From: Flavobacteriaceae bacterium
Lineage (GTDB): Bacteria; Bacteroidota; Bacteroidia; Flavobacteriales; Flavobacteriaceae
Direction: 5' to 3'
DNA length: 26,821 nt
NCBI GenBank assembly: GCA_013215095.1
Contig: JABSPM010000014.1
Location: 1 to 26,821 of the forward strand
Under the pieces are notes generated by a model. It worked only from the letters and a program-made list of their open reading frames with translations, did not search any database and was not told where the DNA came from. Both the position numbers and the translations under genes were made by a program. Position 1 is the first letter of the stretch; each line of letters opens with the position of its first letter. This document shows, in pieces, positions 1 through 26,821 of this stretch.

Positions 1-1
1 G

Positions 2-181
2 TTAAACCCTTGTGAACAGGTATGGAAATATATAAAGGATAGCTACAAGAATAGCTGTTTTGATTCCCTAGAAAAGGTCAAAGATTGGCTACATGAATTT
101 GTGAAAAACATGGATGAAAATCTAATTAAATCAATAACTAGAAATTATCATTATATAAACGCTTTTATGCGAAATAATTAA
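2..181 (+). mobile_element. 3' end of an IS630/Tc1-family transposase CDS, 5' part outside the window. Translation is ...LNPCEQVWKYIKDSYKNSCFDSLEKVKDWLHEFVKNMDENLIKSITRNYHYINAFMRNN*
   Basis: Frame-2 translation from the window edge to the TAA at 179-181. The LNPxE..W..K motif with the third DDE catalytic residue is typical of IS630 C-termini. The stop is followed directly by adhesin-domain coding sequence. Confidence 0.5.
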
Positions 182-2410
182 ATTCAAATCGTATTAATTG
201 ATAGCGATTGCATAGATAACGTTCTAGTCACAAACGTTGTTGGAGGTAACTTCGGAAACACGGACCAGAGTTACGGCTATTTTGACGCTACAGGAAGTAC
301 TTTCCCTTTTGAGAGCGGCATTGTATTAAGCACTGGACGTCTCAATAATGTAGAAGGTCCCAATACCTATCTTAGCGATGACGATGCGACCAATTGGGTT
401 GGTGATGATGATTTAGAACAAACCCTCAACGAAACCAATACACTGAATGCAACACTTATAGAATTTGAATTTACTGCTATTGCAGATCACATTAGTTTTA
501 GGTACATTTTTGCCTCAGAAGAATATCAAGAAGGTAATGCCAATACTTGCAAATATTCTGATTTATTTGGTTTTTTAATTCGACCTCAAAATTCTCAACA
601 ATACACTAATATTGCATTAGTACCCAACACACAAACTCCAGTAAAAGTAACAACAGTACATTCTGGAATACCAGGAGCTTGTAACCCGATTAATGCGGCG
701 TATTTTGGAAGTTGGAACGATTCAAATGCACCAATAAATTTTAATGGCCAAACCACTATTCTTACAGCGAAAGCCCAAGTAGTGCCGAATGAAACGTATC
801 ATGTTAAGTTAGTCATTGCCGATGAAAAAAATTACCGTTATGACTCTGCTGTTTTTTTAGAAGCTGGAAGTTTTCAACTTACAACCGACTTGGGTCCAGA
901 TAGATTAATTGCGACAAATAATCCTATTTGTGAAAATACATTCCTAGATTTGGATGCATTTAATCCCAACGCTAACACTTATGAATGGTTTAAAGATGGT
1001 CAATTAATAACGGAAACTGATGCAGTTTATACAGTAACAACCCCTGGCACATATAATGTTGAAGTTACCTTAGATGATGGCTGTATTTCTTATGGAGAAG
1101 TCACTATTGAATATAGCTCCAATCCGACAACGTTTAACACGACTTTAAGTGCATGTGACAATAATCAAGACTTACTCGCCTCGTTTAATTTATGGGATGC
1201 CGTACCCGCAGTAACCAACAATAGTACAGAGCTACAAGTTTTAGGGTTTTATTTAAGCGCCACTGATGCCGAACTGGGTAGTAATAGCATTTCAAATCCT
1301 AATACGTATCAAAATACAACTCAAAACCAGATTGTTTTTGTAAGCGTTGCAAATGCTTTTGGTTGTACAACGGTCGCTGAGATACAATTATCTGCAACCT
1401 ACAACCCCTTAGATTTAGACACTTTCACAACCTGCGAAGATGACACTTATGACGGGATATCCACTTTTAATTTAAACGCATTGCAAACGGCTATTGAAGC
1501 ACAAATCTCTCTGCAAAATCCAACATTCTTATTTTACGAAACATTAAATGATGTTTATAACAACATTACTATTTCAGGAAATTACACAAACAATATCGCA
1601 TATGTACAACCTATTTATGTGAAAATTTCAGTTAATGGTCAATGTTATAGTTTGACAACGCTAGACTTAGAAGTATTAGATAGACCAATGCTAGAAACTG
1701 ATATTACCGCAGATGCCCCCATTTATTATTGTTTAAACAGTTCACCAGAAACAATTACACTTTATGCAAATGTGATCAATGATTTTCCTAACAACTACAC
1801 TTACCTCTGGAATACAGGCGCCACAACCTCATCAATAGAGATTAACTTACCTGGAACTTATAATGTTATTGTAACACATATTAACGGATGTTCGAATTCA
1901 CGATCAATTGTTGTTGCAGCTTCCAACGTTGCAACTATTGATGATGTTATAATTGAAGATGTATCTAGCAATAATACCATAACAATTATCGCTTCGGGAG
2001 AAGGTGATTATGAATATGCGCTTAATACCTATGACAACAGTTATCAGGATAGTGCATATTTTGAAAATATCACTTCTGGATTTCATACTATTTATGTAAG
2101 AGACAAAATTGGCTGTGGTTTAGTAGAACAACTTATTTCGGTGAGAGGATTCCCTAAATATTTTACACCAAATGCAGATGATATTAATGACACATGGCAT
2201 ATCAAAGGTATCAACAATGTATTTCATGAAGGCACAGTTATTCAAATTTTTAATCGTTATGGAAAACACATTACCACATTAAACAACTATTCTAGTGGTT
2301 GGGATGGTACATTAAATGGGAGCGCTTTAGCCTCTGATGATTATTGGTTTGTTGCAACCTTTAGTAATGGAAAAATGTATAAAGGTCATTTTAGCTTAAA
2401 ACGCGAATAA
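181..2410 (+). pseudogene. 5'-truncated adhesin gene with a choice-of-anchor-L N-terminal domain, Ig-like repeats and a C-terminal T9SS type B sorting domain. Likely interrupted by the upstream IS630 copy.
   Basis: The frame is open from 182 directly after the transposase stop, with no ATG/GTG/TTG until GTG at 782. The translation IQIVLIDSDCIDNVLVTNVVGGNFGNTDQSYGYFDATGSTFPFESGIVLSTG matches the choice-of-anchor-L domain. The C-terminus FPKYFTPNADDINDTWHIKGI...YWFVATFSNGKMYKGHFSLKRE matches the gliding-motility/T9SS type B CTD. The ORF-caller start at 782 is probably an artefact. Confidence 0.6.
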
Positions 2411-2590
2411 AACACAGTGCTTTTGGAGCGTACTCGATAACACTAAAAACACCTTTACACATAATTATCAAAGGATTATTTTTTTTACAGTATAAAAAAC
2501 ATACCTGATCATCATACATTGGTTCCATACATTGGTTCATAAAATAAAACGAAACATTAAAACCACCCAAGTTTTCCTTAATTTTGCATT

Positions 2591-4594
2591 ATGCGTTTTA
2601 AAATTGAATCCAAATTTCAGCCCACTGGAGACCAACCCTCTGCCATAAAACAATTAGTGCAAGGCATTGAAACTAATCAGCAATATCAAACCCTATTAGG
2701 TGTTACTGGCTCTGGAAAAACATTTACCGTCGCCAATGTGATTAAAGACGTACAGCGTCCGACTTTAGTATTAGCGCATAACAAAACATTAGCCGCACAA
2801 TTATATTCGGAGTTCAAGCAATTTTTCCCCGATAACGCTGTAGAATACTTTGTATCCTACTATGATTATTATCAACCCGAAGCTTATATTCCTGTTACAG
2901 GAACCTACATAGAAAAGGATTTATCTATTAATGAAGAAATTGAGAAACTACGTTTGAGCGCTACCTCCTCCCTATTATCAGGACGTAGAGACGTTCTTGT
3001 GGTAGCTTCGGTTTCCTGTTTATATGGTATTGGAAACCCTATTGAATTCCAAAAAAATGTAATTACTATTGAACGTGACCAAATCATTTCTAGAACACAA
3101 TTACTGCATCGTTTAGTCCAAAGTTTATACGCTCGTACTGAAGCAGAGTTTAATCATGGGAATTTTAGAATTAAAGGGGATACTATTGATATCTTTCCTA
3201 GCTATGCTGATAATGCCTTTAGAATTCATTTTTTTGGTGATGAAATCGAAGAAATTGAAGCTTTCAATATCAATACCAATGACGTGATTGAAAGATACGA
3301 CAGACTAAATATCTATCCAGCTAATATGTTTGTTACTTCTCCTGAAGTTCTAAAGGATGCTATTAAAGATATTCAAGATGATTTGGTAAAACAACACGAT
3401 TATTTTAAAGATATTGGCAAGCATTTGGAAGCAAAACGTTTAAAAGAACGTACAGAATTTGATTTAGAGATGATTCGTGAATTGGGCTATTGCTCCGGAA
3501 TAGAAAACTACTCAAGGTATTTGGATGGTAGAAAGCCAGGAACGCGTCCTTTCTGTTTATTGGATTATTTCCCAAATGATTATCTCATGGTAGTTGACGA
3601 GAGCCACGTAACCATTTCTCAAGTTCATGCCATGTATGGTGGTGATCGCAGTCGCAAAGAAAACTTAGTAGAATATGGTTTTCGCTTACCTGCTGCTATG
3701 GATAATAGGCCTTTAAAATTTGAAGAGTTTGAAGCGTTACAAAATCAGGTTATTTATGTTAGTGCAACACCTGCAGATTACGAATTAGAAAAAACAGATG
3801 GTGTTTACGTGGAACAAGTGATACGTCCAACAGGGTTATTAGATCCTATAATTGAAGTGCGACCTAGTTTAAATCAAATTGATGATCTCATTGAAGAAAT
3901 TCAAATTCGTGTAGAAAAGGATGAACGTACCTTGGTTACTACTTTAACCAAACGTATGGCTGAAGAACTCAGCAAATACTTAGCACGTATTCAAATTAGA
4001 GTGCGTTATATTCATAGTGATGTGGACACCTTAGAGCGTGTAGAAATTATGCAAGATTTGCGCAAAGGTCTATTTGATGTGCTCGTTGGTGTAAACCTAT
4101 TGAGAGAGGGCTTAGATCTACCCGAAGTTTCATTGGTAGCCATATTAGATGCAGATAAAGAAGGATTTTTACGTTCTGCAAGATCTCTAACACAAACCGT
4201 TGGTAGAGCCGCTCGTAACTTAAATGGTAGCGCTATTATGTATGCTGACAAAGTTACTAAAAGCATGCAAAAAACTATTGATGAAACCAATTATAGAAGG
4301 GAAAAACAGGTTAATTATAATACTGCAAACAACATTGTTCCAAAGGCATTGAACAAAAGCCTTGATAATGCATTAACGCAAAATTCGGTAAGTACTTATC
4401 ATTATGAGCAAGAAGCTTTAAAAGCTGCGGAACCAGAAAGTGATTATTTAAGTAAACCGCAATTAGAGCAAAAAATAAAAACGACACGAAAACTTATGGA
4501 AGTCGCTGCAAAAGAACTAGATTTTATGAAAGCCGCACAATTAAGAGATCAAATAAAAGTTTATCAAGAAAAGTTAGAAACTTTAAAAGCGTAA
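2591..4594 (+). CDS. uvrB: Excinuclease ABC subunit B (UvrB)
   Basis: 667 aa. The N-terminus has [10 protein letters not shown] and the Walker [10 protein letters not shown]. Helicase motifs are DESHVT and the VGRAARN region. The C-terminal UvrB/UvrC interaction region is [11 protein letters not shown]. Confidence 0.95.
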
Positions 4595-4744
4595 ATTTAA
4601 GCTCGTCGCTAAATTCAAGATTAAAAAAACACACAAGTTATGAGAATATAACAATCAATTCAAATAATGCCATTATAAAATAAACACTGTTACTCTACAG
4701 TTTTGTTTTAACCAATATTTCACCCTATTCAATACTAAAATAAC

Positions 4745-4886
4745 ACCATTTTCCATTTGAAAAGTACCGTAAAGAAAAAGATGATTTTTTCTATATACCA
4801 AGTAGAATATGAAAGTATAGTCGCAGCTAAGGGGCTTTTTTTTAACTAAAAGAGAAAAGGGCATTTTATTGAAGTTATTTAAAATG
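4745..4886 (-). repeat. Copy C of a small intergenic repeat family (MITE-like), reverse orientation, with an internal insertion
   Basis: The reverse complement of 4858-4886 reads cattttaaataacttcaataaaatgccc. This matches ATTTGAAATGACTTGAGTAAAACGCAAT of copy A. The reverse complement of 4745-4798 matches the 3' half of copy A (CGGTACTTTCAAATGGAAAATG). Confidence 0.5.
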
Positions 4887-4932
4887 TAAAATTGCACAAC
4901 TACCAATTTACGGTGGATTCTAGATTTAAACG

Positions 4933-4971
4933 CAAAAAAAAAGAGTAGTGCCATATACACTACTCTTTTTA
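4933..4971. terminator. Bidirectional rho-independent terminator between convergent uvrB and sucC
   Basis: The stem aaagagtagtg / cactactcttt has a 7-nt loop. It is flanked by an A-run on the 5' side and a T-run on the 3' side. Confidence 0.6.
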
Positions 4972-5011
4972 ATATATCTTTTGAAAGTTATATTCTTTAA
5001 CTTATCATTAC

Positions 5012-6205
5012 TTACCCAACTACAGCTTGAACTTTATCAGCTGCTTCTTGGAATTCTACTGCGCTCTGTACATCTAATCCAGACCCATCAATTAATTCCT
5101 TAGCAATATCTGCATTAGTACCTTGTAAGCGTACAATAATAGGAACATTAATAGCGTCTCCCATATTTTTATAGGCATCTATTACACCTTGCGCTACTCT
5201 ATCACAGCGTACAATACCTCCAAAAATATTTATTAATATGGCCTTAACATTAGGATCTTTTAATATAATTTTGAAAGCAGCCTCTACCCTTGCAGCATCT
5301 GCAGTACCCCCAACATCTAAGAAGTTAGCTGGCTCTCCACCTGCTTGCTTAATTAAATCCATAGTAGCCATTGCCAAACCAGCACCATTTACCATACAAC
5401 CTACATTTCCATCTAAGTCTACATAGTTAAGTCCTAATTCTCCTGCTTCAACCTCAATTGGGTTCTCTTCACGCTTATCTCTTAATTCTGCTAAATCTTT
5501 ATGTCTGTATAAGGCATTATCATCTAAAGTGACTTTAGAATCTACTGCCATAATTTTATCATCACTTGTTTTTAAAACAGGATTAATTTCAAATAAAGAG
5601 GCATCAGACTTCACATAAGCTGTATATAAAGCAGAAACAAACTTGGTCATTTCTTTAAACGCTATACCAGATAATCCTAGGTTAAAAGCAACACGACGCG
5701 CTTGGAACGGTAAAAGTCCTAATGCAGGATCCACTTCTTCTGTGAAAATCAAATGTGGTGTTTCTTCTGCAACTTGCTCAATATCCATTCCTCCTTCGGT
5801 AGAATACATAATCATGTTTTTACCCGTACCTCTATTTAAAAGTACAGACATATAGTATTCCTCGGGCTCATTATCCCCTGGGTAATACACATCTTCAGCT
5901 ATTAATACTTGGTGTACCTTTTTACCTTCTGCAGAAGTTTGAGGTGTTACCAAATTCATCCCAATGATTTGATCTGCTAATGTCTTTACATCGTCTAAAC
6001 TCTTAGCCAGTTTAACTCCGCCACCTTTTCCACGTCCACCAGCATGAACCTGAGCTTTAATAACATGCCAACCTGTGCCTGTTTCTTCAGTTAATTTCTT
6101 AGCTGCTTCTACAGCTTCATCAGCACTTTGAGCAACAATTCCACGTTGAATGCGTACTCCAAAACTGCTTAGTAATTCTTTTCCTTGATATTCGTGTAAA
6201 TTCAT
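5012..6205 (-). CDS. sucC: Succinate--CoA ligase (ADP-forming) beta subunit
   Basis: 397 aa. Begins MNLHEYQGKELL, with an ATP-grasp domain and a C-terminal CoA-ligase domain (GGIVRCD). Confidence 0.93.
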   Translation of the reverse strand: MNLHEYQGKELLSSFGVRIQRGIVAQSADEAVEAAKKLTEETGTGWHVIKAQVHAGGRGKGGGVKLAKSLDDVKTLADQIIGMNLVTPQTSAEGKKVHQVLIAEDVYYPGDNEPEEYYMSVLLNRGTGKNMIMYSTEGGMDIEQVAEETPHLIFTEEVDPALGLLPFQARRVAFNLGLSGIAFKEMTKFVSALYTAYVKSDASLFEINPVLKTSDDKIMAVDSKVTLDDNALYRHKDLAELRDKREENPIEVEAGELGLNYVDLDGNVGCMVNGAGLAMATMDLIKQAGGEPANFLDVGGTADAARVEAAFKIILKDPNVKAILINIFGGIVRCDRVAQGVIDAYKNMGDAINVPIIVRLQGTNADIAKELIDGSGLDVQSAVEFQEAADKVQAVVG

Positions 6206-6418
6206 GTTTTGTGAAATCTAAATTTTGCACCACAAATGTAAACAACCTTAACCTTTAAACCAATTCTTTTTTAGAGAGTTTATAATCATGTTTCAATTTA
6301 TTACGATTGCTTCTATATTTTTTCATTTTAGTACTTCAAAAACAAAATTACTTTCTAATTTTAGCGCTCATTATTTAAAAAAAATAACAACTATGAATAC
6401 CTTATTAATCTAAAAACC

Positions 6419-7624
6419 ATGGAAACAAAAACTTTATTAAAGATTGCTAATGCATACGAAAGCCCAATTTATGTGTACGACGCACATAAAATTGAAACAC
6501 AATATAAACGTTTAACCGCAGCCTTTAATAAAGTCAAACAGATAAAAATTAACTATGCAGTTAAAGCCTTATCCAATATTTCGGTTTTAAAATTCATAAA
6601 ATCTCTTGGCGCAGGCTTAGATACTGTTTCTATCCAAGAAGTAAAATTAGGCCTAACCGCAGGGTTTACCCCAAAAGACATCATCTTTACGCCAAACGGT
6701 GTCGCTTTTGAAGAAATAGAAACCGCAGCGAAATTGGGAGTTCAAATCAACATTGACAATCTAGATATTCTAGAACAATTTGGTAGTAAATATCCAAAAA
6801 TCCCTGTATGTATTCGTATAAATCCACATGTGATGGCTGGAGGAAATACAAATATTTCTGTAGGGCATATTGACTCTAAATTTGGCATTTCTATTCATCA
6901 AATTCCACATATTTTAAGAATAGTAGACAATACAGCAATGACTATTAACGGGATTCATATGCATACTGGGAGTGACATTCTGGATATAGATGTCTTTCTT
7001 TATGCTAGTGAAATTTTATTTGATACAGCTAAACATTTTTCAGACTTGGAGTTTATTGATTTTGGATCTGGATTTAAAGTACCCTATAAAACAGGAGATA
7101 TTGCAACTAATATTGAAGAATTTGGAGATAAACTCACGAAGCGTTTTAAAATATTTTGTAAAAATTACGGTAAAGAACTTACCTTGGCTTTTGAACCTGG
7201 GAAGTTTTTAGTGAGCGAAGCTGGTTATTTCCTAGCTCGCGTTAACGCTATAAAACAAACAACTTCAACGGTTTTCGCTCAAGTAGATAGCGGTTTTAAT
7301 CATTTTATACGTCCAATGCTTTATGGTGCACAGCATGAAATTACAAATATTTCTAACCCTAATGGCAAACAGCGATTTTACTCTGTTGTAGGGTATATAT
7401 GCGAAACTGACACTTTTGCAAATAATAAGCGTATTAATGAAATTACAGAAGGTGATATACTCGCTTTTAGAAATGCTGGAGCCTATTGCTTTACGATGTC
7501 TAGCAATTACAATTCGAGATATCGTCCAGCTGAAGTGCTATGGTATAAAGACAAGGCGCATTTGATTCGTAAACGCGAAACCTTTGAAGACTTATTAGCC
7601 AATCAAATCGAGATTTCATTATAA
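6419..7624 (+). CDS. lysA: Diaminopimelate decarboxylase (Orn/DAP/Arg decarboxylase family 2)
   Basis: 401 aa. Contains the PLP-binding YAVKA motif, GAGLDTVS, and the C-terminal NAGAYCFTMSSNYNSRYRPAEVL typical of LysA. Confidence 0.8.
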   Translation: METKTLLKIANAYESPIYVYDAHKIETQYKRLTAAFNKVKQIKINYAVKALSNISVLKFIKSLGAGLDTVSIQEVKLGLTAGFTPKDIIFTPNGVAFEEIETAAKLGVQINIDNLDILEQFGSKYPKIPVCIRINPHVMAGGNTNISVGHIDSKFGISIHQIPHILRIVDNTAMTINGIHMHTGSDILDIDVFLYASEILFDTAKHFSDLEFIDFGSGFKVPYKTGDIATNIEEFGDKLTKRFKIFCKNYGKELTLAFEPGKFLVSEAGYFLARVNAIKQTTSTVFAQVDSGFNHFIRPMLYGAQHEITNISNPNGKQRFYSVVGYICETDTFANNKRINEITEGDILAFRNAGAYCFTMSSNYNSRYRPAEVLWYKDKAHLIRKRETFEDLLANQIEISL

Positions 7625-7628
7625 CTAA

Positions 7629-7658
7629 AAAGGCATCAATTTATTTTGATGCTTTTTT
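7629..7658 (+). terminator. Rho-independent terminator after lysA
   Basis: aaggcatcaa-tttatt-ttgatgctttttt. The stem has one mismatch and is followed by a T6 run. Confidence 0.55.
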
Positions 7659-8028
7659 CATCTATTTGTTACATTATAAATTTCATTAACTCATGTTGTA
7701 CATTACAAAAAAGTAGCTCTTAATAGGAGATGGTATTACGCAACACAATGAAACAGACTAACCTTTTTGGTATTTTGATATGTCTAAAATTGTTTTATAG
7801 CCATCAAAATGCTCAAAAATGAATTTGAAGCAGACCATATATTAAAACCTTAGCTTACTATAACTATTCCACTACCCAAAAACTCACTATAATAAGACAA
7901 TATATTGCTTTTTAAAACGCTTATTTTCAGTTGTTAAGACGAAATAAGTCATACGTATCTCTCCGTCTAAACCATCTTGACATGCTTTGTGCCTAAGCTT
8001 ATTTTTGATTTTTTAAAAATTAGAAATT

Positions 8029-8235
8029 ATGTTAGCTTTAGATAGTAGTTTTAAATTTGAGTTGTATTTGGGTCCAACGGATATGCGTAAAAGTTTTGAT
8101 AGTTTATACGTAATTGTTTCAAGTGACTTATCAGGTTTTCTTGCAGATGATACGGTTTATATTTTTGTAAATCGTCTTCATAATAAGGTGAAATTATTAC
8201 AATGGCGCGTAGGAGGTTTAGAAAGTTATTGTTAT
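8029..8235 (+). pseudogene. Remnant of IS66-family accessory protein TnpB (orf2). N-terminal ~65 aa only, 3'-truncated.
   Basis: MLALDSSFKFELYLGPTDMRKSFDSLYVIVSSDLSGFLADDTVYIFVNRLHNKVKLLQWRVGG aligns with IS66 TnpB (M.P.PSG.K.YLA.GVTDMRKGFDGL...LYVF.NRR.D.LKILWHDGQG). Homology is lost at ~8225, where the convergent T9SS gene ends. No tnpC follows. Confidence 0.55.
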
Positions 8236-9005
8236 TTATTCTTTATAAATTTAATTACAGTTCCGTTATCAAGTTTTAAAACGTATAAACCTTGTGTAAA
8301 GTTTCTAACATCAATTTGTTCATTATTGTTCATGCTCCCGATTTTTACTTGAGCACCTAAAACATTAACTATGTTGTAACCTAAACGTTTATTCAAACCT
8401 GAAATTTGAATAAAATCACTAGACGGATTTGGAAATAGTTTTACGTGATTACCAAAAGAAAAGGTATTGGTTGATAGTCCTTCTCCGGCAGAAAAAGCAA
8501 TTTCTGCAAATCCAGTATTATCTCCTCCATGATTACTGTTTATTACCATTCTAATAAATGCTGCATTAACGGCAGTAAAATTAAAAACTTCAGGAGGCGC
8601 AAGACCAACCATAACTTCAGCAAAATTAGTAGGTGCTCCTGGTATTTCAGTATAACTAACACCATCCATTGAGGATAGAAATGTGACACTATTTACACCC
8701 ATATTAGTGAAAGGGCCACCTAAGTTTTGATTCCAAAAGGCAATACCATCAATATCATAAATACCACCTAAATCAAAATCAATATATCCAGTTGTTTCAA
8801 CTGCTATGAAAGAATTAAGAGGTGTAGTACTGAGGTGATTTGCAGAAAGACTTGGAAAGGTTTCTAATCCTGTCCCGTTATAGACGAACTCAAGATGAGT
8901 ACTAAAATTCGCTGATAAGTTTGTCGTTGCTGACGTTGGATTAACAATTTGGCTGTATGCCAAATTCCAGCATAAAAAAGTCATTAAAATGTAAAGTCGT
9001 TTCAT
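8232..9005 (-). CDS. Secreted protein with an N-terminal signal peptide and a C-terminal T9SS type A (Por) sorting domain
   Basis: Signal peptide MKRLYILMTFLCWNLAYSQ. The C-terminus VKLFPNPSSDFIQISGL...GLYVLKLDNGTVIKFIKNK matches the TIGR04183-type CTD. The middle domain is unassigned. Confidence 0.8.
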   Translation of the reverse strand: MKRLYILMTFLCWNLAYSQIVNPTSATTNLSANFSTHLEFVYNGTGLETFPSLSANHLSTTPLNSFIAVETTGYIDFDLGGIYDIDGIAFWNQNLGGPFTNMGVNSVTFLSSMDGVSYTEIPGAPTNFAEVMVGLAPPEVFNFTAVNAAFIRMVINSNHGGDNTGFAEIAFSAGEGLSTNTFSFGNHVKLFPNPSSDFIQISGLNKRLGYNIVNVLGAQVKIGSMNNNEQIDVRNFTQGLYVLKLDNGTVIKFIKNK

Positions 9006-9372
9006 CTATATATAATTTAAATTTAAGAGTTCTGTATGATTCATAACTAGAGACTAGATGTTCCTTTAACCTCCCTTGTTTACAATCTCATTTCAAAATC
9101 CAAAAAAAACTAAAGCTATTATATAGTTTAAAACCTGTAACACCATTTTTAAGTCGTTTGTTTTTTTTGGGGCATTTTTTAGTTTGTCGTATTTCAGCTA
9201 CCGTATATAGTAGGGTTAACTTATTATGAAGAAGCTGATGCGTACTGACTTATGTTACATGTTCCGAAATATAAGAAAACACATCCGAATAGCAAAATCA
9301 CATATAAAATATCTCACTAGCAAATTATAAACTGTAATCAAATAAGTTTTTTTTAAAATGCCCCTATTTTTA

Positions 9373-9472
9373 ATTTGAAATGACTTGAGTAAAACGCAAT
9401 TTTGGCCTTATATCTTTTAGTATAAAGAAAAAAAATATCTTTTCCATTTGCGGTACTTTCAAATGGAAAATG
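9373..9472 (+). repeat. Copy A of the intergenic repeat family, ~100 bp, with short terminal inverted repeats (ATTTGAAAT ... TTTCAAATGGAAAATG)
   Basis: Reads ATTTGAAATGACTTGAGTAAAACGCAAT ... TTTTAGTATAAAGAAAAAAAATATCTTTTCCATTTGCGGTACTTTCAAATGGAAAATG. Contains an 8-bp hairpin tccatttg/caaatgga. Lies ~420 bp upstream of the cold-shock gene. Confidence 0.5.
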
Positions 9473-9795
9473 ATATAAATACAAAATGACACATAATTAT
9501 ATAAGCACCGTCTCGTCATTACCTATCATTTTGTAAAAAACACATTAAAACATGCAATCATCTACGAAATATTATTGCTCTTTATCAACTTTTACACACG
9601 ATAAAACGCAGCTATAAAGCCTAGATAATTCCCTTTATTATCAGAACATATCGCGAAAAAATTATAGGTGTTTTAGGTATCACAAATGATTATAACCTCT
9701 TGATAAAACTAATTTTACTAAAATTTAATCCATAATTTGGCAAAAGCCACATAATTAATATTACCTTTACGCCATTAAATTTTATTACAAACATA

Positions 9796-9987
9796 GTGAA
9801 CACAGGAACAGTAAAATTCTTCAATGATTCTAAAGGATATGGATTCATTACTGAAGAAGGTTCAAATTCAGAGTACTTTGTACACATCTCTGGTCTAATA
9901 GACGAGGTTAGACAAGGTGATGCTGTTGAATTTGAATTAAAAGAAGGTAAAAAAGGAATGAACGCAGTAAACGTTAAAGTTATTTAA
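9796..9987 (+). CDS. Cold-shock protein (CspA family)
   Basis: 63 aa. GTVKFFNDSKGYGFI (RNP1-like) and VHISGL motifs. GTG start, with a long AT-rich upstream region. Confidence 0.85.
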   Translation: MNTGTVKFFNDSKGYGFITEEGSNSEYFVHISGLIDEVRQGDAVEFELKEGKKGMNAVNVKVI

Positions 9988-10012
9988 TATACAGCATTAT
10001 TTTTTTAGATCT

Positions 10013-10046
10013 AAAAAAAGCCTATCCTACTGGATAGGCTTTTTAT
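10013..10046. terminator. Strong rho-independent terminator after the cold-shock gene. A-run then T-run, so possibly bidirectional.
   Basis: aaaaaaagcctatcc-tact-ggataggcttttt. A 9-bp GC-containing stem. Confidence 0.7.
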
Positions 10047-10083
10047 TATATTTTAATAACATTTACATCGTACAATATTTTAC

Positions 10084-10230
10084 ATTTGAAATGATTTGAA
10101 TAAAACACCCTTTACTGCGTTCTCTTTCAGTATAAAAAGAAACCGAAGCTAAGGTTATGTTTTCATATTATACCTTATATAAAGAAAAAAAATAATTCTT
10201 TTGTTTTACGGCACTTTCAAATTCAAAATA
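10084..10230 (+). repeat. Copy B of the intergenic repeat family, with a ~40-bp internal insertion
   Basis: ATTTGAAATGATTTGAATAAAACACCC ... CTCTTTCAGTATAAAAAGA ... ATAAAGAAAAAAAATAATTCTTTTGTTTTACGGCACTTTCAAATTCAAAATAG. Collinear with copy A. Confidence 0.5.
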
Positions 10231-10233
10231 GTT

Positions 10234-11439
10234 TTACTCTAGGCCATCGACATAATCTTGTAGATAAGCATAACGTTCGGTTAATTTTCCATTTTCTGTC
10301 ATTTTAGCTCTTGCTAAAATTCCTTCTTTATCACCATTAAAAAATGCTGGAATAACGTATTCTAAAAATGCATCCCCAAATCCTTCACTGGCATCTTTAG
10401 GTAATTCGCATGGAAGGTTATCTACAGCCATCATCGTAATTGCACCTTCTGCATTATAGGCGACTTCCTGTTCGGTTTGTGGGTCATAACCATAAAAAGG
10501 ATCTGCAATAGTAGATGGTTTTATAGTACTTGCAACAGGCCCATCAATATCACAAGATACATCTGCTATGATGTTAATTTTAAAATCGTTTTGCTTAGCA
10601 TCGTCTCTTGTAAATAAAAATGGAGCACCATCTCCATAAAAATGACCTGCAATAAAATAATCTGTAACTTTAGCATAAGGCATAAAATTACTTTCATAGC
10701 CACTTGGATCATTATAAAAGTCTTGTTTTACCCCAATTTTACCATCCTTGCGCTTATTGTATTCCATAACATCTGCTCTACAATATACAGGCTCCGTAAA
10801 GTCAGAAGTTAAAAATAAAGCGTCGCTGACTTCTTTAATTTTTAAATGGTCTAAAATTTCTTTTGCGCCTTTGGCTACCTTACCTGTTCCTGTTAATAAA
10901 ATTTTAATATTTGGCAACGTAATTTTATCCAACTCAGCTTTTACAGCGTTTAAATCTGATAGATGCTCCACTTTTGGCAAGCTAAAAATCTCATCTCTCA
11001 ATCCAAGTGCTCTAAAGCCATTATAAGCCCCAACCAAACCGGCATAACGACCAAAACCAATCAACCTCGAATTATTTTCTCGTACAATGGTTTCATGGTC
11101 ATACATTTCAATATTATTGGCTAACATTGCCTTAAGTAATTTTCTATTATAAGGTTGCTTTTTTATAGTATGCGAAAAATAAAAATACTTTTTATTCGGA
11201 ATCAAAGCCTCAATTGGAACCTCTTTAACTCCCAACATCACATCACAATCACTGACATCATCAACCACATCAAACCCTAAATCTGAATAAGCTGTATCGC
11301 TAAAAATTCTAATATCAGATTGTTCAACTTTAAACTCTGCATCAGGAAAATTAAGTTTTGCTTGTGCCAATTTTTCTGGCGAAAACACAACACGTCTATC
11401 TGGTGGATTTTTTCTTTCTTTAATGATTGCAAATTTCAT
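10234..11439 (-). CDS. NAD(P)-dependent oxidoreductase of the alanine dehydrogenase/PNT family (saccharopine dehydrogenase-like)
   Basis: 401 aa. Rossmann GTGKVAKGA motif and an AlaDH/PNT-like N-terminal architecture. The family call is from recall, not a search. Confidence 0.55.
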   Translation of the reverse strand: MKFAIIKERKNPPDRRVVFSPEKLAQAKLNFPDAEFKVEQSDIRIFSDTAYSDLGFDVVDDVSDCDVMLGVKEVPIEALIPNKKYFYFSHTIKKQPYNRKLLKAMLANNIEMYDHETIVRENNSRLIGFGRYAGLVGAYNGFRALGLRDEIFSLPKVEHLSDLNAVKAELDKITLPNIKILLTGTGKVAKGAKEILDHLKIKEVSDALFLTSDFTEPVYCRADVMEYNKRKDGKIGVKQDFYNDPSGYESNFMPYAKVTDYFIAGHFYGDGAPFLFTRDDAKQNDFKINIIADVSCDIDGPVASTIKPSTIADPFYGYDPQTEQEVAYNAEGAITMMAVDNLPCELPKDASEGFGDAFLEYVIPAFFNGDKEGILARAKMTENGKLTERYAYLQDYVDGLE

Positions 11440-11703
11440 ATATATCTGTTATTAGGTTTTTGTAAGACAATTATTAGGGACAACTTGCTCTATAAAAAGC
11501 AAAATTGAAGTTTACATGTGTCAAAATAATGATCTTGGAATAAATTTTCAAACAAAAATAACAGGAATTAAGCGGTCGCACAACTTTTTTTGTAACTTCG
11601 CATTCCTTTTTATAAAGGACAGTTCTAAAAAAACGACAAAAGCGCATATCGCATTTGTATTATATTCAAATAGCATCAAACAAATTTTTGTTATTTGACA
11701 TAA

Positions 11704-12097
11704 GGGGTCGACTGGTTTTGACAGCGAGATCTATGGAACTGTAAGCACGCCGCGTAATGATAATGACACGCGTTAAAGGCCTTATCAAATTTTAATCGGC
11801 GAGAATAACTACGCTTTAGCTGCTTAATAACTGAATTATAGTAAGTTCAAGCCCCGGCACACAAGGTGTGCAAGCTAAATGTCTCTTGAAAGCCTTGGTT
11901 TATGGCGTTCTAATTAGAGACATCGAAAAAGTAAACCTAGAGTTTCTAGAGCTTCTATAGAAACTCGAAAATTAAGAAGCTAAGTTCTAAGTAGGCCGTT
12001 TTTAGTCAGCTTATTATCGAAAATTAAATAAAAACTAAGCGTGTAGAAAGCACTTTTGTAGCTTGTTTGGACGAGGGTTCGATTCCCTCCGACTCCA
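11704..12097 (+). ncRNA. ssrA: Transfer-messenger RNA (tmRNA, SsrA), standard one-piece form
   Basis: The 5' end GGGGTCGACTGGTTTTGACAGCGAG pairs with the 3' end CGACTCCA (G3-U wobble). The tag reading frame at 11798-11830, ggc gag aat aac tac gct tta gct gct taa taa, gives GENNYALAA**. The T-arm is GGTTCGATTCC. CCA is not encoded. Confidence 0.9.
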
Positions 12098-12117
12098 CTG
12101 TTTATTTTCAAATAAAA

Positions 12118-12152
12118 CCCTGTAAAATCAAAGTTTTATGGGGCTTTTTTTT
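12118..12152 (+). terminator. Terminator-like hairpin plus T8 run after ssrA
   Basis: ccctgtaaaa-tcaaag-ttttatgggg cttttttttaag. The stem has two G-U pairs. Confidence 0.5.
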
Positions 12153-12284
12153 AAGAACATCACTCAAACCATCGTTTAATATCATCTCTACTCCTAAATT
12201 ACTCAATTAAAATGTACTTTTTTACGTTAGATAAAAAATCATCATTTTTCTAATGTGTAATTTAACAGAAGAACTGGTATAATA

Positions 12285-12321
12285 CCATTTTCTATTTGAA
12301 ATTACTTGAATAAAATGCATT
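12285..12321 (+). repeat. Partial copy D of the intergenic repeat family (5' half only)
   Basis: CCATTTTCTATTTGAAATTACTTGAATAAAATGCATT. Matches the 5' core of copies A/B and the inverted-terminus motif seen in copy C. Confidence 0.35.
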
Positions 12322-12517
12322 AAAAAAATCAAATTAATTTAACAATAAAATACTTCATATAAATATAACTTCAATTCATAAATCTCATGCTTACAGAAAC
12401 GAATGAAGTACTATGCTTTAGATTTTGATTAACGTCAAGTTTTTTATTACTATTTTAATCCCATACTGCTCTTGACGTTTGCCAAAGTACTCAGGAATTT
12501 TTGAATGCTATTAGGGA

Positions 12518-12889
12518 TTAAGAACAACTAGGACACACCCCAGATAACACAAAATTAATCTCTTTGACGGCGTATCCTTTAGGAAGTTTAAAACTGGGGT
12601 TTATATCATCTAGGCAGGTTACAGACTTGCACTTTTCGCAACTAAAATGCATGTGATTATGACTGTGTTCAACCTCACAATTTTTACAGCTCGCATAATT
12701 AACAACGCCATCAATGTTTACCACCTTATGTATAAGTCCCTCTTGCAATAGACGATCCAAAACTCTATATATCGTTACTCTATCACACAACCCATCAGGC
12801 AACAAATTTTTGATATCCGCATGAGATAAATTAGTATTGGACCTTGTAATAAGTTCTAAAATTTTGGTTTTAGCTATCGTTTTTCGCAT
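12518..12889 (-). CDS. Fur-family metalloregulator (Fur/Zur/PerR-like)
   Basis: 123 aa. Winged-helix N-terminus, and the metal-site residues HSHNHMHFSCEKC...C..C are typical of Fur-family proteins. Confidence 0.8.
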   Translation of the reverse strand: MRKTIAKTKILELITRSNTNLSHADIKNLLPDGLCDRVTIYRVLDRLLQEGLIHKVVNIDGVVNYASCKNCEVEHSHNHMHFSCEKCKSVTCLDDINPSFKLPKGYAVKEINFVLSGVCPSCS

Positions 12890-12901
12890 AAAAATTTATT
12901 T

Positions 12902-12964
12902 ATTATTGCAATAATGTTGCTTTGACAAAAATAATAATTATTTTAGCAACATTGTTGCAATAAT
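12902..12964. promoter_or_regulatory. Two Fur-box-like 14-bp palindromes, ATTATTGCAATAAT (12902-12915, perfect) and ATTGTTGCAATAAT (12951-12964), in the divergent promoter. The extended 20-bp arms form an inverted repeat with 1 mismatch.
   Basis: Left arm attattgcaataatgttgct, right arm agcaacattgttgcaataat. Box 1 is 13 bp upstream of the Fur-family start. Box 2 is ~58 bp upstream of the 13023 ORF. Fur-family operators have the same TAAT/ATTA flavour. Confidence 0.45.
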
Positions 12965-13022
12965 AAAATTACAACGCTCAAAATTAACCTTTACAGTTTA
13001 CAACGCAATATAACCCCTTTAA

Positions 13023-13313
13023 ATGCATTGGAAAACCAAATTTGTAGCGCTTCTTTTGGGATTGTTCCTTCTTGGATCAAATAGTATTGGTTTGCATGCC
13101 TTATCTCATGATAATGACACTCTGGATCATACAGATTGTGTCTATTGCATGTTTCCTATAGAACAAAAAACACACGATGCTATTCTTTTTCAAACACCTT
13201 GTTTTTTTGAACATAGAGCTTTGGGAAATTTTGAATTGATTTCATATATATATATACTTATAGAAATCAAAAGCGTTTTACTTTCGCAGTATTTTGCAAG
13301 ACCTCCGCCTTAA
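13023..13313 (+). CDS. Hypothetical small secreted protein, His/Cys-rich (HALSHDNDTLDHTDCVYC), possible metal-binding peptide
   Basis: 96-aa ORF with a signal-peptide-like N-terminus. Sits opposite the Fur-family gene directly downstream of a Fur-box-like site. The C-terminal third is low complexity, so the true length is uncertain. Confidence 0.35.
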   Translation: MHWKTKFVALLLGLFLLGSNSIGLHALSHDNDTLDHTDCVYCMFPIEQKTHDAILFQTPCFFEHRALGNFELISYIYILIEIKSVLLSQYFARPPP

Positions 13314-13718
13314 TTATAGAATTAACATCAATTCGATTTTATTCAATATCATTTGCTATTACAGTAAAAAGAAAGTACCATTTATGTTTAGAACTAAAGC
13401 GAAATCACAGTTGTCATCTGTTTTTATTCTGAATTAAAAAACACGTGCTTTTATTACTCAACATGTAAAAGTAATGCTCTTAATGTCTTAGGCATCGTAT
13501 GCCACCTTAAGTTTGTTTTTATTATCAATATTTTAAATCTGAATTATGTATTAGAAAGTCATACAACATAATACAAAATACATGTATTGTGATTCTATGA
13601 ATTACACAAGTACATATATAAATAGCACTGCCACTTCTAATCTGATTAAAAGCTTATAAGTATGGAGATGCTTCATATTCATTGCATGAAATTATCATGC
13701 GCAACCTCATTTTATACT

Positions 13719-14435
13719 ATGATTACTCTAGATAACGTAAACAAGTCCTATGGCGATTTCAAAGCCCTAAAAAACCTCAATCTCACTGTAAAACCAGGTG
13801 AAATTTATTGTCTATTAGGTGCTAACGGTGCAGGAAAAACAACAACCATTAATCTTCTTTTAGGCTTTATAACACCCAATACAGGAACGATTTCTATTAA
13901 CAACATTAATGTCCAGAAATCAGCTCTAAAAAGCAAACAATATTTAGCATACATACCAGAAAATTTGATGCTTTACCCAAACCTCACTGCCGTAGAAAAT
14001 CTAAATTATTTCTCAGGTATTGGCGGAAAATCATTTGGCAAAAAAGCATTAGAAACATTCTTAGATGACGCTGGATTACAGCGAGAAGCTTTTCATAAAC
14101 GTTTGTCAAAATTTTCTAAAGGAATGCGTCAAAAAGTAGGAATTGCTATTGCTCTAGCGAAAGACACCAAAGTATTACTCTTAGACGAACCTACTTCAGG
14201 CTTAGATCCGAAGGCAAGTAACGAATTTGGACAACTTTTAAAACACCTAAAAAATAAGGGTGTTGCTATTCTTATGGCCACCCATGATATCTTTAGAGCT
14301 AAAGACGTGGCTACTCATATTGGAATTATGAAAGAAGGCGAACTCAAATATGAATTTGAGACCGATAAAATTTCATTAGCAGCCCTAGAAAGCACCTATT
14401 TAAAGATTATGGATTACAAAACTCTTGAAGTATGA
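13719..14435 (+). CDS. ABC transporter ATP-binding protein (ABC-2 subfamily)
   Basis: Walker A GANGAGKTT, signature LSKGMRQKV, Walker B LLLLDEPTSGLD, H-loop ATHD. The ORF track starts at 13662 but the conserved ABC N-terminus begins at MITLDNVNKSY (ATG 13719). Confidence 0.85.
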   Translation: MITLDNVNKSYGDFKALKNLNLTVKPGEIYCLLGANGAGKTTTINLLLGFITPNTGTISINNINVQKSALKSKQYLAYIPENLMLYPNLTAVENLNYFSGIGGKSFGKKALETFLDDAGLQREAFHKRLSKFSKGMRQKVGIAIALAKDTKVLLLDEPTSGLDPKASNEFGQLLKHLKNKGVAILMATHDIFRAKDVATHIGIMKEGELKYEFETDKISLAALESTYLKIMDYKTLEV

Positions 14436-15838
14436 TACTAAAAACATTAAGCAAAGAGTTTAAGGAATCATTTAGAAATGGCAAAGCCAAAATTGCCTTT
14501 TCTATTGTTGTTATACTGCTGTTTACCTCGGTTTGGCTAAGCATGCAAAAGTATAACAATGCCAATAAAGAATATCTTAAGGCTACTGAAAGTGAACGTC
14601 ATATATGGGATAATCAAGGTGAAAAAAATCCGCATTCGGCCGCGCATTACGGCACCTATGCGTTTAAACCTAAGCAACCACTATCTCTTATAGACAAAGG
14701 TGTTGACAAGTATGTAGGTACCACAATATTCTTAGAGGCACATTATCGCAATGAAGCTCAATTTAGTGCGGCAGCAGATCAAACTGGAACTTCAAGATTT
14801 GGTGAGTTAACTCCAGATTTTATATTGTTGTTTTTAATACCTTTATTAATTATACTTCTGGGTTATAACATTTTTACAAAAGAAAAAGAGCAGGGTACAT
14901 TGTTCTTACTAAAAAGCAGTGGTGCTTCTATTAATCAATTGACTTTGGGGAAGTGGTTATCCTTGTTTATACCTATATTTTTATGTACAACAATTGTATT
15001 TATCATCGCAGGGATATTATTATCTAATCTTAACGATTATGGCACATTTAGTTGGACTTCACTTATTTCAATGTGGAGTATTTACATCGGTTTTTATATT
15101 GTTTTTATCAATATTGTCATGCTTATCTCTTATGTTTCTAAACGTTCAGGACTCTCACTTGTAATCGCTTTGTCGGTATGGATTTTCACTTGTCTTGTTA
15201 CTCCAAAAATAGCGAGTACACTTGCAGAAAACAAATATCCCTATCCAACACGACAAGAATTTCAGGCAATGGTAACAAAAGATAAGAAGCAAGGTTTGGA
15301 TGGTCATAACACTTGGAATGAAGAAGCACAGCTACTAAAAGAAAAAGTATTAAAAGAATACAAGGTGGATAGTCTGCATCAACTCCCTTTTAACTTTGAC
15401 GGTTACCGCATGCAAAAAGGAGAAGAATATCAAGCTGCTATATATTCCAAACATTATAATAACCTTAAAGCCCAATATGAGAATCAAAACAAAACGTACA
15501 AAACTTTAGCTGCGATTTCACCTTTTTTACCAACACGATTTCTAAGCATGTCTATTGCGCAAACCGATTATGCTACACATTGGCATTTTTCGGATGCCGC
15601 AGAACAGTATAGAATTCAAACTCAAAAATTTTTGAATGACAATTTTGCACAAAATTCTGTATTTGGTGATTGGAAGTACAAAGCAGACAGCTCAACTTGG
15701 TCAGCTTTACCGCAGTTTAACTACACCCCACAAAGCCTATCAACTATAATAGATACCAATAAAAGCTATCTTATCATTTTAGGGCTTTGGGTACTGCTCT
15801 CTTTTAGTACGTTATACTTAACTATTAAACTTAAATAA
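14432..15838 (+). CDS. Large ABC-2-type permease subunit, paralog 1 (468 aa). I recall this architecture as DUF3526-like.
   Basis: Start overlaps the ATPase stop (ATGA). Layout is an N-terminal TM helix, an extracytoplasmic segment, a 5-helix hydrophobic core, a ~200-aa soluble insert and a final TM helix. Confidence 0.65.
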   Translation: MILKTLSKEFKESFRNGKAKIAFSIVVILLFTSVWLSMQKYNNANKEYLKATESERHIWDNQGEKNPHSAAHYGTYAFKPKQPLSLIDKGVDKYVGTTIFLEAHYRNEAQFSAAADQTGTSRFGELTPDFILLFLIPLLIILLGYNIFTKEKEQGTLFLLKSSGASINQLTLGKWLSLFIPIFLCTTIVFIIAGILLSNLNDYGTFSWTSLISMWSIYIGFYIVFINIVMLISYVSKRSGLSLVIALSVWIFTCLVTPKIASTLAENKYPYPTRQEFQAMVTKDKKQGLDGHNTWNEEAQLLKEKVLKEYKVDSLHQLPFNFDGYRMQKGEEYQAAIYSKHYNNLKAQYENQNKTYKTLAAISPFLPTRFLSMSIAQTDYATHWHFSDAAEQYRIQTQKFLNDNFAQNSVFGDWKYKADSSTWSALPQFNYTPQSLSTIIDTNKSYLIILGLWVLLSFSTLYLTIKLK

Positions 15839-15840
15839 TC

Positions 15841-17271
15841 ATGTTTAAATACAACTTCATATACGAATTCAAACGCCTTATTAGAAGCCAATGGATTCAA
15901 GTGCTTAGCATTTTACTTTTTGCCGTATTTAGCTTTGCAGTATTTAATGGACAACAAAAAACACAAAAACGTCTTGAAGAAATTTCTTCAGTTAAAGAGA
16001 AATTAAAAACCTCTGAAGCACAAATGCTCAGCGTATTAGACTCAATAGAACAAGGGTTCCAAGTTTCTGTATCTCGTTGGAGATTGCCAAGTAACCCAAT
16101 GACTATAGGTAACAAACATCCACGTCTTGTAGAGATGCCACCGCATCAGTGGACCTTTATTTCTACAGGGCAAAGCGACATGTATAGCCATTATGTAAAA
16201 CCTACAGTACAAGCTAATGATTTTGAGTTAAGTTTTACCGAAATGACCAGTCCTACGCAACTCTTATTTGGAAGTTTTGATTTGACCTTTGTTATTGTAT
16301 ATCTCTTGCCATTAATCATTATTGCATTTGGCTTTAATATTTTATCCTACGAAAGAGAGAGTGGTGCTTTAAAACTATTAGCATCCCAACCTGTCTCTTT
16401 AACATTTTGGGTCTTTCAAAAATTGGTCTTACGTTTCTTATGGTTATCTGTGATTGTAATACTCACATTGTACCTTATTTTCAGTGGCAATGGGATTAAT
16501 ATTTTTAAGGAGATGGCAACATTTTTTAGTCTAATAGGCGTAATTTGTGCGTATATGCTATTTTGGTTTGCCTTAGCATTTTTGGTGAACATTTTTGGAA
16601 TGAATTCCGCAAAAAATGCATTAGTATTGATTGGCTTATGGATTTTATTTGTACTACTCGTTCCTACAGTAATTAATCAAGTTGGTAATACGCTATATCC
16701 TATGCCATCTAGAACAATTATGGTAAATAAAATGCGCTCGATTAAAGCGAATGCAACAAAAAAACAAGATGAAATATTAGATAATTATTTGAGAGACCAT
16801 CCCGAGTTTGCGATTAATGACAGTACACAAAATCGAACATTTTGGCATCGATATATGGCGTCTCAAGCGCTTATAGATAAAGCACTAAAACCTGTTGTAT
16901 CTAATTACAACAAGCAACTCCGAAAACAACAAAATTGGTTGGATAAACTCAAGTGGTTATCTCCGTCAATGCGCGTAAAAGCGGCATTAAATAACACCGC
17001 AGGTACTTCAACTACAGATTATGAGAATTTTAGAAATCAAGCCCTCGCGTTTTCGGAGCAATGGCGTAAGCATTTCATTCCATTTTTATATAATAACACT
17101 CCCTTTTCATCTAAGGATTATGAGCACATACCAACCTATCAATACCGTCAAAAAGCACATTCCAACATGGCTACAATTGGTATTCTATTTGCCATAGCAC
17201 TACTTATGTTTGCAATAGGATTATTGGCTTCTAAAAATCTCAAATACAAAATGAATTTAACCATATCCTAA
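15841..17271 (+). CDS. Large ABC-2-type permease subunit, paralog 2 (476 aa)
   Basis: Begins 3 nt after paralog 1. Same topology pattern and similar length, with conserved GYN/GFN..ERE and YPxP motifs shared with paralog 1. Confidence 0.65.
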   Translation: MFKYNFIYEFKRLIRSQWIQVLSILLFAVFSFAVFNGQQKTQKRLEEISSVKEKLKTSEAQMLSVLDSIEQGFQVSVSRWRLPSNPMTIGNKHPRLVEMPPHQWTFISTGQSDMYSHYVKPTVQANDFELSFTEMTSPTQLLFGSFDLTFVIVYLLPLIIIAFGFNILSYERESGALKLLASQPVSLTFWVFQKLVLRFLWLSVIVILTLYLIFSGNGINIFKEMATFFSLIGVICAYMLFWFALAFLVNIFGMNSAKNALVLIGLWILFVLLVPTVINQVGNTLYPMPSRTIMVNKMRSIKANATKKQDEILDNYLRDHPEFAINDSTQNRTFWHRYMASQALIDKALKPVVSNYNKQLRKQQNWLDKLKWLSPSMRVKAALNNTAGTSTTDYENFRNQALAFSEQWRKHFIPFLYNNTPFSSKDYEHIPTYQYRQKAHSNMATIGILFAIALLMFAIGLLASKNLKYKMNLTIS

Positions 17272-17326
17272 ACCCTAACAATAACAACTTTTTTTATTGC
17301 AATACTATAATTGCATTAGTAACTGT

Positions 17327-17358
17327 AAACCACTCTATCTAGAGTGGTTTATGTGTTT
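17327..17358. terminator. Hairpin between convergent ABC operon and kinase-like gene
   Basis: aaaccactct-atct-agagtggttt. 10-bp perfect stem with a weak U-tract. Confidence 0.45.
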
Positions 17359-17450
17359 AAATAAGACAGGTTAGTCTAAAAGACTATCTTATCAAATGGC
17401 ATTATATCAAGATACACCTCGTATTCCAATGATTTTAAACCTAAAGCCTT

Positions 17451-18419
17451 TTAAATTTTTGAAAGTACAGTCTCCATAATCTTACGCGTGTAAGTATTCA
17501 GTTTATTATGGGTTGGCATCCATCCCAATAAAAACCGCGTAAAATCAACAGATGCTATGAGATACATTTCCCGCCATTCTTTCTCCAAAGCATTAATATC
17601 TATTTTTACATCTCGTCTAGACACAGCGGTTCTAAGGCACTCAAAATAATAATCCAAGACATCATTTTCATAATATGCACATGCGTCACCAGACAAACAA
17701 CTACCAAGAAAATACGCCACATCTTTCATTCCGCATCCGCCACCAACATATTGAAAATCTACAGCAGCTACGCGTCTTCCATCTTCCGAAAAACAAAAAT
17801 TAGCCAATTTAGCATCGCCATGCACAATAGTTTGAAACTGACATTGATTTAAGCATTTATCAATCTCATGTGCTTTTGACTTAAGCAAGTCATCTTCCAT
17901 TTTTTCAAATTCTTCTGGTCGTGTCTCTAAATGCCAATACGTTCCTATCTCCCAAAGGCCTTCTGGCTTAGTATTAAGAAATCTAGCATGAAAATTTGCT
18001 AACCATTGCAAACAAACACCAACCTCTTCTATAGCTATTTGCTGTTTTACCAAAGGATACTCTACTTGCAAATCTTCCAATATAATCCACCTCTTATGTC
18101 CTTGCTCTAACGCGCCAATACATTTAGGAACTTTACATGTCATCCCACAAGATTTAGACCAATATTTATACCAATAGGTCTCTACATCATAAGAACGTAA
18201 TTTTCTTTGATGCCCAATACTCGTATGCCACCCTCTGGGGTGGGTGTTAGAATGTTCTAATTGAATACATTTTACAACTACAGAAGTCATGTCACCATTA
18301 TCAATTTGATATCGTGCAACATAACCATAACCACTCCACAATGACTGTATCTCCTCTATTAAAGTACATTGCTTAGCATTGGTAAGCCCTTTCAAATAAT
18401 TTTCAAACTCAAAATCCAT
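17451..18419 (-). CDS. Protein-kinase-like phosphotransferase (APH/choline-kinase fold; EcKL/DUF1679-like)
   Basis: 322 aa. Catalytic loop HGDAKLANFCF and a DFQYVGGG (DFG-like) motif. Divergent from the YqiJ/flotillin genes. Confidence 0.6.
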   Translation of the reverse strand: MDFEFENYLKGLTNAKQCTLIEEIQSLWSGYGYVARYQIDNGDMTSVVVKCIQLEHSNTHPRGWHTSIGHQRKLRSYDVETYWYKYWSKSCGMTCKVPKCIGALEQGHKRWIILEDLQVEYPLVKQQIAIEEVGVCLQWLANFHARFLNTKPEGLWEIGTYWHLETRPEEFEKMEDDLLKSKAHEIDKCLNQCQFQTIVHGDAKLANFCFSEDGRRVAAVDFQYVGGGCGMKDVAYFLGSCLSGDACAYYENDVLDYYFECLRTAVSRRDVKIDINALEKEWREMYLIASVDFTRFLLGWMPTHNKLNTYTRKIMETVLSKI

Positions 18420-18619
18420 GACTACAAAGCTATCAAATTAAAACCCTTTATGACATCTTGTAACATTTTAATTAAAATAGAGACCTATCATATAAACTTG
18501 TAGTTCAAATAAGTCTTTTAAGACATCTAAATAATCTGTAACTTACAAGCGGAAATCACAACTTAATATATGTTGTAATTTCTATTTTAACAATTTTCAT
18601 ACTAATTCATTTTTTAACA

Positions 18620-19363
18620 TTGGATACTATTTTTGACATAGCGTTTTCTCCAGTTAATTTAACCTTAAGTATACTGGTTATTTTATTAATTTTATATTGG
18701 ATTTTTAACATGATTTCGGGTATTGATTTTGACCTGGACATCGATGTGGATATAGACGTGGATAGCGATATAAATGTTGATACTAGCTTAGAATCCGCTT
18801 CCTTTAACGATGTATTAAATGCCGAAATTAATAAAGAAGATTTCCGCACACCAAACACAAAAAAATCAATCTGGTGGCAACACCTGCTCATGTATTTCAA
18901 CTTTGTAGGATTGCCATTTATGTTCACCTTTACCTGTTGGGTATTTTTCTGGTGGTTGAGTACCATAATTTCTACGACAATAACTGCATCATATAACACC
19001 AACTACGGTTATACCTTATTACTAGCAGGACTTTTACCATCATTGGTTTTAACCAAAATTTTCACAACACCATTTAAAGGCTTTTTTAAAAACTTAAATC
19101 CAGACGGCGACAAACCAGTTAATTTTATAGGTAGAAAAGGTACCATGCTTTCAAAAATATCTAAAGACAAAATGGGTTCTGCTGAAATTCTAGTAGATAA
19201 TAATCCCATCTCTGTTTATGTTAAACCGAAAAATGGCATCACTTTGACCTACAAACAAGAAATTGTTATTACAAAACAATCCTCGGATAAAAATTTCTAT
19301 TGGGTTATTTCGGCCGAAGACCCAAACGAGCGAATCGTTAATATCGAAGATATCAAATTTTAA
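18620..19363 (+). CDS. YqiJ/NfeD-like membrane protein (DUF1449-type), upstream partner of flotillin
   Basis: TTG start. An N-terminal TM helix is followed by the acidic tandem repeat DFDLDIDVDIDVDSDINVD. Then come two to three further TM helices and a C-terminal soluble beta-rich domain. This is the same architecture and gene order as E. coli yqiJ-yqiK and B. subtilis yuaF-floT. Confidence 0.65.
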   Translation: MDTIFDIAFSPVNLTLSILVILLILYWIFNMISGIDFDLDIDVDIDVDSDINVDTSLESASFNDVLNAEINKEDFRTPNTKKSIWWQHLLMYFNFVGLPFMFTFTCWVFFWWLSTIISTTITASYNTNYGYTLLLAGLLPSLVLTKIFTTPFKGFFKNLNPDGDKPVNFIGRKGTMLSKISKDKMGSAEILVDNNPISVYVKPKNGITLTYKQEIVITKQSSDKNFYWVISAEDPNERIVNIEDIKF

Positions 19364-19409
19364 ATACAACACATTTTTAAATTACAAACCACAAAACCAA
19401 ACAGTTAAT

Positions 19410-21476
19410 ATGGAAAACATCACACAATTTGTTGGAATAGGTATTGGACTTATTCTGTTTTTAATCGTTATTTACTTTGCAATCATTGCGCTATTCTACA
19501 AAAAAGTACCACAAGGAGAGGCTTTAGTAAGAACAGGATTTAAAGGCACCAAAGTTGCTACAGATAAAGGATTATACGTTGTACCTGTATTTCACAAAGT
19601 TGAAATCATGGACATTTCAGTAAAAAAAATACAAATTGAACGTATTGGAGAAAATGGACTGTTGTGTAAAGACAATATGCGTGCAGACATCAAAGTAGCT
19701 TTCTTTGTGCGCGTAAACAATGAAGTAGAATTCATCAAAAAAGTAGCACAAACAGTAGGTTGTGAAAGAGCCTCAGATATTTCAACTTTAGAAGAGCTTT
19801 TTGAAGCAAAATTCTCCGAAGCCTTAAAAACCGTTGGAAAAAAATTCCAGTTTGTAGAATTATATGAGGCGCGTCGCGAATTTCGTGATGAAATTGTAGA
19901 TATTATAGGAACCGACCTTAATGGCTATACCTTAGAAGACTGTGCAATTGATTATTTAGAGCAAACCTCAGTACAGTTCCTTAAACCAGACAACATTTTA
20001 GATGCCGAAGGAATTAAAAAGATTACAGAGCTTACTGCTGAGCAAAACATGAAAGCTAACCTTATAAAACGTGATGAAGAAAAAGTAATACGCAAACAAG
20101 ACGTTGAAGCTTTTGAAGCCATCTTGGAATTGGATAAACAATTAGCTGAAAAACAAGAGCAACAAAAACGTGAAATAGCAAATATTAAGGCACGCGAGGA
20201 AGCCGAAATCCTAAAAGTGTCTCAAGAAGAACGTTTAAAATCTGAATCTGCGCGTATTTCTACGGAAGAAAAAGTAAAAGTTGCAGAAGAAAACATGGAA
20301 CGCCAAATCATTGTAGCAGCAAAAAACAAACAGCGTACAGATGCTGTTGAGACAGAGCGCGTAGAAAAAGACCGCATGCTAGAAGCTACAGAAAGAGAAC
20401 GTATTGTAACCTTAGCACAAATTGAAAAGGAAAAAGTTGTTGAGGTAGAAAAGAAGAACATTCAAGATGTGATTCGCGACCGTGTAATGCTAGAAAAAGG
20501 CGTAGTTGAAGAGCAAGAAAACATGAAAGATATCGAGGCATTTAAAACTGCAGAACGCGAAAAGCAAGTAAAAATTACAATTGCAGAAGCCAATGCCCAA
20601 GAAGCACTGATTACAACTATTAAAGCAGCAGAAGCTGAAAAAGAAGCTGCCAAACAAAAAGCCGAGGAAATCAATATTGAAGCTGAAGCCAAAAAACAAG
20701 CAAGTGAAAAAGAAGCTGAAGCTAGAAAAACATTAGCAGAAGCGAAAGCTAAAGAAGAAGCAACCATAGGAATGTCTGAAGCCCAAGTGATGCACGCAAA
20801 GGCAGATGCCAATGAACGCCAAGGATTGGTAGAAGCTACAATTATTGAAGAAAAAGCTAAAGCAGAAGCTGCTGGTATCTTAGCCAAGGCACAAGCAATT
20901 AAAGAAGAGGGTGTTGCGCAAGCTGAAGTTATCAAAGAGCAAGCCTTAGCAGAAGCATCGGGTATTGAAGAAAAAGCAAATGCTATGAAAAAATTAGATG
21001 GTGTTGGAAAAGAACATGAAGAATTTAAGCTTCGCTTAAACAAAGAACTAGAAGTAGACTTGGCAGAAATCAATATCCAAAAAGATATTGCCGATGCACA
21101 AGCACAAGTGATTGGTGAAGCCTTAAAAGCTGCAAATATTGATATTGTTGGTGGAGAAACCATGTTCTTCAACCAAATCATTGGTCAAATTACTAAATCT
21201 AAAGGTATAGACCGATTAATTAATCATTCTGACACTATTACTGATGTCAAAGACGCTATCTTAGGTAGTGACGACGTGAAAGGAAACTTACTCGACAAAA
21301 TCAAAGATTTTGCTCAAAAATATGGCATATCTTCTGAGGACATCAAAAATATAACTGTTGCCAACTTATTGGTTCACTTAAAATCTAAAACATCAGACTC
21401 TAGTGAGCTCAACTTATTTGAAAACCTTTCTAACTTAGCCAAAGGACTAGGTTTATCGAATAAAACAATAGGATAA
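19410..21476 (+). CDS. Flotillin-like SPFH/band-7 protein (YqiK/FloT family) with an extended E/A/K-rich coiled coil
   Basis: 688 aa from ATG 19410; the ORF track's 19263 start overlaps the upstream gene. N-terminal TM helix, an SPFH domain (VRTGFKGTKV...VPVFHKVEIMDISVKKIQIERIG...RADIKVAFFVRV), then ~350 aa of EA/KA-rich heptads. Confidence 0.85.
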   Translation: MENITQFVGIGIGLILFLIVIYFAIIALFYKKVPQGEALVRTGFKGTKVATDKGLYVVPVFHKVEIMDISVKKIQIERIGENGLLCKDNMRADIKVAFFVRVNNEVEFIKKVAQTVGCERASDISTLEELFEAKFSEALKTVGKKFQFVELYEARREFRDEIVDIIGTDLNGYTLEDCAIDYLEQTSVQFLKPDNILDAEGIKKITELTAEQNMKANLIKRDEEKVIRKQDVEAFEAILELDKQLAEKQEQQKREIANIKAREEAEILKVSQEERLKSESARISTEEKVKVAEENMERQIIVAAKNKQRTDAVETERVEKDRMLEATERERIVTLAQIEKEKVVEVEKKNIQDVIRDRVMLEKGVVEEQENMKDIEAFKTAEREKQVKITIAEANAQEALITTIKAAEAEKEAAKQKAEEINIEAEAKKQASEKEAEARKTLAEAKAKEEATIGMSEAQVMHAKADANERQGLVEATIIEEKAKAEAAGILAKAQAIKEEGVAQAEVIKEQALAEASGIEEKANAMKKLDGVGKEHEEFKLRLNKELEVDLAEINIQKDIADAQAQVIGEALKAANIDIVGGETMFFNQIIGQITKSKGIDRLINHSDTITDVKDAILGSDDVKGNLLDKIKDFAQKYGISSEDIKNITVANLLVHLKSKTSDSSELNLFENLSNLAKGLGLSNKTIG

Positions 21477-21480
21477 CATT

Positions 21481-21513
21481 GCTGCGCTTATATCTCCTGT
21501 AAGCGCGGCTTTT
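21481..21513 (+). terminator. Terminator-like hairpin after the flotillin gene
   Basis: gctgcgctta-tatctcctg-taagcgcggc tttt. 9/10 bp stem, short T-run. Confidence 0.4.
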
Positions 21514-21528
21514 ACAACTTAAGTTGTA
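21513..21528. promoter_or_regulatory. 16-bp perfect palindrome TACAACTTAAGTTGTA upstream of the giant ATPase gene, a candidate operator
   Basis: Read directly from the sequence. About 0.4 such 16-bp perfect palindromes are expected by chance in 27 kb. Confidence 0.3.
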
Positions 21529-21662
21529 GCGCAAAAAAAGTCTTATCATATAAACTTGGTATATGAATTTTAAAGTAGATATAATAAGCTTAACTGCATG
21601 ACATCTTAATAGCAAATATAACCACTAGTTTTTGTTTTATACGTTTTAATCACACCTTAAGA

Positions 21663-24600
21663 ATGGAACAATCCAACACCTCAAATACGACACTACTGGA
21701 TGGTGGCACTTATGAAATTATTCTGAGCCGCTTAAACACACATAAAAGTGAACTTCTTTCCCGCTTAAACCAACTAAATGAAGCTCGAAAAACTGTTTTT
21801 GGTAATATAGAAATAAAACTCATTTCTAATAACCGCATCAATACAGAAAACAACTGTATTGCGAGAGATATTGTGAGTATTGGAGACCTTTGCTTGTTTG
21901 GTTATAATGTCCATTTTGGACTGCGAACAGAAATTACACTTGAAGATGTTTTTAGTATTTACACCTTTAATGACAATCATTTTACCACTGAACCGCTTGA
22001 GCTTTTAAATGACCCCGTTTTTATAAATGATTTTACCAATCTCTATAAATACTATAGAAATACGGTCTTTACAAAGTTTGCAGTTGTTGGAAATTACCTT
22101 CATATGGTATTTCAGCTGAGTGAAAGTGTTACCGATCTTAAAACCTTTAAATGGCTTATCAATGATGGCCAACTCAATTATATTGATAATCGCAGCGAAC
22201 ATGAATTCACATTTCCTAAGCAGCATGGTTTTCACTGGGAAACTCCAAGCAGAGATCATCATGTTTATGGAGAACACCCCCATATTTCAATATTAGATAA
22301 GGTTTTTGTAGAAACCATTGGCGGCGACTTAACAATTAAAATTGAAGATAACACCAATGATGGCAAAGGCATTTATAATGAGCCTGTAGAACATGCAGAT
22401 CAAACCTTAGATGACGGACAGTACCGCTATGCAGATTTGGGTAACCTTATCGTTTTAGACATCAAACCTTTCCAAGAAGCGTCTCGTTTTTTTGTTTATA
22501 ATCATAAAATTCAAGATGTAAAAAAAATTGACAGTATAGCAGATGCCTGTCAATTACTACCTGATGAACAAGGCATCGTGTTTGCTAATGGGTACTATTT
22601 ACAATCCGGAGATTTTAAGTACTTTGACAATAACATTTCTAATGTCAAATATAAAAAGAAAGTAAGTTCTCCCAACGGAGAAGACTTCTTATATGTCTAT
22701 TACGAAAGCATTAAGGGGCTCTATATCTTAATGGCTTATAACGTTATTGAGCAACAGGTAAAAACACCTATTATTTGTAACGGCTACACTATTCTTAGAG
22801 ATGGAAAACTCTGTTATTTTAAAACAGAAGACGAGCAAACCAAGCATCATGTTATTCAGATTTGGCAAACCCCTTTTACAAAAGGTGAAGCAATACCATC
22901 TAAACATAGCGACACTTTATTATACAAAATTGGAAATAAAGATATCGTAAAAGCGATGGCAGAATGTCAAGCGCTCATCACCTTACTCAACAAAGAAGAT
23001 AGCTACAATGGGTTGTACGATGATATTTCTAAAACATCTAACGATCTACTAAACAGCTATTATTGGATTACAGAACCTGATACTTTTTCACTCAACGTAC
23101 CACTTACAGAAATTCATTCTGCCGCCAATTCGGCAATTGATGAATTTGAAAAAGTCGTACAACTTCGAAAAAATGCCGACCATAATACTAGAGAGATGCA
23201 AGCGAAAGCTAATCATCTTTTTGGTAAAATAAAAAGCAGTTCATTTAAGTCTATTGAAGACTTTGTCAATTGTTTATCAAAATTGCGCACCTTAAGAGGA
23301 GAAGTTATCGCACTCAATGACATGCGCTATATAGACACTGAAGCTATTACCGCCTATGAAGACCAAATTGCAAATCATCATGATACAATCTCAAAACGTT
23401 GTGTACAGTTCCTATTGGATGATAAAGCACTTATACCTTATCATAAGAGGGTTGCTGCAAAAGAAAACGCATTAAAAGACATTAAAAAAGTTGTTGAAAC
23501 CAAGCGCTTAGAAAATGAGGTAAATCAAATTGCCAATGATCTAGAAATGCTCATTACTATTGTGTCAAATTTAGAAATTGAAGACGCGTCTCATGCTACA
23601 AAAATCATTGACAATATTGCTTTGATATTTGCAACGATTAATCAATTAAAAGCTGGAATAAAAAACCAGCTAAAATCTTTAGGTGCCAGAGAAGCTTCAG
23701 CTGAATTTACCGCACAACTCAAATTGGTAGATCAAAGTATCATCAACTATTTAGATATTGCTAATACTCCAGAAAAAACAGACGAATTTCTCAACAAAGT
23801 GGCTATTCAGCTTGAAGATTTGGAAGGCCGATTTGCAGATTTTGAAGACTTCATCACTATCATTATTGAAAAACGTGAAGAAATTTACAATGCTTTTGAA
23901 GCTAGAAAAAATGGACTCATTGAAGCTAGAAGCAAAAAAGCAATCAGCTTAGAATCCGCTGCCAATCGCATTCTTAAAGGAGTCGCTAAAAAAGCTATGC
24001 AATTCAAAACCACAGTAGAAATCAATGGGTATTTTGCCTCTGATTTGATGATAAATAAGCTACGAGATATTATTATTAACCTAAATGATTTAGAGGATGG
24101 CGGAAAGGCAGAAGCCATAGAAACCAAACTTAAAGTAGCTAAAGAAGATGCCATACGAAAACTTAAAGACACCCAAGATCTTTATGAAAATGGAGAAAGC
24201 GTTATTCGTCTTGGAAAACATAAATTTGGTGTTAATAAGCAAGTGTTAGATTTAACCATTGTTTACAAAAACAATACCCTAAAATACCATTTAACAGGAA
24301 CCGATTTTTATCAAAGCATCGAAGATAGTAGGCTGCTATCCTCTCAAAAATATTGGGATCAAGAATTGGTGTCAGAAAACCAGACCATTTACAGGTCGGC
24401 TTACCTTGCGTATAAAATCTTTTGTAAGTCTTCTAAGGATTTAAACACTCTAAACACCGCAGATTTATTAGAACTAATAAAACAAGAAAGTAGTAAAAAC
24501 TATTCTGAGGGCTATATTAAAGGGGTTCATGATGAAGACGCTGCACAGATTTTAAAGGTACTCGTAAATAAACATCGTGATTTAGATCGCCTTAAATATA

Positions 24601-26561
24601 TGCCATTGGTTCGTGCTTTTGGACAATTCTTTTGGCGTGGTTTGAATACTGAACAGAGACAAAAATGGAACCAGAGGTTAAAATCTGCAGGAGAAGTACT
24701 TGCTACATTTCCAGAAAGTGTTGCATATAAAACAACCCTTACTGCTTTAAGCGAAGCGCTAAAGAATTCTACATTTTTTAGTATCCTATCCTCAAATTTT
24801 CATCAAAATGGGCAAACGCTTAACGATAGAACCGCTTTATATTTATTTGATGAACTACAAAATGACAACCATTTTTGCACTAGTAAAACTGCCCAAGAAT
24901 TGTATGAGCAGTTTATTAAAACTTTAGAACAAAAAGAAGCCCTACTGACTTTTAACAAGGCTCTAAAAGTGACACTCAATGCGCAATCTATTACAACATC
25001 TGCATTAGAACTCATCACACAATGGGCGAGTTCATTTATTATATTACACGCCAATAATCGTAGAGATTACATTTATGAACTAGTAGCTTTAATTTTATTT
25101 AAAAATGAGATTAACTCTGATGTCATTCAAATTAGTCCAGATGCTACAATTGCGAACTTAAAAGGCACGCATAATAGTATTATAGATGGTAATTTTGAGT
25201 TTAATTATCATAAGTTCACACGACAACTTCAGGTATTTCAAGCGCAAGAAGTTCCTGCATTTAATGCATTTCGGGCAGCAAAACACCAACTCACAGAAGG
25301 CCTTAAAACACAATTAAAGCTAGAGGAGTTTACACCAAAAGTTTTGTCTTCATTTGTAAGAAACAAGCTTATTGACAAGGTGTATTTGCCATTGTTTGGA
25401 GACAATTTAGCAAAACAACTTGGAACTGTTGGAGCGCATAAACGTACCGACCGTATGGGTATGCTTTTATTAGTGTCTCCACCAGGTTATGGAAAAACGA
25501 CCTTAATGGAATATCTGGCTAACCGTCTGGGCTTGATATTCATGAAAATAAATGGTCCTGCAATTGGTCACGAGGTCACTTCTGTAGACCCATCTACAGC
25601 AACGAATGCTGCTGCTAGAGAAGAGCTCAAAAAGTTAAATTTAGCATTTGAAATGGGAAACAATGTGATGCTATATTTGGACGATATTCAACATTGTAAC
25701 TCAGAATTTTTACAAAAATTCATCTCGCTTGCCGATGGTACTCGAAAAATTGAGGGTGTGTATAATGGCAAACCCAAAACGTATGATTTTAGAAGTAAAA
25801 AATTCTGTGTAATAATGGCGGGTAACCCCTATACCGAACATGGCGATAAATTTCAAATACCTGACATGTTAGCCAATCGCGCAGATATTTATAACCTGGG
25901 AGATATCATTGGAGATACATCAGATTTATTCAAATTAAGCCTCATTGAAAATGCATTAACCTCTAATCCTATTTTACAACAATTAAGCAGTAAACATTTT
26001 GAGGATATCTATGCGCTAATTGACGCTGTAGAAACGGGCAACAGAGATGCACTTATGCTTAAAGGCAATCATACCAAGCAAGAAGTTGAAGACTACATGG
26101 CGGTTCTAGATAAAGTAATTCGCATACGCAATACGGTTTTAAAAGTCAACGAAACCTATATAAAATCCGCAGCAATGGATGACAATTATCGTACCGAACC
26201 CTCCTTTAAATTACAAGGTTCATATCGCGATATGAATAAACTTGTTGCTAAGGTTGTTCCAATTATGAATCCTAAAGAATTGCAGGCGCTTTTATTATCT
26301 CATTATGAAAATGAATCACAAACCTTAACTACTGCTGCAGAAGCCAATTTATTAAAATATAAAGCGCTTACACAAACTATTGACGCCACAGAACTAGAAC
26401 GTTGGCAAGCAATAAAAACAACTTTTATAAAAAACAATAAGCTTAAAGGATTTGGTAATCAAAATGGCATGACACAAGTTTTAGCGCAAATGATGACATT
26501 TAGTGCGCATTTAGAAGGGATTCAAGATGTGCTGAAAAAAGGATTGGATAAAAATTCTTAA
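21663..26561 (+). CDS. Giant (1632 aa) cytoplasmic protein with a C-terminal MoxR/AAA_5-like AAA+ ATPase domain. Function unknown.
   Basis: Uninterrupted ORF with no signal peptide or TM helices. Walker A LLLVSPPGYGKTTLMEYLA, Walker B NVMLYLDDIQH, sensor-1 VIMAGNPYTE, and an Arg region IPDMLANRADIY. These resemble the MoxR ATQNP...LP.A.LDRF pattern. They lie at about aa 1270-1460. The N-terminal ~1250 aa have no motifs I recognise and include coiled-coil stretches. Confidence 0.8.
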   Translation: MEQSNTSNTTLLDGGTYEIILSRLNTHKSELLSRLNQLNEARKTVFGNIEIKLISNNRINTENNCIARDIVSIGDLCLFGYNVHFGLRTEITLEDVFSIYTFNDNHFTTEPLELLNDPVFINDFTNLYKYYRNTVFTKFAVVGNYLHMVFQLSESVTDLKTFKWLINDGQLNYIDNRSEHEFTFPKQHGFHWETPSRDHHVYGEHPHISILDKVFVETIGGDLTIKIEDNTNDGKGIYNEPVEHADQTLDDGQYRYADLGNLIVLDIKPFQEASRFFVYNHKIQDVKKIDSIADACQLLPDEQGIVFANGYYLQSGDFKYFDNNISNVKYKKKVSSPNGEDFLYVYYESIKGLYILMAYNVIEQQVKTPIICNGYTILRDGKLCYFKTEDEQTKHHVIQIWQTPFTKGEAIPSKHSDTLLYKIGNKDIVKAMAECQALITLLNKEDSYNGLYDDISKTSNDLLNSYYWITEPDTFSLNVPLTEIHSAANSAIDEFEKVVQLRKNADHNTREMQAKANHLFGKIKSSSFKSIEDFVNCLSKLRTLRGEVIALNDMRYIDTEAITAYEDQIANHHDTISKRCVQFLLDDKALIPYHKRVAAKENALKDIKKVVETKRLENEVNQIANDLEMLITIVSNLEIEDASHATKIIDNIALIFATINQLKAGIKNQLKSLGAREASAEFTAQLKLVDQSIINYLDIANTPEKTDEFLNKVAIQLEDLEGRFADFEDFITIIIEKREEIYNAFEARKNGLIEARSKKAISLESAANRILKGVAKKAMQFKTTVEINGYFASDLMINKLRDIIINLNDLEDGGKAEAIETKLKVAKEDAIRKLKDTQDLYENGESVIRLGKHKFGVNKQVLDLTIVYKNNTLKYHLTGTDFYQSIEDSRLLSSQKYWDQELVSENQTIYRSAYLAYKIFCKSSKDLNTLNTADLLELIKQESSKNYSEGYIKGVHDEDAAQILKVLVNKHRDLDRLKYMPLVRAFGQFFWRGLNTEQRQKWNQRLKSAGEVLATFPESVAYKTTLTALSEALKNSTFFSILSSNFHQNGQTLNDRTALYLFDELQNDNHFCTSKTAQELYEQFIKTLEQKEALLTFNKALKVTLNAQSITTSALELITQWASSFIILHANNRRDYIYELVALILFKNEINSDVIQISPDATIANLKGTHNSIIDGNFEFNYHKFTRQLQVFQAQEVPAFNAFRAAKHQLTEGLKTQLKLEEFTPKVLSSFVRNKLIDKVYLPLFGDNLAKQLGTVGAHKRTDRMGMLLLVSPPGYGKTTLMEYLANRLGLIFMKINGPAIGHEVTSVDPSTATNAAAREELKKLNLAFEMGNNVMLYLDDIQHCNSEFLQKFISLADGTRKIEGVYNGKPKTYDFRSKKFCVIMAGNPYTEHGDKFQIPDMLANRADIYNLGDIIGDTSDLFKLSLIENALTSNPILQQLSSKHFEDIYALIDAVETGNRDALMLKGNHTKQEVEDYMAVLDKVIRIRNTVLKVNETYIKSAAMDDNYRTEPSFKLQGSYRDMNKLVAKVVPIMNPKELQALLLSHYENESQTLTTAAEANLLKYKALTQTIDATELERWQAIKTTFIKNNKLKGFGNQNGMTQVLAQMMTFSAHLEGIQDVLKKGLDKNS

Positions 26562-26589
26562 TATACGCCTCGTTTTAATAGTATTTTTT

Positions 26590-26617
26590 ATTTGAAATAA
26601 CTTAAATAAATGCAATG
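26590..26617 (+). repeat. Partial copy E of the intergenic repeat family (5' core only)
   Basis: ATTTGAAATAACTTAAATAAATGCAATG. Immediately followed by a terminator hairpin. Confidence 0.35.
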
Positions 26618-26633
26618 TGATTTCCCCAACAGA

Positions 26634-26660
26634 CAAGGTTGGGGGTTTTTACCTAAAACT
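26634..26660 (+). terminator. Rho-independent terminator after the giant gene
   Basis: ccccaac-agacaag-gttgggg followed by gttttt. Confidence 0.7.
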
Positions 26661-26731
26661 TTCATAATTCATCATAAGCGTTTAATACCATTTCTTGTTT
26701 GATATTACTGTAATATTTTGTATATTGTAGA

Positions 26732-26821
26732 ATGCCAAAAAAGATACAAATTTCAGTTTTAGAGAGCGAGAAAGAATTACGCTTATTATTAACAAAAACA
26801 ACAACTGACCGAGTTCGTGGA
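26732..26821 (+). mobile_element. 5' start of a second IS630-family transposase (HTH N-terminus). Continues beyond the window.
   Basis: MPKKIQISVLESEKELRLLLTKTTTDRVRG resembles the IS630 N-terminal HTH pattern (LS.E.R.EL..L..S.....RV.RA.ILL). The 26655-26690 sequence tttcataattcatcataagcgtttaatacc is an imperfect inverted match to 150-182 at the other IS end. Confidence 0.4.

Follow-up and report, generated by a model that had tools for sequence, protein, structure and literature searches.

The window analysed here, which is an entire 26.8-kb MAG contig, carries three consecutive genes for a YqiJ-type membrane protein (gene 1), a flotillin (gene 2), and a giant ATPase (gene 3), and these are listed together with their accompanying features in Table 1. 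The gap of 46 bp between the first two genes and the spacer of 186 bp in front of the giant gene, both reported in an earlier note on this DNA, were confirmed from the window sequence. In a mechanical ORF list, gene 2 runs from a TTG at position 19263; orthologous called genes encode 688 residues. That the three genes are not chance ORFs is indicated by the more than 5500 homologs of the giant protein and by the recurrence of the arrangement across phyla. As the earlier note had stated, an NfeD protease domain, an acetyltransferase, and a dynamin were not found in the window, and a divergent EcKL-type kinase gene is present at the border of the locus. We rejected this kinase as a component of the trio, as it adjoins the trio in only one of 86 loci. 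The mobile-element debris that had been proposed to flank the locus was not recovered: no repeat family was found at the locus borders, and a 29-residue stub of an ORF where the contig ends, taken for an IS630 copy, had no family match.

Table 1. Coordinates of genes, protein regions, and non-coding elements at the locus (window positions).
Feature	Coordinates	Strand	Remarks
EcKL-type kinase gene, divergent	17451–18419		Pfam 1.4e-15
15-mer TATCATATAAACTTG, copy 1	18486–18500	+	~120 bp upstream of gene 1
Gene 1 (YqiJ-type)	18620–19363	+	247 aa, TTG start
Gene 2 (flotillin)	19410–21476	+	688 aa, ATG start
Hairpin after flotillin stop	21481–21509	+	12-bp stem, then UUUU
Palindrome TACAACTTAAGTTGTA	21513–21528		perfect, 16 bp
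15-mer TATCATATAAACTTG, exact copy 2	21544–21558	+	~105 bp upstream of giant gene
Gene 3 (giant ATPase)	21663–26561	+	1632 aa
DUF3686 region	21750–23063	+	aa 30–467
DUF7902	23424–23675	+	aa 588–671, Pfam E 1.2e-22
MoxR-like AAA+ module	25350–26042	+	about aa 1230–1460
Terminator-like hairpin with T-run	26623–26645	+	62 bp past giant gene stop

The product of gene 1 can be assigned to the YqiJ (DUF1449) family of inner-membrane proteins, which are short and NfeD-like. The protein on its own has diverged so far that Pfam gives no direct match, and the assignment comes from a profile of the protein and 29 orthologs (n = 30), which hhalign aligned with E. coli YqiJ across 184 columns (probability 96.6%, E 6.8e-10). 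PF21001 (YqiJ_N) was matched directly by 11 of the 30 orthologs, and PF01957 (NfeD) was touched by only one (E 0.0049); the Hymenobacter ortholog is annotated as DUF1449. The topology expected for the family has about three transmembrane passes and then a C-terminal OB/beta domain of the NfeD type. In the window protein, a putative N-terminal transmembrane segment is followed by an acidic loop with D-x-D repeats, more hydrophobic segments, and a putative C-terminal beta-rich domain in a region that aligns with the C-terminus of YqiJ. The hydropathy is strong at aa 3–39 and 95–113, and the alignment adds a further hydrophobic block. Gene 2, which directly follows in the window as it does in the same order in 73 loci, encodes a flotillin of the YqiK/FloT type, with an N-terminal transmembrane segment as its single hydrophobic segment, an SPFH/Band_7 domain, a Glu/Ala/Lys-rich coiled coil of about 400 residues, and a C-terminal tail. 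Because of its compositional bias—54% of residues 200–600 are E, K, A, or Q—the full-length protein gave no Pfam match, and it was the fragment of residues 1–249 that matched Band_7 (PF01145, 1.2e-15) at residues 31–176. BLASTP aligned the protein with E. coli YqiK over 453 residues, including the coiled coil (31% identity, 1e-47). Ortholog profile and BLASTP thus agree with the initial recognition of a YqiJ/flotillin pair. The operons yqiJK of E. coli and yuaF-floT(-yuaI) of B. subtilis contain homologs in the same order and similarly close together, but they lack the giant ATPase gene, and the flotillin of the window is longer (688 against 553 residues).

The giant protein belongs to the DUF3686 family (PF12458), whose NCBI product name is "DNA repair ATPase". 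The match covers all model positions (1–448 of 448) with a Pfam E-value of 1.7e-182, and together with the DUF7902 match it shows that, contrary to the earlier note, the AAA+ domain is not the sole recognizable module of this protein. The architecture of DUF3686, DUF7902, and a C-terminal AAA domain was common to all 240 homologs among the matches listed, and identities over 1600 residues amount to 66–83% across genera of Flavobacteriaceae and to 44–50% across phyla. Hydropathy revealed no transmembrane segment, in line with the earlier description as a soluble protein. In an AlphaFold2 model of aa 1–700 (mean pLDDT 86.4), the DUF3686 region comprises the end of an N-terminal helix (aa 15–46), about 27 beta-strands (aa 52–402), and the first helices of a helical-bundle run at about aa 419–700, within which DUF7902 is located. 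In the model, the strands at aa 52–402 form a divergent beta-propeller, and the Foldseek top matches in the PDB were all beta-propellers (Elp1, WD40 proteins, CyRPA, prolyl oligopeptidase, YncE, and Vps18), with E-values of 1e-6 to 1e-4 yet TM-scores of at most 0.34.

The C-terminal AAA+ module, which gave AAA_5/AAA Pfam matches and whose core fold was modelled with a pLDDT of about 90, has the MoxR remodellers CbbQ and NorQ as its nearest folds, and on this structural comparison it can be placed in the MoxR group. It contains the Walker A motif SPPGYGKTT (K1278), the Walker B motif LYLDDIQH (D1340, D1341), sensor-1 N1388 in AGNPYTE, and a candidate arginine finger, R1406, in PDMLANRAD; across 39 homologs, GYGKT, N1388, and R1406 do not vary. 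The Asp-Asp pair of Walker B is likewise invariant, and the canonical hhhhDE with its catalytic glutamate is not found, which may indicate a slow, switch-like hydrolysis rather than a processive motor. A candidate pre-sensor-1 beta-hairpin (aa 1362–1375) is situated between helix 3 and strand 4 of the model, whereas the region between strand 2 and helix 2 (aa 1298–1315) was modelled as a conserved loop without beta structure, so that the helix-2 beta-insert is not evident. The protein thus differs in several respects from MoxR proteins such as CbbQ, NorQ, and RavA, which have about 260–500 residues, an N-terminal AAA+ module, and a DE Walker B, whereas the module of the 1632-residue protein lies C-terminally, behind the propeller and the helical repeats. 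MoxR ATPases usually act together with a VWA-domain partner, namely CbbO, NorD, or ViaA for the three named. No VWA match was obtained with any ORF of the window or with the giant protein, and no additional neighbor recurred in 80 loci.

The linkage of the giant gene to yqiJ and the flotillin gene proved to be nearly obligate. In 73 of 76 loci, which represent at least eight phyla, the giant gene lies directly downstream of yqiJ and the flotillin gene with strand and order unchanged, and it had no partners nearby in the remaining three. These numbers combine 67 of 70 genome-scan loci with enough upstream sequence, which span Bacteroidota, Planctomycetota, Verrucomicrobiota, Desulfobacterota, Kiritimatiellota, and Clostridia, with six of six further loci that include Streptomyces and Deinococcus plasmids, Vibrio, and Alteromonadaceae. 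Plasmids of Hymenobacter and the Pseudomonas plasmid pQBR103 also show this order. The pairwise identities of the three proteins correlate across loci (r 0.74–0.83), which was reached by none of 500 permutations, and with order and strand so constant the trio can be regarded as one system. In 35 of 67 loci, a long form adds a CesT/Tir-like chaperone, PspA, and a divergently transcribed HTH_3 + Peptidase_S24 repressor; it was found in Aquimarina, Tenacibaculum, Hymenobacter, and at least 30 other loci, and the locus flanks contained no recurring partners beyond these. PspA, CesT, and the regulator were not found anywhere in the window, and its closest relatives, Pontimicrobium and Seonamhaeicola, lack the CesT/Tir-PspA pair as well.

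The trio had been put forward as an undescribed system, which does not hold, because a CesT/Tir-PspA-flotillin-YqiJ-AAA+ operon has been described that includes the shortened trio (Ravi, Anantharaman, Aravind, Gennaro et al., 2024, mSystems 9:e00847-23; PMC11237479), and DUF3686 is an existing, NCBI-named Pfam family. The same study noted that "abbreviated operons" without CesT/Tir-PspA are widespread and may work with PspA encoded elsewhere, and it tied the operon and its short form to PspA-based membrane dynamics by comparative genomics (PMC11237479). By its gene content, the window locus is the short, PspA-less form of this phage-shock-protein operon, with no difference in kind. Beyond that description, our analysis counts the linkage, assigns the ATPase structurally to the MoxR group, shows Walker B to be an invariant Asp-Asp, identifies the HTH-S24 repressor in the long form, and adds a defense test with a negative outcome.

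The non-coding elements give some indications of how the genes may be expressed. The spacer downstream of the flotillin gene had been described as containing a weak terminator and a perfect 16-bp palindrome; the palindrome is there, but the hairpin is strong, as hairpin and palindrome fold together with −23.5 kcal/mol (z = −5.2 versus shuffles). Pontimicrobium has a hairpin at the equivalent position (−16 kcal/mol, z = −5.9), and an inverted repeat, read by eye, also follows the flotillin stop in Seonamhaeicola. The hairpin looks like an intrinsic terminator or attenuator, and its strength points to a lower expression of the ATPase gene than of the two scaffold genes before it. The palindrome could form a second hairpin or be an operator-like site, and a related inverted repeat, ACAAC-N9-GTTGT, was seen by eye upstream of gene 1 at about 18559–18577. 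The 15-mer has no further match in the window and might possibly be a promoter element of the Bacteroidota −7 box type (TAnnTTTG-like). Its TAAACTTGTA portion near gene 1 and the upstream TGTAACATTT are common to Pontimicrobium, which does not conserve the copy in front of the giant gene. The hairpin downstream of the giant gene folds no better than shuffles (z = −1.1) and is the putative end of the transcription unit.

Taken together, we consider it probable, with moderate confidence, that the trio comprises a flotillin/YqiJ membrane scaffold and a dedicated ATP-driven remodeller that acts in membrane stress or repair. The operon would serve the cytoplasmic face of the inner membrane. There, the YqiJ-type protein, a membrane anchor that is NfeD-like in its C-terminal domain, would build an SPFH/NfeD ring or cage together with the flotillin below the membrane, as expected from their homology to related pairs that form such a structure. 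According to a review (PMC13086221), SPFH-NfeD pairs such as QmcA-YbbJ form cytoplasm-facing cages, S. aureus FloA-NfeD stabilizes unfolded proteins, HflK/C encloses the AAA+ protease FtsH, and flotillins have been proposed as assembly platforms. From the synteny alone, we infer that the giant protein physically contacts the flotillin or YqiJ. In the model, the beta-propeller and helical repeats would suit a docking arm, which may attach the ATPase to the scaffold or, in the long form, to PspA polymers. ATP turnover could then assemble, disassemble, or reshape the scaffold, or extract or mature a client protein held there, as part of a membrane-stress or repair response. Since the CesT/Tir-PspA pair and the cleavable repressor are missing, the trio in the lineage of the window would work alone or with PspA encoded elsewhere. 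The logic would be analogous to FtsH inside the HflK/C cage, where an AAA+ machine of the inner membrane is likewise functionally linked with an SPFH assembly (PMC13086221), and to Vps4 on ESCRT-III, as the long form encodes a polymer of the ESCRT-III superfamily, PspA, beside an AAA+ ATPase—an analogy already drawn for PspA-AAA+ pairs by Ravi et al. (PMC11237479). The differences are clear, however: HflK/C faces the periplasm, whereas the scaffold of the trio is predicted to face the cytoplasm; FtsH is a membrane-embedded protease of the classic AAA clade and Vps4 a small classic-clade AAA protein with an MIT domain, whereas the giant ATPase is soluble and MoxR-like, has another architecture, and lacks a protease domain; and the window contains no PspA. 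We also count against a remodeller that a VWA partner is missing, that the helix-2 beta-insert is not evident in the model, that Walker B is Asp-Asp, that the window contains none of the additional genes of the long form, and that partners were not nearby in three of 76 loci.

In a closely related possibility, the giant ATPase would act as a MoxR-type chaperone that matures one specific membrane enzyme or transporter complex, with flotillin and YqiJ as the platform and not the substrate. CbbQ and NorQ, its nearest structural relatives, are dedicated activases or maturases of Rubisco and nitric oxide reductase, the propeller could bind a client protein, and the proposed role of flotillins as assembly platforms would agree as well (PMC13086221). 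As no candidate client gene recurred in the flanks of 80 loci and a VWA adaptor is missing, we regard such a specialized chaperone as unlikely, although it overlaps with the remodeller and differs solely in the substrate. A role in DNA repair, in which the adjacency to the flotillin gene would have no functional meaning, derives from the NCBI product name and the Pfam description of DUF3686 as "ATPase involved in DNA repair", and a weak P-loop similarity to RuvB and the LexA-like regulator of the long operon form point in the same direction. The matches to RuvB and Cdc48, however, are confined to about 35–50 residues of the Walker A region (E ~1e-3 to 1e-5), DNA-binding, nuclease, and helicase domains were not found in the giant protein, the literature searched does not mention DUF3686 or PF12458, and a chance adjacency is ruled out, as the gene is linked to those of two membrane proteins at 73 of 76 loci. 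Such a role is therefore highly improbable, and the name "DNA repair ATPase" is unsupported.

Of the two roles suggested in the earlier note, membrane remodelling or repair is thus the better supported one, and the other, a membrane-anchored anti-phage or abortive-infection system in which flotillin/YqiJ senses infection and the giant ATPase triggers or executes defense, appears improbable to us. Defense functions are known for many large STAND and AAA+ proteins that contain repeat domains, the family is patchily distributed across phyla and present on several large plasmids, its long form is under a cleavable repressor of the CI/LexA-like type, which is common in mobile elements, and Pontimicrobium has a methyltransferase gene and a MutH-like gene downstream. 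Distribution and plasmid location would also fit an accessory or conflict role. On the other hand, PADLOC-DB v2 matched only IetA (1.2e-4) and mad8 (1.5e-3), both through the P-loop alone, and nuclease, protease, TIR, pore-forming, and other effector domains were not found in the trio. By raw count, about eight of 137 nearest-neighbor proteins from 70 loci matched any PADLOC model, and no defense family recurred among them, so that in this comparison there was no sign of an enrichment in defense islands. The conservation within Flavobacteriaceae (66–83%) and across phyla (44–50%) is high for a defense gene, and the sole conserved extra partners, PspA and CesT, are membrane-stress genes.

For the scaffold-associated remodeller, a more specific function can be proposed tentatively, and we think it possible though rather less than probable: the DUF3686 protein may be the dedicated ATP-driven assembly/disassembly factor of cytoplasm-facing flotillin/NfeD cages, with the Asp-Asp Walker B setting a slow, switch-like cycle. 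To our knowledge, this role has been assigned to no protein so far. If true, the protein would be a bacterial counterpart of Vps4 for ESCRT-III or of FtsH for HflK/C, and it would provide a genetic and biochemical handle on bacterial flotillin function. Bacterial flotillins and their NfeD/YqiJ partners are widespread, and the module pairs them almost always with a large conserved MoxR-like motor and in about half of the cases with PspA, a bacterial relative of ESCRT-III; if the motor acts on the scaffold, the module would be a tractable system in which to study membrane repair and the energy-dependent remodelling of membrane microdomains. The label "DNA repair ATPase", which thousands of database entries now carry, is misleading and is corrected by this analysis. 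It is the family rather than the window locus that is of value, and the family is already in print. Culturable hosts of the module include Pseudomonas fluorescens SBW25 with plasmid pQBR103, Proteus mirabilis, Vibrio campbellii, Aquimarina, and Tenacibaculum.

The window makes up a whole contig (26,821 bp) of a Flavobacteriaceae MAG. The three same-strand open reading frames read in the earlier note were confirmed, with 46 bp between gene 1 (yqiJ type) and gene 2 (flotillin) and 186 bp between gene 2 and gene 3, which encodes the giant ATPase (see table). That they belong to one system, as the note had proposed, is borne out by a scan of one genome per species with the profile of the giant-protein family, in which the 80 best loci were kept and their flanks were searched with iterated HMMs. 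The linkage count took in those 70 loci whose sequence reaches 3.5 kb or more 5′ of the giant gene; yqiJ and then flotillin lie immediately 5′ of that gene on the same strand in 67 of these. Bacteroidota, Planctomycetota, Verrucomicrobiota, Desulfobacterota, Kiritimatiellota, and Clostridia are represented. Order and strand are kept in six more loci (Streptomyces and Deinococcus plasmids, Vibrio, an Alteromonadaceae genome, a TARA metagenome scaffold, and Seonamhaeicola), and the trio order is also found on Hymenobacter and Pseudomonas pQBR103 plasmids. At three loci (L041, L065, L067), no YqiJ or flotillin partners were found nearby, even when these loci were re-searched at relaxed thresholds. 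The synteny of the three genes is near-obligate, and the trio is among the most tightly linked neighbourhoods that could have been found. Loci that resemble each other in one of the three proteins tend to do so in the other two (pairwise identities, r 0.74-0.83), which would fit inheritance as a unit, and shared species phylogeny could also cause such co-variation.

The earlier note regarded the locus as a candidate undescribed system, and this view had to be given up. In the passages considered here, Ravi et al. (2024; PMC11237479) describe CesT/Tir-PspA operons that code for three further proteins, among them one with a transmembrane (TM) segment, a band-7 domain, a coiled coil, and a flotillin domain, and a 3TM protein typified by YqiJ/YuaF, and they describe abbreviated operons, of wider spread than the CesT/Tir-PspA operons, that consist of only the flotillin and YqiJ-type genes, sometimes with an AAA+ gene, and that may act with PspA encoded elsewhere. 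By these passages, the window locus and the abbreviated operon are the same thing, and the trio is one more case of an operon family already described computationally. In the literature, we found no experimental paper on the DUF3686/PF12458 giant family and no relevant paper linking flotillin with MoxR or with a "DNA repair ATPase"; the interest lies in an operon family for which no experimental paper was found, rather than in novelty of discovery.

Outside the trio, just three neighbours recur: a CesT/Tir-like chaperone, PspA/IM30, and a divergently transcribed HTH_3 + Peptidase_S24 repressor. They extend the trio to a long form in 35 of 67 loci, and an association with PspA is seen in half of the loci. 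The window has the short form, which lacks those three genes, and so do its closest relatives, Pontimicrobium at 81% identity and Seonamhaeicola at 78%. The long form is always preceded by the divergently transcribed, CI/LexA-like repressor gene (L002, L004, and 34 other loci), and this arrangement suggests that the long form is induced through repressor self-cleavage; in the passages of Ravi et al. (2024; PMC11237479) considered here, no mention of this regulator was found. All-against-all clustering of the flanking ORFs yielded no conserved downstream partner, and recurrent opposite-strand "families" in the flanks were ruled out, as they are shadow ORFs within the flotillin and giant genes. 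On pQBR103 of Pseudomonas fluorescens SBW25, the trio and the other PspA operon type are fused into one array; this well-studied plasmid thus has both modules and could offer an experimental entry point.

Features of the window and of related loci (window coordinates unless a protein or another locus is named; L-numbers are loci of the giant gene in other genomes)
Feature	Position	Strand	Remark
IS66 Orf2 match	8029-8352	+	TnpB_IS66, E 3.5e-12; 107-aa ORF
tmRNA gene (ssrA)	11704-12100	+	Rfam, 149 bits; tag peptide GENNYALAA; 6.5 kb 5′ of trio
ABC transporter ATPase, then two paralogous ABC-2/DUF3526 permease genes	13662-17271	+	5′ of kinase
EcKL/APH-type kinase	17451-18419		divergent from trio, upstream; Pfam
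Gene 1 ORF	18620-19363	+	247 aa, TTG start
Acidic repeat loop of gene 1	18716-18781 (aa 33-54)		DFDLDIDVDIDVDSDINVD
Gene 2 ORF	19410-21476	+	688 aa
Shadow ORF in coiled coil	20462-21181	antisense	239 aa
Spacer hairpin	21481-21509		12-bp stem, then UUUU
Perfect 16-bp palindrome	21513-21528		gene 2/gene 3 spacer, 3′ of hairpin
Gene 3 ORF	21663-26561	+	1632 aa
Terminator-like hairpin	26623-26645		3′ of giant gene
N-terminal helix	gene 3 residues 15-46		AlphaFold2 model
PF12458 DUF3686	gene 3 residues 30-467		E 1.7e-182
About 27 beta-strands	gene 3 residues 52-402		AlphaFold2 model
Helical bundles	gene 3 residues 419-699		AlphaFold2 model
PF25472 DUF7902	gene 3 residues 588-671		Pfam
AAA_5 and AAA	gene 3 residues 1268-1391		Pfam
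Walker B Asp-Asp	25680-25685		D1340-D1341
Spacers inspected in related loci	L002 6334-8000; L003 6942-8000; L089 7177-8000; L078
HTH_3 + Peptidase_S24 repressor examples	L002 758-1516; L004 3589-4374	-
Trio and other PspA operon type on pQBR103	L005, record 84437-97641		other type: YjfI-PspA-rhomboid-DUF2491-DUF350-DUF1190-glutathionylspermidine synthase

Within this otherwise rigid gene order, the flotillin-giant spacer behaves like an insertion hot spot. Across taxa it measures about 0 to 2.4 kb, and small genes unrelated to one another are often found in it; in other genera it has gained 0.5-2.4 kb of small genes. Tenacibaculum has a GIY-YIG gene there, Aquimarina four small ORFs, and Seonamhaeicola an ORF of 210 aa. 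In the window, the spacer hairpin and the palindrome have a joint folding energy of -23.5 kcal/mol (z = -5.2 against shuffles), and in Pontimicrobium the hairpin is present at the same position 3′ of the flotillin stop codon. The hairpin in Pontimicrobium and the small-gene insertions suggest that the ATPase gene is expressed apart from the scaffold genes or less strongly than they are. An exact 15-mer 5′ of both transcription units was considered as a common regulatory motif; it is only partly conserved in relatives and stands as a weak lead.

Direct Pfam, NCBIfam, and PADLOC scans gave no match for gene 1 or for full-length gene 2. When the coiled coil was trimmed off, the first 249 residues of gene 2 matched Band_7/SPFH at 1.2e-15 (Pfam), and the protein aligned with E. 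coli YqiK at 1e-47. Its one hydrophobic segment lies at the N-terminus, and about 400 residues, with much Glu, Ala, and Lys, make up a coiled coil whose compositional bias suppresses the Band_7 match of the full-length flotillin; automated annotation therefore gives "hypothetical protein", the label found in several public records. The region encoding the coiled coil also shows an extreme AT skew of 0.43 (bin 20001-21000) and an antisense shadow ORF. For gene 1, a profile built with 29 syntenic orthologs matched E. coli YqiJ over 184 columns (96.6% probability, E 6.8e-10), PF21001 YqiJ_N was matched by 11 of 30 orthologs, and in Hymenobacter the ortholog bears the annotation DUF1449. Directly past their first TM segment, the module's YqiJ-like proteins have a conserved acidic loop of D-x-D-x-D repeats, and this loop resembles a divalent-cation-binding stretch.

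The giant protein is soluble, as judged from its hydropathy, and the AAA+ domain is not, as the earlier note had assumed, its sole recognisable module, since DUF3686 and DUF7902 were also matched. It has more than 5500 homologs, and the DUF3686 + DUF7902 + AAA architecture is common to the matches listed; a scan of all representatives of the 50%-identity clusters gave 1331 clusters at E <= 1e-3. An AlphaFold2 model of residues 1-700 reached a pLDDT of 86.4. The ATPase motifs are intact and conserved, with Walker A (SPPGYGKTT), Walker B (LYLDDIQH), sensor-1 N1388, and R1406 in PDMLANRAD invariant in 39 diverse homologs. Walker B reads Asp-Asp instead of the usual Asp-Glu in all 39-55 homologs aligned, and to find the catalytic glutamate invariantly replaced is unusual where an AAA+ motor is presumed to be active. 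In the predicted model, the ATPase module has a MoxR-like fold with a pre-sensor-1 hairpin at residues 1362-1375, and no beta-structured helix-2 insert was seen. PDB sequence searches with the AAA+ region and the family profile matched the P-loop and nothing else, and therefore the AAA+ clade is not assignable from sequence.

The best-supported explanation combines a YqiJ/flotillin scaffold with a giant MoxR-like remodeller or client handler in a membrane-stress response. YqiJ and flotillin would form an SPFH/NfeD scaffold at the cytoplasmic membrane face, possibly as a cage by analogy with QmcA-YbbJ, HflK/C, and flotillin (reviewed in PMC13086221), and the giant protein would be its dedicated ATP-dependent remodelling or client-handling factor, which may dock physically via its propeller and helical arm and probably targets either the scaffold or a client. 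A variant of this explanation, in which the ATPase is a client-specific maturase like CbbQ or NorQ, is a live alternative. The NCBI family name of the gene 3 product, "DNA repair ATPase", points to a role in DNA repair, and we found nothing in support of it. The anti-phage function suggested in the earlier note is a weak reading. PADLOC scans were negative both for the trio, which has no real match, and for 137 nearest-neighbour proteins, of which about 8 touch any PADLOC defence model. The trio also lacks an effector domain, and sequence conservation is high.

Among the loci compared, the EcKL kinase stands beside the trio only in the window, and the ABC transporter genes 5′ of it are not kept beside the trio in other genomes. 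Of the mobile-element debris described at the borders, no repeat family was found there, and the IS630 copy could not be confirmed, since the stub of an ORF at the end of the contig, 29 residues long, is not assignable to IS630. The window also contains a tmRNA gene. Islands often integrate at tmRNA genes, and a genomic island at this gene was considered and rejected, as its 3′ end has no attachment-like duplicate elsewhere in the window. The IS66 Orf2 ORF, which overlaps the 3′ end of an opposite-strand gene for a T9SS-sorted F5/8 type C domain protein, is the sole verifiable mobile-element remnant in the window.
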